Of a stretch of 64,000 nucleotides of DNA, positions 1 to 64,000 are shown one piece after another (within the stretch, counting starts at the first letter, position 1; every line of letters starts with the position of its first letter). Position numbers and translations under genes: made by a program. The notes under the pieces were generated by a model. That model was given only the letters and a program-made list of their open reading frames with translations, searched no databases and was not told where the DNA came from. The stretch comes from Pedobacter sp. (GTDB lineage: Bacteria > Desulfobacterota > Desulfuromonadia > Desulfuromonadales > Syntrophotaleaceae): positions 936,679 through 1,000,678 of the forward strand of contig JBFWJC010000001.1 of NCBI GenBank assembly GCA_050253415.1, given 5' to 3'.

Positions 1-587
1 GGGTGCTGCAATAAGGCAGGGGTGAAATGATAGCGCTCCGAAGGTTGCCATGGATACAGGCTCAGGAAGCTATGGGCGGAGATGTAATAGAACCATGGGG
101 TTGGAATAAATGAATCGGCTGCGGCTTGAAAGCTGCTGTAGAGACCCAGCGCCATATTCATTTCGCGAAGGGTTTCGGAGTCACATTGTGTCGGCTTTCC
201 CGAGCCGGTGAGACTGCCGATTTGTTCCTGCAGGAAGGGGTGCTGTAACCTATCGAGATGAAAATAACCCTTTTTCTCATCGTATTGCAGCGAGGATGTC
301 AGGAGGCAGCTTGCTGTTGGATCGTGATCCTGACGAGTTTGTATTACCTGGGTTTGCGCCGTGGCGCGCAAGGTCCGGATATGGTCGCCAATGCGGGTCA
401 GGGAACTATCCAGATGGCGGGACTTTTCTATCAATCGGGTTGTCAGGGCCCGATTGTTTTGTCTGGTAAGATGATGGCTGCTTCTGTCTAGAAACAGGCC
501 GGCCAAGCTGCCCAGCAACAAAAATGTAGCCAGCATGAAAGCTGATAGGCGCGTATGAAACCTGACCAGGTTGGACTTCTTGGACAT
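1..587 (-). CDS. N-terminal part of a membrane-anchored Cache-like sensor protein; runs off the left edge and is not in the ORF track
   Basis: Manual translation from ATG at 587 is open to the edge: MSKKSNLVRFHTRLSAFMLATFLLLGSLAGLFLD (TM) ... WFYYISAHSFLSLYPW, typical of an extracytoplasmic sensor domain. Confidence 0.75.
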   Translation of the reverse strand, partial: MSKKSNLVRFHTRLSAFMLATFLLLGSLAGLFLDRSSHHLTRQNNRALTTRLIEKSRHLDSSLTRIGDHIRTLRATAQTQVIQTRQDHDPTASCLLTSSLQYDEKKGYFHLDRLQHPFLQEQIGSLTGSGKPTQCDSETLREMNMALGLYSSFQAAADSFIPTPWFYYISAHSFLSLYPWQPSERYHFTPALLQH

Positions 588-744
588 GATGAAGAGCACA
601 ATCCCAATAAAACATAAAAAGATGTTGCAATGTTTTTCATTAAAATAGAGATTTTAGCTTTACTGGGGGCTGGATGTAAAGGATTTTGAAAAAAGTCACC
701 GACTGCGTTACGGTTTTTCGTATCCGGAAATGGACAGTCCCGAT

Positions 745-1425
745 TCAGCACTCCAGGCATGTTCCCAATCCATGGGGAGGATGTAGCTCTTCCTGTATCA
801 CGGCCGCGGCAGTGGTAATGTCGGGTACGACCTGCCAGGCTTCGGGGAAGCTGGTTTGCGGTGTCAGGCCGCTGGGGATGACCAGGCAGCGTATGCCGGC
901 TGCCACGGCCGCTTCGAGTCCACGCCTGGTATCCTCGATGACGAGGCATTCTTCGGGACGCAGGCCGCTGCGGGCCAGGGCTTTGAGGTAGGGTTCCGGA
1001 TGCGGTTTGGTAAGTTGAAAGTCTTCGCGTGTGAGGATGAAGTCAAACTGTTGCGGCAGGCCGGTATGGCGATGAATAAGATCGAAATGCTCGCGCAGAG
1101 AACTGGTAACAATGGCCATGCGGCACTGCAGGCGCAGGCCTGCGACCGCATCGATAACTCCCGGCAAGGGTTGAATGCCAGACTGCAGCAAGTCGCTGTA
1201 GCGGGCGTTTTTGACGTTGCGTAATCGTTTGATTTCCGGTGGCGAAAACCCCGCCTGCTGGGCCAGGCTGAGGCTGCTGCGTCCTTCTTCCAGGGTGATG
1301 CGGGAATACAGATCGAGGGGCAGTTGGATGCCGACTTCGGCCAGCGTTTCACTCATGGCCTGGAAATAGAGAGGCTCGGTATCGACCAGGATGCCGTCAT
1401 TATCCCAGAATAGGCCTTTAAGCAT
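745..1425 (-). CDS. HAD-superfamily hydrolase/phosphatase (HAD-IA)
   Basis: Motif I WDNDGILVDTE, motif II IVTSS, KPHPEPY, motif IV IEDT. Confidence 0.92.
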   Translation of the reverse strand: MLKGLFWDNDGILVDTEPLYFQAMSETLAEVGIQLPLDLYSRITLEEGRSSLSLAQQAGFSPPEIKRLRNVKNARYSDLLQSGIQPLPGVIDAVAGLRLQCRMAIVTSSLREHFDLIHRHTGLPQQFDFILTREDFQLTKPHPEPYLKALARSGLRPEECLVIEDTRRGLEAAVAAGIRCLVIPSGLTPQTSFPEAWQVVPDITTAAAVIQEELHPPHGLGTCLEC

Positions 1426-1440
1426 AACTTCTATAATTCC

Positions 1441-2085
1441 TTATTCGTCGTTCGGATTTTCGCAGGGCAGAATTTTTACCGGGACGGAACAGCCTGCCTC
1501 GAAATGTTTTGCGTCGACCACGGATCCGATACTCCGTCCATAATGCATGGGGATGGCGAGTTTTGGGCGAATCAGTCCCGCGGCCTCGGCCGCTTCGGCA
1601 GCGGTCATGACGTAAGTGCCGCTGACCGGAAGCAAGGCGATGTCGCAGACGATGCCGGCCATTTCCGGAATCAGATCGCTGTCGCCGGCGTGATAGATGC
1701 GACGCTCGTCCACCGTTACAATAAACCCGACATTGCCTGCTTGTTTGGGGTGGAAAACCAGTCCGGGGGCGCGGAACTTGTCGAGATTGTAGGCCGGCAC
1801 GGTTTCTACCAGCACATCGCCGACCTCCCGTCGCTCGCCCACCTGCACCACACGTACAGGCTCGGGGAGCTTGGCCGCGGCCGCAGCCACAGTCATTATG
1901 ACGGTATGCGGGGTGCGGATGCGCGCCACATCCTCCGGGGAGCAGTGGTCGTGGTGGTCGTGGGTGATCAGGATCAGGTCCGCAGGAGGGCCGTCAGGGA
2001 TCTGCCATGGGTCGATGTAAATCACCATGCCACTGCCTTCGATGCGAAAACTGTCGTGGCCAAGCCAATGGATGTCGTGAAACAT
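1441..2085 (-). CDS. MBL-fold metallo-hydrolase
   Basis: WLGHDSF, ITHDHHDH (HxHxDH), YHAGDS, IPMHY. Confidence 0.92.
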   Translation of the reverse strand: MFHDIHWLGHDSFRIEGSGMVIYIDPWQIPDGPPADLILITHDHHDHCSPEDVARIRTPHTVIMTVAAAAAKLPEPVRVVQVGERREVGDVLVETVPAYNLDKFRAPGLVFHPKQAGNVGFIVTVDERRIYHAGDSDLIPEMAGIVCDIALLPVSGTYVMTAAEAAEAAGLIRPKLAIPMHYGRSIGSVVDAKHFEAGCSVPVKILPCENPNDE

Positions 2086-2348
2086 GCGGCATGCCTCCTT
2101 GTTCGCTGGGTGGACGATGCTCCTATTATATCAGAATCAGCGGCCGGGATGCGGCCTGGAGCAGGAATGAATCCACCCGTTAAAGCGGTAAATGCGTCCT
2201 TGATGGTCCCCGTTCTCGTTACGGTCCCGCCGCCCTGTGGGGTCGGCTTATAGCCATTGCTGAAGATGGACTTTGACCGGTATGAAAAAAATGGTCTATA
2301 CTTTTTCATAAACCGTTTTTATGGATGACTTATTGAAGGAGAGATCTT

Positions 2349-3143
2349 GTGAAAAAGTGGTTTGTTGCAGCAGGTGTGGTGACAGTCGCACTGGTGGTTC
2401 TGGTGGTCGTCGGAGTCTCCAATCTGGGACCCATTATCAAACAGGCGGTCAACTCGCAGGGCCCCGGGGTGACCGGCACCGATTTGCACGTGGGAAATGT
2501 TGACATTGCCTTGTTTTCCGGTCGTGCCAGCATCGAGGATTTTTTGCTCGGCAACCCCCAGGGGTTTGAAGCGCCCTATGCTGTGTCGGTTAAAACCATC
2601 AAGGTCGATATCGACGAAAAATCTCTGACCGGGGATACCGTGATTATCGACCGTATCGAAGTGGTCGCACCCCGTATTATATTTGAAAAAAATCGCGGAA
2701 GCGATAACTTCAAAGCTTTGTTAAGCAATGTGCAGAGGTCCTCGGCAGGAGCTGAAAAGGACGCTGCAAAGGCTGATGCAGGGCGTAAAAAATTACTGAT
2801 CCGGGAATTTATCCTGCGAGATGGCAAGGTGAATCTGGCCATTAAGGGGCTTAAGGGGAAAGATCTCACGGCCTCATTGCCTGAAATACGCTTGGAAAAT
2901 ATCGGACAGCAGCAGGGGGGGGCGACTCCGGCTCAAGTTGCCAAGGAGGTTTTTACCGCGCTTTATGGCAAAATCACCTCCGCGGATATGAAGGACGTCC
3001 TGCAGAAAAACCTGTCCGATGTGAAGGGGCAGGTGTCCGGTCTCAAAACAGGGGCTGAAAAGGAGCTGGATGCGACCAGGGAACAGACCACGCAAAGCGT
3101 GGATGCCGCCAAGGAGTCGCTTAAGGGGCTGCTTGGTAAATAG
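2349..3143 (+). CDS. AsmA-like/DUF748-like membrane-anchored protein
   Basis: N-terminal TM helix, LGNPQGF and beta-rich middle, helical C-terminal tail; GGAG RBS before GTG. Confidence 0.7.
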   Translation: MKKWFVAAGVVTVALVVLVVVGVSNLGPIIKQAVNSQGPGVTGTDLHVGNVDIALFSGRASIEDFLLGNPQGFEAPYAVSVKTIKVDIDEKSLTGDTVIIDRIEVVAPRIIFEKNRGSDNFKALLSNVQRSSAGAEKDAAKADAGRKKLLIREFILRDGKVNLAIKGLKGKDLTASLPEIRLENIGQQQGGATPAQVAKEVFTALYGKITSADMKDVLQKNLSDVKGQVSGLKTGAEKELDATREQTTQSVDAAKESLKGLLGK

Positions 3144-3164
3144 TGTATCCATAGAGTTAAACAG

Positions 3165-3195
3165 AACGGGCCTGCCACTGGCAGGCCCGTTTTTT
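3165..3195. terminator. Intrinsic terminator between convergent genes
   Basis: aacgggcctgcc-act-ggcaggcccgtt followed by a T run. Confidence 0.85.
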
Positions 3196-3595
3196 ATTTG
3201 CTGTTGGTAGCTTCGGCGTCAGGCAGATCGAAATCGGCCAGCACCCCGGAAAAGCTTCGCTCGTTGGGGGAGGAGCATCGGTAGATGAAACTGTCCATTT
3301 TCAGGTAGGCCTTGCCCTTGGATGGCTTGTACCGGATTCGCATGCGCCCTTCGGCGGTATTGGTTTCCGATGACAGGTAAAATTGACGGAAGGGTTCGTC
3401 CGGACCGAGGGTGAACTGGGTAAGAACTTCATCATTGATGGAAAAATGCACGTTGACTTGTTGGTCGGTGGTCATTTCCCATTCCATGTCAAAACAGCCG
3501 AACAGTTTGCTGCCGGATGTTTCGCCGGCTATGCAAGAGATAGCCCCTGTGCCGATCAGCAGCAGGGCGCAGAGCAGGATTTTGATGAATTGCAT
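3194..3595 (-). CDS. Exported hypothetical protein
   Basis: Signal-peptide-like N-terminus, GGAG RBS, beta-rich body. Confidence 0.7.
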   Translation of the reverse strand: MQFIKILLCALLLIGTGAISCIAGETSGSKLFGCFDMEWEMTTDQQVNVHFSINDEVLTQFTLGPDEPFRQFYLSSETNTAEGRMRIRYKPSKGKAYLKMDSFIYRCSSPNERSFSGVLADFDLPDAEATNSK

Positions 3596-3778
3596 GACAT
3601 CTCCAAAAGGTAGGGGAGCCTTTATCCGCAGGGTGATGCAGTGAAGGCGTCAACGGAAAAAAGGTCCATGTTATAACATCGGTGCTACATGTGCCTTAGA
3701 CCTTCGGTTGTATCTCTGTGTTACGATCTCGGTACGTTTGCAGGCCGGGGGTCGGTCGAGTGCTGGACAAGGGGGACG

Positions 3779-4279
3779 CTAAATCAGGGCCAGCAACGGG
3801 TTGTGCCCATTGGTCCGGTCCTTCACGATCAAAGTGGTGACCGGTGCCAGGGAGTGCTTGTTGAATAACAGGTCATGGCCAAGGCACAGCCCCATCGATA
3901 CGTTCAGTTGGGTCTCCGCCGTTGCTAACAGCTGCGCCTGGCCGATAGGGTTGCAGGCGATTCCCCGGCCCCCTTCTGCCAGGGCCGCAGCCGGCAGTCG
4001 GCAGATTTTGCAGTCGGTGCGTGTAACTTCGAAGCCTTCCTGAGTCAACAGTTCTTCAAGTCGCCCCCCCGCATCCTTGACGGCGACACAGTGGGCGATA
4101 CCGAGCCGGGAATAACCGGCGGCACGGGCGAAGCGGGCGATTTCCTCAACCCTGTTCAATCCTTTGCCTTTGGCGGCTTCGGCAAGTGCCATCAGCTTAA
4201 GGTCTTCTTCATCGTAAAGATCCAGACAGCGTTGCTGTTCTTCGCTGAGGCCGGGATTCTCTAAAATTGCAGTATCCAT
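3779..4279 (-). CDS. DUF1847 family Cys-rich putative metal-binding protein
   Basis: RVEE..FA...GY..LGIAHC, CKIC, CNPIGQA, GLCLGHD, PVTTLIVKDR..GHNP; GGAGGAG RBS before ATG at 4279. Confidence 0.85.
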   Translation of the reverse strand: MDTAILENPGLSEEQQRCLDLYDEEDLKLMALAEAAKGKGLNRVEEIARFARAAGYSRLGIAHCVAVKDAGGRLEELLTQEGFEVTRTDCKICRLPAAALAEGGRGIACNPIGQAQLLATAETQLNVSMGLCLGHDLLFNKHSLAPVTTLIVKDRTNGHNPLLALI

Positions 4280-4347
4280 AAAACTCCTCCGAGACATGAA
4301 TGATTCCACCGGTTGTTTCCTGAGGGTTACCGGAGCATCGGGGAGAA

Positions 4348-4376
4348 AGCTTGCGCGATTAAGGAGATACTGTCAA
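4348..4376 (-). promoter_or_regulatory. Putative sigma70 promoter for the DUF1847 gene
   Basis: Minus strand TTGACA-17 nt-CAAGCT. Confidence 0.5.
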
Positions 4377-4395
4377 GAGGAAAGGGGCTCAGAGC

Positions 4396-4989
4396 TTAAC
4401 GACGGGTGTCATGGCGGCCTTGTGGTAAAGCAGGTCCGGAGGGGCCGAAGGGGTGACAGCGATTGCATGACCGGACCGGTTCGCTGCGGTTGACGTGGCA
4501 TCTTTCGCACAGCGCCATGGCCGAACGGGCTTTAACCGGAACCATGGTGGCATGGGCCAAACCTCCATGACAGGCGGTGCATTGTACCCCACGATCGAGG
4601 TGCAGGGCATGATAAGTGTTATGTGTTTCGCTGGGGCCGGGGTGTTCCCTCAATGTTTCGCCGGGGTGGCATTTATTGCAATTGGCGTTTGGGACTTCGG
4701 CCATCAGGATGGGACCGCTGATACGGCCGGTTACATAGGCATAGAGGTAGCGGGCACCGGCCATATGAGCCTTGATTTCGCCGCGCCAGCCTGGCTCGGA
4801 ATGGCACGACAGACAACTCGTCGTCATGGCGTGGTCCGAATTGCGCCATGAAATATAGCGGGTTTCCATCAGGTGGCAGGATGCGCAAAATCTCGGCGTG
4901 GAAGACCATGCCAGTAGCCCCGTCAGGACGGCTATGCCAGCCAGTGTGATCATGCCTCCGATGGCAAGCCATTTGCGTGTGCGCCGCAT
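4396..4989 (-). CDS. NapC/NirT-like membrane-anchored hexaheme cytochrome c
   Basis: N-terminal TM, STPRFCASCH..M...Y.SW..S.H; six CXXCH (CASCH, CLSCH, CNKCH, CTACH, CERCH, CNRCH). Confidence 0.88.
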   Translation of the reverse strand: MRRTRKWLAIGGMITLAGIAVLTGLLAWSSTPRFCASCHLMETRYISWRNSDHAMTTSCLSCHSEPGWRGEIKAHMAGARYLYAYVTGRISGPILMAEVPNANCNKCHPGETLREHPGPSETHNTYHALHLDRGVQCTACHGGLAHATMVPVKARSAMALCERCHVNRSEPVRSCNRCHPFGPSGPALPQGRHDTRR

Positions 4990-5046
4990 GAGACCCCTTT
5001 GTGGATGTCCCGGCTGGAGGGTACGGTCCTGCCAGCCGGAAAGGCA

Positions 5047-6267
5047 TCAAGGTGTTTGTGGTAAAGGCCGCCGCGCGGCGTCAAGCCGTAACTGGAGCTG
5101 TGCTGGTTCGTGTTTATCATGGTGGTGGCAGCTATTGCAGGAGTTGGGCTGCTTGTTTACATCGCCGTCTCCCAGTTCCACGGTAAGACGCGGTGGGATA
5201 AAGCGGAATGTATGAGTGCGCTCGTCACCCACGGTAGCACTCTTGCCGGTAGCGGGCATATGGCAGGAGATGCAGTCGCTGTGCTGGGGCGCATCTTTGA
5301 TGGGGGCATGACCGCTGACCGGATCGGTGCTGATGGTGGCATGACAGCCAAGGCACAGGTTGTTGCCCGCAACCTTGGTGGAAAAACGATTGCCGGTGCT
5401 GTGGGTGGTGTGGCAGTCCAGGCAGCTTACGCCAGCCTTGAAATGCTGAGATGTCTGCCATTCGGGGTATTGTTGCCGGTGCTGTTTGATCGCCCCGGAA
5501 GGCCACCAGGCGCTGCTGTCATCATAACCGGCCACCTGGAACATGCTCGGCAACAGGCGCTTGCCAACTTGAAACCCAACTGGATAGGCATGTTTGCCAT
5601 CCGGCGATTTGCCACGGGTGTGGCATTGCCCGCAGATATCCGCGGCCAGGTGCCAAGGCAACTTGGCCGGGTTGATAATGGTGTTCGCTCTGGCCAATCC
5701 GCGCGCTTTGACATGGGCGACGCCGGGACCGTGGCAAGCTTCGCAACCGATGCTCAACTCCGCCCAGCTGTTGTCGGCAGGCCAGAAGCCGGTCACATGG
5801 CAGTACGCGCAGTCGGTTTTCCAGTTGGGGCCTTGGGGGTCGCTGAAGTGGTAAGGGGCCCAAGTGTTGTCGACCATATTCCACTGAAATTTCTGCACTT
5901 CCCAATCGGCATTGATATAGCGCTGTTTCCAGAGAACGCCGTGTACCAGCATGATATCTGTTTTTTTAAGGTCGCCCAGGCTGGTGACGGAAACGGACTG
6001 TCCCGATGCATCTTTGGTGGTGAAATCGGGAGGGGTAGCCCAATCGCCGAGGATTGCAGGATCGTCCGGACCGTTGACCTGTCGGATAACCATGGAGTGA
6101 GGGGTGGTTTTCCAGGTAGATGCAATGCGATCGTGGCACTGGCCGCAGACAGCTGAACCGACATAACCACCGGGTTTGGCTTCTACCTGCGCGGGATCTT
6201 CACCGCATCCGCCTGTAAAAGCCATGGCCGCCATAGACAGAAACAGTAACATCCAACGGTGTGCCAT
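5047..6267 (-). CDS. Octaheme cytochrome c, probable lipoprotein
   Basis: Eight CXXCH (CGQCH, CAYCH, CEACH, CGQCH, CLDCH, CLGCH, CISCH, CNSCH); signal ending FTGG-C; GGAGG RBS before ATG at 6267. Confidence 0.9.
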   Translation of the reverse strand: MAHRWMLLFLSMAAMAFTGGCGEDPAQVEAKPGGYVGSAVCGQCHDRIASTWKTTPHSMVIRQVNGPDDPAILGDWATPPDFTTKDASGQSVSVTSLGDLKKTDIMLVHGVLWKQRYINADWEVQKFQWNMVDNTWAPYHFSDPQGPNWKTDCAYCHVTGFWPADNSWAELSIGCEACHGPGVAHVKARGLARANTIINPAKLPWHLAADICGQCHTRGKSPDGKHAYPVGFQVGKRLLPSMFQVAGYDDSSAWWPSGAIKQHRQQYPEWQTSQHFKAGVSCLDCHTTHSTGNRFSTKVAGNNLCLGCHATISTDPVSGHAPIKDAPQHSDCISCHMPATGKSATVGDERTHTFRFIPPRLTVELGDGDVNKQPNSCNSCHHHDKHEPAQLQLRLDAARRPLPQTP

Positions 6268-6342
6268 TGAGCACCTCCCCTGTCGGTTGAAAAAATTTAC
6301 TCTTTTCAATCTACCGGACAGGAAAGGTTTGTCAAATGTCGT

Positions 6343-6969
6343 TTACCGATACTCGATAAGCCAGTCGGTGGCGGGTAAAGTCAGGTGGATCCGGTGGGGG
6401 TGATCACCAAGTTCTCCTTCGCTTTCGGCCAGTTGCCCGCGACAGGTAATGCGATAAGCCTGACATTGGTCAAGGCCGGTGGCTTGGAGAAATGCTTCTG
6501 TGCGTACCATGAGGGATACAACGCCGACCAGGGTACCATCGGAAAGAATCGGACTGCGCATGGCGATCAATCTCGGTTGCACTATAGATCCATGCCCGGG
6601 TTCGCTTAACTGGGAGGTGGGGGTGGTGCGCATTCGATCCCAGAAGTAGTCCAGTTCCTGAACTTTTTTAAGGTCAAAACCACGTGCCAGAAAATTACGC
6701 GAAAAATAGACCTGCCGGATGATGAAACTGTCATCGATCAAGGTGGCGCCGTATAACCCATCGATATCCGATACCAGCGGTTTCATGATGGAACGAAAGG
6801 TGTCGGGGGTCGGATGCTGTCTGGCGGCACGCTCCAGTTTTTCGAACATCCCTGCAAAATAGTTTTGTACCGATGCCGCCATCTGAGTCTCGCTCGGAGC
6901 GGCCATGGATGCAGAGGCGAGCAGACAGAGTGCCACACAAATGCTGAAAATGCGCATCAAACGTTGCAT
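6343..6969 (-). CDS. Exported stand-alone Cache/PDC-like protein
   Basis: Signal peptide (..LLASASMA), Cache-like LSEP...LIAMRSPI...LVGVVSL and terminal WLIEY; no second TM; AGGAG RBS before ATG at 6969. Confidence 0.65.
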   Translation of the reverse strand: MQRLMRIFSICVALCLLASASMAAPSETQMAASVQNYFAGMFEKLERAARQHPTPDTFRSIMKPLVSDIDGLYGATLIDDSFIIRQVYFSRNFLARGFDLKKVQELDYFWDRMRTTPTSQLSEPGHGSIVQPRLIAMRSPILSDGTLVGVVSLMVRTEAFLQATGLDQCQAYRITCRGQLAESEGELGDHPHRIHLTLPATDWLIEYR

Positions 6970-6979
6970 GCTGTAACTC

Positions 6980-7645
6980 CTAATTTTCAAGATAAAAGAT
7001 CGAAATATGCCCGGCGTGGTGGGAAACCTTTTGTACCAGGGAGAAACCGGCCGCGTTTAGAGCCTCGACCAGTTGGCCTTCGATGTTTTCGCGTATTTCC
7101 TCTTGGTGGAACAACCAATATCCGGACCAGGCGCACAGCTTGCCGAACAGATTGCTCGGCGTGTCGACATCGACAATCACCGCGCGCCCGCCAGGTTTCA
7201 ACACCCGGCGCAGTTCCGCCAGGGAGGAGTTTTTGAGATCACGGTCGATATGGTGATAAAAGAAGGTCGATACCGCCGCATCAAAACTGGCATCGGCAAA
7301 GGGCAAATTTTCGGCCAATGCCGTTTCAAAGCGCAGGTTGGCAAGACCGGCGGCTTTGCGCTGTGCAACCGCGATCATTTTGGCTGCAGCGTCGATGCCG
7401 ATGGCTTGTTCGTCAATCGAACCGTCCAGTACCTTTGCCAGTTGACGGGTCAAAATGCCGGTGCCGCAACCGATGTCGAGTACTTTTTCGTCACCACGCA
7501 GGTGCAACAGCTCAATGGCTCTCTTTCGATATCGGCCTTCAAGCCCGAGGGTCATGACCGGTGCCAGCAGGTCGTAGACCGATGCGGCGTGATCGAGGGT
7601 GCGGCCGCGGGTTTTTAAAGAAGCGGGGTCGCGTTCAGCAGGCAT
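6980..7645 (-). CDS. Class I SAM-dependent methyltransferase (UbiE/Methyltransf_11-like)
   Basis: VLDIGCGTG, GID, AENLPFADASFD, RVLKPGG; start overlaps upstream gene by 11 nt. Confidence 0.92.
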   Translation of the reverse strand: MPAERDPASLKTRGRTLDHAASVYDLLAPVMTLGLEGRYRKRAIELLHLRGDEKVLDIGCGTGILTRQLAKVLDGSIDEQAIGIDAAAKMIAVAQRKAAGLANLRFETALAENLPFADASFDAAVSTFFYHHIDRDLKNSSLAELRRVLKPGGRAVIVDVDTPSNLFGKLCAWSGYWLFHQEEIRENIEGQLVEALNAAGFSLVQKVSHHAGHISIFYLEN

Positions 7646-8684
7646 GGCTGAGATCCTCCAGGTCGAGGACATTGAGCATCGAGCAAGCCATATCGTGGCT
7701 GCGCCCATGTCCGAGCTTGAGACCGTTATTGGCTAAGGTGGCCAGGGCCCCGCGCATGGTGTCGAGGGCCAGTCGCAACGTCGGCAGGGCGGCATGCGGC
7801 ACTTCCCGGTAGAGACGCTCGTCCAGGTCGATATTGCGGATTGCCCATTCGTTCAAAATGGGATGACTTTCGCAGGCCAGTATGGACAGAACGTAATTGT
7901 GCCGATTCTCCACAAAGTCACGGGCCATGTCCCGCAGGTCGTCCAGCAACTGGCAGCCAAGGCCGAACTGCAACAGTGCGTTTTTGATGGTTTGCAGGCG
8001 AACCGGATCCAGATGGGTGTCCACGGTTTCCGGCCCCACGAAGGGAATGTGGAAGAGCAGTCCTGTCTTGAGCACATGAATGGTATTCATCACATAGTGC
8101 GGTTCGGGGCGAAGGGTAATGCCACCTTCTTCCGAGGCTTCCTGTGCAGCGCTTGGTAACAGGACCTGCAGCGCCCGGTCCCCGAGTTCAATCGCCTTGG
8201 CGGCCGGTATCACTTTATTTTGTACCGCTTCATCCAGCAGGTGGTGCAATGCACGGTCGGCAGCCATGATGGCCACCACCTGATTCATGACCCGCGAGTT
8301 TCCGGGCATGGCCAGGGGGACAACGACTTTGTTTTCGTCATCAAGCAGGTTGTCGGCACTGGTCACCCAGATCCGGAACAGGTGATTCAGTTTCCCGTAC
8401 AGCAGTCGGCGTTCCGGTGAAATATCGAGAATCTGATAGGTCGCCTGGAACAGGGAGGAAAACAGGTTCTTGCGCCGCTTGTAAAAAGTGTCAGGGATAT
8501 CCCCCATGCGTACCCGATATTCTTCAGGGGTGTCTGCGGAGGTGTTGAGTGTTTTGTCGAGCAGAGAATAGATCCCACGCATGCACTGACGCTGTTCTGC
8601 AAACGCACGCTGCATGATGCGGCCTGTTTCCCAGAGGTCTAGCCAATTGCGGGGCGGTAAGGGACTCAGAGCTTTCCATGCCAT
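7635..8684 (-). CDS. Class 1 isoprenoid synthase fold enzyme (trans-prenyltransferase/terpene-synthase-like)
   Basis: First Asp motif ADNLLDDE, KTGLLF, second motif GLGCQLLDDLRD, then RHNY. Confidence 0.8.
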   Translation of the reverse strand: MAWKALSPLPPRNWLDLWETGRIMQRAFAEQRQCMRGIYSLLDKTLNTSADTPEEYRVRMGDIPDTFYKRRKNLFSSLFQATYQILDISPERRLLYGKLNHLFRIWVTSADNLLDDENKVVVPLAMPGNSRVMNQVVAIMAADRALHHLLDEAVQNKVIPAAKAIELGDRALQVLLPSAAQEASEEGGITLRPEPHYVMNTIHVLKTGLLFHIPFVGPETVDTHLDPVRLQTIKNALLQFGLGCQLLDDLRDMARDFVENRHNYVLSILACESHPILNEWAIRNIDLDERLYREVPHAALPTLRLALDTMRGALATLANNGLKLGHGRSHDMACSMLNVLDLEDLSHAC

Positions 8685-8786
8685 GAATTCTGCCTCGTTT
8701 CTGGAGTGGTGGGCGGTATGCGCCAGATGACGGTTGATGTATGCACGGGATTATGAAAACAAATCACCCGCCTAGTCTCCAAATTG

Positions 8787-8802
8787 AGCAAAAAATCTGC
8801 CA
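8787..8802 (-). promoter_or_regulatory. Sigma54 -24/-12 promoter for the isoprenoid-synthase cluster
   Basis: Minus strand TGGCAGATTTTTTGCT = GG-N10-GC, ~100 nt upstream of ATG 8684. Confidence 0.75.
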
Positions 8803-8855
8803 TGTTTGTAACCTTCTAAAAATATTACGTTTTGTTTGTAGTGGTGTGATTTTGT

Positions 8856-8912
8856 GTACAAATATTTAAACAAAAAGCGTGCGTCTCGACTAAAACAGTC
8901 AAGTATTTGTAC
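8856..8912. promoter_or_regulatory. Inverted repeat, candidate activator (bEBP) binding site
   Basis: GTACAAATA (8856-8864) and TATTTGTAC (8904-8912), just upstream of the sigma54 site. Confidence 0.45.
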
Positions 8913-9087
8913 GCATTTCACGTTACCGCAAGCGCTCGCATGGGCTGACTGAAAACGATAATCCTGCCCCGGGGGGAGTCTACGCGGGGCAGGTCAGGTC
9001 GGCAGGCCAGCTCGATGTGGTTCCGTAACGGTTCCGTTCACTTGAGTCGGATGTTGTTGAATCGTTGGCGCAATGGTGTTTGGCCGG

Positions 9088-10794
9088 TCAGGATGATTTC
9101 GGCGGTGCCATCCTTTCCATGTAGCGATAAAGCCAGCCGCCGGCATAGAAGGTGACACCCACGATCAGAAGACAGCCGATGCGTACCGGTGTTGCGGCAT
9201 CGGCAAGATCGTGAAGTAACACTTTTAAGGCCGAAAAGATGAACAGCAGAAGGGATGAATGCCCCAGCATGCGATCCCCCAGCGTCAGGGCCAGGCCCAG
9301 GCAGATCAGTGCCAGAAGTCCCCAGGCCATGGACACGCCGAGGCTGCTGTTTAAAATCTGCCATGCCGCGGCCATGGCGGCCAGGTGGCCAAGGTAGACC
9401 AGCGCGCCCGATAACAGGCGCGTGATCCCTTCTTTTTTACGCAGCAGGGCATAGCCGGCATAAAGTTCCATAGCATGGAGCAGGGCCAGGGCTTTGTGAC
9501 CATAGATGGGTGCGGGCAGGTCGTGGCGGATGATCTGGCCGAAGTTGACCAGCCACAGCATTCCAATGGCCGCCAGTAATGGCCAGTCGGTGGAAATGTT
9601 GCGACGGCTTGCGCCCAGCCAGGCAGCAAGCACGGGCAGGGCCAGCAGGGCCAGCCAGGGCCTCCATCCGGGGGGGACCAGTTCCAGATAGCCGGCATGC
9701 ACCAGCGCCAAACTACCGTAGCAGGTCAGGATCAGGCGGCCCCCTGGTAACTCTCGTCCCAGCAATAGTCGTGGCAGCAGATAGCATAATCCAACAGCCA
9801 CTACACTAAAGAGCGCCAGCCAAGGTGCCAATTGGGGGAGATGGCGATGCAGCAGAGAATACTGCAGGATATAGAAAATCAGCAAGGCCGGCAGGTGCAT
9901 TGCGGCGCTACGCTGGTCAAGGGGGCGCTTGTGCCGCAGGGTGAAAAGGGCGGCGCAAATCCCGAAGATAACGAGTTGGGCGGTCTGGTAGCCAAGGGCC
10001 GGCAGCCACTGATGGCGCGCCGTATGCCGCCAGATGAGATCGAATCCGATGACGGCCAGGTAAAGCGATAGCAGGTAATAGCGGCGCCGGCCTGTAAAGA
10101 GAGAGAAAAGGCCGAAGCTGATGCTCCAGGTAGAAAAATACAGCATCAATGGCCAGAGCTGCTGGGGTGTGCCCTGAATGAGAAAGGGCGCAGAGTATGA
10201 GCCGACGATGGCAAAAAGGGCGTAAAGATCGCTGTCAAACATGCGGCACAACCACAGAGATGCGATGCATGTCAGGACGACACCTGCCCCGGAGGCGCCA
10301 CTGCCGATAAAGTGATAACCGAGATGCGCACTGTAAATAGATAGAAAGAGGATGACAATACCCGCGGCCGGAAGCAGGGATGCATAATGGCGGTCTTTGC
10401 GACGCAGTAACAGGCCGCAGGCGATGAGACCCAGTCCGCTGACCATGGCAAGGCCGATACGCGCCTGAGGGGGAAGCGACAGCCATCCACTTTCGTAAGC
10501 CAGTTTGATCAGGTAGGCGGCCGCCAAGACCAGGGCCATGGCTCCTCCCCAGCCGAGAAGTCGCGTAATGGCATTCCCAACTTTAGCAGTGTCACGGCTT
10601 TTGGGTGAGGCTGGCGGTCGGATGGTAGATGCGGGGCGGGTAGGTTGGTCAGCCCCCTTGTTGCGCGCCGGTTGCGGTGTGTGGAAGGAAAATGACTCTT
10701 CCGTCGCGGATGGCTGAGCCGTCAGATTCAGATGACGTTCGATCCGCTCGAGACGGCATTCCAGCTGAGACAGGCGCTGCTCCAGGCTTTCCAT
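9088..10794 (-). CDS. DUF2339 family polytopic membrane protein
   Basis: N-terminal coiled coil LEQRLSQLECRLERIE, low-complexity linker, many TM helices, C-terminal KVLLHDL...RIG; start trimmed to ATG 10794. Confidence 0.85.
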   Translation of the reverse strand: MESLEQRLSQLECRLERIERHLNLTAQPSATEESFSFHTPQPARNKGADQPTRPASTIRPPASPKSRDTAKVGNAITRLLGWGGAMALVLAAAYLIKLAYESGWLSLPPQARIGLAMVSGLGLIACGLLLRRKDRHYASLLPAAGIVILFLSIYSAHLGYHFIGSGASGAGVVLTCIASLWLCRMFDSDLYALFAIVGSYSAPFLIQGTPQQLWPLMLYFSTWSISFGLFSLFTGRRRYYLLSLYLAVIGFDLIWRHTARHQWLPALGYQTAQLVIFGICAALFTLRHKRPLDQRSAAMHLPALLIFYILQYSLLHRHLPQLAPWLALFSVVAVGLCYLLPRLLLGRELPGGRLILTCYGSLALVHAGYLELVPPGWRPWLALLALPVLAAWLGASRRNISTDWPLLAAIGMLWLVNFGQIIRHDLPAPIYGHKALALLHAMELYAGYALLRKKEGITRLLSGALVYLGHLAAMAAAWQILNSSLGVSMAWGLLALICLGLALTLGDRMLGHSSLLLFIFSALKVLLHDLADAATPVRIGCLLIVGVTFYAGGWLYRYMERMAPPKSS

Positions 10795-10954
10795 AAAAGT
10801 TGCTCCCACAAGATAATATGTATGACGAACAGAAACAGTTGCTGATACAGCAGCCGCTCTGAACGCGATAACATATGGCATCGGGAGTTGGCAACGCTTA
10901 AATGTGTTTTGTCCGGAATAACAAGAGGTTTGTTTCAGGTTATCCGGGTAGACT

Positions 10955-11227
10955 CTAAACGGGGGCAATCCCCAGTATCGCATACGATCTCTGTTTAGCG
11001 TCCGGAGTTATTTCAAAGATGCTGTTCAATTTGGAACAGGGGAACTCTATGCAGTTAGCGCAGAGGGCCTGCCTATTGCGTTGTGCGCACAAGCGGATAG
11101 GACAATCCTTGCCGCAAATGTTGGCATTTGGCCCCTCAGACCGACAACCGGTGCAATGATTTTTTTCAAATGCGGAAGCATGAAAGGCCTCGCAGTATTC
11201 GCAGTCGCGTCCACAATACCCTAGCAT
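10955..11227 (-). CDS. DUF3795-like small Cys-rich protein
   Basis: YCGRDCEYC...CTGC...C...CPIRLCA...CANCIEFPC; GAGGAGG RBS before ATG 11227. Confidence 0.85.
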   Translation of the reverse strand: MLGYCGRDCEYCEAFHASAFEKNHCTGCRSEGPNANICGKDCPIRLCAQRNRQALCANCIEFPCSKLNSIFEITPDAKQRSYAILGIAPV

Positions 11228-11681
11228 GGCGGATTTCCCTCCTCTGATATCAATAAAGGTATGCCACATTTCTTCGAGAGTTGCCATGCACCCGATGAGT
11301 GCCATGATCGTTTGAAAAATGGGCTGGAAATATGCATGAATCTCAAAGGATATTACCTTTGAGGTGGTTAATTTTTGTGAAATTAAATGAATTATAAGAA
11401 AAAAGCAATGGTTTGTTCTTGGCACATCCTTCTGGTCACAGAATTGCAAGTATGCAATAGGCGGCAACCGGGTGCTGGTTTTAGGAATCCATTGTTGACT
11501 TGCGTAGGGAAATAACCTAAACCTACAGACCTGTGGTTCTTTTGGCGGGATGTCATTGGTATATGATCGGATGGGTGTTTTGTAATATGGGTTGTGATGG
11601 CAAGTATTGATTATGTGTAAAAGAAGAGAATCCTGATCCATATTGACTTGAGTATTACCAACCATGGAGAGCTGATTTCGA

Positions 11682-12155
11682 ATGGAATATAAGGACATTA
11701 TCAAGGAAGCGGTCATTGACATATTCTCAAGCATGGTATTGCTTGATATTTCAGTGATCGAGGGGGGCACGCCTGGCCCAATAGAAGGTCCTATGCTTTC
11801 TGGCATGATCGGACTGGCCGGTGATCTTCAGGGAACCGTCCTGATTCATCTGCCTGTTCCTGTAGCCATTGACATTACCAACGCCTTTTTGGGATTGGAA
11901 ATCGACACGGTGGATGATGATGTCAAGGATGCTATTGGTGAGTTGGCGAATATGGTTGCAGGCGGGGTTAAATTTCTGGTTCCCCAGAAGGGGCAGGATA
12001 TAGAGCTGGCAATTCCATCGGTAGTGTGCGGTCAGTCCTACAGTTGCGAAGCGACAGGCAGATTTGATCGTACTTCAGTGCTTTTTGAATTAGGTTCAGG
12101 GCGTTTTATCGTAGAAATGCAAATAAAAGCCGCCAGCAGCATGCTGAGACGCTAA
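11682..12155 (+). CDS. cheX: Chemotaxis phosphatase CheX family
   Basis: SGMIGLAGDLQG, DAIGELANMVAG (E-x2-N), IPSVV. Confidence 0.88.
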   Translation: MEYKDIIKEAVIDIFSSMVLLDISVIEGGTPGPIEGPMLSGMIGLAGDLQGTVLIHLPVPVAIDITNAFLGLEIDTVDDDVKDAIGELANMVAGGVKFLVPQKGQDIELAIPSVVCGQSYSCEATGRFDRTSVLFELGSGRFIVEMQIKAASSMLRR

Positions 12156-12240
12156 GGACCGTTCTACAGTAAGGGAAGTATCTCTGAGCGAATTAAACAT
12201 AATCTTCAAGGATTTTGACTTCTTGGGAGATGCTAGCAGG

Positions 12241-12272
12241 AAAAGGACGGCCATGCGGCGGTCCTTTTTTTA
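12241..12272. terminator. Bidirectional intrinsic terminator
   Basis: aaaaggac...gtccttttttt between convergent genes. Confidence 0.7.
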
Positions 12273-12325
12273 TGGTGAAATGATATGCCGGGAGAGATTC
12301 GCATCGGCAGGCGTAGACGCATCGG

Positions 12326-12508
12326 TCAGGTATTAGGTTGCATGGCGCATTTACGGCGGAAGATGGCGCAGGCTTGAAAATTGCCGACACAGAAAAGCAC
12401 GGTGTTTTGAATGTCGCTGCTGGTCATTTTCATGAAATAACACTCCTCGTGTTCTTCCTTGACCAGCGGGCATAGGTGATTTCCTGTGTTGATTGATGGC
12501 AACGTCAA
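12326..12508 (-). CDS. Small Cys-rich hypothetical protein
   Basis: CPL..E.HEECY..M.S.DI.....FC..NF..C..F; lies between a sigma54 site and a terminator. Confidence 0.6.
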   Translation of the reverse strand: MTLPSINTGNHLCPLVKEEHEECYFMKMTSSDIQNTVLFCVGNFQACAIFRRKCAMQPNT

Positions 12509-12610
12509 ACCCTAACTATCAGCCGATGCCAGGTAGTCCGGCATAGTATTTTAATTGTTGGAGGGTAGCTGTGCAGGCGAGCGGGCCTGCTCCTTCAGAT
12601 AAGGTGAATT

Positions 12611-12626
12611 AGCAACCTTTATGCCA
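12611..12626 (-). promoter_or_regulatory. Sigma54 -24/-12 promoter
   Basis: Minus strand TGGCATAAAGGTTGCT (GG-N10-GC). Confidence 0.75.
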
Positions 12627-13209
12627 GTTGCCGAAACTTGGTGCAAATCGCGGGATATTGTGCCTTGAAAAAGTGATTTGCGACGAGCGGGTATACGTTA
12701 TTCAAGAGAAGAATTTGTTGTCGCCAAGGCTGTGGATCTCAGGTTTGAGCGAGGTTAGAGCGCTTTGTGTGTCAGTGTGTCGCTGTGTATTGGCGCGGCA
12801 CGAGTGTGACAGGTTAAAAGAAGTGCTGGATAGTGTTTCAGGCTTAGTGGCCTGAGAAAAATGTTTCAAGTGTGTGGCAAGTGCCCCAGGCAATGTCAGC
12901 ATTTTTGGGTCATGTCACATACGATCGCGTATGAAATCTCCTGTATCCGGTAACCGTAAGCACGGTCACTTATCTGGCGAATTATTATGCATGGACGGGG
13001 TGTGTTTGCCGGACGCATTTCCTGGCGAACCGGCAAGTGGTTTATGCAGGTAAACGTGGCAAATAAGCCAGAGAAATTTGTGTGTCTGGCAAGGCGACGC
13101 AAAAATTGCCTATTGGCGCTTCAAGTCAAGTTGGCACAACCCCGCAATGCTTGATGCGGGTCGGCATTCGATTTCAGCATCAAGGTACGCAGGGTTTGCG
13201 AGGGGGCGG

Positions 13210-13587
13210 TTATCTTGCAAGCCAATGGAGGGCGTGATCCCGGTCAAAGAAGAAATTGAGGCGGTCTGTTTGTTCCGCTTGAATTTGCATCAGGGACAGG
13301 ACGCTTTCGTTGAAACGGTGCTGATCTGAAAACAATAAGGCGGTTCTTTGGGATTGCCCCAAAAACATCTGGTAGGCACTGCCCAGAGTGTCGTTGGTGT
13401 CGCCAGAGGCCAGAGCCGTTGTCTTGCGCTTATCTATGAGAACCTTGTTGATCTTCTGTGTTTGGGCCAGTGCCAGGGTTTCGGACAGAGCACTGATAAT
13501 GTTCTGTTCGGTAAAGGGTCCGTAAATCTCGAGTTGAATGATCTCGGGTTCTTGAAGAGTTGATATTTGCCAGCCTGAATGGGCCAT
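13210..13587 (-). CDS. STAS/SpoIIAA-like small protein
   Basis: KVLIDKR, RTALL, C-terminal FFDRDHALHWL. Confidence 0.75.
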   Translation of the reverse strand: MAHSGWQISTLQEPEIIQLEIYGPFTEQNIISALSETLALAQTQKINKVLIDKRKTTALASGDTNDTLGSAYQMFLGQSQRTALLFSDQHRFNESVLSLMQIQAEQTDRLNFFFDRDHALHWLAR

Positions 13588-13648
13588 GTTGTTACTCGAT
13601 ACTGGTTTGAGGTGTTATAGCTGCTATCCGGGAACTGGCAGGATACAA

Positions 13649-13664
13649 CGCAAAACTGAGGCCA
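13649..13664 (-). promoter_or_regulatory. Sigma54 -24/-12 promoter
   Basis: Minus strand TGGCCTCAGTTTTGCG (GG-N10-GC). Confidence 0.65.
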
Positions 13665-13932
13665 GATAAGCCAGTTCCGTCCAGCTACCTGTCGATAATT
13701 TGATCTTGCGTTGAAAATGATATGTAATTTTAGGGAATTACCAGAGGGAAGAAGTATCGAAAGTTATTTTGGAGCGCCGTGAATTGGTAGGCATGCATAG
13801 GGTTACGCTATGACGCAGTGCCATTTTATGAAACAAGAATCTAAAAATGGGACAGTCTGGAGCGCAATATACCAGGGGGGGGAAGCCCATGTCGCTGGTA
13901 TGTGAAAGCTCTGTGCAACGATGGGCTATTTT

Positions 13933-15969
13933 TCAAGCAGGGAGATCGTTGTCTCGGGCTACCTGATTTCGGCCGTGTTTTTTAGCCTGGTAGAGGGTCT
14001 GATTGGCTCTGACAATCAGTTGTTCGTAGTTGTTGTCCTTGCTCGGTTGCATGCTGGCTATACCGACACTGACCGTGACCACACCTTTTACGTCTTCGCC
14101 GGCATGGGGAATCTGTAGCGCCTCCACCATTTGTCGAATCTTTTCGGCAAGAGGGTAGGCTGAATCGGTATCGCTATCAGGAAGAATCACTGCAAACTGT
14201 TCTCCACCGAAGCGTGAGATACGTTCTTCGTCATTAGGGGTGGCCTCTACCAGCGTTTGGGCAATTTTTTTGAGACACTGGTCCCCGGCCTGATAACCGT
14301 AGGAATTGTTGAAATGCTTGAAGCGATCCATGTCGACGAGGATTAACGCCAGGGGGGTTCCCTTTTGTCTGGCGCGCTGCCAGTAAGAAGGCAGGGCGGC
14401 ATCGAAACTGCGGCGGTTTGCTATGTCGGTCAAGGGGTCGAGCATGGCAAGTCTTCGCAGAAACTGTTGGGCGCGGCGCCGTTGCTGAACTTCCAATTCA
14501 AGTTTTATGTTGGTTTGTGCCAACGTTTCTGTGCGTTCGTTGACCCGTTGTTCCAGTTCGCCGCGAATGATACGCAATTGTTCCAGGGCGTCGGCCAGTT
14601 TTCGCGTTCGGACATTGAACCAGTATGCAAAGGTTCCGAATTCATTGCGAAAATCGTCTTTTAGACACAGCATTTCCTCAGCGTTGATGTCCACGGCATT
14701 CTTTAACTGATGGGTGATGCGGGATAAAGGGCGCATGAGCATGCTGTTGAGAGTGAGAAACGCTCCGATAACCGCTGCCGATACACAGATAATCAGTGCC
14801 GCCAGTATGGCATGATAGATAACGGTGGCGGCGGACATGGCATGACTCACCGGTGTCACGGTGACGATTTTCCAGTAGGTGTTGGGTACGTGGAAAATAG
14901 CGATGCTGCACGGTTCCTTCAGGAGAAGGTCGTCGGGCGTCGTGAAGTGTTTCAGAAGAATCTCTTCGTTGTTGCCACCGGGCCAGGGATCTTGGAGAAC
15001 GGCAGCGATAAGCTCGGCTTCTTCTGTCGATACCTGGCTGCCGTCGTTGGCAATGACTTCGGCAATGCGGCGATCATACAAGTTGGACTGTTTCGCTTTC
15101 TTTAGCAGATCGCTGCTGCTGTCATAGAGAGCCTTCGCCAGAGGCGCGAATGTCGGTTGTCGGTCTGCAAGGTTGCGAGCCAGGATATATTCGATGTGCT
15201 TCCGTCCAAATTTGTCCTGGGTGGTATCACGGGTGATGGTCACATCGGGAAAGGAAAGAAATTTGCCGTTGCGGTCGACGGCAAAAGCATATCCGCCCAT
15301 TTTTTTTGCCTGCGCATCGAAAAATGCTTCGAGTCCCGCCAGCTTAAGGTCGACGGTGACCACGCCCACAAAGTGATTATCCCGATAGATGGGGGCCGTA
15401 CAGGTAACCATGGGGACCGAGGTGTGTGGGTCGACGTATGACTTGGACCAGAAAACCTGATCCGGCTTTAAAAAACGACCCGGAACGTACCACTCCTCAT
15501 GATGATATCCGGGGCTACGAGGGTCGTTGTAATCTTCTACAAACTCAAGGGTGCCTTTGGCATTACGTCCCCAGAAAAAACTACGCCGTTCACGGTTGGC
15601 GTCGAAGGCATACGGTTCGTACCACACTCCGCCGCCTATAATGAATGAAGATGGACCAAGTTCATCGATGAGGCGTGGAATTATTTTCATGTGATCCTGC
15701 GCCCTGAGGGGCAGGTTTGCACTGGTGGTTGCAAGGGCTCGTGCCAGGGTTTCGGCGACCGCCAGACGCTCGCCGAGCTGGGCTACCATGGTGTTTCCGA
15801 CCTGATTGACCATCCGAAAGGATTGTTCCTCCAGGCGTGGTCGGCCGATGGTATCCATGATGATGGTGAGACTGACCACCAGCACGGCAAGCAGCAGGAG
15901 AAACAGCAAGGGGGTGCGAAACAGAAGACTGTTATACCAACGCACAGAAAAAGCGTTCCTTTCGTTCAT
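13933..15969 (-). CDS. Membrane dCache sensor with a degenerate GGDEF domain
   Basis: Two TMs flanking a Cache domain; DPLTDIANRR, DMDRFK, RFGGEQF, TVSVGIA, LYQAK..GRN. Confidence 0.9.
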   Translation of the reverse strand: MNERNAFSVRWYNSLLFRTPLLFLLLLAVLVVSLTIIMDTIGRPRLEEQSFRMVNQVGNTMVAQLGERLAVAETLARALATTSANLPLRAQDHMKIIPRLIDELGPSSFIIGGGVWYEPYAFDANRERRSFFWGRNAKGTLEFVEDYNDPRSPGYHHEEWYVPGRFLKPDQVFWSKSYVDPHTSVPMVTCTAPIYRDNHFVGVVTVDLKLAGLEAFFDAQAKKMGGYAFAVDRNGKFLSFPDVTITRDTTQDKFGRKHIEYILARNLADRQPTFAPLAKALYDSSSDLLKKAKQSNLYDRRIAEVIANDGSQVSTEEAELIAAVLQDPWPGGNNEEILLKHFTTPDDLLLKEPCSIAIFHVPNTYWKIVTVTPVSHAMSAATVIYHAILAALIICVSAAVIGAFLTLNSMLMRPLSRITHQLKNAVDINAEEMLCLKDDFRNEFGTFAYWFNVRTRKLADALEQLRIIRGELEQRVNERTETLAQTNIKLELEVQQRRRAQQFLRRLAMLDPLTDIANRRSFDAALPSYWQRARQKGTPLALILVDMDRFKHFNNSYGYQAGDQCLKKIAQTLVEATPNDEERISRFGGEQFAVILPDSDTDSAYPLAEKIRQMVEALQIPHAGEDVKGVVTVSVGIASMQPSKDNNYEQLIVRANQTLYQAKKHGRNQVARDNDLPA

Positions 15970-16259
15970 GTATAGCCTCTGAGGGGGAAAATATAAGAAC
16001 TAAATATTTCTACCTGCGAGGGAAGGCGATCAAAATGCCCGCCAGTTATCCTGAGTGATCTTTCTGCGGAGCATACCATACAGCCGTGGGACGAAACATC
16101 CCTTTTTTCTGTTTTGATTTTGTCTCTCTGACCATGGTTTTTCATTAGACATATCCACCTTCTTCGGATAGGTGCGTACCTATAATCCTTTGTAGGTAAA
16201 CCTTTTGAAAACAGCTCCGTCTATGCAATCAACTATCCTGCAAACCAAAGGAGCTTGAA

Positions 16260-16649
16260 ATGAAACAAACGACGATTGGTATCTTTGTGCTGTTTGCCTG
16301 CATGGCTATTTTCTCCGGCAACGGTATGGCTGCTACATCAAAGGACACGAACAATATTGAAAGCAGACATGAGTATCGTCACGATCGACGCCAGGACCGG
16401 CGAGAGCTGCATCGTGAGCTTGCAAAAGATACTCAACGATACCAACAGCAGAGGCGTCACGATCTGCGAAAATTACGGTGTGCGAATTCCTCTGAATCGC
16501 GACACAGTTATCGGCATGACCTGCGTCATGACCGTCGTAACTACAGAGCCGACAAAAAAGGGGCTATCCGGCATTACAGGCATGACCGTCATGTCGCAAA
16601 ATGCGAGTTTCGTAGCAAGCGCCACATGACATGGTATTCAATGCGCTGA
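16260..16649 (+). CDS. Exported Arg/His/Asp-rich repeat protein
   Basis: Signal peptide, AGGAG RBS, repeated RHxxRHDRR/RHDLR units. Confidence 0.7.
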   Translation: MKQTTIGIFVLFACMAIFSGNGMAATSKDTNNIESRHEYRHDRRQDRRELHRELAKDTQRYQQQRRHDLRKLRCANSSESRHSYRHDLRHDRRNYRADKKGAIRHYRHDRHVAKCEFRSKRHMTWYSMR

Positions 16650-16786
16650 TCAGCTCTGGCTGGGGGCGTTGTGTGTAAGGGGTACCTTGGTATGGTGTCC
16701 AAAGGATTTTCATTGACTAAGGGGTGATAGTGCTGTTAACCTGAGCTATTAAAACTGCTTTCCCTGCAAAACACGAAATCATTCGT

Positions 16787-16818
16787 AGGCCCCGGAACGC
16801 ATCCGGGGCTTTTGTTTT
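16787..16818 (+). terminator. Terminator-like hairpin just upstream of the DEAD-box helicase start
   Basis: aggccccgga-acgca-tccggggctt followed by ttgtttt. Confidence 0.6.
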
Positions 16819-16839
16819 ATCTGGTTTAAAAAGGACACT

Positions 16840-18141
16840 ATGGACTTCAACACATTTGATTTTCACCCGCAGATCGCCAAAGGCATTGTTGCCGCGGGTT
16901 ATGTTTCACCGACACCGATACAGGCTCAGGCCATACCCTCTGTTCTGGCCGGCCGGGATGTTATGGGCCTGGCCCAGACCGGTACGGGTAAGACTGCTGC
17001 TTTTGCGCTGCCGATATTGCAGCGCCTGATAAAAGGTTCCCGAGGCGGTGTGCGTGCCTTGGTGGTTGCGCCCACACGCGAACTGGCCGAACAGATTCAT
17101 CAAGCAATTAGCGATCTGGGGGCAGAAACCGGATTGCGAAGCATGACGATTTATGGCGGCGTCAACATCCGGCCGCAAATCACCGCGCTGAAACGAGGCG
17201 TTGACATTGTGGTGGCCTGCCCCGGCCGTTTGATCGATCACATCGGCCAGGGGACCATCGATCTTTCAAAGGTTGAGGCGCTGGTGCTGGACGAAGCCGA
17301 CCAGATGTTCGATATGGGCTTCTTCCCCGCAATTCGGCGCATTCTGCAAAATTTGCCTAAAAAGCGGCAGACACTGTTGTTTTCCGCCACCATGCCCGAT
17401 GAAATCCGGCGGTTGTCCGCCGAAGTTCTGTTTCAGCCGGTGACTGTGCAGGTCGGAAATACCGCTCCGGCCGAAACCGTCAGCCATGCCCTGTATCCGG
17501 TTGCTCAACATCAAAAAACCGCCATGTTGCTGGAATTGCTTTCGGGAGACAGTACCGAGTCGGTGCTGGTCTTTACCCGCACCAAGCACCGCGCCAAGCG
17601 GTTGGGTTTGCAACTCGACAAGGCTGGGTATCGGGCTGCTTCCTTGCAGGGCAACCTATCCCAGTCCCGCCGCCAGGAGGCCTTGTCGGGGTTTCGTGAC
17701 GGGAAATACCAGGTTTTGGTAGCGACCGATATTGCCGCGCGTGGCATCGACGTATCCCAGGTATCCCATGTCATCAATTATGATATTCCCGACACTCCCG
17801 AGGCCTATGTGCATCGCATCGGCCGTACCGGCCGGGCATCACGCAAAGGCGACGCTTATACGCTGGTTTCCGGCGAGGATAATGCGATGGTTCGGGCTAT
17901 TGAAAAAGTATTGAAGGCCCCTATTGAGCGCCGCACCATCGATGGTTTTGATTACAATGCTCCGGCTCCGCCGCGGGCTGCCGATGGCGATCGTGATAAT
18001 GCCGCAAGGCGGACTCCGCGGGGTGGAAAATCCTCCAAGCCTGCAGCAGGAAAAGCTGGCGGGCAAGCGCGCCGGCAACGTTCATCCAGCTCTGCTCCGT
18101 CGCGCAGCAACTCAAGCAGGGGGCGCAAACCCGCCCAGTAA
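16840..18141 (+). CDS. rhlE: DEAD-box RNA helicase, RhlE-like
   Basis: Q motif PTPIQ, AQTGTGKT, PTRELA, DEAD, SAT, ARGID, HRIGRTGR; basic C-terminal tail. Confidence 0.93.
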   Translation: MDFNTFDFHPQIAKGIVAAGYVSPTPIQAQAIPSVLAGRDVMGLAQTGTGKTAAFALPILQRLIKGSRGGVRALVVAPTRELAEQIHQAISDLGAETGLRSMTIYGGVNIRPQITALKRGVDIVVACPGRLIDHIGQGTIDLSKVEALVLDEADQMFDMGFFPAIRRILQNLPKKRQTLLFSATMPDEIRRLSAEVLFQPVTVQVGNTAPAETVSHALYPVAQHQKTAMLLELLSGDSTESVLVFTRTKHRAKRLGLQLDKAGYRAASLQGNLSQSRRQEALSGFRDGKYQVLVATDIAARGIDVSQVSHVINYDIPDTPEAYVHRIGRTGRASRKGDAYTLVSGEDNAMVRAIEKVLKAPIERRTIDGFDYNAPAPPRAADGDRDNAARRTPRGGKSSKPAAGKAGGQARRQRSSSSAPSRSNSSRGRKPAQ

Positions 18142-18183
18142 CGATAGTTAGCTCGGTAGGATAAGGGCAGTGGATAAAAAAAT

Positions 18184-18219
18184 AAAAAGGGATCGGCTTG
18201 AAAAAGCCGATCCCTTTTT
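18184..18219. terminator. Bidirectional intrinsic terminator
   Basis: aaaaagggatcggctt-gaaa-aagccgatcccttttt. Confidence 0.9.
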
Positions 18220-18245
18220 ACGTTAAGAGGTCGTGACGAAAGCTG

Positions 18246-18860
18246 TCAATCCCGAACCAGAGCGATACGTAACCCCAGCGCAATCATTGCACCGCCGAAA
18301 ATGCGATTGATAAGGGTGTTGAAGCGGGACAGACTGCGTCTTATCAACGCATGCTGAACGAGCAGTGTAAATAGTGACCATCCGCACAAGGAGGTTAGTA
18401 CGATGACTGCCCCATAGGTGGTTTTCATCCATGATGAATCGTGCGGATCGATGAACTGGGTGAATATGCTGAAAATATAGATGGTGACCTTGGGGTTGAG
18501 AAGGTTGCAGAAAAAACCATCGCGTAGGCCTTGCATGGCTGATCGGTGCACCAGGGATTCAAAGTCATCCAGATTGAGGGCGCCACGAAATTTGAGAGCT
18601 CTGATACCAATAAAGACCAGATAGCCTGCACCGAGCAGGCGCACTGCATCGTAAATATAAATGTTTCGCGTGATCAACCAGGCCAGCCCGGCAACCGCCA
18701 GCGTGACATGGACCAGCAAACCGCCACAGATACCGAGCACCGTGGCAAATCCGACCCGGCGGCCTCCGGTCAGACCGTTGCGGATCAGTAGCAACATGTC
18801 CGGGCCGGGACTGGCCATGGCGATCAGGGTGATGCCGGCAAGCAATGCGAACTTTTCCAT
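18246..18860 (-). CDS. LysE/RhtB family translocator
   Basis: SPGPD, GAGYL..IG, GFFCNLLNPK; start trimmed to ATG 18860. Confidence 0.9.
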   Translation of the reverse strand: MEKFALLAGITLIAMASPGPDMLLLIRNGLTGGRRVGFATVLGICGGLLVHVTLAVAGLAWLITRNIYIYDAVRLLGAGYLVFIGIRALKFRGALNLDDFESLVHRSAMQGLRDGFFCNLLNPKVTIYIFSIFTQFIDPHDSSWMKTTYGAVIVLTSLCGWSLFTLLVQHALIRRSLSRFNTLINRIFGGAMIALGLRIALVRD

Positions 18861-19274
18861 GACAGGCAGCCTTTTATGATTAGGTGGATATTGATGGCCT
18901 TTTAACCGGAAAAGCCTAACGTATTTATTGATTCTCAGCAAGACTTCGTGTGTTTTAGGAACGTCATCTGTATTGCTTGAGAATGGTTCTTTGGGTGTGG
19001 TTTGGCTGAGAAATGGGAATTATTGCCAATAAGGGAATTATTGATTTGCGTTTTATCAATGTCTATCTGGATAAAATTTTATCTGATTAGTGTTAACAGT
19101 GTTTTGCCCTGATGAAGAGAGTGACTTCCTCGACCTCCAGCCTTGTTTGATGATTTTTTGCGACAGATAATGGTACCTGCCAGGTCATGTATTTTTAAAA
19201 CAAAGTTATTATTAAAATGATTGACAATGTCTGTATATGAATTAGTTTCTGTAAAAAATAAGTTCATAACAATG

Positions 19275-19356
19275 TGATCGATAATAGCAAAGCCGGGGTA
19301 ACTCGGTGACGCAAAACTGCGGGTCCCGATTGGGATAGCCGGGTTGCCGAAATCAT
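19275..19356 (+). ncRNA. GEMM-I cyclic dinucleotide riboswitch, A20 (c-AMP-GMP-type) variant
   Basis: GCAAA-GCCGGG-GTAA-CTCGGT-GACGCAAA, then GGGTCCC-gatt-GGGATAGCCGGGTTGCCGAA; sits in the MCP leader. Confidence 0.88.
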
Positions 19357-19396
19357 ATGGATAATTATAAAGGTTTTCCCAATAGAGATGTTGATG

Positions 19397-19440
19397 ATGC
19401 CCGCTACCGGCTATGTCCTGGTTGCGGGCATTTATTGTTT
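19397..19440 (+). terminator. Riboswitch expression-platform terminator
   Basis: atgcccgc...gcgggcat followed by ttattgttt. Confidence 0.65.
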
Positions 19441-19564
19441 AAAGTCTCATCGATATTTGAATTGAGGTTGTTTTTGTCTGCTATGTGTCTGTCGCTTGAG
19501 TGTTCCAAAAAGTGAATTTTGATAGCTTTTTCAGGCTTGCTTTAACCACAGAAGGAGAAGGTCC

Positions 19565-21655
19565 ATGAAGTTGCGCACGCAATTGTTAATGCCGACGCTA
19601 GCGGTAATTATCCTGTGTCTGTCCGTTTCGGGTTTCGTGACCTACCGGATCGCCAAAAATGCCTTGCAGGAGGCGTTGCAGGGGCAAATGATTTTGGCAA
19701 CGGAGAGCGTGCGGGATCAGATCAACGGCTATATCGGTGAACTGACCCGGACCTTCAAAACCTTGACCGGGCGCAATGTGGTGCAGCAGGTGCTTGCCGA
19801 TAACGCCGACGCCAGCGCCGGCCAGGCTGCTGAGCTGGTTTTACGAAAAATGTTGGCGGATTACCCGGATCAGTTTGAGTTCCTGGCGGTTATCGGACTG
19901 GACGGTATGGCCAAGGCGGCTTCGGATGGCAACCTGGTCGGGACCTTGAATGTGCGTGATCGTGGCTATTTCCAAAGTGCTTTGTCGGGGAAAACCGGAA
20001 CCGAAATTGTGCAGAGCCGCGCCAGCGGCCAACCGGTTATGATTCTGTCTTATCCCGTGAGCGTCGATGGCCGGGTGGCTGGTGCCTGCATCGGGGCCAT
20101 TCAAATGAGTTATTTTGCCAACCATTTCGTAAGTCCGGTGCGCATCGGACAGAAGGGTTACGCCTACCTTGTGGATGACACCGGAACGTTTCTTGCCCAT
20201 CCGGAAAAATCCAAGGTATTCAATGCCTCCATTGCCGATTCCGACTGGGGCAAACAGATGCTCGCCGAAAAAAACGGTTTTCTCGTCTATGCATGGGAAG
20301 GTCAGGAAAAGGTCATAGCGTTTCGCCATATCGATGAGGCTGGTTGGCAGGTGGCAGCCGGAGCTGAGTATAAAGATATTTTTGCGCCCCTTTCAGGTAT
20401 CCTGCAGGGCAATATATGGGCTGCGGTTCTGACCCTGCTGGGTGTATCCTTGGTCCTTTTCATGGTTGTTCGCTCGATTGTGAAAGCGGTTCGTGCCGGC
20501 GTGGATCTGGCTATGGATATCCGTGCCGGAGATGTCAGTCGTCGTTTGCACTTCAAGCGTGGAGATGAGATCGGCGAGCTGGCCGGTGCTCTCGACCAGA
20601 TGGCGCAAGGGCTTGAAGAAAAAGCTCTGTTGGCGGAAAAAGTTGCGGGGGGCGATCTTACGGTTGATATTCACATGGCCTCGGATCGGGACCGCCTCGG
20701 TATCAGTCTCACGCAGATGGTGCGGCGACTCAGCGATATGATGGCTCAGGTGCAGTCGGCAAGCGAGCAGATCGCGGCCGGTTCGCTGCAGGTGGCGGAC
20801 GGCAGTCAGACCTTGTCCCAAGGCGCCACGGAGTCGGCAGCCAGCCTGGAGGAGATCTCCGCATCGATGATGCAGCTCGCGTCCCAGACCCGCTCAAATG
20901 CCGAGAATGCCAAACAGGCCAATATGCTGACCGGCGAAGCCCAGGCCGCTGGTCAGGAAGGCGACCGCCAGATGGAGACATTGATTGCCGCCATGCGGGA
21001 TATTAATCATTCGTCCGACAGTATCACCAAGATCATCAAGGTCATTGACGAGATTGCCTTTCAAACCAACCTGCTGGCCTTGAATGCGGCGGTCGAGGCG
21101 GCACGGGCCGGACAGCATGGCAAGGGGTTTGCGGTGGTGGCCGAAGAGGTGCGAAATCTGGCGGCACGGAGCGCCAAGGCCGCCAAGGAAACGGCGGAAC
21201 TTATAGAGGATTCCACGGTTAAAACCGTTCGTGGTGTGGAAATTGCCGACAGGACCGCAGTGTCCCTGAAAACGATTGTTACGGGTACGGCCAAGGTCTC
21301 GGATCTGGTTGCGGAGATTGCCGCAGCCTCGCAGGAGCAATCAGCTGGCATTGATCAGGTCAGCAAAGGCCTTGATCAGATTGAGACAGTTACGCAGCAG
21401 GCGACGGCCAATGCCGAAGAGAGCGCCGCTGCCGCCGAGGAACTGTCGGGACAGGCGGATCACTTACGACGCCTGCTTGCCGTATTCAAGGTCAAGGGAG
21501 GGCAAAAGCCGGTTGCTGTCAGCGATCAAAGGCCAAAAATCCAACCTGCGGTCAATCTGTCTGTGAAGCCTCGTCAACTCCAGGTGGCTGCTGCAACCGA
21601 GCGTCGCCCGGAGCAAATCATCGCTCTCGATGATGCGGATATGGGCCGATACTAA
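19565..21655 (+). CDS. Methyl-accepting chemotaxis protein (dCache, HAMP, MA)
   Basis: TM-Cache (RGYF, GYAYLVD)-[40 protein letters not shown]. Confidence 0.95.
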
Positions 21656-21670
21656 CCAGAAAAAACCATG

Positions 21671-21713
21671 AAAAAAAGCCCGGCAGCGCTATCCTGCGCA
21701 GCCGGGCTTTTTT
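21671..21713 (+). terminator. Intrinsic terminator
   Basis: aaaaaagcccgg...ccgggctttttt. Confidence 0.85.
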
Positions 21714-21868
21714 ATGGACATTTAATCGTCGCGATTCAGCAGATTTGCTTAAGGCAAGGCATGTCAGACCGCTTGCCTTGTGTGGTGGAATGGAGTTAGG
21801 GTGTCAGCATTCATGCGGTCGCATAACGTGGCTGCCGTGGCGAGTCTGATGCCGATGAAGGATAGAGC

Positions 21869-22771
21869 ATGTTTCGTAAAAAGGACGCGATTTTACTGTT
21901 AACCAGCTACGGGACGATGGCGCTGGGCATATTCCTGCCGCAACTTGCTGATCCTTTGCGTTATGCACCGGTGGGCTTTGTCATGTTGTTGTTACTGCTG
22001 TCGTTTCTTGCTATCGATGTGCGAGGTTTGTTGATCCATGCCTTGAAAGCGCCCCTGGCTACCGCCGGGTTGCTGGTGGTGAAAACCGTGCTGATGCCGT
22101 TAGCGATGTATGTCCTGTTCCATTTTGCCTGGGCGGGTTATGAACTTGCTGCCCTGTTGGTTGCCGGCGCATCAACTGCCGTGCTGGCGCCATTTTTCGC
22201 CAATCTGTTTGATGCCGATATTGTCTTGACGGCCGCTGTGGTAATTCTGTCTTCGCTGTTGCTGCCCTTTACTTTGCCACCCCTTGTTTGGGGGCTTGCC
22301 GGTAAGGCCATGCAGGTTGGTGTTCTGCCCATGGTGCAGATGTTGGCGCTGATGATTTTCGTGCCTGCTGTGCTGGGGCGGGCCTGCGCCCGATGGATGC
22401 CAGGCACCACCCAGTGGTTGCTGGGCAACAGTTATCCCCTGTCTCTGTTGGCCGTTGGACTGACCAATGTCGGGGTTTTTTCCCGCTATTCGGAGTATTT
22501 TCTCGAGACCCCGCAGCAGGCGTTGGAGGCCATGGCTGCCGGCAGTGTGATGGTCGTTTGTCTGATGGCCCTGGCAGGTTGGTTCTTGCGTCGCATGGAA
22601 CCCGTTATGCGATCCACGTCCCTGGTGTGTCTGTTGTTCCCGAACTACATTCTGGTGCTGGCTTTCAGTTGCCAGTTTTTCGGGCCCCTGGAGGCTACCT
22701 TCGCGGCAACGTACAGTGTGCCTTTTTTCCTGCAGCTGCTGTTTTTTCGCAAGGTCGGGGGGCTTCGATAG
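21869..22771 (+). CDS. Bile acid:sodium symporter (SBF)-like membrane protein
   Basis: About 9-10 TM segments; SSLLLPFTLP-type helix. Confidence 0.7.
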   Translation: MFRKKDAILLLTSYGTMALGIFLPQLADPLRYAPVGFVMLLLLLSFLAIDVRGLLIHALKAPLATAGLLVVKTVLMPLAMYVLFHFAWAGYELAALLVAGASTAVLAPFFANLFDADIVLTAAVVILSSLLLPFTLPPLVWGLAGKAMQVGVLPMVQMLALMIFVPAVLGRACARWMPGTTQWLLGNSYPLSLLAVGLTNVGVFSRYSEYFLETPQQALEAMAAGSVMVVCLMALAGWFLRRMEPVMRSTSLVCLLFPNYILVLAFSCQFFGPLEATFAATYSVPFFLQLLFFRKVGGLR

Positions 22772-22849
22772 CTTGGTTCGTCTATCCGCACAATAGGATG
22801 TTTGCAAAAACATTGGGCCGGTCTTTGAACCGGCCCTGCTTCGTTGACC

Positions 22850-23362
22850 TTACTCGATGACCGTGACTTTGGTGATGACCACCGGCTCCAGGGGAACGTT
22901 CTCGAATCCTGCCGTTGTTCCTGTGGCGACCCGTTCGATTTCATAGATGACATCCATGCCATCCACCACCTGTCCGAATACGGCGTAGCCGTACATCGCG
23001 GGACTCAATCCGGCATGATCCAGGTCCCGATTGTCTTCCGTGTTGATAAAGAACTGGGCGCGTGCGCTGTCCACATCTTCGGTACGCGCCATGGCGATGG
23101 TGCCGGTTTTGTTTCTAAGCTTATTGCGGGCTTCGTTGACGATCGGCTCACCGGTCGGTTTTTCCGTCATGTCAGCGGTCAGGCCGCCGCCCTGGATCAT
23201 AAAGCCTTTGATGACCCGGTGAAAGATGGTTCCGTCGTAATGGCCGGCTTTGGCGTAATGGAGAAAATTCCCTACACTGATGGGGGCTTTGGCGATATCC
23301 AGTTCCAGCAGGATTTCGCCGAAGTTCGTTTCCATTTGAATCAAAGGATTCGAAACACTCAT
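22850..23362 (-). CDS. Cyclophilin-type peptidyl-prolyl isomerase
   Basis: YDGTIFHRVIKGFMIQGGG, GTIAMART, AQFFIN, YAVFGQV. Confidence 0.95.
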   Translation of the reverse strand: MSVSNPLIQMETNFGEILLELDIAKAPISVGNFLHYAKAGHYDGTIFHRVIKGFMIQGGGLTADMTEKPTGEPIVNEARNKLRNKTGTIAMARTEDVDSARAQFFINTEDNRDLDHAGLSPAMYGYAVFGQVVDGMDVIYEIERVATGTTAGFENVPLEPVVITKVTVIE

Positions 23363-23512
23363 GTTGTAATACCTCCGGTGTTGTCATCTAGATATTGGTT
23401 GGCGGCAGAATTATAGGGGAGATTCGGGTCGGGGGGGAAGGGTAAATATATGTCGATTATATGCCTGCTATGCCGGTTGCCCTGGATCGGTCTGGAAAAC
23501 CCATGCTGGCAT

Positions 23513-23869
23513 TTACGCTGAAGGTGATTGCTTGCCGTTATCATGAGGGCTTCTGCGACTGTCCCAAAGGTGCCGCATGGCCAGCCAGGGATGTCGCCAC
23601 AGCATGCGCGGTCCGGCAAAGCTCATGACCTTGCGAATCCTTGTCCGCTCCGTTGGTGCGTGGCAATTGTGCGGGCACTTGCCACAAGCTGGCTTGGCGT
23701 TGCCGAAGGGGCATTTTCCCAGGCGAATGCAGGTGTTTAGCAGCAGCTGGTGACATTCGGCACATAACTGTTGGCCGGTGCCGTGGTGGGCGCGGCAATA
23801 GATACGAAGCATCAGCTCAAAGGTACGTTGTTCCCGCTCGATACGATTTAAGGACTTTTCCCGTGCCAT
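23513..23869 (-). CDS. YgbA-like (nitrous oxide-stimulated promoter family) Cys-rich protein
   Basis: RE..T...M..IYC..HH, LC.EC..L, CPFG..KP.C.KCP..C, VM.FAGPRML..HP. Confidence 0.85.
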   Translation of the reverse strand: MAREKSLNRIEREQRTFELMLRIYCRAHHGTGQQLCAECHQLLLNTCIRLGKCPFGNAKPACGKCPHNCHAPTERTRIRKVMSFAGPRMLWRHPWLAMRHLWDSRRSPHDNGKQSPSA

Positions 23870-24110
23870 GGATCATGCCTGGGTGAAGGGTTTGTCGGAC
23901 AACACGAATCGTCTCCGCATGAAGAAAAATAGCGTTGTTGCTGTCAGACCTTCTACCATGATTGGAGGTTAAATCGCAACGACGATGCATCATTGAGTAA
24001 AGCCGTAGCGTTGGGCAAGGCAGTTTTGTGGTTTGACAAGCTCTTATGCCATGGTTCAATTGACAACGTTATCCAGGTCCTATGTCCAACCATACTCAAT
24101 GAGGTGTGAC

Positions 24111-24299
24111 ATGCATATCAACGAAGTGCGAGCCCGGGCCAAGGCTGCTGGACTCAACGGTGTCGGAAAGATGCGTAGAGCGGACATTATTCTTCAGATT
24201 CAGCGGGAGGAAAATAATACCCCTTGCTTTGGTTCGGAGCAGCGCAAAGATTGCCCCTACGAAACCTGCTGCTGGCGCGGCGATTGTCTGCAGATCTGA
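24111..24299 (+). CDS. Small SAP/Rho-N-like protein with C-terminal Cys cluster
   Basis: EVR..AK..GL, II..IQ.EE.N.PCF, C....CCWR.DC; GAGG RBS before ATG 24111. Confidence 0.8.
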   Translation: MHINEVRARAKAAGLNGVGKMRRADIILQIQREENNTPCFGSEQRKDCPYETCCWRGDCLQI

Positions 24300-24435
24300 A
24301 GACCCTGTGTCGTGCCCATGCCGATAGTTCGAGCCATGACGTCTGAGCTATTTGGGGTGCTGTAAGGTCGGATTACTCAGGCAGCACCCCGTGACTTCAT
24401 GAATGGCAGGTACGATACCCGTCGCCCTCCGGAGG

Positions 24436-25113
24436 CTAAAACTTGTAACTGACCCCCATGGAGATAACGGGGTAGTAGCGGTAGCTGTCTAGATCGTCCT
24501 CGAGTTCGCGGCGTTCCTGCTCCAGTTCCGCTTGGAAGTCCAGATCGGATGCTATCGGACCGCTGGCCTTCAACGAGAGGTCCGTTTTGCCTTGAAATAC
24601 AACGCCGAGATCGCAAACGAAAGACCAGTGGGGGTTTTTTTCGGAGTTTCCCCAGCCGAGCCCAAGATAGGGGGCCAGGGTGTTGAAGGTGAGCTTGCCG
24701 GAAAGATCTCCCAGTTCTGACGAGGTATATTCCGTATCACCGATCGTATAAGTACTCTGCGATGTGGCAGCGACATTTGCTTTGTTCTTGTTGATCACCA
24801 GACCGGTGCTGATGCGGAATCCGCGGTGTGAAAAGGGATGCCAATCGAGCAGGATGGGGAACGATAGCAGTCTGACATCAAGATCATAGGCGATGTCATT
24901 TTGTGTCGTCTTGAGGTCGAAATTAAAGGCACTTATTCCAACCCTGGCATTGAGATGAGAGGAAATCCCCACCGTAGTATCGGCGCTGATGCCTAAGGTG
25001 CCCGGGCCGACGCCGATAGCAAAGTCGCCCGTATTCGCCGATGCGGTTTGCAGTGTCCCATATGCAAGACTGATCGAAATCAACCCAATCAATACCATTC
25101 TCTTGGCATTCAT
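24436..25113 (-). CDS. Outer-membrane beta-barrel protein
   Basis: Signal peptide, GTLG, LLDWHPF, APYLGLGW, C-terminal YKF. Confidence 0.8.
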   Translation of the reverse strand: MNAKRMVLIGLISISLAYGTLQTASANTGDFAIGVGPGTLGISADTTVGISSHLNARVGISAFNFDLKTTQNDIAYDLDVRLLSFPILLDWHPFSHRGFRISTGLVINKNKANVAATSQSTYTIGDTEYTSSELGDLSGKLTFNTLAPYLGLGWGNSEKNPHWSFVCDLGVVFQGKTDLSLKASGPIASDLDFQAELEQERRELEDDLDSYRYYPVISMGVSYKF

Positions 25114-25211
25114 CGATCCCTCCCCGTATTCTATTCTTAAGTGGGCATACCTTTGGTGTTTTTCACGTTGGTTTCGTTCAACAGACCTGGCCCTTCGAGA
25201 ATGACTGCTAA

Positions 25212-25227
25212 CGCAAGGCTCACGCCG
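25212..25227 (-). promoter_or_regulatory. Sigma54 -24/-12 promoter
   Basis: Minus strand CGGCGTGAGCCTTGCG (GG-N10-GC). Confidence 0.55.
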
Positions 25228-25631
25228 GATTTCTTTTCATAGTGAATTTCTGGACGACGTAGTGCTTTACAGTGGTCGCCTTGCTTCGTCTGTTGCGGGT
25301 CGCCATAGGGGAAGAGTGTCTATTAAGTTTCTGAAATAATTCGGGATTGTTTGTGGTCGGAGGTTGAAGAGGAAAGGCTGCGTGAGGGAGGAAGATTGCC
25401 GGATTTATTTTGTTAATTTTATTTATTGGGATAAAAAGTTTATGTTTTTGCCAAATAGACAGATCTTTTTAGTGATATCGCCGCGATGGGGGACACTTTT
25501 TTGTATCCCCCGGGTTTCCATGCCATAAAATAATTTGGTAGGTAACGGCCGGGAGAGCTTTCCTCTCCCGGCTGTTGTTTTGTAAAGAGACCTTCTGGTT
25601 CCAAGGGAGGTCTCTGTCTTATCAGCGATGG

Positions 25632-26711
25632 TCATCCATTGCCTAACGATTCCCATACCTCAAGTTTTGTTTTGACCCGGCGAATGATCTCGTCGGTAAA
25701 ATCCGTAGTCGTGCAGCTGCCTCCCAGGTCGGGGGTGCTTACACCGCGATGCACGGCCTCGAAGACTGCTTCGTAAATAGCCCGTGAGGCGCGATGGGCG
25801 TCCGGGTTGGCGATATACCGCAACAGCGCTCCTCCGGCCAGAATCATGGCCATCGGGTTGGCGATGTTTTTACCCTGCAAAGACGGTGCGGTGCCATGGG
25901 GAGCCTCGGCCATAACCACTGCGGGGGTCCACTCCTCATCGAAAGACAGTAGCAGCGATTCTGCTCCTGCAATCGATCCGAACATCTGCAAAACGAAATC
26001 GCTCAGGCAGTCTCCGTCCCGATTCAGCGAGGGGATGACCATTCCGTCGCCGGCGTTGGTCAGCAGCAGGGCATAGGTGGCGTCGATCAGTTGCGGTTCA
26101 TAAATCACACCCGGATAGCGTTTGGCCGCTGCATCCATTTCTTCCTTAAGCATGCCCTCGTAAACCGGGCTGACGGTAAATTTGGGTCCTCCGAAAACCT
26201 TGACGCCGAGTTTTTGCGCATGCCGAAAGGCGAATTCGGCAACAGCATAGCAGTTGCGACGGGTAATGTATTCGGTTCGGGAGGCTACTTCATCCAGCCC
26301 TTTACCTTGCCGGGACTCCTGGGCGCCGTAAGCCCCCCCGACAGCCATTCGGACCACGGAGATCGGTGCATAAGCTCCGCCGGACGGGCGGATGCCGGGA
26401 ATGCGTCGCCCCGTACGGACGATGACGGTGCCGTTGACTTCATCGCGCAGAATGGCATTGGGGCTGCCGACATCCCCCTGGACTGCGGGGGTAATGGTGG
26501 CGGCTTTCAATCCCAGTCCGGTTTTTTTCATGGCCTCTGCGGCGGCATAAACAATCTTGTTTTTGGTTGCGCGTCGATTTTCCAAACTTAGATCGAAGTG
26601 TTCAAAATGTACCGGGATGCCGGTGACGGCGGGGTCCAGTACACGTAAACCTTCCAGGAGAAGTTCCTGGCCGGTCTGGTCGCCTTCCAGAACTGCTATG
26701 GTCGAAATCAT
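25632..26711 (-). CDS. Isocitrate/isopropylmalate dehydrogenase family protein
   Basis: GDQTGQE, LKAATITP, SPNAILR, NRDGDCLSD, EAPHGTAP, ANPMAMIL, TPDLGG; GGAGG RBS before ATG 26711. Confidence 0.9.
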   Translation of the reverse strand: MISTIAVLEGDQTGQELLLEGLRVLDPAVTGIPVHFEHFDLSLENRRATKNKIVYAAAEAMKKTGLGLKAATITPAVQGDVGSPNAILRDEVNGTVIVRTGRRIPGIRPSGGAYAPISVVRMAVGGAYGAQESRQGKGLDEVASRTEYITRRNCYAVAEFAFRHAQKLGVKVFGGPKFTVSPVYEGMLKEEMDAAAKRYPGVIYEPQLIDATYALLLTNAGDGMVIPSLNRDGDCLSDFVLQMFGSIAGAESLLLSFDEEWTPAVVMAEAPHGTAPSLQGKNIANPMAMILAGGALLRYIANPDAHRASRAIYEAVFEAVHRGVSTPDLGGSCTTTDFTDEIIRRVKTKLEVWESLGNG

Positions 26712-26978
26712 GGGGCCTCCAGGGCGCTCGAAAAGAGAATCCAAGGTCGGTCGTTTTTTCGTGCCCATAATGGGTTTATTCATAATACAAGATAAGTACA
26801 TTGAACCGATGAACGATACCAACCCATCATATAGGAAAATAATCCTGTCACAAGCAGATTGTACCCTGTGGCGCGTATGTTGCCGGAAGGGTTTTATTTC
26901 AGCCGTGATGCAAGAACAGAGGCCTTTTGGGAAAAAAGGCTCTTCAGTCAATACCTGGTTTAGGGTATCCTGACGTTT

Positions 26979-27731
26979 ATGAATCTTACCTTGTCAAAAC
27001 AGATCAGTGTTGTCCTCGTTGAACCGCAGAGCCCCGGGAATATCGGCATGACGGCTCGAGCCATGGCCAACTTCGGGGTCAGCGACCTGCGCTTGGTCAA
27101 TCCCTGTCAGCATCTGCATCCCGAAGCGCGCAAGTTTGCGGTGGGTGCTGCTCCTTTGCTCGGTAAGGCGCGGATCTTTCCGGATCTGAGCGCGGCCCTG
27201 GCCGATTTGCCGATGGCGGTAGCGGCAACACGCCGTACCGGCAAGCTGCGCGGAGAGTTACTGGATGTTTCAACCGCCGCCTGCCTGGCTGCGAGCAGTC
27301 CGCCGGCCGAACGGGTAGGTCTGGTGTTCGGCCGAGAAGATTCCGGACTCACCAGCGAGGAAGTTTCCCTGTGTACGCACGCTGCCTCCATCGCCACGGC
27401 GCCCGAAGTCGGGTCCATAAATCTGGCCCAGGCGGTATTGGTGTTCCTGTACGAATTTACCCGACAACCCCTTGTTACGGGGAGTGCCCAATCGGTCCCG
27501 GCGGAACGGCCACCGCAGGCGGAGCTTGAGGAACTGTTTGCCCAGATGGAGCAGGTGCTGACGCAGATCGCCTTTCTCAACCCCAGCCGTCCTGCTGCCG
27601 TCATGAACCGTTTGCGCCGCATGATTCACCGCACTGATATCGATAAGCAGGAGCTTTCCCTGTTGCGGGGCATGTGGAGCCAGTTGCAGTGGAGCATTAA
27701 CGACTGGCGCGGTCGCAAGCGTGGCGGTTAA
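26979..27731 (+). CDS. trmJ: SPOUT tRNA methyltransferase, TrmJ/LasT family
   Basis: VVLVEP..PGNIG..ARAM.NFG, LVFGREDSGL, SINLAQAV, LLRG. Confidence 0.88.
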   Translation: MNLTLSKQISVVLVEPQSPGNIGMTARAMANFGVSDLRLVNPCQHLHPEARKFAVGAAPLLGKARIFPDLSAALADLPMAVAATRRTGKLRGELLDVSTAACLAASSPPAERVGLVFGREDSGLTSEEVSLCTHAASIATAPEVGSINLAQAVLVFLYEFTRQPLVTGSAQSVPAERPPQAELEELFAQMEQVLTQIAFLNPSRPAAVMNRLRRMIHRTDIDKQELSLLRGMWSQLQWSINDWRGRKRGG

Positions 27732-27903
27732 TCGCTCGTTGCATGGGACAGTATGGTTTCTTAAGACGTAGCGGATACTATGGTTCGCTGCCCCTTTTTT
27801 CGTTCTGGCGTAGTCCTTGCTCTCTTTAAGACAAATAGGAAGGTTTACTTCCCGACCGAGAGCTGTTTTAAGCATTTGAAGTTTGAGAAAGGACGGTTTG
27901 AAC

Positions 27904-28359
27904 GTGGAAAATCTGACAGAGGAAAAGGTTTGCCACCTGGCTATGAGCCCCCTGTACGTACTGTATCTGGTGGCCTCGGAGTACCTGGCTCCAGAGAAGA
28001 TAACCCAGCGCCATATCGTGCGTGCCATGGAATATGGGCTTGCCGGGCACACACCTTTCAGTGAGGCGATTTTTGAGCTGCTCCGTTCCAATTTGCATGA
28101 ATTTTATGCAGAGTTGTCCGCTGAGAGCAGTGATGAATTTCAGGAGAAGTTACGTGCGGAACTGTCGTCAGTGACCCAAATCCTGGGGCAGCTGTCCGGA
28201 CCTCAGGCGATGATTGAAGATTTTAAGACGGCCCTTAAAAATCTTGCTGTCTTCGTAGCCGGGGGCGGAGTTTTTCGCAAGGATATCCAGAACGCGGGGA
28301 TGCAGGCCCGGGCCGCGTGGATTTCAGCGTTGCTGGATGGTGCATGTCCGAGCATGTAG
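27904..28359 (+). CDS. Hypothetical alpha-helical protein
   Basis: Open frame filling the intergenic space with protein-like composition; start uncertain. Confidence 0.6.
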   Translation: MENLTEEKVCHLAMSPLYVLYLVASEYLAPEKITQRHIVRAMEYGLAGHTPFSEAIFELLRSNLHEFYAELSAESSDEFQEKLRAELSSVTQILGQLSGPQAMIEDFKTALKNLAVFVAGGGVFRKDIQNAGMQARAAWISALLDGACPSM

Positions 28360-28371
28360 CCATCCGACTTT

Positions 28372-29160
28372 TCAGACTTCGACTTGTTGATAGGTGGATG
28401 CAGCCAGGTTTGCGGCGGCAAGATCCCAGTCGATGATCACAATGGTGGAGTCGGGCGAGCTGAAGGATATCAGTCGCTGGCCGTCTTTGACGACCACTGT
28501 TTGCGCTTCGGCAAAGTCGAGGGTGTGGTCGGCACCCGAACGATTGCAGACCAGCAGGGGCAATCCGGTATCCAGAGTACAACGCTCCCACTCACCATTG
28601 GGGCCGTGGAAACCGGGCGCCCAGGAGGCACTGGAAACGAGCATTTTAGCGCCTTGTTGCTTAAGTGCGATGGCGATTCCAGGGGAAAAGGCATCGCCGC
28701 AGATCATGACCCCCACATTACCGACAGGCGGGACCAGGATAGGCGTGGCCTGTGCGCCGGGGCTGGACCAGGCTTCAGATCCCACGCGCAATGCATTGAT
28801 TTTGCGATGTCGGCCGATGATCATGCCGTTGGCGATGACGAATACCGAATTAAACAGATGTCCGGAATGTTTGTCACGCTCCGGGTGGGCGAGGAAAACC
28901 GTGACCTGCAGTTCGGCAACCTGTTGGCAGAAGGTTGTCATCCATGAATCCGGTTGCGGAGCGATCCAGTCGGTGCCGATACGATCGGCGAAACTATAGC
29001 CGCAGACGCAGAGTTCCGGGGTGATAATCCATTGTGCACCAAGACGTGCCGCCTTGTTGACGGCCTGGATCAGCAGGTTGCGATTCCCTTCAACATCGCC
29101 CGGCACGGGCGCAAGGTGCAAAAAGGCTATTTGTAGGATGCCGGGCCGGACTGTTTTCAT
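28372..29160 (-). CDS. Carbon-nitrogen hydrolase (nitrilase superfamily)
   Basis: Triad TPE(LC), HRK, MICGD; start trimmed to ATG 29160. Confidence 0.9.
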   Translation of the reverse strand: MKTVRPGILQIAFLHLAPVPGDVEGNRNLLIQAVNKAARLGAQWIITPELCVCGYSFADRIGTDWIAPQPDSWMTTFCQQVAELQVTVFLAHPERDKHSGHLFNSVFVIANGMIIGRHRKINALRVGSEAWSSPGAQATPILVPPVGNVGVMICGDAFSPGIAIALKQQGAKMLVSSASWAPGFHGPNGEWERCTLDTGLPLLVCNRSGADHTLDFAEAQTVVVKDGQRLISFSSPDSTIVIIDWDLAAANLAASTYQQVEV

Positions 29161-29361
29161 AGCAGATGAATTCCTTCTTTTGAACGTGTGAGTCTGGTTA
29201 AGGCGTTTTCCCTGGCATGTTGCAGCATTCACTCCCGTGCAAATGTCCTTGTCGCTGTTCCCGCCTGAATGACATAAATCCTCCGCATCAAAATTCCGGA
29301 TATGATAAAATGCAAGTATGAGTATAAATCGAAGGTCGCATGGCTGGAAAGGATATATACC

Positions 29362-29586
29362 ATGAGAAAAATTTATGAATGCGAAAAATGCGGAGTGGTG
29401 ACCAGTGAACGTGACCATCTCTGTGTCCCCAGATCTGTGGACACGATGGACAGTTATTGTGGCTCCACCGGCAACATTTCAAATATGTGTGACAGTATTC
29501 GGGAAAAAGCGGAATACACCTGCGTGACTTGTGGACGGACGGCGGAGAAGGCCGATCTGGTTTGCGATACGGTGAAATTGCACTAA
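29362..29586 (+). CDS. Small Cys-rich protein with duplicated YxCxxCG...C motif
   Basis: YECEKCG...HLCVP and YTCVTCG...LVCDT; AAGGA RBS before ATG 29362. Confidence 0.8.
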   Translation: MRKIYECEKCGVVTSERDHLCVPRSVDTMDSYCGSTGNISNMCDSIREKAEYTCVTCGRTAEKADLVCDTVKLH

Positions 29587-29628
29587 ACATAGGTTGAAAA
29601 GCTTACAAATCTATTGATGTAAAGATCG

Positions 29629-29662
29629 TAAAAGGGGTCTGGCACAAGCCGGGCCCCTTTTA
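29629..29662. terminator. Bidirectional terminator
   Basis: taaaagggg...cccctttta between convergent genes. Confidence 0.8.
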
Positions 29663-29683
29663 TGTTTAGCCGATGATCTTAAT

Positions 29684-29908
29684 TCAATAAGGTGAGAAAG
29701 CGATATCATCCTCTTCGTGAAGTTCGGTATCCAGTTCGCATTCCTTGTAGTTGATAAAAACCAGCTTTATTTTATCGGGGTTAAGCTGCAACCTTGTTGC
29801 AAGTTCCCCTGCGGTGGTCCCAGTTGGTACGTCATGCAGGGTGCTATCGTGGTAGTTGCAGACGTTTTCTTTGGATAGATTGAGCAGACATTTGACGTGT
29901 ACGTTCAT
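29684..29908 (-). CDS. MoaD/ThiS-like beta-grasp protein lacking C-terminal Gly-Gly
   Basis: V.VK, VP.GTT..EL...L.L, KLVFIN, LDT.L.E.D.IAF.P. Confidence 0.7.
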   Translation of the reverse strand: MNVHVKCLLNLSKENVCNYHDSTLHDVPTGTTAGELATRLQLNPDKIKLVFINYKECELDTELHEEDDIAFSPY

Positions 29909-30245
29909 AAGGCCGCACACCCCCTTTCGCGAGTCTATACGGTTAGTTTACCATCTGTGTCCGGTTGGGTGCAAAGCACGTTCAACAATGGTGGTGGCGC
30001 AATTGTGGTTGCAAAAAGGGGGACTATCCTCCGATGTGAGGAGACCTGTCCATCTGTTCGTGGTGTGTCTTGCCTGTTCCATGGCAGCTGTTTGATTTAT
30101 GCAATGAACCGCCACTTTGGCTCAAAAACTATTTTTTTAGGCATTGTTATTGCTGTATCTGCTCATTAAGACGATTTTTTTTGAATCCGTTGGGTTGTCG
30201 GCAATAGACAGCGTGGCGCCTGTTTTTCTAATAATGTAGGGGGAA

Positions 30246-31499
30246 GTGGTGAAAAAAGTTCTGGTTGCTGAGGATTCCGGTTTTTTTGGACGCATGTTGA
30301 AGAAAAAACTGGAAGCGGAAACGGGCGCTCAGGTCTGTTGGGCGCAAACGATGGAAGAAGCCGGTCAATTCGTTGACCAGGGGTTGGATGGATTTTGTGC
30401 CGCTATCGTCAACTTCAATCTTCCGGATGCTCCTGGCGGCGAAATTGTCACCATGCTGGGTGAACGGAATATTCCGGTCATTGTCTTTACCAGCGTGGTC
30501 AATAAGCAGATTCGCGATCGTATCTGGGAAAAGAAGGTCGTCGATTATGTGTACAAGGAAGGTGCCCAGAGTCTCGATTATCTGGCCTCGTTGCTCCTGA
30601 GGCTCGAACGCAACCGCAAGATCAAGGTCATGATTGTGGACGACTCCCCCATGCAACGAGAGGTTATGGCGGATTTGCTGCGTGTGCATCGCTACCAGGT
30701 GCTGGAAGCGTCCGATGGCAAAGAGGCGTTGGACTTGCTGTCGCAGCATCCGGAAGTAAAACTGGTGGTCAGTGATTTTCATATGCCCCACATGGACGGG
30801 TTTGAGCTGACCCAGAACATCCGCAAAACCCATTCCCGGCAGGATATGGCCATTATCGGGATTTCGGCGCTGGGCGATAATGTTATGGCCGCACGCTTCC
30901 TCAAGTGCGGTGCCAACGATTTTATTATCAAGCAGCACTTTCTGACCGAGGAGTTTTATTGCCGCGTGACCCAGAGTATCGAAAACCTGGAAAATATTCA
31001 GGCCATTCAAAAGGCGGCAATTACCGACTTTCTCACCGGGGTTTCCAATCGGCGGTTTTTGATCGACCATGGAGAGCGTGTTTACCAGCAAATGCTTGGC
31101 AGTTGCACTTCCCTGTGTTGCGCCATGCTCGATATCGATCATTTTAAAAAGGTGAACGATACCTTCGGTCACCACGCCGGAGATATGACCCTCAAACGGG
31201 TAGCGGACCTGCTGCGGGAGTATCTGCCGGAATCGGGTATCCTGGCGCGTATCGGCGGCGAAGAGTTTTGCGCCCTGGTGCCGGGCTCCAGGGAGGAGAT
31301 CGTCGCGTTATTTGAGGAAATTCGTAGCGCAATTGCCGAGCTGCCGGTTTCGCTGGCACCGGGCAGCGAAACCTTCCATATTACTGTCAGTACCGGTATC
31401 TGCTCCGAGCCCGGCCGTAATCTTCTCGATATGCTGAGCAGGGCAGACGCTTATCTCTATCAGGCCAAAAAAGAAGGTCGCGACCGGGTCGTTTTCTGA
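30246..31499 (+). CDS. REC-REC-GGDEF diguanylate cyclase
   Basis: Two receiver domains; DFLTGVSNRR, DIDHFKKVNDTFGH.AGD, RIGGEEF. Confidence 0.93.
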   Translation: MVKKVLVAEDSGFFGRMLKKKLEAETGAQVCWAQTMEEAGQFVDQGLDGFCAAIVNFNLPDAPGGEIVTMLGERNIPVIVFTSVVNKQIRDRIWEKKVVDYVYKEGAQSLDYLASLLLRLERNRKIKVMIVDDSPMQREVMADLLRVHRYQVLEASDGKEALDLLSQHPEVKLVVSDFHMPHMDGFELTQNIRKTHSRQDMAIIGISALGDNVMAARFLKCGANDFIIKQHFLTEEFYCRVTQSIENLENIQAIQKAAITDFLTGVSNRRFLIDHGERVYQQMLGSCTSLCCAMLDIDHFKKVNDTFGHHAGDMTLKRVADLLREYLPESGILARIGGEEFCALVPGSREEIVALFEEIRSAIAELPVSLAPGSETFHITVSTGICSEPGRNLLDMLSRADAYLYQAKKEGRDRVVF

Positions 31500-31678
31500 T
31501 TGCCAACGCACCAGCCTGGCGTACCAAGCCAAACGGAGGGTGGTAAGCGTTTTTGACCCCCGCGTTTTCCTTTTCATGGGAGTTGCCATCCTTGCGTATT
31601 GCGCAAGGATGGTTAGTCTTTATGAGACTGTATGCAAACTGCCGGCGGAATCGCCGGCCTTGAAAAGGAGATGGTTGC

Positions 31679-32419
31679 ATGGTGCGGCTTAAAAACCTGT
31701 TGATCGGCGGCGTTTGTGTCCTGGGCGTTGTTTTTTTCATGCAGAACGCTCATGCGGGATTTCAGGATTTCTTCAAGGGCGTGCAGGATGTTTTTACCGG
31801 TAGCGCCTCGTTAACCGATGGCGATATAGCTGCCGGCCTCAAGGAGGCCTTGCAGATCGGGACCGGAAATGCCGTGGCCAATGTCGGCAAGGTGGGAGGC
31901 TATCTGGACAACCCGCAGATTCGTATTCCGCTGCCGGGGCCGTTGGAAAAGTCCGAGAATTTACTGCGTCTCGCCGGATACGGGTCGCAGGTTGATGCTT
32001 TTTCCCAAAGTATCAACCGTGCCGCAGAAGTAGCCGCTCCCCAGGCCAAGGAGCTCTTCTGGCAGGCCATCCGGGAGATGAGTATCGAGGATGCACGCCA
32101 GATCCTTGGCGGTGGCGATACGGCGGCAACCACCTACTTCAAGGAAAAAACCAGCGGTAATCTGCGGGAAATTTTCAAACCCATAATCCACGATTCCATG
32201 GCAAAAGTCGGTGCGACGCGCTATTTTCAGGATCTTGATGCAAAGGTTAAGGCCATTCCTTTCGCCGGTAGCCTGAACCTGGATCTCGACAGTTATGTTA
32301 CGGATGGTGCCTTGAACGGCCTGTTTACGGTGGTTGCGGAGGAAGAACGGAAAATCCGGCAGAACCCGGCGGCACGCACCACCGATCTGCTTAAAAAAGT
32401 ATTCTCCGCCGGGGGATAA
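31679..32419 (+). CDS. DUF4197 family exported protein
   Basis: GLKEAL.IG...AV, IRIPLP, NRAAE.A, DA..IL.GG..AAT.YF, EE.KIR.NPAART.DLL.KVF. Confidence 0.9.
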   Translation: MVRLKNLLIGGVCVLGVVFFMQNAHAGFQDFFKGVQDVFTGSASLTDGDIAAGLKEALQIGTGNAVANVGKVGGYLDNPQIRIPLPGPLEKSENLLRLAGYGSQVDAFSQSINRAAEVAAPQAKELFWQAIREMSIEDARQILGGGDTAATTYFKEKTSGNLREIFKPIIHDSMAKVGATRYFQDLDAKVKAIPFAGSLNLDLDSYVTDGALNGLFTVVAEEERKIRQNPAARTTDLLKKVFSAGG

Positions 32420-32607
32420 TCAGGGACCTTGAACGCTTGCGCTTGAGGCTATAGGCCTGGCGCAGTCCGAACGGCGGTGCAAGTCTGTCGGTTGCACTCC
32501 TGTCGCGTACGCCGGCATTGACCTTTCCCCTTGTTTTACGCTATGATTCACTGTCCATCGGGCCTTCAAGGCCCGGTTTTTTTTCATTTAAAGCACGAGG
32601 TTGTACA

Positions 32608-34194
32608 GTGAGCAAGAACCACCGCAAAGAAGTTGATCGCCGCCGCACCTTCGGTATCATCAGCCACCCGGACGCCGGTAAAACCACTCTGACCGAAAAA
32701 TTACTGTTGTTCGGCGGCGCGATCCAGATGGCCGGTGCGGTCAAGGCCCGCAAGGCGGCGCGCCACGCCACCAGCGACTGGATGGCCATGGAGCAGGAAC
32801 GCGGCATCTCGGTAACATCGTCGGTAATGAAGTTCAATTATCGCAACTACGAGATCAACCTTCTCGATACCCCCGGTCACCAGGACTTCTCAGAAGATAC
32901 CTACCGGGTGTTGACGGCGGTGGACAGCGCACTGATGGTGATCGACAGCGCCAAGGGCGTCGAAACCCAGACCCAGAAGCTGATGGAAGTCTGCCGCATG
33001 CGCAACACGCCTATCGTGACCTTCATCAACAAACTGGACCGCGAAGGGCGCGAGCCCCTCGATCTGCTGGCGGATATCGAAGAGACCCTGCAGATCGAAT
33101 GCGCGCCGTTGTCCTGGCCCATCGGCATGGGCAAGCGTTTCAAGGGTACCTACAACCTGTATCGCAAGCAGCTTTGCCTGTTTACAGCCGGCCAGGAGAC
33201 CCGTCCGCAGGACATGGTGGTGATCGAAGACCTGAACGATCCGCGGCTCGACGAACTGCTGGGCAGCCAGGCCGATCAGCTGCGTGAGGATATCGATCTT
33301 CTGGAAGGGGCGGCCAACCCCTTCGATCCGGAGGAATATCTCAAAGGCAACCAGACGCCGGTTTTTTTCGGCAGTGCCATCAATAACTTCGGGGTGCAGG
33401 AAATGCTCGACGCATTTGTCGAACAGGCTCCCGCGCCGCGTCCGGCCCCGACCACCACGCGCGAGGTGTCTCCCTACGAAGAGGAGTTTTCCGGGTATGT
33501 GTTCAAGATCCAGGCGAATATGGATCCGGCGCATCGCGACCGCATCGCGTTTTTCCGTATCTGCTCAGGTACTTTTCAGCGCGGTATGAAAGTTCGCCAT
33601 CATCGCATCGGCAAGGATGTCAATATCTCCAATGCCACCATCTTCATGGCCCAGGACCGCACCAACGTCGAGGAAGCCTTCCCCGGGGATATCATCGGTA
33701 TTCATAATCACGGTACCATCAAAATCGGCGATACCTTTACCGACAAAGAGCCTCTCAAGTTTACCGGGATCCCCAGCTTCGCTCCGGAACACTTTCGTCG
33801 CGTGCGGTTGAAAAACCCCCTCAAGAGCAAGCAGCTGGAAAAAGGTCTGGTTCAGCTGGCCGAGGAAGGTGCCGTGCAGCTGTTCCGGCCGCTCTACAAT
33901 ACCGACTATATTCTGGGCGCGGTGGGGGTTCTGCAGTTCGATGTGATCATGTCGCGGCTTAAAACCGAATACAGTGTCGATGCTGTTTATGAAGGGGTGG
34001 AATATGCCACCGCGCGTTGGGTGGAATGCGACGACCGCAAGGTCATGGAAGATTTCGAGAGGAAAAGCCAGATCAATCTGGCCTATGACGCGGAAGGTAA
34101 CCTGGCCTACCTGGCTTCAAGCGAATGGCGTCTCGGGCACACCATGGAGCAATGGCCCCAGGTGATATTCCATAAGACCCGGGAACATAATTGA
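32608..34194 (+). CDS. prfC: Peptide chain release factor 3
   Basis: [49 protein letters not shown] before GTG 32608. Confidence 0.97.
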
Positions 34195-34254
34195 CGGATA
34201 TCACCGAAAAAAGCATGTGCTTTCAAAGTTGAGAAAATACATACCGGTAAGACT

Positions 34255-34290
34255 CAGCCCCTCAGGACTCCCTGGGGGGCTGTTTTGTTT
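34255..34290 (+). terminator. Terminator of prfC
   Basis: cagcccctcagg-actc-cctggggggctg followed by ttttgttt. Confidence 0.8.
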
Positions 34291-34324
34291 CCAGCTCATT
34301 CTCTTTGGTGAAAAAGGCGGATAT

Positions 34325-34438
34325 GGGATCCGTCATAGGGCCGCCCAGCACGGTCCATGGCCGCAGGATTCCTCTCCGGCAGGTGCAAACCGCTGGAGAC
34401 GGCGGGCGGGGCTGTCCCCTACCCTGACGGCAGAGCCC
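34325..34438. other. GC-rich multi-stem element upstream of the second MCP
   Basis: ccgtca/tgacgg, taggg/cccta, ccgccc/gggcgg, GCAAA-ccgctg-GAGA-cggcgg. Confidence 0.45.
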
Positions 34439-34579
34439 TTTTAAAAAAATTACAGGAGGATCCCCCATTTGGGGGATAGTAAGAATTTCAAATATGAGTA
34501 TTCTAACACTTCCTTTTCCCAAGGCATGTATCCGCAATCGGGAATCAATTCGTTATTAGGAACAAGGGAGGATAAGTAT

Positions 34580-36694
34580 TTGAAAATTCGTTCGATTCAG
34601 ATGAAAATTACCCTTTTTGCCGGGCTCTGCCTGTTTCTTACGGCTGGTACCATTATCTTCAGTTCGGCGATAACCCTCCGCAACCAGTCCATGAGAACGG
34701 CTGAAAACAATGCCCTGGCAGTTGCGCAAAAGTATAGTGGGGAAATACTCTCCACGCTTGAAGATGCGCGCTCTTTTACCCATGGCCTGGCCAGTATCCT
34801 GGGGGCGACCAAAAACCGGGCTATGCCGATTCAGTTGGAGCGTGTCGAAGCCCAGGCGATGTTGCGTGAAGCTTTTTTGCAGAATCCGCAATTTTTTGGC
34901 GGGGGGACGGCATGGGAGCCGAATGCTTTCGATGGCAAGGACGCAGAGTATGCCGCGGACGGAAACTATGATGCCTCCGGGCGGATGATTTCTTACTGGT
35001 ATCAGGATGGTGCCGCCGGAGTAAAATACGATGTCCTGGTGGACTACGACAACGAAGATGTTGGGGATTGGTATTTCTTACCGAAGAAACTGCACCATGA
35101 GATCCTTTCAGAGCCTTATCTGTATCCTGTTGGCGGCGTCGATGTGCTGATGGCCACCGTCGCTTCACCCATTATGGTCGATGGGACCTTTTATGGCGTG
35201 ACAACGGCCGACTTCACTCTCGAATTCCTCCAACAACTGGCCAACGACAATAAGGTTTTTGGGGGGGCTGGAAAAACCGCGATCATTACCAATTGCGGCA
35301 CTGTGGCGGGGATGACAGACAATCCAGAAGCCAGTGGCAAGCCTTGGGCCGAAGCTGATGCAACAGGTGCTTCCTATTATGCTCGGTTGCCAAAGGGGGA
35401 AGCGGTACTCGATTGGAGTGAGCGTGGGCTGGAAGTTTTCGTGCCTCTTACCCTGGGTAACACCGATACGCCATGGTGGGTACATGTCATGGTACCCAAG
35501 GCGGTCGCCCTGGGCGAGGTGGCGGCCATTATGTGGCGGCAAATCGGAATCGGTGTGGTGTGCATCGTCATAGCCCTGGTATTGCTCTGGCTGATTGCAC
35601 GGGGACTGGCCCGGCCTATTAGGCAGGGGGCGCAAATGGCCAGGGAGATAGCCCTTGGCGACCTGTCGCAGCGACTGAGCTTGAGACAGGAAGATGAAGT
35701 CGGAAAGCTGGCGGGGGCGTTAAATGACATGGCGGCCTCGCTGCAGCAAAAAGCCGAATTAACGGAGCAGATTTCCAACGGCAACCTGAGCCTTGAGGTG
35801 CCACTGGCATCCGATAAGGATCAGTTGGGTAAAGCATTGCAACGCATGACTGAAAATCTCAATATGTTGTTGGGGCAGGTGCAGGCGACCGGCGAGGAGA
35901 TTCTGACAGGAGCGACTCAAATTTCCGACGCCAGTCAATCGCTATCCCAAGGGGCGACGGAATCTGCCGCATCGATGGAGGAAATTTCAGCTTCGATGAT
36001 GCAGTTAACCACCCAGACCGGTAATAACGCGGATAATGCCGAGCAAGCCAAAAGGCTGTCTTTAAACAGCAAACAAGGGGCCGAGCAGGGCAATCAGCTT
36101 ATGGTCGAGATGGTCAAGGCCATGAGCGAAATCGAGGATTCCGGCGCAAATATATCAAAAATCATCAAGGTGATCGATGATATCGCCTTTCAGACCAATC
36201 TGTTGGCATTGAACGCTGCTGTCGAAGCTGCGCGTGCCGGTCAGCACGGCAAGGGCTTTGCCGTTGTTGCCGAGGAGGTTCGTAACCTTGCGGCGCGGAG
36301 TGCCAAAGCCGCCCATGAAACGTCGGATCTCATCGAAAATTCGGTGGCAAAAACCCTTAATGGTACGGGAATCGCGCGCAAAACGGCGGAGGCTTTGACT
36401 GAAATCGTTGCTGCGACCACCACGGTATCGGATCTGGTGGCCGAAATATCCGAAGCGTCGAAAGAACAGGCGGCCGGTATTCAGGAAATTAATCAGGGGT
36501 TGGGGCAGATCGAGGCCGTGACACAGCAAAATACCGCCAATGCAGAAGAAACGGCGGCCTCTACGGAGGAGCTTTCCAGTCAGGTCGCGCAGCTCAATCA
36601 TATGCTGGAAAATTTCAAATTAAAAGGCAGTGTGTTCCGTGGGGGGTCCAATGTCGCAGCAAGGAATGCGCATCCAGCCTTGCCGGAAGTTTGA
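34580..36694 (+). CDS. Methyl-accepting chemotaxis protein with dCache sensor
   Basis: [26 protein letters not shown] signature; GGAGG RBS before TTG 34580. Confidence 0.95.
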
Positions 36695-36766
36695 TAGTCT
36701 GTCGGCCGTTGGGTGGACAGTGGTCCATCGGCACCAAATACGCTTAAACCATTTCTAAAATGATGC

Positions 36767-36797
36767 ATGGCCATCTCGCAAGAGGTGGCCATTTTTA
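36767..36797 (+). terminator. Intrinsic terminator
   Basis: atggccatctc-gcaa-gaggtggccat followed by tttt. Confidence 0.8.
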
Positions 36798-36971
36798 TCC
36801 ATGCGAAGTGGGTGAAGAAAAATCTAGGAAGAACTCCGCCGTTTTTGTTATCTTCTCATCGTACGTCCAGTTCGATTTAAACGTTTCCGAGCGTTGGATA
36901 CAACGGTGAAGCTGCGCGGTCTCGAGGAGATTTGCCAGAACATTATCTGAACGATATGGGAGATATAAACG

Positions 36972-38378
36972 ATGCTCAGAACGACCGGCTTAGGTAGCCG
37001 CAAAACCCGTATCATCGATGCCATACGAGCACAGCAGGCTATGTCGCAGTTATGCGTATGCGGCTGGGCGCGTACCGTGCGGCGCGGTAAGGATGTGACC
37101 TTTATCGCCCTGAACGACGGTTCCTGTCTGGCGAATTTGCAGGTGGTACTTACGCCGGATATGGAGGGGTTCGAAACCGTGTCGCGCTGCGGTACCGGTG
37201 CCGCCCTGGCTATCGAAGGCGATCTGGTCCCTTCACCGGCTGCCGGTCAGACCTGGGAACTGCACGCCCGCCAGGTGAAAATCCTTGGCGATACCGACGG
37301 TACTTACCCCCTGCAGAAAAAACGCCACAGCTTTGAGTTTCTGCGTTCCATCGCGCATCTGCGTCCACGGGCCAATGCCTTTGGCGCGGTGTTTCGGGTG
37401 CGCAGTGCGCTGGCCTTTGCCATTCACCGGTTTTTCCGGGAGCGTGGATTCCTGTATGTGCATACGCCGATTATCACCGCCAACGACTGCGAAGGGGCCG
37501 GGGAGATGTTTCGGGTCAGCACCCTGTCGGCGGACTGTCCGCCCATGCAGGACGGAGCGATCGACTGGCGGGAGGACTTTTTCGGGGAAAAAACCGGTCT
37601 GACAGTCAGCGGCCAGTTGCAGGGTGAGCTGTTTGCGACGGCGTTTTCCGATATCTATACCTTTGGCCCGACCTTTCGCGCTGAAAATTCCCATACCAGT
37701 CGGCATGCCGCCGAATTTTGGATGATCGAACCGGAGATGGCGTTTGCCGATCTGGCCGACGATTGCGCCCTGGCGGAAGACTTCCTGCGTTATCTGGTAC
37801 GTTTTGCCCTGAACGAATGTGCCGAGGACCTGGCTTTTTTCAACGAACGCATCGAACCGGGCCTGATCGACAAACTTGAAAAGCTCTCCAACGCCGAATT
37901 TTCCAGCATGACCTACAGCGAAGCGATTGCGCGTTTGCAGCAGGCGAAGACCGATTTTGAATTTCCTGTCAGTTGGGGTGCGGACCTGCAGTCGGAGCAC
38001 GAACGTTACCTCACCGAGCAGGTGGTTGGCGGGCCCCTGTTCGTGACCGATTATCCGGCCGACATCAAGGCCTTTTACATGCGCCTGAACGATGATGGCC
38101 GCACGGTCGCGGCCATGGATCTGTTGGTTCCGAGGGTGGGTGAAATCATCGGTGGCAGTCAGCGCGAAGAGCGGCTTGATGTGTTGCAGAACAAGATGCG
38201 TCAGGTCGGAATCGATCCCCAGCACCTGGACTGGTATCTGGATACCCGCCGCTGGGGCAGTTGTCCGCACGCCGGGTTCGGGCTTGGTTTCGAGCGATTG
38301 CTGATGTATGTGACCGGCATGGAAAACATTCGCGATGTGATACCGTTCCCGCGCACGCCGGGTAACGCACGATTCTAA
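36972..38378 (+). CDS. asnS: Asparagine--tRNA ligase
   Basis: FIALNDGS, YPLQKK, LTVSGQL, GPTFRAENS.TSRH, GEIIGGSQRE, PHAGFGLGFER. Confidence 0.96.
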   Translation: MLRTTGLGSRKTRIIDAIRAQQAMSQLCVCGWARTVRRGKDVTFIALNDGSCLANLQVVLTPDMEGFETVSRCGTGAALAIEGDLVPSPAAGQTWELHARQVKILGDTDGTYPLQKKRHSFEFLRSIAHLRPRANAFGAVFRVRSALAFAIHRFFRERGFLYVHTPIITANDCEGAGEMFRVSTLSADCPPMQDGAIDWREDFFGEKTGLTVSGQLQGELFATAFSDIYTFGPTFRAENSHTSRHAAEFWMIEPEMAFADLADDCALAEDFLRYLVRFALNECAEDLAFFNERIEPGLIDKLEKLSNAEFSSMTYSEAIARLQQAKTDFEFPVSWGADLQSEHERYLTEQVVGGPLFVTDYPADIKAFYMRLNDDGRTVAAMDLLVPRVGEIIGGSQREERLDVLQNKMRQVGIDPQHLDWYLDTRRWGSCPHAGFGLGFERLLMYVTGMENIRDVIPFPRTPGNARF

Positions 38379-38434
38379 ACGGCAATCTGTAAGCTGAGAC
38401 AAGTGACAGGGTTCAGACAGGAGTAGATAGCGAA

Positions 38435-38617
38435 ATGGTGGAATACAAGGTGGTGGAAACCAGTCTGGTGACGGACGATTCCCTGCAGGAGATCCTGAAC
38501 GAATGGACCTCTCGCGGGTGGCAATATGACGGCATGCAGTTTGCCATGCGTGAAGCCAGCAAGCGCCCGGCCATGGCTTTTGTGCTTTTTACCCGCGCGG
38601 CAGAAAAACAAGCTTGA
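38435..38617 (+). CDS. DUF4177-like small protein
   Basis: EYKVVE, LNEW...GW, FVLF.R. Confidence 0.8.
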   Translation: MVEYKVVETSLVTDDSLQEILNEWTSRGWQYDGMQFAMREASKRPAMAFVLFTRAAEKQA

Positions 38618-38621
38618 GACC

Positions 38622-38798
38622 TCAGTCGTCCCAATTCTCCTCGTCGCGATAGATGATGGTTTTCTTGGGGTCTGAGGACGGAGAGGCACCGCAGAATTCA
38701 CATGCCGGCACCACCGGTTCGTCATCCAGGATTTCCTCGTAGGTCAGTTCAATCGGTTCGCCGGTGCAGGTGCAATACCATTTGCGATAGACGGTCAT
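38622..38798 (-). CDS. 58-aa putative Zn-ribbon protein, not in the ORF track
   Basis: Manual translation MTVYRKWYCTCTGEPIELTYEEILDDEPVVPACEFCGASPSSDPKKTIIYRDEENWDD; AAGGAG RBS. Confidence 0.8.
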   Translation of the reverse strand: MTVYRKWYCTCTGEPIELTYEEILDDEPVVPACEFCGASPSSDPKKTIIYRDEENWDD

Positions 38799-38885
38799 GG
38801 TGGCTCCTTGGCAACATGGGCTGTATGTTTCCGACCTGATTTATTCTCTTACTTACATCATACCTGTAAAGTGGACGCTGGCAAA

Positions 38886-38935
38886 GGGTGCTGAGTGCTG
38901 AGTCGACCCGGTGGGGTTCGATCCTCTCAGCACCC
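38886..38935. repeat. Hairpin with tandem GTGCTGA heptamers and a T-loop-like motif, downstream of trpS
   Basis: gggtgctgag (38886-38895) / ctcagcaccc (38926-38935); internal GGTTCGATCC. Confidence 0.7.
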
Positions 38936-38946
38936 AGCCCTCGTCT

Positions 38947-39912
38947 TTAGTAGGCTAATCCCGTTTTTTTTCGCACCTTGCGCAGGATTTTGGAGGCTGC
39001 ATAACGAGCTTTTTGAGCGCCCTCTGCGAGGATGCCGCGCAGATGGTCTTTGTCCGCCAGTAGTTCTTCACGGCGCAGGGTAAAGGGGGCGAAAAAGTCG
39101 CGTACCGTTTCGAACAGTTCCTGCTTGACCTCGCCGTAACCGAGTCCTCCGGCCAGGTAGCGCTGACGCAGAGCTTCTTCCTGCTGTTTGTCCAGGAAAA
39201 GCCGGTAAATCTGGAAGACGTTGCAGGTGTCCGGATTTTTCGGGTCCTCGACGGGGGTGGGGTCGGTAACGATGCGCATCACCTGCTTGCGCAGGGCTTT
39301 TTCGTCGAGGAACAGGTCGATGGTGTTTTTGTAGCTTTTGCTCATCTTCTGTCCGTCGAGACCGGGGATGGTGGCGACGTTGTCATCGATATCCGGCTCA
39401 GGGACTACCAGTACCTCACCGTATTCGTTGTTGAATTTGATGGCGATGTCGCGGGCCACTTCCAGATGTTGTTTTTGATCCTTGCCGACCGGCACCAGCT
39501 CACCCCCGTACAGCAGAATATCGGCAGCCATCAGTACCGGATAGGCGAACAGGCCGTGGTTGGGTGCAATGCCTTTGGCGACTTTGTCCTTGTAGCTGTG
39601 GCAGCGTTCCAGTAGCCCCATGGGGGTGAAATTGGACAGGGCCCAGGTCAGTTCCTGTACTTCCGGCACGTCGGATTGTACCCAGAATACGCTTTTTCCC
39701 GGATCGAGCCCCAACGCCAGGAAGTTGGCCGCAGCTTCAAGAGTGCCTTTGGCGAGCGCCTTGCCGTCCGGCACGCTGGTCATGGCGTGGTAGTTGGCGA
39801 TGAAGCAGAACAGCTCATGGTGTTCCTGATAGTCGATCATTTTCTTCATCATGCCGAAATAATTGCCCAGGTGCAAAGAACCGGAAGGCTGGATGCCTGA
39901 AAGAACGCGCAT
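38947..39912 (-). CDS. trpS: Tryptophan--tRNA ligase
   Basis: SGIQPSG.LHLGNY, YPVLMAADIL, VPVGKDQ.QH, KMSKS; GAGG RBS before ATG 39912. Confidence 0.97.
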   Translation of the reverse strand: MRVLSGIQPSGSLHLGNYFGMMKKMIDYQEHHELFCFIANYHAMTSVPDGKALAKGTLEAAANFLALGLDPGKSVFWVQSDVPEVQELTWALSNFTPMGLLERCHSYKDKVAKGIAPNHGLFAYPVLMAADILLYGGELVPVGKDQKQHLEVARDIAIKFNNEYGEVLVVPEPDIDDNVATIPGLDGQKMSKSYKNTIDLFLDEKALRKQVMRIVTDPTPVEDPKNPDTCNVFQIYRLFLDKQQEEALRQRYLAGGLGYGEVKQELFETVRDFFAPFTLRREELLADKDHLRGILAEGAQKARYAASKILRKVRKKTGLAY

Positions 39913-39942
39913 GGGGGGTACCTCGTTGGTTGGGGTAAGCAT

Positions 39943-39975
39943 AAAAAAAGCCGCGGTCTTATGGCCGCGGCTTTT
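39943..39975 (-). terminator. Attenuator terminator in the trpS leader
   Basis: Minus strand aaaagccgcggcc-ataa-gaccgcggcttttttt, ~30 nt before the trpS start. Confidence 0.85.
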
Positions 39976-40020
39976 GTTTGTTTATCCATCCGCGGACCGG
40001 CAGGTCCGCGACGCTCATTA

Positions 40021-40101
40021 TCAAAGGCAGGCGCGCGAACCGGAAAAAGATGCGGTCCAGCGCCACCAAAGGCGATTGGTCGGAGTATGTTGAAGGCTCA
40101 T
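40021..40101 (-). CDS. trpL: Trp-rich leader peptide of the trpS attenuator
   Basis: Manual translation MSLQHTPTNRLWWRWTASFSGSRACL; alternative in-frame ATG at 40110. Confidence 0.85.
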   Translation of the reverse strand: MSLQHTPTNRLWWRWTASFSGSRACL

Positions 40102-40157
40102 AGTCAGCATAGTGGCGTAAAACTAGCAGTTTGCCGCCATGGCGTCAATGCACAAAA

Positions 40158-40385
40158 TTACCTTCCGGGCTGCGAGGCACCCATAGCTGTGGCCAATTGC
40201 AGCAACTGGGACAATTCGATGCCGCTGTCCTTGAGGATCCCCATGAATACCGGAAACATTTGCAGCAAGAAGCTGCTGTCCTGCATGGTTTCTTTGGCCA
40301 GTCCCGGCAGCGTATCCAGAATAAAGGTTTTTTTGTCCTCCGGGCTCAGGTTGAATACGGCCTGCTTCAATTCTTCAACGGTCAT
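40158..40385 (-). CDS. Small hypothetical protein downstream of lon
   Basis: AAGGAG RBS; amphipathic helical 75-aa ORF co-oriented with lon. Confidence 0.75.
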   Translation of the reverse strand: MTVEELKQAVFNLSPEDKKTFILDTLPGLAKETMQDSSFLLQMFPVFMGILKDSGIELSQLLQLATAMGASQPGR

Positions 40386-40438
40386 GTGCGGTAAAACTCC
40401 TTACGGGTAAATAGTGGCGGTCCGGATTCGAGAGCTCG

Positions 40439-42874
40439 CTATCCGAAGGCCACTTTGTATACATCATGGTAATCGCGGGCAAAATGGACGCTCAGGTCGG
40501 CCCGCAAGTGGTCGGGCAGTTCGTCGAAGTCCTTGCGGTTGGCTTCCGGCAGAATCACGGTGGTAATGCCGATGCGCTTGACGGCGAGGATCTTTTCCTT
40601 GACCCCACCGATGGGCAACACTTTGCCGGTCAGGGTCAGTTCCCCGGTCATGCCGAGCTTTTTGATAACCGGCTTGCCGGTAATCATGGACAGCAGCGCG
40701 GTCGCCATGGTGACGCCGGCCGACGGGCCATCCTTTGGGGTGGCGCCGGCCGGTACGTGCAAGTGAACAAAGTGCTTGTCAAAAAACTCCGGATCGATGC
40801 CGTACCCCTCAAGGTGCGCCATGACATAGGAATAGGCGATTTCCGAGCTTTCGACCATGACCTTGCCGAGTTGTCCGGTCTGCTTGAAGCCCTTGCCTTT
40901 GCTGGGCATGGCGGTCGCTTCGATCTGCAGGGTGGCACCGCCCATGCTGGTCCAGGCCAGCCCGGTGACGACGCCCGGCACATCCTCGAAAACCTCATCT
41001 TCGGTAAAGATGGGTTTGCCGAGGATAGTTTCCACATCTTTTTTACTGATAGTGATTTTCTCGGCATGCCCCTGCGTAATTTCCATAGCCGCGTGGCGCA
41101 TGATTTTTTTGATGCGGTTTTCCAGGCTTCGTACCCCGGCCTCGCGGGCATAACCGTCGATGATGGCGTGCAGGGCTTCTTTGCGGATCACCACCTGGCT
41201 CTTTTGCAGCCCGTGGTTTTCCAACGCCTTGGGGATCAGGTAGCGGCGGGCGATCTCCATTTTTTCTTCGAGGATGTAACCGGCCAGGCGGATGATCTCC
41301 ATGCGGTCGAGCAGCGGCGCCGGAATGGTGTCGAGCTGGTTGGCGGTGGCGACGAACAGCACGTTGGAGAGATCGAACGGCACATCCAGGTAGTGGTCGC
41401 GGAACGAGCTGTTCTGCTCGGGATCGAGTACCTCGAGCAGTGCCGAGGCCGGATCTCCCTGGAAGGAGGCACCGATCTTGTCGATTTCGTCGAGCATCAG
41501 CACCGGGTTGGCGGTGCCGGCGCTCTTCATGGCCTGGATGAAGCGGCCCGGCATGGCACCGATATAGGTACGGCGATGCCCTTTGATCTCGGCTTCATCG
41601 CGCATGCCACCGAGGGAGAAACGGTAAAAGGTCCGGTTCAGCGCCGAGGCGATACTCTTGCCGATGGAGGTCTTGCCGACCCCCGGCGGACCGACCAGAC
41701 ACAGAATCGAACCGGAAATGTCCCCCTTAAGCTTGCCGACGGCGATGAACTCGAGGATCCGGTCCTTGACGTCCTGCAGGCCGTAATGGTCCCGATCGAG
41801 AACGCGTCTGGCTCGCTCGATGTTGTAGTTGTCCTTGCTGTTTTTGCCCCAGGGCAGGATGGTCAGCCAGTCGAGGTAATTGCGCGAAACGTTGTACTCC
41901 GGCGAAGACGGTTCGATAAGCCGCAGCTTTTCGATTTCCTCATCGATGGCTTTTTGCGCATCCTGATTCGGGGTCAGTTTGGCCAGACGTTTCTGGAACT
42001 TTTCGATCTCGCTGACCTTACCTTCCTTTTCCAGCCCGAGTTCTTTTTTAATGGCCTTAAGCTGTTCACGCAGGAAGAATTCACGCTGTTGGGCACTGAT
42101 CTTCTGCTCGATCTGCTTGGAAATCTTGGTCTGCAGGCGCGATACTTCCAGCTCCTTTTTCAGCAGTACCAGTACCTTGTCGATGCGCTTGCGCACGTCG
42201 ATAGTCTCGAGGATCTCCTGCAGCAGTTGCCCGTCGCTGGCGGTCAGGTTGGCGGCAAAGTCGGTCAGTCTGCCCGGGTCATCCATGCTCTGGCGGTTGA
42301 GGAACATTTTGATCTCTTCGCTGTAAAGCGGATTGATCTGCACCAGTTCCTTCAGGGCACTGATGATTGCCATGGAATAGGCTTTCAGCTCCGGGTTGAC
42401 CGACAACTCGGTGGCATAATGGTATTCCACCCGGGCGAACAGGCCATCCTCCGATTCGGTCAGCTCACGGATGGAAAAACGCTCCAGGCAATTGACCAGC
42501 AGATGGATGCTGTCGTCATCGGAGTGCAGGACTTTCATTATCCGCCCGACCACGCCGAAGTTATGCAGGTTTTCCCGGCTGTCGGGCTCTTCGACCTCTT
42601 TTGCCAGTACCAGGCCCATCATTTTGTTCGGCGTATCCACGGCGCGTTTGGCCAGAGCGACATGCCGGTCGCCGGTAAACACCATCGGTGTCAGAATGCC
42701 GGGGAAGGCCGGACGCGGTCGTAGCGGAATAATCGGCAGGGTCGCAGGCAGCAGGTCGGTGGCTACCACCAGGCCTTCCCGTGGTTCATCCGAATCGTTG
42801 GTATCTTCAGGGCTGAAGTCAGCCTCTATGGGGTTGTCGTGTTCTTCTTCCATGTTGTCCCGGTCATCAGTCAT
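40439..42874 (-). CDS. lon: ATP-dependent Lon protease
   Basis: LON N-domain, GPPGVGKT, LDEIDK, PKDGPSAG, GGVKEK. Confidence 0.97.
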   Translation of the reverse strand: MTDDRDNMEEEHDNPIEADFSPEDTNDSDEPREGLVVATDLLPATLPIIPLRPRPAFPGILTPMVFTGDRHVALAKRAVDTPNKMMGLVLAKEVEEPDSRENLHNFGVVGRIMKVLHSDDDSIHLLVNCLERFSIRELTESEDGLFARVEYHYATELSVNPELKAYSMAIISALKELVQINPLYSEEIKMFLNRQSMDDPGRLTDFAANLTASDGQLLQEILETIDVRKRIDKVLVLLKKELEVSRLQTKISKQIEQKISAQQREFFLREQLKAIKKELGLEKEGKVSEIEKFQKRLAKLTPNQDAQKAIDEEIEKLRLIEPSSPEYNVSRNYLDWLTILPWGKNSKDNYNIERARRVLDRDHYGLQDVKDRILEFIAVGKLKGDISGSILCLVGPPGVGKTSIGKSIASALNRTFYRFSLGGMRDEAEIKGHRRTYIGAMPGRFIQAMKSAGTANPVLMLDEIDKIGASFQGDPASALLEVLDPEQNSSFRDHYLDVPFDLSNVLFVATANQLDTIPAPLLDRMEIIRLAGYILEEKMEIARRYLIPKALENHGLQKSQVVIRKEALHAIIDGYAREAGVRSLENRIKKIMRHAAMEITQGHAEKITISKKDVETILGKPIFTEDEVFEDVPGVVTGLAWTSMGGATLQIEATAMPSKGKGFKQTGQLGKVMVESSEIAYSYVMAHLEGYGIDPEFFDKHFVHLHVPAGATPKDGPSAGVTMATALLSMITGKPVIKKLGMTGELTLTGKVLPIGGVKEKILAVKRIGITTVILPEANRKDFDELPDHLRADLSVHFARDYHDVYKVAFG

Positions 42875-43379
42875 GGTGAGGTCTCCTTGTGGGGTATCGG
42901 GATATAAAGGGCAACCTAATCATTAAGCGGACGGTTGTCAACCGTCATGCACTACACTGTTTGTGGAACCAGTCGGTGGTCTTTCGTTACGGCTATGAAC
43001 AAAAAAACCGGCGTTGCGGGCAGAACGCGTTGCCATGCTGGAAAGCTGTTTTTCCATGGTCGATCTGATTGATGGCAGGCTCTTTTTCAGGCAGGGACGC
43101 GTGGGTAGCGAACCGTACGGAGAAAAGCAGGTCAGCCATCTGGAAGAGAATTAAAGGATATTTTGATTGAGGTCAAAAAGCAAGCGGCAAAGCTCCTCTT
43201 GTTTTGCATAGTTAGCCATGAAAACGGCTTTTTCAGATGGCGCAACATCCGCCCGGGCTTTTACCGCAGTTGTCACGGCCCGTGCTTGCTGCGATTGCTT
43301 TTTAAGGACGTGTGGGATAATGTTGAGACTCGTATCGTACCGGATATTCATGCAGTTTTGTTTCGAGGGAATTTAATTC

Positions 43380-46055
43380 ATGACTGACCAGCTCAAACGC
43401 ATCTACCTTATCGACGGTTCTTCATATATCTATCGGGCTTATTACGCCATTCGCCAGTTGTCCAACTCCAAGGGGTTGGCGACCAATGCCGTATTCGGCT
43501 TTACCAATATGCTGCTCAAGGTGGTTCGTGACGAACAGCCCGACCACCTGGCGGTGATTTTTGATGCCAAGGGGCCGACATTTCGCAAGGAACTTTATCC
43601 TGAATACAAGGCCAACCGCTCCGCCATGCCTGAAGATCTGCGTCCGCAGATCCCCATCATCAAGCAGTTGGTGCAGGCTTTCAACATGCCGGGCCTGGAG
43701 CTGGAGGGCTACGAGGCGGACGATATCATCGCCACCCTGGCGCGTCGCTTCGCCGAACGGGGCATGGCGGTTACCGTGGTGACTGGCGACAAGGACCTGA
43801 TGCAGATCGTCGGTCCGCAGGTACGTCTGCTCGACACCATGAAGGACCAGGTGGTCGGCCTGCCTGAAGTGGCCGAGCGATTCGGCGGTACCCCCGACAA
43901 GGTGGTGGAGGTGCAGGCGTTGGCCGGCGACAGTTCCGATAATGTGCCGGGAGTGCCGGGAATCGGGGAAAAAACCGCGCGTGCGCTGATTGAGCAATTC
44001 GGCACGGTGGAAAACCTGCTAGCCAACATCGACCAGGTAGCGGGCAAAAAACGCCAGGAGAACCTGCGCCAGTTCGGTGAACAGGCCCGTTTGTCGAAAA
44101 CGCTGGTCACGCTGTTGGATGATTTGCCTCTGGATGTGGATTACGACAATTTTGTGCTCAGCGAACCGAACCGCGAGGCGCTCACGGCCCTGTTCAAAGA
44201 GTTGGAGTTTCATAAACTGCTGCAGGAGTTTTCCAGCGATGAGCGGGCCAGCGGCGAGGGCTACCGGACCGTTGCCAACGAGGCGCAGCTGGATGATCTG
44301 GTGCGCGCCCTGAAGCAGGCCGGACGTTTCGCCTTTGACACGGAAACCACCAGCCTTGTCGCCACTCTTGCCGACCTGGTCGGCCTTTCGTTTTCGGTCA
44401 AGCCCGGGGAAGGCTGGTATCTGCCGGTGGGACATCGCTACCTGGGAGTGCCGGAACAGCTTGATCGCACTCTGGTGATCGATACGTTGCGACCGTTGAT
44501 GGCCGATCCGCAGCTGGCCAAGATTGCCCAGAACGCCAAGTACGATCTGCTGGTGCTGCGTCGCGCCGGGCTGGAGGTGGCGGGGCTGAGCTGCGATACC
44601 ATGCTGGCTTCCTATCTGGCTAATCCGGCGGCTAAGTCCCACGGGCTCGACAATCTGGCGGCGGAGTTGCTCGGATATCGCACGATCAGCTACACCGAGA
44701 TGACCGGCAAGGGGAAGAATCAGATCGGGTTCGAAGAAGTTGAGGTGGAAAAGGCCACGGTTTACGCGGCCGAAGATGCCGATATCACCTTGCGTCTGGC
44801 CGACAAGTTGGAGCCGCAGTTGGTTGATACACAGCAGGACCAATTGTTTCGCGAGTTGGAAATGCCTCTCGTGACGGTGCTGACCGACATGGAGTGGCAG
44901 GGGGTGCGTATCGATGCCGATTTTCTGCAGGGACTGTCGACGGATATGGAGGCGCGGCTGGCGGTATTGGAAAAGCACATCCACGAACTTGCCGGCCGGC
45001 CGTTTAACGTCGGATCGCCCAAGCAACTCGGCGAGGTGCTGTTCGAGCATCTGAAACTGCCGCGCGGCAAAAAGACCAAGACCGGCTGGTCCACCGATGT
45101 TGAAGTTCTCACCGAACTGGCGGAGGAACATGCTATTGCCGCGCAGGTACTTGATTACCGCTCCGTAGCCAAGCTCAAGAGCACCTATTGCGATGCGCTG
45201 CCCAAGTTGATCAATCCCGACACCGGCCGCATTCATACGTCGTTCAACCAGGCGGTGACCGCTACTGGACGGCTTTCCTCGAGCGACCCGAACCTGCAGA
45301 ATATTCCCATTCGCAGTGAAGAGGGGCGCCGCATCCGCGAAGCGTTTGTGCCGGCCGAGGGGAATGTGTTGCTGGCCGCCGACTATTCCCAGGTGGAATT
45401 GCGCATTCTGGCCCACATGGCCGATGAACCGGCCCTTAAGGAAAGTTTTGCCCGCGGCGAGGATATCCACACCCGCACTGCCAGCGAGATTTTTGACGTG
45501 TTTCTGGAGATGGTCACGCCGGATATGCGCCGTCAGGCCAAGACCATCAATTTCGGAGTGCTGTACGGCATGAGCGCCTTCGGACTGGCCAAGTCCCTCG
45601 GCATCGGCCGCAAGGAAGCGCAGACCTATATCGATCATTATTTTTCCCGTTATCCCCGGGTTCTGGCGTTCATGGAGACAAAAAAAGCCGAAGCCCGCGA
45701 TAAACTGTATGTCACAACCCTGCTCGGCCGGCGTTGCGCGGTACCGGAGATCGCCAGTAAAAATGGCGCGATACGTGGTTATGCCGAGCGCAATGCCATC
45801 AATTACCCGATCCAGGGCTCGGCGGCCGATATCATCAAGGTTGCCATGGTGCGGATTCATGAACGCCTGAAGGCCGAGAACCTGCAAGCCAAGATGGTAC
45901 TGCAGGTGCATGACGAACTGGTGTTCGATGTTCCCGTTGCCGAACAGACCGCTGTGGAAAAACTGGTGCGGCAGGAGATGGAGCATGCCGTCGAGTTGGA
46001 CGTGCCGCTGCTGGTCGATATGGGGTGGGGGCGCAACTGGCGCGAAGCGCATTGA
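43380..46055 (+). CDS. polA: DNA polymerase I
   Basis: LIDGSSYIYRAYY, EADD, FDTETT, DYSQVELR, R..AK.INFG..YG, QVHDEL. Confidence 0.98.
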   Translation: MTDQLKRIYLIDGSSYIYRAYYAIRQLSNSKGLATNAVFGFTNMLLKVVRDEQPDHLAVIFDAKGPTFRKELYPEYKANRSAMPEDLRPQIPIIKQLVQAFNMPGLELEGYEADDIIATLARRFAERGMAVTVVTGDKDLMQIVGPQVRLLDTMKDQVVGLPEVAERFGGTPDKVVEVQALAGDSSDNVPGVPGIGEKTARALIEQFGTVENLLANIDQVAGKKRQENLRQFGEQARLSKTLVTLLDDLPLDVDYDNFVLSEPNREALTALFKELEFHKLLQEFSSDERASGEGYRTVANEAQLDDLVRALKQAGRFAFDTETTSLVATLADLVGLSFSVKPGEGWYLPVGHRYLGVPEQLDRTLVIDTLRPLMADPQLAKIAQNAKYDLLVLRRAGLEVAGLSCDTMLASYLANPAAKSHGLDNLAAELLGYRTISYTEMTGKGKNQIGFEEVEVEKATVYAAEDADITLRLADKLEPQLVDTQQDQLFRELEMPLVTVLTDMEWQGVRIDADFLQGLSTDMEARLAVLEKHIHELAGRPFNVGSPKQLGEVLFEHLKLPRGKKTKTGWSTDVEVLTELAEEHAIAAQVLDYRSVAKLKSTYCDALPKLINPDTGRIHTSFNQAVTATGRLSSSDPNLQNIPIRSEEGRRIREAFVPAEGNVLLAADYSQVELRILAHMADEPALKESFARGEDIHTRTASEIFDVFLEMVTPDMRRQAKTINFGVLYGMSAFGLAKSLGIGRKEAQTYIDHYFSRYPRVLAFMETKKAEARDKLYVTTLLGRRCAVPEIASKNGAIRGYAERNAINYPIQGSAADIIKVAMVRIHERLKAENLQAKMVLQVHDELVFDVPVAEQTAVEKLVRQEMEHAVELDVPLLVDMGWGRNWREAH

Positions 46056-46146
46056 TAGTCCGTGGGCGGCTCTGGCTGCCCATTGATTTCCATTTAGGAA
46101 AAAGGCCGGTTCCGGATAAAACTTTTGTCGCCATCGGGGGCGCCGC

Positions 46147-49100
46147 ATGAAGTTGGCTCGCCGCAAAGGCCTGCTGTCGCTGATTGTTCTCCTGCTCATC
46201 CTGTCGGGGCTGATGCTGGGGATAACAGTGCTGTTTTCCGACCGGTTTCTCGATGGCGTGGTGCGTCCTCGCCTTGAACGTCTGGCTGCCGAGAAGTTGC
46301 ACGCCGAGGTAGCGGCCCGCCGGTTGGTCTGGGAGGATGGCGGACTGACACTCACCGGGCTGTCGGTGCGGCGTCCCGACCGGTACCGTGCCACCTTGGC
46401 GCGACTGCGGGTAATTCCGGCGCTGCGTGATCTGTTGCGGCGGCGCCTGACCGCCGTTGAGTTTTTCTCGCCCGCTATCGAAATGACCCCCGGACCGCCA
46501 TCCGATACCCCTTTCGCCATCCCCGCCGAACTGCCTTTTACAGTCGGGACTTTGACCATGCGCGATGGTCGCTTCGCGTATGTCCATCCGATTCACCCTT
46601 TTTCTCTGCAAGACCTCAACTTTTCACTGCGCGGTGGCGCCGAGTTCGATTTTGCCCTTACCGGACGACTGATGGCAGAGTCCCCTATCGCTATTGAAGC
46701 CGGCGGAGCGGGGCGCTGGCACAATGGTGTGCGGTTGACCGTATCTGCGCTGAAATGGCAGCAGCGCGCATTGCTTAAGGAGCCGGTCACTCTGGAGTTT
46801 CCGGCCGGGCAGGGTAGTGGCCGTTTGCAGGTGGCGCTTGGTTTTGACGCGGTGTCGCGCAGTGACCTGGAACTCTGGCTGTCGGCCTTTTCCTTCCCTT
46901 CGCCTTTACCCCCGTTCTGGGACTTTTCCCTGAACACGGTACGCGTTGCGGTCGACTGGCAATCTGGCGTTCTGGACGCCGCTTTATCGACTGCAGCGGG
47001 ACAATTAAGCCGTCCCGGTTTCCAGGTGCCGCTTGCGTCGTTGGGACTCGCCGCGCACTTGCAGGACGGCCAGTGGCAGGGTACAGGGGAGTTTGCCCTG
47101 CTGGGAGACGCGGCTGGTACGTTTCGGTTTAAGTCTGGAACCTCGGCGCTGCAAGGGATGCTGAGTCTGTCTGTGGATGATCCCGTACGCTTGCAGCAGC
47201 TGGTGTGGGGGCGTGTTCCCTTGTCCGTGGCGGGCGCTGCCGATCTTGAAGCCGAAGGGGGGATGCAAGACGGGGCTATCTCGCTGTCTTTTGCGTTGCA
47301 GGGTAAACCCGGCCGCAGAAAGCCGGCCGGAGCGGTGGTCGATATTTCCGCACTGACGCTGAAGGGAACCCTGAAAAACCCCAAGAATACCTGGCATGCG
47401 AATGCACAGGCGCTGCTGGCCGGAAAGCCGTTGGCAAACCTGAGCGGCGACATGCAGCAACTGCGCCTTGAGCTGCTGCCCAACTCCTGGTCGCAGTTGC
47501 GCAGATTGATGGTGGGGCAACGTCAGCCGCCTTGGTTTCTGGATGCGCAAAACATAGCTGCCCGGGCGCTGATGACAAACAGTAAACAAGGTTGGCGGGC
47601 GGATGCAACCCTGCACGCCGGTCGGATTGCAACAACCCAGGGAAGCCTGCATGACCTGGATCTGACTGGAGGTGTTGCCCTCCGGGGGGCGCGAATCAAC
47701 GTCACCGCCGCCAGTTTGCGCACGCGTCTTGCCCACGATCGGCTCGGTGAAGGCGCTTTGCAGACCCGCTTTGATGCACGTTTGGAGCAAGGGGCCTGGC
47801 AGGTGCATTTTGCGGACCTCGATCTCGGTCCGATGGACCTGATGAGCCCCGATGGGCTGGCCGGTGTGGCGGGTGGGCGAATTCACCTTCAGGGCCTGGT
47901 TTGCCAAGCCGGTTCCAGCCAACCCCTGGAGATGCGCGTGGATGGCCGGGTCTCCGCCACCGAGGCCTTGTGGGGTGCCTGGTATGGGGAACTGGGGGCG
48001 ATGCCGATCGATGTGGCGGTGTTTGGTAGTTGGCATCCGGAAACATCGCGGCTGGAGTTGATCGACCTTAAGCTGGGGGTTGCGGAGCTGGGTACTACGG
48101 TGCACGCCCAGGGGGAACGCTCTGCCGATAGCTTGACTCTTGACGGGACCCTGAAAATTGCCGACCTGACCAAGGCCTGGGATGGTCGGGGGCGTGACCT
48201 TCTGCGCGAACTGCGTCCTGCGCTGGCCGATCTCGGTCTGTCCGGTGCCCTGGAGGCGGATATTGCGCTGAGAGGCAAACCCGGTAACTGGCATCTGCAG
48301 GGGGAGACGCGGCTGCAAAACCTTGAGGTTGACTGGCCACGTGCCAGGTTGACGGTTAAAGGCGGATACGGACGTATCCCGCTGGATTTGGCGCTGCCGG
48401 GCATCGATCGGCCCAAACAACCGGTGCGAGGGGGACAGTTGTCGTTTGCCCAGCTGAGTTGCGGTCCGATGCGTCTGGCGGACGCGCCCCTGCGTTTGTC
48501 CGTCGGTACCAATCGGTTTGGTTTGGATAATGCTCTGCGCCTGTCGGTGGGCGGTGGGCAGCTGACCGTAGAACAACTGCAGGCCGGCTACGCAAGCAGC
48601 GGTCTGCAGTTGGAGACCCGTATCCGCCTGGCAGGAATCGACCTGCAACTCCTTACGTCCGAGCTCGGTGTCGTCCCCATGCAAGGGGCCATTAACGCCG
48701 ATCTGGGGCACATCCGCTATGCGGATAAAGTCTTGCGGTCGGATGGTGAATTGCGCATCGAAGCCTTCGGTGGTGACCTGCGGTTAAACAACCTGCAATT
48801 GGATCCTTTTTCTCTGGGGCTCCCGCAACTTAAAGGTGATGTGACGTTTGACGGCATCGATCTGTTCCTGCTGACCCAGACTTTCTCCTTCGGCGCCATC
48901 CATGGGGTGGTCGATGGACAGGTGCATGGCCTGCGGTTGTACGGAACCACGCCGTCCCATTTTTCCGGGAGATTGCAAACCCGCCTTGAAGGCAAACGTA
49001 ATATCAGCGTCAAGGCCTTGAACAACTTAGCCATCCTTAGTCAGGGCGGTTTGTCTGCGGCTCTTTCGCGGGGTATTTACCGGTTTATCGATTTTTACCG

Positions 49101-49308
49101 GTATCGGCGCATAGGTATTCAATGTGAATTGGCGGAAGATGTCTTTACGCTGCGCGGTACCGCCCGTCCGGACAGTCGAAGGTATCTGGTGGATGGCGGG
49201 GTGCTTCCGCCCAAGATCGATATCCTCGCATCGGAGCAGCCTATTTCCTTTCGTGAGATGCTGCGACGCCTGAAACGCCTCGACCGCGCAGGCCGGCGCA
49301 CCAATTGA
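46147..49308 (+). CDS. Large AsmA/YdbH-like beta-rich intermembrane bridge protein
   Basis: N-terminal TM anchor, ~1000 aa of alternating hydrophobic strands, conserved-looking C-terminus (FSFG.I.G, Y.RIG..C.L, YLV.GG); next to a YdbL-like gene. Confidence 0.75.
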   Translation: MKLARRKGLLSLIVLLLILSGLMLGITVLFSDRFLDGVVRPRLERLAAEKLHAEVAARRLVWEDGGLTLTGLSVRRPDRYRATLARLRVIPALRDLLRRRLTAVEFFSPAIEMTPGPPSDTPFAIPAELPFTVGTLTMRDGRFAYVHPIHPFSLQDLNFSLRGGAEFDFALTGRLMAESPIAIEAGGAGRWHNGVRLTVSALKWQQRALLKEPVTLEFPAGQGSGRLQVALGFDAVSRSDLELWLSAFSFPSPLPPFWDFSLNTVRVAVDWQSGVLDAALSTAAGQLSRPGFQVPLASLGLAAHLQDGQWQGTGEFALLGDAAGTFRFKSGTSALQGMLSLSVDDPVRLQQLVWGRVPLSVAGAADLEAEGGMQDGAISLSFALQGKPGRRKPAGAVVDISALTLKGTLKNPKNTWHANAQALLAGKPLANLSGDMQQLRLELLPNSWSQLRRLMVGQRQPPWFLDAQNIAARALMTNSKQGWRADATLHAGRIATTQGSLHDLDLTGGVALRGARINVTAASLRTRLAHDRLGEGALQTRFDARLEQGAWQVHFADLDLGPMDLMSPDGLAGVAGGRIHLQGLVCQAGSSQPLEMRVDGRVSATEALWGAWYGELGAMPIDVAVFGSWHPETSRLELIDLKLGVAELGTTVHAQGERSADSLTLDGTLKIADLTKAWDGRGRDLLRELRPALADLGLSGALEADIALRGKPGNWHLQGETRLQNLEVDWPRARLTVKGGYGRIPLDLALPGIDRPKQPVRGGQLSFAQLSCGPMRLADAPLRLSVGTNRFGLDNALRLSVGGGQLTVEQLQAGYASSGLQLETRIRLAGIDLQLLTSELGVVPMQGAINADLGHIRYADKVLRSDGELRIEAFGGDLRLNNLQLDPFSLGLPQLKGDVTFDGIDLFLLTQTFSFGAIHGVVDGQVHGLRLYGTTPSHFSGRLQTRLEGKRNISVKALNNLAILSQGGLSAALSRGIYRFIDFYRYRRIGIQCELAEDVFTLRGTARPDSRRYLVDGGVLPPKIDILASEQPISFREMLRRLKRLDRAGRRTN

Positions 49309-49389
49309 TTTTGTCCTGATGCGGCGATATAGTGAAACATGCGAAAGAACTTAAAACCTTAAACTGGATTGCGATTACGGAGAGGATCT

Positions 49390-50004
49390 ATGAAAAAGCG
49401 TTCTCTGGTCTGTTCGATGCTGGCTCTTTGTATGGTGGCGGCTTGCGTGACCATCAATATCTATTTCCCTGCCGAAGAGGTGCGCAACGCGGCCGACCGG
49501 ATCGTTAACGAGGTCTGGGGTGAGCGTGATAACCAGCCGGCGCCGACAACGCCGGAACCGGCTGCCGAAGCCGGGCCGACCAGTCTACTGAAAATGCTTG
49601 TCGGTCCCTCTACGGCCTGGGCGGCTGGTGGCGTTAACGGCGAGGATATCAATATTACCACGCCCCAGATTCGCGCGATCAAGGATTCCATGAAGCAGCG
49701 TACCGGCGATTTGCGCCCCTATCTCGATGCCGGACAGATAGGAATCGGGCAGGATGGGTTGCTCAAGGTAAGAACCCTGGAGGGTCTCGATCTGCGTGGG
49801 CGAGGGCAGGCACAGCGCCTGGTGAATGCTGAAAATCAGGATCGCCTGCGCCTGTATAACGAGATCTCCAATGAGATCGCCAAAAATCCCAATCGTACCG
49901 CTACGCCAGCGCAGGTACAGGATGTTTTTGCCGAATCCTGGCAGAACCAGGCGGCTTCCGGTTGGTATATCGAGACAGCCAGCGGTAGTTGGAAACGCAG
50001 ATAG
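49390..50004 (+). CDS. Lipoprotein with YdbL/DUF1318 domain
   Basis: Lipobox VAAC, CVTINIYFP; G.IG...DGLL, LV.AEN.DR..LY.EI, FA..W...A..GWY. Confidence 0.85.
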   Translation: MKKRSLVCSMLALCMVAACVTINIYFPAEEVRNAADRIVNEVWGERDNQPAPTTPEPAAEAGPTSLLKMLVGPSTAWAAGGVNGEDINITTPQIRAIKDSMKQRTGDLRPYLDAGQIGIGQDGLLKVRTLEGLDLRGRGQAQRLVNAENQDRLRLYNEISNEIAKNPNRTATPAQVQDVFAESWQNQAASGWYIETASGSWKRR

Positions 50005-50025
50005 TTTCTACCCGTCCAAAACGGC

Positions 50026-50066
50026 GGATGCCACACAGGAAGTCAGATCCTGTGTGGCATCCTTTT
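50026..50066 (+). terminator. Intrinsic terminator
   Basis: ggatgccacacagga...tcctgtgtggcatcc followed by tttt. Confidence 0.85.
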
Positions 50067-50084
50067 GCCGTCGTGAGGCTTTCT

Positions 50085-50582
50085 ATGACGCGACAAGCAA
50101 AGCGCAACGAACAGGGCAGTGCGCTACTTATGGTGTTGATGGCCATTGTGGTTATGGGCCTGACGCTGGGAGTTGCAGGAAGTTCCTGGAAGACCATCGT
50201 ACAACGGGAGCGCGAGCAAGAGCTGTATTTTCGCGGCGACCAATATCGGCGAGCCATTGCCGATTATCATAACGCCTGGGGTGTTTATCCCAAGCGGCTG
50301 GAGGATTTGCTCGAAGATCGTCGCGCCCTTTATGTGCAGCGTCACATTCGGCGTCTATATTCTGACCCCATGACGGGGAGGCCTTTCGAGCTGGTCCGTG
50401 ATGATGCCGGGACCATAAAAGGGGTTTATAGCGCCGACGAGGGCCAACCTTTCCGTCGAGACGGTTTTCCCCCTGAGTACGAAGCCTTTGTCAAGGCCAC
50501 CAGCTATCGGGACTGGGTGTTTCTGTTCGAGCCGGGACAGGATCAGGAGGGGACGCAAGAACCCGTGGATTCGGCTCGGTAA
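50085..50582 (+). CDS. Type II secretion pseudopilin-like protein
   Basis: KRNEQG|SALLMVL hydrophobic helix, REREQEL..RG..YR.AI..Y, YP..LEDLL, R.LY.DPM. Confidence 0.8.
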   Translation: MTRQAKRNEQGSALLMVLMAIVVMGLTLGVAGSSWKTIVQREREQELYFRGDQYRRAIADYHNAWGVYPKRLEDLLEDRRALYVQRHIRRLYSDPMTGRPFELVRDDAGTIKGVYSADEGQPFRRDGFPPEYEAFVKATSYRDWVFLFEPGQDQEGTQEPVDSAR

Positions 50583-50675
50583 GCGCGTTGAAGGCATTTG
50601 TGAGGCGTTGACATTGAACGAGACGTGGTGTTATCTTCTTGTGTTTTGAATATGTTTTTATGAGAGGGGGGCGCC

Positions 50676-52031
50676 ATGGATCAGAAACTGCAAATGCTTC
50701 TGGAGACTGTTAAAAAGCTTATCCGGCGTGGAGCTTACGCAAACCTGTCCAAAGTCCTCAGTAAAACACATCCTGCCGATGTGGCCCACCTTTTCCCCTA
50801 TCTGACACCCAAGGAACAGCAGACGCTGTTCAATCTGATCGAGGATACCGAAACCGCTGCCAGCGTGCTGTCGGAACTCGATTACGTAAGCGGTGCTCAA
50901 TTACTTGAAAAAATCGGTCAGGAGGCCATCACCGAAGTCCTTCAGGAGATGCCGTACGACGACGCCGTTGAAATCATCCGTAACATGCCCGAGGAGATCG
51001 CCGAAGAAATCCTCAGTACCATGAAGGATGAGCATTCGGAAGAGATCGAGCAGTTGCTGAAGTACGAAGAGGACACTGCCGGCGGCATTATGTCGACGGA
51101 GTTCTTCTGTCTGACCGAAGACACGACCGTGCAGCAGGCCATCGATGCGTTGCAGCAGGCCAAAGACGTGGAGATGGTCTTTTACCTGTATGTCGTCGAT
51201 CGCCACAATCATCTGGTCGGGGTGTTGTCGCTGCGCCAGTTGCTGATGGTGTCGCCTTCCAAGATACTCAAAGATATCATGGTCACGGACGTGATCAGCG
51301 TGCGTACCAACAAAGATCAGGAAGAAGTCGCGCAACTGGTTGAGAGATACAATATACTGGCTTTGCCGGTCGTGGACGAGTGGAACAAGCTGGTCGGACT
51401 GATCACCGTCGATGACGTCATCGATGTCTTGCGCGAGGAAGCTACCGAAGATATCTACAAGATGGCCGGTGCCAGCGAGGAGGAGTTGCTTTACGGTGAT
51501 AAGTCTTTCCAGGTTGCCCGACTGCGCTTGCCGTGGCTGATTACCAATCTGTTCGGCGGAATCATTACCGGTTACCTCATGTGGCGTTTCAAGGTAACGC
51601 TTGAAGCGGTCATTGCCCTGATTACCTTTATCCCGGTTATCACCGGTATGGGTGGCAATGTCGGCGGGCAGTCGGCCACCATCGTGGTGCGCGGTTTCGC
51701 GACCGGCGCCATCGATTTTTCCTGCTTGCGCAAAGTCTTTCTTAAGGAATTGCGGGTAGGTGTGATTATGGGGACAGTGTGCGGTTTGACCGTCGGACTG
51801 GTAGCTTACCTGTGGCACCATAATCTGTATCTGGGACTGGTGGTCGGATTGGCCATGGTTTCGGCCATGACCGTGGCGGCAACCATGGGGGTGATGGCGC
51901 CAAGCTTTTTTAAGCGGGTCGGTATCGATCCCGCTATTGCATCCAGCCCGTTTGTGCAGACGGCCAACGACATTACCGGTATCCTGATTTATTTCGGTAC
52001 CGCCACAGTGTTTTTGTCCCATCTTCATTGA
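50676..52031 (+). CDS. mgtE: Magnesium transporter MgtE
   Basis: HPADVA, TAGGIM, CBS pair, GMGGNVGGQS, DPAIAS.PFV.T.ND. Confidence 0.96.
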   Translation: MDQKLQMLLETVKKLIRRGAYANLSKVLSKTHPADVAHLFPYLTPKEQQTLFNLIEDTETAASVLSELDYVSGAQLLEKIGQEAITEVLQEMPYDDAVEIIRNMPEEIAEEILSTMKDEHSEEIEQLLKYEEDTAGGIMSTEFFCLTEDTTVQQAIDALQQAKDVEMVFYLYVVDRHNHLVGVLSLRQLLMVSPSKILKDIMVTDVISVRTNKDQEEVAQLVERYNILALPVVDEWNKLVGLITVDDVIDVLREEATEDIYKMAGASEEELLYGDKSFQVARLRLPWLITNLFGGIITGYLMWRFKVTLEAVIALITFIPVITGMGGNVGGQSATIVVRGFATGAIDFSCLRKVFLKELRVGVIMGTVCGLTVGLVAYLWHHNLYLGLVVGLAMVSAMTVAATMGVMAPSFFKRVGIDPAIASSPFVQTANDITGILIYFGTATVFLSHLH

Positions 52032-52232
52032 CAAATGTCAGAGGGGACCGTCTGGGGTGTTTGTCCTTGATTTCGATCCTGTTTGTGCCGCACAACCATG
52101 AGGTCGCTGTGTTCCACGGGCGATAAAAAGGCTGTATGTGAAACCCGGTTTGGTGATAACCGGCTTAAGTGTGTGAATTTTAGCGGATGTCTGGTTTTTT
52201 GCCGGTGAGCATTTAGGAGGTACGCTGGCGTC

Positions 52233-53009
52233 ATGGAATCCTATTCTTCGGATGCAGTGATTCTGCATCATCTGGATTACGGCGAGGCTGATCGCATCGT
52301 CACTTTTTTTAGTCTTGAGCGCGGCCTGGTCAAGGGCTTTGCGCGTCAGGCGCGCAAAAGTCGAAAACGTTTCGGTGCCGCTCTGGAGCCGTTTTCCACC
52401 GTCCATGTTCGTTGGCAGACTCAGCGGGGCGGGGATCTTGTGACGATTCAGGATGCCGATCTTATCGACCTGCGTGCCGGCTTGAGGCACAATCTGCTGG
52501 CCTTGGCGTTGGCTGCTTACGGTTGTGAATTGATTGAAAATCTGCTGGGCGAAATCGGGCCCCAGCCGGAGGCTTACCAGCTTTTGAACGCTTTTCTCAA
52601 TCATGTTCATCGTCAAGGTGGTTCGCCGGATGCCCGTCTTATATTTGAGTTGCGCATGCTGTACCTTGCAGGGTATGAACCGCACCTCCTTCATTGCTCG
52701 CGATGCGGGGGGCCGGTAAGTACTGAGCAGGTGGCTTTTTCCGCTTCTCTTGGTGGCGGTCTTTGTCTGGATTGTGTCGGCGGGGCCGATGTGCAGCGTC
52801 TTTCACCTCTGTCTCTGGGGACCCTTTCGCGTATTTTGCAGGCACCGCCTACGCTTTTCGAGGGTTTTCGTTTCGGTCCGCAGACCCTGCAGGAAGGCGG
52901 CAATGCGGTGACTTCAATGCTGAAGCAGCATCTGTGTCGTCCGATGAAATCGTTATCCTTTCTCAATCAGTTGTCCGAAGGAAGCAGGCGCGTTTCTGCC
53001 ATACGCTAG
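52233..53009 (+). CDS. recO: DNA repair protein RecO
   Basis: DYGEADRIV, ARKSRKRFG..LEPF, C..CG...GG..C..C zinc finger. Confidence 0.95.
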   Translation: MESYSSDAVILHHLDYGEADRIVTFFSLERGLVKGFARQARKSRKRFGAALEPFSTVHVRWQTQRGGDLVTIQDADLIDLRAGLRHNLLALALAAYGCELIENLLGEIGPQPEAYQLLNAFLNHVHRQGGSPDARLIFELRMLYLAGYEPHLLHCSRCGGPVSTEQVAFSASLGGGLCLDCVGGADVQRLSPLSLGTLSRILQAPPTLFEGFRFGPQTLQEGGNAVTSMLKQHLCRPMKSLSFLNQLSEGSRRVSAIR

Positions 53010-53345
53010 TGGCCCGGATAGAACGGGATAGGGCCGCTCTCGTTTTATGGGAGCCATGGAAAACCGGTCTCCGGACCCGGAGAAAACAGTGACTTCGGGT
53101 GCTCAGTTGCAGTCAAGTTGTTGTTTTGATAGTTGTTTTTGTGATGCAGTTCAGAGTGCCATACCTAAACATGCAGCGCATCTTACGTCGGTTGCGGCCC
53201 CAAATAGTTGGCGGGGCGCGGCGTCAAACGGGTTGACAGATTTGGCGCAATCAGGCTAAGCTTGCCTGCTCAAATGATCGTGTATCCCGAATCCGGCGGA
53301 TGCGGCCCATGAGCAGGGTTGCCGCGGGTCGGGCCTGGAGGTTTT

Positions 53346-54218
53346 GTGACTTTTCAAGAACTGATCCTTGCTTTGCAGAATTACTGGGCCAAGCAAGGTT
53401 GTATCATCCAGCAGCCCTACGATATGGAAAAAGGTGCGGGGACGTTCAATCCCGCTACATTCTTGCGTGTGCTCGGTCCCGAGCCGTGGAATGTGGCCTA
53501 TGTCGAGCCTTCCCGGCGTCCGACGGATGGACGCTATGGTGAAAATCCCAATCGCCTTCAACATTATTACCAGTTCCAGGTCATCATGAAGCCTTCGCCC
53601 ATGAATATCCAGGAACTGTACCTCGATTCTCTCAAGAGTTTCGGCATCAGTCCTTCGCGACATGATATCCGTTTCGTCGAGGATGACTGGGAATCGCCAA
53701 CCCTCGGCGCCTGGGGTCTTGGCTGGGAAGTGTGGCTGGACGGCATGGAAATTACTCAGTTTACGTATTTTCAGCAGGTCGGCGGTATCGATTTGAAGCC
53801 GGTTTCGGCTGAAATCACCTATGGCTGTGAGCGTATTGCCATGTATCTGCAAGGTGTCGACAATGTCTATGACCTTGAGTGGATCGATGGTATCAAATAC
53901 GGCGATGTCCACCATCAGTCCGAGGTGGAATTTTCGACCTATAATTTTGAAGAGGCCGATGCCGGGATGCTGTTCCAGCTCTTCGATATGTATGAAAAGG
54001 AATGTACCCGCATCGCAAAGCGACAGCTTGTATTGCCCGCCTACGATTTTGTGTTGAAGGCTTCGCATGCGTTCAACCTGCTGGATGCGCGAGGCGCTAT
54101 TTCCGTGACTGAGCGGGCGCACTATATCGGCCGGGTCCGGAACCTGGCGCGAATGTGTGCCGAAGGCTATGTGGCCCAACGGGAGAAACTTGGTTTCCCC
54201 TTGATCAAGGGCCGGTAA
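53346..54218 (+). CDS. glyQ: Glycine--tRNA ligase alpha subunit
   Basis: [49 protein letters not shown] before GTG 53346. Confidence 0.97.
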
Positions 54219-54295
54219 CTTCCTTGTACAAAGGTAACCGCGCCACGGAAAATCCGTTTTCCGTGGCTTGCTTTTTTTGAGATGATGGAGCGCTC

Positions 54296-56362
54296 ATGTC
54301 TGCTGAACTGTTCCTGGAAATTGGCACAGAAGAAATTCCCGCCGGGTTTTTGCCGCCGGCCATGGCTGATCTTGAACGGCTGATGCGCAAAGAACTCGAA
54401 GCCGGTCGTATCGGTTTTGAGACGGTCCGAACCTTTGCCACGCCGCGCCGCCTGGTTCTGGCGGTGAGTGGTATGGCGCTTGAGCAGGCCCGTCAGGAAG
54501 TAACGGCTGCCGGTCCTTCCGTGGCTGTGGCGTTTGATGCCGACGGTAATCCGACCAAGGCTGCCCTGGGCTTTGCCCGAGGCAATGGCGTGGAGGTGTC
54601 GGAACTCGAACGCCGGCAGACCGATAAAGGCGAATATCTATACGTTTCCAAAGTTGTCGAGGGTCGCCCGACCAGCGAATTGCTGCCTGAACTTCTGCCG
54701 CGCCTGATCGATGCCATTCCGTTCAAGAAGTCGATGCGCTGGAAGGACCTTGATATTCGTTTTGCCCGTCCCGTGCACTGGATCGTGGCATTGTTCGGCG
54801 GTCAGGTGGTCCCCTTCTGCTACGGCAATTTGAACAGTGGCAATGTTTCTTTCGGTCACCGCTTCATGGCGCCCGGAGCGTTTGAAGTCACCAGCCTGGA
54901 CCAATATCTTGTAGACGCTGAAAAACAGTTTGTGATCGTTGATCCGGTCCGCCGCCGCCAGCTCATCGCGGAGCAGCTTGACGAAGTTGTCGGCCGCACC
55001 GGGGGTAAGCTCAATCCGGATGACGATCTGCTCGACGAAGTTGCTTTTCTGGTGGAATATCCTACCGCGGTCATGGGTGGCTTTGAAAAAAACTACCTGC
55101 AACTGCCGCCGGAACTGCTGATTACCGTTATGCGTGAACATCAGCGTTATTTCACTGTGGTCGATGAGCAGGGCAAGTTGTTACCGCGCTTCATTACGAT
55201 TTCCAATACCCGTGTCGAAGACCTGTCCGTGGTGCAGCAGGGCAACGAAAGAGTGTTGCGCGCCCGGTTATCCGATGCCATGTTCTTTTGGAATGAGGAT
55301 CGCAAGCAAAAGCTGGAAAGCCGACTGGAGGCTTTGAAAAACGTCGTTTATCAAGCCAAACTCGGCACCAGCTATGAGAAAGTCATGCGGTTTAAAACGC
55401 TGGCTGTGGAGCTTGCCCGTCAGCAGGTGCCTGAAGTGGCTGAGTTGACCGAACGGGCGGCGCTGTTGGCCAAGTGTGATCTCGAAACCGGCATGGTTTT
55501 TGAATTTACAGAGCTGCAGGGTGTCATGGGAAGGGAGTACGCGTTGCTCGATGGTGAAGATCCGCGTGTGGCTCGCGCGATCTTTGAGCACTACCTGCCT
55601 GTGCAGGCAGGGGGCGAACTTCCGAGTGACGATATCGGGGCGTTTGTCTCCATCGCCGATAAGATCGATTCGATCTGCGGCTGTTTTGGTGTGGGACTGA
55701 TTCCTACCGGTACCGCCGATCCGTTCGCCTTGCGCCGCAGTGCCATCGGTATTCTCAATATCATCCTGGAGCGTGGTTACCGCTTGTCTCTGGTTGCATT
55801 GGTTGAGCGCAGCCTGGTCTTGCTGGGCGACAAGCTCACCCGGCCCGCTGCCGAGGTGGCTGCCGAGGTTCTGGAGTTCATCCGCATGCGGTTCTTCAAC
55901 ATGCTGACTTCCCAGGGGCAACCCAATGATATGGTCGATGCCGTGCTGAGCGCTGCATTTGACGATCCGCTCGACGCTTTACAACGCGTTACAGGCTTAT
56001 CCAGCTTCCGTGAGGAGGGTGAATTTGAGGCCTTGGCCGTGACCTTTAAACGGGTGGTCAATATCGTCAAATCCGGCATCGAAACGCCTGTCGATGTCGC
56101 CCTGTTCGAGGCTGACTGCGAAGGCCAGTTGCTGGAAGCATTGCAACGCGTGTCCGGGAAATTTGAACAATATGTTGCAAATGGCGCCTATCTGGACGCT
56201 TTGCGCACGGCGGGTGAACTGCGTTCGCCTGTAGATGCCTTGTTTGAAGGAGTCATGGTCATGTCTCCCGACGAGGCGGTTAAAAACAACCGACTTGCTT
56301 TGTTGACTGTCGTAGCCCGACTTTTTCAGGGAATTGCGGATTTTTCAAAAATCGCGGCCTGA
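54296..56362 (+). CDS. glyS: Glycine--tRNA ligase beta subunit
   Basis: LEIGTEEIP, TPRRL, F.RPVHW, GNERVLRARL.DA, EF.ELQG.MG, DPFALRR. Confidence 0.97.
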   Translation: MSAELFLEIGTEEIPAGFLPPAMADLERLMRKELEAGRIGFETVRTFATPRRLVLAVSGMALEQARQEVTAAGPSVAVAFDADGNPTKAALGFARGNGVEVSELERRQTDKGEYLYVSKVVEGRPTSELLPELLPRLIDAIPFKKSMRWKDLDIRFARPVHWIVALFGGQVVPFCYGNLNSGNVSFGHRFMAPGAFEVTSLDQYLVDAEKQFVIVDPVRRRQLIAEQLDEVVGRTGGKLNPDDDLLDEVAFLVEYPTAVMGGFEKNYLQLPPELLITVMREHQRYFTVVDEQGKLLPRFITISNTRVEDLSVVQQGNERVLRARLSDAMFFWNEDRKQKLESRLEALKNVVYQAKLGTSYEKVMRFKTLAVELARQQVPEVAELTERAALLAKCDLETGMVFEFTELQGVMGREYALLDGEDPRVARAIFEHYLPVQAGGELPSDDIGAFVSIADKIDSICGCFGVGLIPTGTADPFALRRSAIGILNIILERGYRLSLVALVERSLVLLGDKLTRPAAEVAAEVLEFIRMRFFNMLTSQGQPNDMVDAVLSAAFDDPLDALQRVTGLSSFREEGEFEALAVTFKRVVNIVKSGIETPVDVALFEADCEGQLLEALQRVSGKFEQYVANGAYLDALRTAGELRSPVDALFEGVMVMSPDEAVKNNRLALLTVVARLFQGIADFSKIAA

Positions 56363-56446
56363 GCGATTTTGAAAACAATCGCTGATCCGGTGTTCAACTT
56401 TCCGGTTGAATAACCGAATACCAAATCCTTCAGGAGGAACTCTCTC

Positions 56447-59113
56447 ATGGCTGTAAAGTACGTATACTTCTTCGGCGCAAATCAGACCGAAGGCGGTGGC
56501 CAAATGCGCAATCTGCTCGGCGGCAAGGGCGCCAATCTCGCGGAGATGACGGCCATCGGCTTGCCTGTGCCCGCTGGTTTCACCCTCACTACCGAGCTTT
56601 GCACCGAATTCTATCGCAACGACCGTCGCTATCCCGATGGTGTCAGCGAAGAAGTGTCAGAGAACCTGGCCAAGCTTGAATTGGCTATGGATAAGCGGTT
56701 TGGCGACTCCGTCAATCCGTTGTTACTGTCGGTTCGTTCCGGTAGTCGCGCCTCCATGCCGGGTATGATGGACACGGTTCTTAACCTGGGACTTAACGAC
56801 ACCACCGTGCAGGGTCTGATCGACCAGAGTGGCGATGCCCGTTTTGCTTATGATTCCTACCGGCGCTTTATCCAGATGTACTCCAATGTCGTTTTGGGTA
56901 TGGATGGAGACGTGCTTGAGCATATTTTTGAAAATATGAAAGAAGCACGCGGTGTCGCTCTCGATACCGAACTCAGTGCCGATGACCTTAAGCAGCTGGT
57001 AGCGCTGTTCAAGGCCAAGGTTAAAGAGACCCTCAACCGCGAGTTCCCCGAAGATCCCAAGGAGCAGTTGTGGGGGGCCATTAACGCGGTATTCGGCTCA
57101 TGGATGAATCCGCGCGCCATGACTTATCGCAAACTCAACAACATCCCTGCCGACTGGGGCACTGCGGTTAACGTGCAGGCCATGGTCTTTGGTAACATGG
57201 GTAATGATTGCGCCACCGGCGTAGCCTTCACGCGGAATCCGTCTACCGGCGAGAATTACTTTTTCGGTGAATTTCTGCTCAATGCCCAGGGCGAAGACGT
57301 GGTCGCCGGCATTCGTACTCCGCAGCCTATCGACAAGGACAGCAGCGATGGCCACCTCCCCTCCCTTGAGGAAGTGATGCCCGAGTGCTATCAGCAATTG
57401 CTGGATATCCGCCAACTTCTTGAAAAACATTACCGCGACATGCAGGATATAGAGTTCACCATCGAAAAAGACAAACTCTATATGCTGCAGACCCGTAATG
57501 GCAAACGCACCGCTACCGCGGCTGTCAAGATTGCCGTGGATATGGTGGCAGAAGGTCTGATCGATAAAAAGGAGGCAGTACTGCGCGTAGCTCCTGAACA
57601 ACTCGATCAACTGTTGCATCCCTCCCTTGACCCCAAGGCTTGTAAGGACATCATCGCAACCGGACTGCCGGCTTCTCCCGGTGCCGCCAGCGGTGAGATC
57701 GTGTTCTCGGCCGAGGATGCAGAGAATGCTGCCAAGCTTGGCCTCAAGGTTATCCTGGTACGTATCGAAACCAGTCCCGAAGATATCCATGGCATGAACG
57801 CTGCGCAGGGGATCCTGACTGCCCGTGGCGGCATGACTTCCCACGCTGCCGTCGTAGCGCGCGGCATGGGCAAATGCTGTGTGGCCGGGTGCGGTTCCAT
57901 CAAAGTCGACTACAAGGCACAGTTGTTCACCTCTGAAAAAGGCGAAGTTTTCAAAAAAGGCGATGTCATAACCCTCGACGGTTCCACCGGTGAAGTTATG
58001 AAGGGCTTCGTCGATACGGTACAGCCGACGCTGACCGGTGATTTCGGCAAGCTGATGGAGTGGGTTGACCAATATCGCCGACTGCGGGTCCGCACCAATG
58101 CTGATACGCCGAATGACGCTGCCGTGGCACGTGGGTTCGGGGCTGAAGGTATCGGTTTGTGCCGTACCGAGCATATGTTCTTCGAGGGCGATCGCATCAT
58201 GGCGGTGCGCGAGATGATTCTCGCCGAGGATGTCGAGGGACGCAAACATGCGCTGGGCAAAATACTGCCTATGCAGAAGGGGGATTTCCTCGGCCTGTTC
58301 CGGGAAATGAAGGGACTTCCGGTTACCATCCGTCTGCTTGATCCGCCGCTGCACGAGTTCCTGCCTCATACCGATAAGGACCAGGAAGAGCTGGCCGTCA
58401 TCATGGATGTGCCCGCCAAGGTTCTTAAGCAGAAGGTCGATTATCTGCATGAATTCAATCCGATGCTCGGTCATCGCGGCTGCCGTTTGGGGGTTACTTT
58501 CCCGGAAATTTACGACATGCAGGTTCAGGCCATCATGGAAGCAGCTTGCGAACTGATTGCCGAGGAAGGTTTTGAAATTGTACCGGAGATCATGATCCCG
58601 CTGGTCGGTCACGTTGCCGAGCTTAAAATGCTGCGCGCTCGGGCCATCCGAGTGGCCGATGACGTGATTGCGCGTTACGGCGTGCAAGTGACGTATCTTA
58701 TCGGCACCATGATCGAGCTGCCGCGTGCCGCTCTTACCGCCGATGAAATTGCCACCGAAGCAGAATTTTTCTCATTCGGTACCAATGATTTGACCCAGAC
58801 CACCTTCGGACTGTCTCGTGATGACGCCGGGAAATTCCTGCCCTTCTACGTGCAGCGTGATATTCTTCCCAACGATCCGTTCGTGGTTCTTGATCAGGAC
58901 GGAGTCGGGCAGTTGGTGCGTATCGGTTGCGAAAAGGGTCGCAAGACCCGGCCCGGAATCAAACTGGGGATCTGCGGCGAGCACGGTGGCGATCCTGCCA
59001 GTGTTATTTTCTGTCACAACGCGGGGCTTGACTACGTTTCCTGCTCTCCCTATCGGGTGCCTATTGCCCGGCTTGCAGCGGCCCATGCGGCTTTGCTTGA
59101 GGAGCGCGGGTAA
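56447..59113 (+). CDS. ppdK: Pyruvate, phosphate dikinase
   Basis: LGGKGANLAEM, SMPGMMDT, GGMTSHAAVVAR, GIGLCRTEHMF, FSFGTNDLTQ, GICGEHGG. Confidence 0.98.
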   Translation: MAVKYVYFFGANQTEGGGQMRNLLGGKGANLAEMTAIGLPVPAGFTLTTELCTEFYRNDRRYPDGVSEEVSENLAKLELAMDKRFGDSVNPLLLSVRSGSRASMPGMMDTVLNLGLNDTTVQGLIDQSGDARFAYDSYRRFIQMYSNVVLGMDGDVLEHIFENMKEARGVALDTELSADDLKQLVALFKAKVKETLNREFPEDPKEQLWGAINAVFGSWMNPRAMTYRKLNNIPADWGTAVNVQAMVFGNMGNDCATGVAFTRNPSTGENYFFGEFLLNAQGEDVVAGIRTPQPIDKDSSDGHLPSLEEVMPECYQQLLDIRQLLEKHYRDMQDIEFTIEKDKLYMLQTRNGKRTATAAVKIAVDMVAEGLIDKKEAVLRVAPEQLDQLLHPSLDPKACKDIIATGLPASPGAASGEIVFSAEDAENAAKLGLKVILVRIETSPEDIHGMNAAQGILTARGGMTSHAAVVARGMGKCCVAGCGSIKVDYKAQLFTSEKGEVFKKGDVITLDGSTGEVMKGFVDTVQPTLTGDFGKLMEWVDQYRRLRVRTNADTPNDAAVARGFGAEGIGLCRTEHMFFEGDRIMAVREMILAEDVEGRKHALGKILPMQKGDFLGLFREMKGLPVTIRLLDPPLHEFLPHTDKDQEELAVIMDVPAKVLKQKVDYLHEFNPMLGHRGCRLGVTFPEIYDMQVQAIMEAACELIAEEGFEIVPEIMIPLVGHVAELKMLRARAIRVADDVIARYGVQVTYLIGTMIELPRAALTADEIATEAEFFSFGTNDLTQTTFGLSRDDAGKFLPFYVQRDILPNDPFVVLDQDGVGQLVRIGCEKGRKTRPGIKLGICGEHGGDPASVIFCHNAGLDYVSCSPYRVPIARLAAAHAALLEERG

Positions 59114-59148
59114 GTCATCTACCCCCCCCCTTAAAAAGGTGAACGTTG

Positions 59149-59181
59149 GCGGCCCCTGAAAATCGATCGGGGGCCGCTTTT
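59149..59181 (+). terminator. Terminator of ppdK
   Basis: gcggcccc...ggggccgc followed by tttt. Confidence 0.7.
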
Positions 59182-59322
59182 GATTCCGGCTGTTGCGCCG
59201 GGTACGATCTGTGTGACCCTTGACAGTCTCTGAGATGGGGTGATAAGTTCAAAGAACCATGTACTACGCTGTGCCACAGGGTCGCGTTTCCTGTGGTTTT
59301 TTCGTTGTTTTTGAGGAGATGT

Positions 59323-59757
59323 ATGAGTAAGCAGTTGACGGCAGGAGATTTTATCGAGGCTCGTTGCACCCGTTGCAAGGCCGTGACAAACCACACCATT
59401 ATCGCCCTGGTCGGCACTGTACCGGTAAGGGTGCGCTGCAATACCTGTGACGGGGACCACAACTACCGGGCTCCCAAAGTCAAGAGCGCCCCCAAGGCGA
59501 CGACGGCTAAAACCCGCCAGCCTGGTACCGCGCGCAAGCCCAAGGCGATACAGCAAGACGCCGAACAATGGCAACAAATTGCTACCCAACTTCAGTTAGG
59601 GCAGGCTGTAGCCTATAATATGAACCGTTCTTTCAAGATCAAAGAGGCTGTAAGCCATCCTACTTTTGGCGTTGGAATTGTGGTGGAGGTCTTTCCTCCC
59701 AATAAGGTCGAGATTCTTTTTGAAGCAGGACGCAAACTTCTGCGCTGCAAGCAGTAA
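59323..59757 (+). CDS. Conserved hypothetical protein: Zn-ribbon, basic linker, small beta domain
   Basis: CTRC...H, C.TC...H; C-terminal HPTFG.G.V...K.E.LF; GAGGAG RBS. Confidence 0.8.
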   Translation: MSKQLTAGDFIEARCTRCKAVTNHTIIALVGTVPVRVRCNTCDGDHNYRAPKVKSAPKATTAKTRQPGTARKPKAIQQDAEQWQQIATQLQLGQAVAYNMNRSFKIKEAVSHPTFGVGIVVEVFPPNKVEILFEAGRKLLRCKQ

Positions 59758-59892
59758 CCTTGTAATAAATTGCCGTATTCATAGCTTCGATTCTTTGGCC
59801 CTCGAACAAGGATGCAATCCATGCGTCTTTCTGTTTTGTGGGCCAAAGTTTTTAGGTGGTGACGTTGATGACGTGGAGGCGAGATAGAAGTT

Positions 59893-60570
59893 GTGAACTT
59901 ACCGGAGTTGCATAGTTGGGATATGGCGGCCAAAGAGGCCATCGCCCTGCAGAAACTGCTGGCACAAAGCATCTGCCTTGATACCCGGTTGCCGGAACCC
60001 GTTCGGTATGTGGCCGGTGTGGATGTTTCCTACCGTCTTGGTGGGGGTGAATTTTTCGCAGCCGTGGTGGTTTTGCATCTTCCGGACATGAAAATCGTCG
60101 AACAGGTCACAGCAAGCGCCAGGGGCACCTTTCCTTATATCCCCGGGTTATTGTCCTTCAGGGAACTGCCGGTGGTATTGCAAGCGTTCAAAAAACTGCA
60201 AACGATACCTGATGCGGTACTGGTGGACGGGCAAGGCGTCGCACACCCTCGTCATCTTGGGCTCGCAAGCCATCTTGGTTTATGGCTCGACCTGCCGACA
60301 GTCGGTTGCGCAAAAAGCAGGTTATGTGGTGAACACGATCCCCCTGACCGCCAGCGTGGCGGCCAGGTACCTTTAATGTTTGAAAATGCTATCGTGGGTA
60401 CCGTGTTGACTACACGCAGCGGTATCAAACCGCTGTATATATCACCTGGGCATCTGATCGATGTCCCGGCTTCCGCGAAGTTGGTTATGAATTGTCTTGG
60501 CCGTTATCGGCTGCCGGAGCCGACCCGCCTGGCTCATCACCTTGCCAACCAGGCGCGCCGCAGCGGATGA
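59893..60570 (+). CDS. nfi: Endonuclease V
   Basis: VAGVDVSY, FPYIPGLLSFRE, LVDGQG.AHPR, GCAKS, RLPEPTR.AH. Confidence 0.95.
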   Translation: MNLPELHSWDMAAKEAIALQKLLAQSICLDTRLPEPVRYVAGVDVSYRLGGGEFFAAVVVLHLPDMKIVEQVTASARGTFPYIPGLLSFRELPVVLQAFKKLQTIPDAVLVDGQGVAHPRHLGLASHLGLWLDLPTVGCAKSRLCGEHDPPDRQRGGQVPLMFENAIVGTVLTTRSGIKPLYISPGHLIDVPASAKLVMNCLGRYRLPEPTRLAHHLANQARRSG

Positions 60571-60622
60571 GCGGGGGCAGATTGTGGCAGTTTTTATCCT
60601 CCCCCCCCTTGTTTCAAAGTGG

Positions 60623-61276
60623 CTATTGTATGCCGATATTCAGCCAGTTTACCCCTTCAATTTCCGCAGTGATCTGATCCCCATGGACGACGGGGCCTAC
60701 CCCTGAGGGTGTGCCAGTGAGTAATATGTCGCCTTTTTCCAAGGTGAAAATAGCCGAGGCGGCGCTGAGCAGGGCAGGTATGCGATGGATCATGTCCGCC
60801 GTGTTGCCGTCCTGGCGGACCTCACCGTTGACGGATAAAATCATGCGCAATGCGTGGGGGTCCGGAACCCGGCTTGCAGGGACGAAGTCGGACAATGGGC
60901 AGGAGGTATCGAATCCCTTGGCTTGATCCCATGGCAGACCCTGTTCCTTGAGTCTTTGCTGGACATCACGCAGAGTCAGATCGATGCCGACGCCGTAACC
61001 GGCTACATGGTTCATGGCCTCCTGTTCCGGAATGTTTTTACCCCATTTGCCTATAAGTACGGCCAATTCGATTTCATGGTGGCAGAGTTGGCTGTAAGGG
61101 GGAATGATGGCGTTTTCCCGCGGACCGATAATGCTGCTGGACGGTTTGAGAAAGAAAACCGGTTCGCTGGGAGGTTCATTGCCGAGTTCGGTGGCGTGCG
61201 AACGGTAGTTGCGGGCTACGCAGAGGATTTTCCCGACCTGAAAAATTGAGTCATCGAGTAACCGGACAGTAAACAT
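60623..61276 (-). CDS. Fumarylacetoacetate hydrolase family protein
   Basis: RNY..H..E, FFLKP, HHEIEL, D.T.RD.Q, AKGFDT, LTGTPSGVG. Confidence 0.93.
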   Translation of the reverse strand: MFTVRLLDDSIFQVGKILCVARNYRSHATELGNEPPSEPVFFLKPSSSIIGPRENAIIPPYSQLCHHEIELAVLIGKWGKNIPEQEAMNHVAGYGVGIDLTLRDVQQRLKEQGLPWDQAKGFDTSCPLSDFVPASRVPDPHALRMILSVNGEVRQDGNTADMIHRIPALLSAASAIFTLEKGDILLTGTPSGVGPVVHGDQITAEIEGVNWLNIGIQ

Positions 61277-61298
61277 AACATTCCTCCTGAAAAAGTCC

Positions 61299-61904
61299 TC
61301 AATCCTGGGCGCGTGGCAAGGCCCAGTTGTAATGAATCGCTAACAGGCGTACGGTTATAACCGTTACGGCAGCGATCAGCAGTGCTACCGAGCGGGTTAT
61401 ACCCAGATGTATGAGTGCAACCAGCAGTGCGCCGCCGGCCAGGCATGCGGAAGCGTAGATCTCCTTACGCAGGATAAGGGGGATCTGGTTGGCCAGTACA
61501 TCGCGTGTGATTCCGCCGGCCGTGGCAGTAATAACACCCATCATGACCGCACCGAGAAATCCAAGGTTAAAATGCAGCGCCTTTTCGGTGCCGATGACGA
61601 CGAAGGTACCCAGGCCGATGGCGTCGAAATAGAGCAGCGGTTGGCGCAGGTTGTCCATATGGCGATACAGCACAAAGGTGAAGAGCGATACCCCGATTGC
61701 CAGATAAAGATAGCTTTCATCCTTGAAACAGAACGGCGGATTGTCGCCCAGCAACAAATCGCGCAGGGTTCCGCCGCCGATGGCGGTCACAAGCCCTAAA
61801 ACCATAACGCCGAACAGGTCCATCCTGCGTCGGATACCAGCCCAGGCCCCGGAGGCAGCAAAGGCGGCAGTGCCGACAAGGTCGAGTGTGTAAAGCAGCG
61901 ACAA
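61299..61904 (-). CDS. TRIC/UPF0126 family membrane protein
   Basis: GT.AFA.SG, D.FG, GGGTLRD, DAIGL, GG..RD, EIYA; GGAGG RBS before TTG 61904. Confidence 0.9.
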   Translation of the reverse strand: MSLLYTLDLVGTAAFAASGAWAGIRRRMDLFGVMVLGLVTAIGGGTLRDLLLGDNPPFCFKDESYLYLAIGVSLFTFVLYRHMDNLRQPLLYFDAIGLGTFVVIGTEKALHFNLGFLGAVMMGVITATAGGITRDVLANQIPLILRKEIYASACLAGGALLVALIHLGITRSVALLIAAVTVITVRLLAIHYNWALPRAQD

Positions 61905-62130
61905 GATTACAACCTCCAACGATATGTTTAATGATACCTTTTGACCGGACAATAACAACAGGGCACGTAGCCGAATTGATTGTGATAAGATTAACGCGAT
62001 ATGATAACCGATGACAGGCCGTTCGTTAAATAACTAGTTTCTTATTGGCACGTTTTTTCTCTCTTTTGACTGTTTTTAGCAGAGTCATCCCGGTAGGGCG
62101 CGCCTGCTAAACCTTGAAAAAGGAGTTGGC

Positions 62131-62886
62131 ATGTTCCTGCCTTACGGAGATACCCCCAATCCGATAGCGCCATCGTATGTCAACTGGCTGATTATCGGCC
62201 TTAACATCGCCGTTTTCCTGGCTGTCACGGTGCCTCTCATGCTTGCACGGGTCGATCCGAATGATCCTCTGTTGCTTGAGTATTTACGCAGCTATGGAGC
62301 TCGTGGGTTTGTTTCGACGCAGGATATTATGCAGCATCTGTCTGCCTACGACCTGTTCGTTTTCCGATACGGTTTCAGGCCTGCGGCGCCCTCCCTGGCC
62401 AGTCTTTTTTCCTGCATGTTTCTGCATGGTGGCTGGATGCACCTTGCCGGGAACATGTTGTTTCTGTATATCTTCGGTAACAATGTCGAAGCCCGCCTTG
62501 GCAGCTTGCTTTACCTGCTGGTTTACCTGGTCACTGGCGTGCTGGCAACGCTGTTTTTTGCCCTGTTCGCACCTGGCTCCCAGGTTCCCCTGGTTGGGGC
62601 TTCAGGAGCTATTTCGGGAGTGTTGGGCTGTTATTTTTTATGGTTTCCGCGCAACCGGGTAAAAACTTTCATCTTTCTGTTCCCGTTTTTGATGACAACT
62701 GTGATGCTGCCGGCACGCCTGGTGCTCGGCGTGTACCTGATTCTCGACAACCTGCTGCCTTTTATCGTCAATGGCGGGGCCGGGGCCGGGGTGGCGCATG
62801 GCGCTCATATCGGTGGTTTTCTGGGGGGGCTGGGGTTGGCGTACGGGTTTGATCGATGGCGAGGGGTAACGCGTTTGCGAGTCTGA
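62131..62886 (+). CDS. Rhomboid intramembrane serine protease
   Basis: MFLHGGWMHL.GNM, GASGAISG, AHIGGF. Confidence 0.93.
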   Translation: MFLPYGDTPNPIAPSYVNWLIIGLNIAVFLAVTVPLMLARVDPNDPLLLEYLRSYGARGFVSTQDIMQHLSAYDLFVFRYGFRPAAPSLASLFSCMFLHGGWMHLAGNMLFLYIFGNNVEARLGSLLYLLVYLVTGVLATLFFALFAPGSQVPLVGASGAISGVLGCYFLWFPRNRVKTFIFLFPFLMTTVMLPARLVLGVYLILDNLLPFIVNGGAGAGVAHGAHIGGFLGGLGLAYGFDRWRGVTRLRV

Positions 62887-62922
62887 GCGCAAATAGGGCC
62901 GTCGACTGTGCCGACTGTTTAT

Positions 62923-64000
62923 TTAAAAAGGGAACAACCAGGGAATCAGTAACGAACCGAAGATCCACACCAGTATGTTGAGCGGGGCTCCGGTACGTAT
63001 GAAGTCCGAGAAGCGATATCCCCCAGGGCCCATGACCAGGGCATTGGACTGATGGCTGATGGGGGTCATGAAGCAGGAAGAGGCGGCAATCGCTACAGCC
63101 ATGAAAAACGGCCGAGGAGAGACCTGCAGGGTCAGCGCTGCGTGCAGTGCCACGGGGGCGATCAGAACTGCGGCGGCGGCATGGCTCATGATTTCCGTCA
63201 GCAGGGATGTCAGCAGGAAGAAGGCCGCAAGGACGACCCCCGGGCCCCAGTCACCGACCCCTTGCAGCAGTCGCTCTGCCAACAGGCTGGCGGCACCGCT
63301 GTTTTCCAGAGCCAACCCCAGGGGCAAGGTGCCGGCAATCAGGATGATGATGCGCCAGTCTATCGATTCGTAGGCCTCCTGCACGGTTAAACAGCGGCTC
63401 AGGACCATAGCCACCGCTCCGAAAGGAGCCGCCAGGGTGATCGGCAGAATTTCTGTGGTGGTCAGCAGAATCACCGCGGCCAGCACCATCAACGCCATCG
63501 GCGCCTGGCGCGGACGGTAAGGCACCGGGGCTACGCCGCCCAGCAACAGAAACCCGTGCTCCCGCCCCAAATGCATGACCCCCTCTTCGGCACCCTGCAG
63601 CAGCAACACATCACCGAACCGCAATTCCACATGATCGACTTTTTTCACCACCGGCGCGCCCTGGCGCCACAGGGCCAGCACGTTGAGCCCATAGGTTTCC
63701 CGGAACCGTACCTGGCGCAGGGTTTTGCCGACCATCTCGCTGTTAGGCGTCAGGGATGCTTCCACCACCAAAAGTTCTTTTCCGCGGTGTGGCGGAGGGT
63801 TGTCACGTTCGGGGAGCAGTCGCAACCCCTTGGCGGCCATTACTTTGAGAATCCCCTGGGGATTTCCTTCCAGAAAAAGGATGTCGCCTACACGCAGTTT
63901 GCGGTTACGGCGAGGTTGGGGAACTTTTTCCCTGCCGCGAAGGATGGCGCGTACCTGCAGCTGAAAATCCCTCTCCAGGCCGCTGCCGGCGATGGTCTGG
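62923..64000 (-). CDS. SLC13/CitT-like permease with TrkA-C domains; 5' part lies beyond the window
   Basis: Frame is open to the right edge; TrkA-C-type L..GD.L.L.G repeats, F.TPI.HQ.N..V..PG.Y.F.DF...G. Confidence 0.9.
   Translation of the reverse strand, partial: QTIAGSGLERDFQLQVRAILRGREKVPQPRRNRKLRVGDILFLEGNPQGILKVMAAKGLRLLPERDNPPPHRGKELLVVEASLTPNSEMVGKTLRQVRFRETYGLNVLALWRQGAPVVKKVDHVELRFGDVLLLQGAEEGVMHLGREHGFLLLGGVAPVPYRPRQAPMALMVLAAVILLTTTEILPITLAAPFGAVAMVLSRCLTVQEAYESIDWRIIILIAGTLPLGLALENSGAASLLAERLLQGVGDWGPGVVLAAFFLLTSLLTEIMSHAAAAVLIAPVALHAALTLQVSPRPFFMAVAIAASSCFMTPISHQSNALVMGPGGYRFSDFIRTGAPLNILVWIFGSLLIPWLFPF

Follow-up and report, generated by a model that had tools for sequence, protein, structure and literature searches.

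Five co-oriented genes on the minus strand of the window, the 64,000-nucleotide stretch of Pedobacter sp. DNA analyzed here, resolve into two separate units: a conserved, widespread and uncharacterized three-gene cassette coding for a synthase-like protein (syn), a methyltransferase (MT) and an exported protein (exp), and a pair of genes for multiheme cytochromes. The layout given in an earlier preliminary description is present throughout, including the gene overlap, the short gaps, the eight and six CXXCH motifs, the sigma54-type site and the inverted repeat. The features are as follows, in gene order with window positions.

8963..8993, minus strand: GC-rich hairpin with a T-rich tail after the upstream DUF2339 gene; 9-nt arms, 100% complementary
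8853..8915, minus strand: inverted repeat with 15-nt arms at 8853-8867 and 8901-8915, GTACAAATA / TATTTGTAC, 87% complementary and 33 nt apart
8787-8802, minus strand: sigma54-type -24/-12 element, TGGCAG-N5-TTGCT, about 100 nt upstream of syn
7635-8684, minus strand: synthase-like gene syn, 349 aa
6980-7645, minus strand: methyltransferase gene MT, 221 aa; ATG start with GGAGG in front, overlapping the syn stop by 11 nt (ATGCCTGCTGA)
6343-6969, minus strand: exported-protein gene exp, 208 aa; ATG 10 nt past the MT stop, AGGAG in front
6308..6335, minus strand: sigma70-like promoter match, TTGACA-16-TAGATT, 10/12, in the 75-nt gap before the octaheme gene
5047-6267, minus strand: octaheme gene, 75 nt after exp; eight CXXCH motifs
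4396-4989, minus strand: NapC/NrfH-like gene, 57 nt after the octaheme gene; six CXXCH motifs
4390-6341, minus strand: cytochrome-bearing segment, in the window and in related locus L001, not in L002-L004 (blastn break points)

Comparisons of related loci support the earlier proposal that syn, MT and the exported-protein gene form a unit. MT adjoins syn at 78 of 80 related loci and exp follows at 71; six of the nine misses are contig ends, and of the three loci with room for exp but without it, two have a transporter of the MacB or MMPL type in its place. Trio loci were found in Desulfuromonadales, Verrucomicrobiota, Kiritimatiellota, Lentisphaerota, Planctomycetota, Omnitrophota and Nitrospirota, mostly within the PVC group (Planctomycetota, Verrucomicrobiota and relatives), and the flanking genes are otherwise unrelated between loci. 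Overlap or near-abutment of the syn stop and the MT start recurs across most lineages, and MT is predicted to be translationally coupled to syn through the 11-nt overlap. Upstream, the hairpin at 8963..8993, which is not among the results of a consensus terminator scan, probably separates the DUF2339 gene from the cassette.

The syn protein has no Pfam or NCBIfam match, PF00348 included, and a search for a hydrophobic segment found none. Its AlphaFold2 model (mean pLDDT 88.9) matches polyprenyl synthases in Foldseek, and VIA-align gives Z scores of 19.3-17 with long-chain synthases, compared with about 11 for terpene cyclases, so that the isoprenoid-synthase assignment first made from the letters alone is borne out at the level of the fold. 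Alignment columns reveal the invariant motifs D111-N-L-L-D115-x-E117, K206-T-G and D248-D-x-R-D252, and the region of the KT and DDxxD motifs aligns with GGPP and FPP synthases in a profile comparison. Similar to the trans-isoprenyl diphosphate synthases of PF00348, syn has their fold (about 285 aligned residues, rmsd 3.4-4.0) together with the KT and second DDxxD motifs. However, its first motif departs from theirs: Asn replaces the second Asp, and x-E-x-K follows where the canonical synthases of this genome have RRG; a GKRxR-type IPP-binding motif is not recognized, and identity to solved members is about 12–17%. The models point to a divergent enzyme with a trans-isoprenyl-diphosphate-synthase fold. 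Because syn keeps the KT lysine as well as the aspartates that bind metal (D111/D115 and D248/D249/D252), it most likely ionizes a prenyl diphosphate. The D-N-x-x-D motif is compatible with metal binding, since StheQ, a member of the ComQ family whose first motif is D-E-x-x-D, is reported to bind a Mg ion through residues one and five of that motif. The preliminary description had held an ordinary chain-elongating prenyltransferase to be incompatible with its proposal; that identity is rejected for syn, given the absent PF00348 match and the three canonical PF00348 synthases encoded elsewhere in the genome, by which housekeeping needs are covered.

MT scores 71 bits against PF01209 and 96.6 bits against TIGR01934 (cut-off 158), as expected of a class I SAM-dependent methyltransferase resembling UbiE/COQ5, and its PDB matches span the SAM-binding core only. 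Among the closest known systems are the non-canonical terpenoid pathways (GPP methyltransferase/2-methylisoborneol synthase; FPP methyltransferase/sodorifen synthase; Lon23, longestin), in which, as in the cassette, a SAM methyltransferase gene adjoins a gene of the class I isoprenoid-synthase superfamily. The cassette differs from these pairs in four respects. First, syn is far closer to chain-elongating synthases (Z 19) than to terpene cyclases. Second, MT is UbiE-like, and no prenyl-diphosphate methyltransferase is among the best 60 of its 139 solved-structure matches. Third, the cassette adds a third partner, a secreted Cache-fold protein (71/80 loci), and we know of no such protein in the non-canonical terpenoid pathways. 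Fourth, its hosts are mainly PVC bacteria and anaerobes. A review of non-canonical terpenoids describes Lon23 (an IPP methyltransferase), humMT and GPP methyltransferases.

No Pfam match was obtained for exp. Its AlphaFold2 model (pLDDT 89.4) matches the sensor domains of KinD, CqsR, CtaA/Pct, LuxQ, PcrK and AHK4 (Foldseek; E down to 3e-8, TM 0.64), and a protein atlas places it near CHASE/dCache clusters; at the fold level, the Cache assignment in the preliminary description stands. The protein is hydrophobic only in its N-terminal segment, with neither a C-terminal anchor nor a heme motif, and signal-peptide-like N-termini open its orthologues. The family is compact: it accounts for 34 clusters out of 1.84 billion representatives, none of them exceeding 271 aa. 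These observations are consistent with a secreted, stand-alone protein of predicted double-Cache (dCache) fold with an N-terminal signal peptide. In the LuxP-LuxQ, TorT-TorS and YycH/YycI-WalK systems, periplasmic accessory proteins feed signals to histidine kinases, and there too the gene next to the kinase codes for a protein that is soluble or extracytoplasmic and has no output domain; the fold matches of exp include LuxQ and a WalK-YycH model. Unlike in these pairs, the accessory protein exp is itself of Cache fold, the cassette-linked kinase is almost without a periplasmic loop, and the kinase is missing at most cassette loci. Signaling by solute-binding proteins of this kind is covered in a review.

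Several genes accompany the trio. An SDR-type (short-chain dehydrogenase/reductase) oxidoreductase joins it at 32 of 61 loci, and an orthologous small-loop histidine kinase, which has two membrane helices and a loop roughly 25 aa long, adjoins the cassette at 22 of 68 loci and is absent from the other 46. Neither was found in this genome; a sensing arm, if real, is incomplete here. In a sister family, a LolCE/MacB-type ABC permease is adjacent at all 23 fetched loci, in the place of the Cache protein, and a methyltransferase homologue is present at 13 of the 23.

The reading that we favor, at about even confidence, is that the trio makes a methylated isoprenoid-type product that the Cache protein binds or senses, and that the cytochromes are independent. 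The cassette (6343-8915) would be a translationally coupled unit, with a sigma54-type promoter in this genus-level clade. Soluble syn would act on a prenyl diphosphate, the soluble UbiE-like MT would work in the same pathway, and the two cytoplasmic enzymes would yield a methylated, lipophilic molecule of isoprenoid type. This molecule would reach the periplasm or the outer face of the inner membrane and be bound there by the Sec-exported Cache-fold protein, which would then be either a co-sensor for the small-loop histidine kinase found beside about a third of the loci or a carrier; in the sister family, the LolCE/MacB-type permease gene occupies this position. The idea of a modified isoprenoid bound in the periplasm, put forward in the preliminary description, is thereby kept as the best reading, its chemistry being conjectural. 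The second unit (4396-6335) would be an independent two-gene respiratory module, made up of a hexaheme protein of the NapC/NrfH type, resembling a quinol dehydrogenase, and an octaheme lipoprotein in the periplasm, that sits in this species lineage between the cassette and its usual neighbor, DUF1847.

It is also conceivable, although unlikely, that the cassette modifies an envelope lipid, such as a polyprenyl phosphate carrier, the side chain or head group of a quinone or another prenyl lipid, and that exp is a periplasmic chaperone or extractor and no receptor. The closest folds to syn are medium- and long-chain prenyl diphosphate synthases, MT resembles UbiE/COQ5, and the enzymes of the sister family are paired with LolCE-type permeases, which are extractors of lipid-anchored cargo; however, all of the structures nearest to the exp fold are sensor domains. 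An MMPL transporter replaces exp at one locus and the frequent SDR weakly matches the lipid reductases OleD and HpnA, below cut-off, whereas the recurrence beside the cassette of a kinase almost without a sensing loop counts against this reading. The cassette is moreover patchy within one genus (4/6 other genomes searched), a distribution more in keeping with an accessory trait than with a core lipid.

Another account would have syn catalytically dead, a regulatory or scaffolding subunit comparable to the small subunit of a heteromeric prenyl synthase, with the chemistry of the cassette carried out by MT alone. The failed Pfam model, the altered first motif and the missing RRG mean that syn could be inactive or take a non-prenyl substrate, and two non-catalytic proteins, the GPP synthase small subunit and heptaprenyl synthase component I, match its fold at Z 12.8–13.4. 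A dead enzyme is nonetheless improbable: catalytic subunits are the best fold matches, and D111, D115, D248, D249, D252, K206 and many basic residues are invariant across phyla at about 50% overall identity, a pattern typical of an active site.

The cytochromes appear to be tied to the cassette by position only. The octaheme protein matches the Cytochrome_C554 and paired-CXXCH families, with partial decaheme-family matches below cut-offs, and its N-terminus ends in ..AFTGGC, which we take to fit the lipobox pattern; it is a probable lipoprotein among octaheme c-type cytochromes. Like NrfH/NapC-type quinol dehydrogenases, the hexaheme protein is recognized by the Pfam NapC/NirT model (PF03264, 53.7 bits against a cut-off of 24.1), has a single N-terminal hydrophobic anchor and is paired with a periplasmic multiheme partner, here the octaheme protein. 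However, it has six CXXCH motifs instead of the four of NrfH and NapC, and it falls below the NrfH (TIGR03153, 57 bits against 134), NapC and TorC equivalog cut-offs. A search for a reductase gene adjoining the pair found none.

The preliminary description had joined all five genes into one system, in which a methylated isoprenoid or prenylated redox carrier is bound by the Cache protein and the cytochromes form a dedicated electron conduit. This proposal is rejected as very improbable. First, the cytochromes lie next to the trio at only one of the 80 related loci, that of the nearest relative, and do not adjoin it at the other 79, most cassette carriers being PVC bacteria without cytochrome neighbors. 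Second, segment 4390-6341 is an indel relative to L002-L004 (blastn); it is missing from L002 even though the syn protein there is 96% identical, and the DUF1847 gene lies 120 nt past exp. Third, the pair is self-standing on other contigs of Desulfuromonadales MAGs that carry the cassette, and the octaheme gene is followed by the NapC/NrfH-like gene at 5 of 5 loci where the sequence extends far enough downstream; one of these is on the contig of the nearest relative itself, and one is apparently broken. Fourth, the gap in front of the octaheme gene holds the sigma70-like match, kept in L001, which is a consensus match only in a region with three matches against 3.7 expected. On the other side, the five genes share one orientation and follow one another at short distances, MT is UbiE-like, and proteins of the NapC type exchange electrons with quinones. 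The nearest relative has the same arrangement, as do contigs from three other studies that bridge both segment ends with the cytochromes in place, and no terminator is predicted between the exp and octaheme genes; local co-expression with the cassette is therefore possible.

ComQ/ComX, and prenylation followed by carboxyl methylation in eukaryotes, are the models for the least probable alternative, in which syn prenylates a peptide or protein, possibly exp at its invariant Cys176 or Trp203 near the C-terminus, and MT caps the product. The comQXPA operon includes a histidine kinase, and one recurs near the cassette (22/68 loci). ComQ, StheQ, PalQ and Ord1 are reported to be enzymes of the IPPS fold that attach prenyl groups to Trp in secreted signal peptides, so that, as in the cassette, such an enzyme is combined with a secreted product; however, the ComQ family keeps the first aspartate motif and has a degenerate second (NDxxx), the reverse of syn, in which the second is intact and the first altered. 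Unlike ComQXPA-type systems, the cassette has a methyltransferase beside syn (78/80 loci), and no small peptide gene lies next to syn because MT overlaps it. Where those systems secrete a short peptide, the cassette codes for a folded dCache protein of about 180 aa, and its Sec-type signal peptide would be unusual for a substrate lipidated in the cytoplasm.

The preliminary description presented the cluster as sigma54-driven. The pattern alone is weak, with two matches in the window against 0.39 expected (5 of 100 shuffles reach two) and 36 strict sites genome-wide. However, the site is unchanged in five aligned sequences (the window and L001-L004) despite diverging flanks, and the genome encodes rpoN and about 25 activator genes, none of which was found within the window. 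Because the site is present at only 5 of 74 related loci, sigma54 control appears to be a trait of the genus-level clade and not of the cassette as such. An activator protein may bind at the inverted repeat upstream of the sigma54-type site; the half-sites of the repeat are kept in the same five sequences, and its pattern occurs once in the 4.1-Mb genome.

Five consecutive genes occupy the minus strand here, and their layout is as the preliminary description had it: the synthase-like gene (syn) and the methyltransferase gene (MT) overlap by 11 nt, gaps of 10, 75 and 57 nt follow, and a Shine-Dalgarno-like purine run precedes every start.

7635–8684, minus strand: syn, synthase-like protein, 349 aa
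6980–7645, minus strand: MT, methyltransferase, 221 aa
6343–6969, minus strand: exp, exported Cache-fold protein, 208 aa
5047–6267, minus strand: octaheme cytochrome, 406 aa, eight CXXCH motifs
4396–4989, minus strand: NapC/NrfH-like cytochrome, 197 aa, six CXXCH motifs

Comparison of related loci shows that syn, MT and exp form a conserved functional unit, referred to here as the cassette. The loci were collected by a pattern and tblastn scan with one genome per species, which gave 98 confirmed loci, and 80 syn loci were kept. According to tblastn, 78 of the 80 have MT after syn and 71 have exp next; a contig edge ends both loci that lack MT and six of the nine that lack exp. Three loci (L027, L068 and L078) have room for exp and do not encode it. 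A MacB-type permease lies just downstream in L027 and an MMPL transporter in L078, and hhalign comparison of the exp profile with the small ORFs in the exp position of L068 and L027 found no relation. The cassette is conserved at ~50% identity across at least six phyla, mostly poorly studied anaerobes.

Two further genes recur beside the cassette. An SDR-type (short-chain dehydrogenase/reductase) NAD(P)-binding protein follows exp in 32 of the 61 loci whose downstream DNA extends to 900 nt or more. At 22 of the 68 loci with enough flanking sequence, the cassette has an orthologous HAMP histidine kinase next to it (40–67% identity from locus to locus). Two of the three kinase types examined have two membrane helices separated by a loop of ~25 residues and, because the helices lie so close together, no sensor domain of their own; the third, found in Omnitrophota and Nitrospirota, has ~140 aa in one periplasmic stretch. 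A search of the window's genome for the SDR or a cassette-linked kinase orthologue found neither, the best matches having 25% and 28–30% identity. Remaining neighbours vary by locus and include a rhamnosidase, FolD, a hybrid-cluster protein and LDH, among others. At one Omnitrophota locus (L067:5841–13132), the cassette and SDR gene lie on one strand between two OmpR-type response regulator/histidine kinase pairs.

The two cytochrome genes behave differently from the trio. The preliminary description had counted them as part of a five-gene system, yet they stand beside the cassette in only 1 of the 80 loci, that of the nearest relative (L001); co-orientation and short gaps alone had over-predicted the unit. 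First, in L002, whose syn is 96% identical, exp is followed 120 nt later by a DUF1847 gene; blastn places the indel at 4390–6341 of the window, and L003 and L004 agree. In Desulfuromonadales the usual downstream neighbours are DUF1847 (7 of 8 loci) and the gene after it (6 of 8). Second, octaheme relatives occur at seven loci, none beside the cassette except L081, which is on the same contig as L001; three of the seven are from MAGs with the cassette on another contig. A NapC-like gene directly follows the octaheme gene in the five loci with enough downstream DNA (L081, L082, L084, L086 and L087), and in L087 it may be broken, because the match is split in two pieces. The octaheme upstream region cannot be aligned with that of relatives at other loci. 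The 75-nt gap holds a sigma70-like promoter match (10 of 12 positions), which is a consensus match only, such matches being no more frequent in the region than in shuffled sequence.

In three other studies, contigs that contain the cytochromes run across both segment ends, and the arrangement is therefore fixed in the species-level lineage. No joint skipping 4390–6341 was seen in contigs from four DNA runs, although contigs cannot show absence. The NapC-like protein scores 53.7 bits against PF03264 (cut-off 24.1) and has one anchor, a hydrophobic window at residues 7–30; it stays below the equivalog cut-offs for NrfH (57 vs 134), napC_nirT (30 vs 311) and TorC (35 vs 478). The pair is an ordinary-looking NapC/NrfH-type module with an octaheme partner, tied to the cassette by position alone, and in annotation the two genes should be treated as a separate respiratory module.

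Upstream of syn lie two candidate regulatory elements:

8787–8802, minus strand: sigma54-type element TGGCAG-N5-TTGCT, pattern match
8853–8867 and 8901–8915, minus strand: arms of an inverted repeat, repeat search

The sigma54 site that had been proposed is present, with GG and GC elements 10 nt apart that fit TGGCAC-N5-TTGCW, in a genome that carries rpoN and ~25 sigma54 activator genes; none of the latter was found within the window. The bare pattern is not significant (two matches in the window vs 0.39 expected, a count reached by 5 of 100 shuffles), and strict sites number 36 in the genome. In an alignment of the window with L001–L004, the element and both repeat half-sites are invariant or nearly so, and their surroundings have diverged. 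The inverted-repeat pattern occurs once in the 4.1-Mb genome, so there is no regulon pointing to a cognate activator. Only five of the 74 loci with sufficient upstream sequence carry the sigma54 element (L001–L004 and one locus from the PVC group, that is Planctomycetota, Verrucomicrobiota and relatives), which makes sigma54 control a local feature of the window's clade. A second exact TGGCA-N6-TTGCW match, TGGCATAAAGGTTGCT, lies at 12611–12626 on the minus strand between a CheX-like and a dCache-GGDEF gene, in a stretch that is AT-richer (GC 0.45–0.50 over about 11000–14000).

The syn protein matches no Pfam or NCBIfam family at E≤0.01. It falls below the gathering threshold of PF00348, for which a few relatives have a precomputed hit, and a whole-genome PF00348 search returned three canonical genes elsewhere, syn not among them. 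Its family is large, with 875 of the scored candidates reaching E≤0.001, and its members are "hypothetical" proteins. The AlphaFold2 model (20 relatives; pLDDT 88.9) has, as predicted, the all-helical class I isoprenoid synthase fold. Foldseek returned polyprenyl synthases with probability 1.00 and TM 0.5–0.57. VIA-align, an independent search, placed medium-/long-chain trans-isoprenyl diphosphate synthases at the top (Z 19.3–17 over 270–290 residues), followed by the non-elongating prenyltransferases MoeN5 and Ord1 (Z 14–16) and by class I terpene cyclases (~11), scores that rule out the cyclases as the closest class.

The active-site motifs are partly canonical. The invariant first motif, D111-N112-L-L-D115-x-E117-x-K119, lies at the end of the first-motif helix; it departs from the DDx2–4D plus RRG signature and retains the first and fifth acidic positions. 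The canonical synthases of the genome read DDVVD...RRG and DDLPAMDDDDFRRG at this point. According to the StheQ preprint, residues one and five of the D-E-x-x-D first motif of this ComQ-family enzyme hold a Mg ion, so that the altered motif is no argument against metal binding by syn. K206-T207(-G) and D248-D249-L-R-D252 are also invariant in the family, and the family profile aligns K206-T-G and D248-D-x-R-D252 with the KT and second DDxxD of FPP/GGPP synthases. This KT-DDxxD stretch was the only part aligned when the syn profile was compared by hhalign with the genome's canonical octaprenyl-type synthase. A search of the syn and MT sequences for hydrophobic segments found none. Complex prediction for the two proteins gave a score of 0.00, which speaks neither for nor against pairing.

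MT, a class I SAM methyltransferase, scores above the cut-off of the broad UbiE/COQ5 model PF01209 (71 vs 20 bits) and reaches 96.6 bits against TIGR01934, for which the cut-off is 158; against the UbiE/MenG equivalog and subfamily models, including NF0012xx, it is far below all cut-offs. Solved relatives match the SAM-binding core only. Of the 139 solved relatives of the MT profile, the best 60 include none named as a prenyl-diphosphate C-methyltransferase (GPP, FPP or IPP); TleD, a methyltransferase that acts on a prenyl group, takes second place, again by a match in the SAM-binding core only. In the region G000:C1:36891–38419 of the same genome, outside the window, a paralogous UbiE-like methyltransferase match (29% identity) lies <1 kb from one of the three canonical polyprenyl synthase genes, and the two are possibly a housekeeping menaquinone pair.

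The third protein, exp, likewise has no Pfam (including Cache-clan) or NCBIfam match at E≤0.01, and a profile search returned its own family only. Its model (pLDDT 89.4) consists of a long N-terminal helix followed by two PAS-like alpha/beta modules, and on this prediction exp has an extracytoplasmic Cache-type fold. Foldseek matched it to the dCache domains of KinD, CqsR, CtaA, PctA–C, DctB and LuxQ (E 3e-8 to 5e-5, TM up to 0.65), with PcrK and AHK4 as weaker matches; independently of this, its neighbours in a protein atlas are CHASE and dCache clusters. All orthologues have signal-peptide-like N-termini, and the only hydrophobic segment of exp is N-terminal. It is not embedded in a larger receptor that would supply transmembrane helices and an output domain, as the protein stops after the last strand. 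At 50% identity its family amounts to 34 clusters out of 1.84 billion representatives, with stand-alone proteins of no more than 271 aa throughout; a search for longer, fused relatives found none, which is weak evidence. The heme-Cache preprint describes DUF3365 proteins with a CXXCH motif; exp has neither that motif nor a DUF3365 hit, which rules out membership of that family. C176 is the single invariant Cys of exp and is not simply a disulfide partner, because several orthologues have Ala or Val in place of the Cys that precedes it by eight residues. Invariance extends to the Trp W203, which lies five residues before the C-terminus.

Within the 201 genomes of the order, full-length syn orthologues (at least 60% identity) are confined to the window's own family, where they occur in 9 of 16 other genomes and, within the genus, in 4 of 6. 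A quick maximum-likelihood tree (LG+G4, SH-aLRT only) was built from 80 syn sequences and rooted with four rows of the sister family, with L073 dropped as too short. The window and eight Desulfuromonadales loci form one clade (support 90), nested in a radiation otherwise of PVC, Omnitrophota and Nitrospirota on branches with support of 88 and 93. This topology suggests that the Desulfuromonadales lineage may have gained the cassette once.

The sister family consists of syn relatives, 32–39% identical, found in 27 further genomes of the order. In all 23 regions analysed (L091–L113; the other four lie on very short contigs or contig ends), an FtsX/MacB_PCD-type permease, LolCE-like by NCBIfam at a score below cut-off, is directly beside the syn-like gene. 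Next to it, 13 of the 23 have an MT homologue (41–75% identity to the query used) and 10 an ABC ATPase; exp was found in none. The main and sister families have a theme in common, a cytoplasmic enzyme pair with a partner that works on the periplasmic side of the inner membrane, and the sister family counts as a conserved, uncharacterised module by itself. In L091, a complete genome, a group II intron reverse transcriptase/maturase (L091:2272–3714) and an IS4-family transposase (L091:6919–8388) flank the module.

Taken together, the trio fits a pathway that would make a lipophilic, methylated isoprenoid-type compound for binding outside the cytoplasm, because conserved acidic and basic residues lie in an isoprenyl diphosphate synthase fold, the coupling to a methyltransferase is tight and the extracytoplasmic partner is obligate. 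The structures are predictions, and likeness of fold is no proof of function. Two roles may be considered for exp. Its predicted sensor-domain fold and the small-loop kinases speak for a receptor, the LolCE and MMPL partners found at related loci for a carrier. It is possible, though we consider it rather doubtful, that the cassette, as a self-contained system, both produces a signal and perceives it: syn and MT would make a small methylated isoprenoid, acting as a lipophilic autoinducer or envelope-state signal, and the secreted dCache protein exp would be its dedicated receptor, docking, at loci that encode it, onto the histidine kinase that is nearly devoid of a sensing loop or, in the window's genome, onto an unlinked partner, while the sister family would export a related product via a LolCE-type ABC system. 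If true, Gram-negatives would have their first signalling cassette of this kind to be based on an isoprenoid, and PVC and some Desulfuromonadales would share it. The synthesis-and-binding mechanism, if correct, would define an unstudied isoprenyl-synthase branch with its own methyltransferase and extracytoplasmic binding protein. No description of this gene combination was found in the literature searched, whose coverage is incomplete. The cassette is a small, clonable three-gene unit for seeking a new modified isoprenoid and its receptor, and exp is a rare stand-alone secreted Cache-fold protein with a ligand that can be guessed from its neighbours.

Two other features of the window merit mention. 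In a 283-aa ORF at 10955–11806 on the minus strand, the DUF3795 match is confined to the ~70 C-terminal residues; the N-terminal two thirds show 42–64% identity in relatives, vs 79–86% for the neighbouring DUF2339 gene, and because this part is poorly conserved the true start may be further downstream. Between the convergent genes at 2349–3143 (plus strand) and 3194–3595 (minus strand), a strong GC-rich hairpin of 14 bp (3163–3193), flanked by T-runs, is likely a bidirectional terminator.
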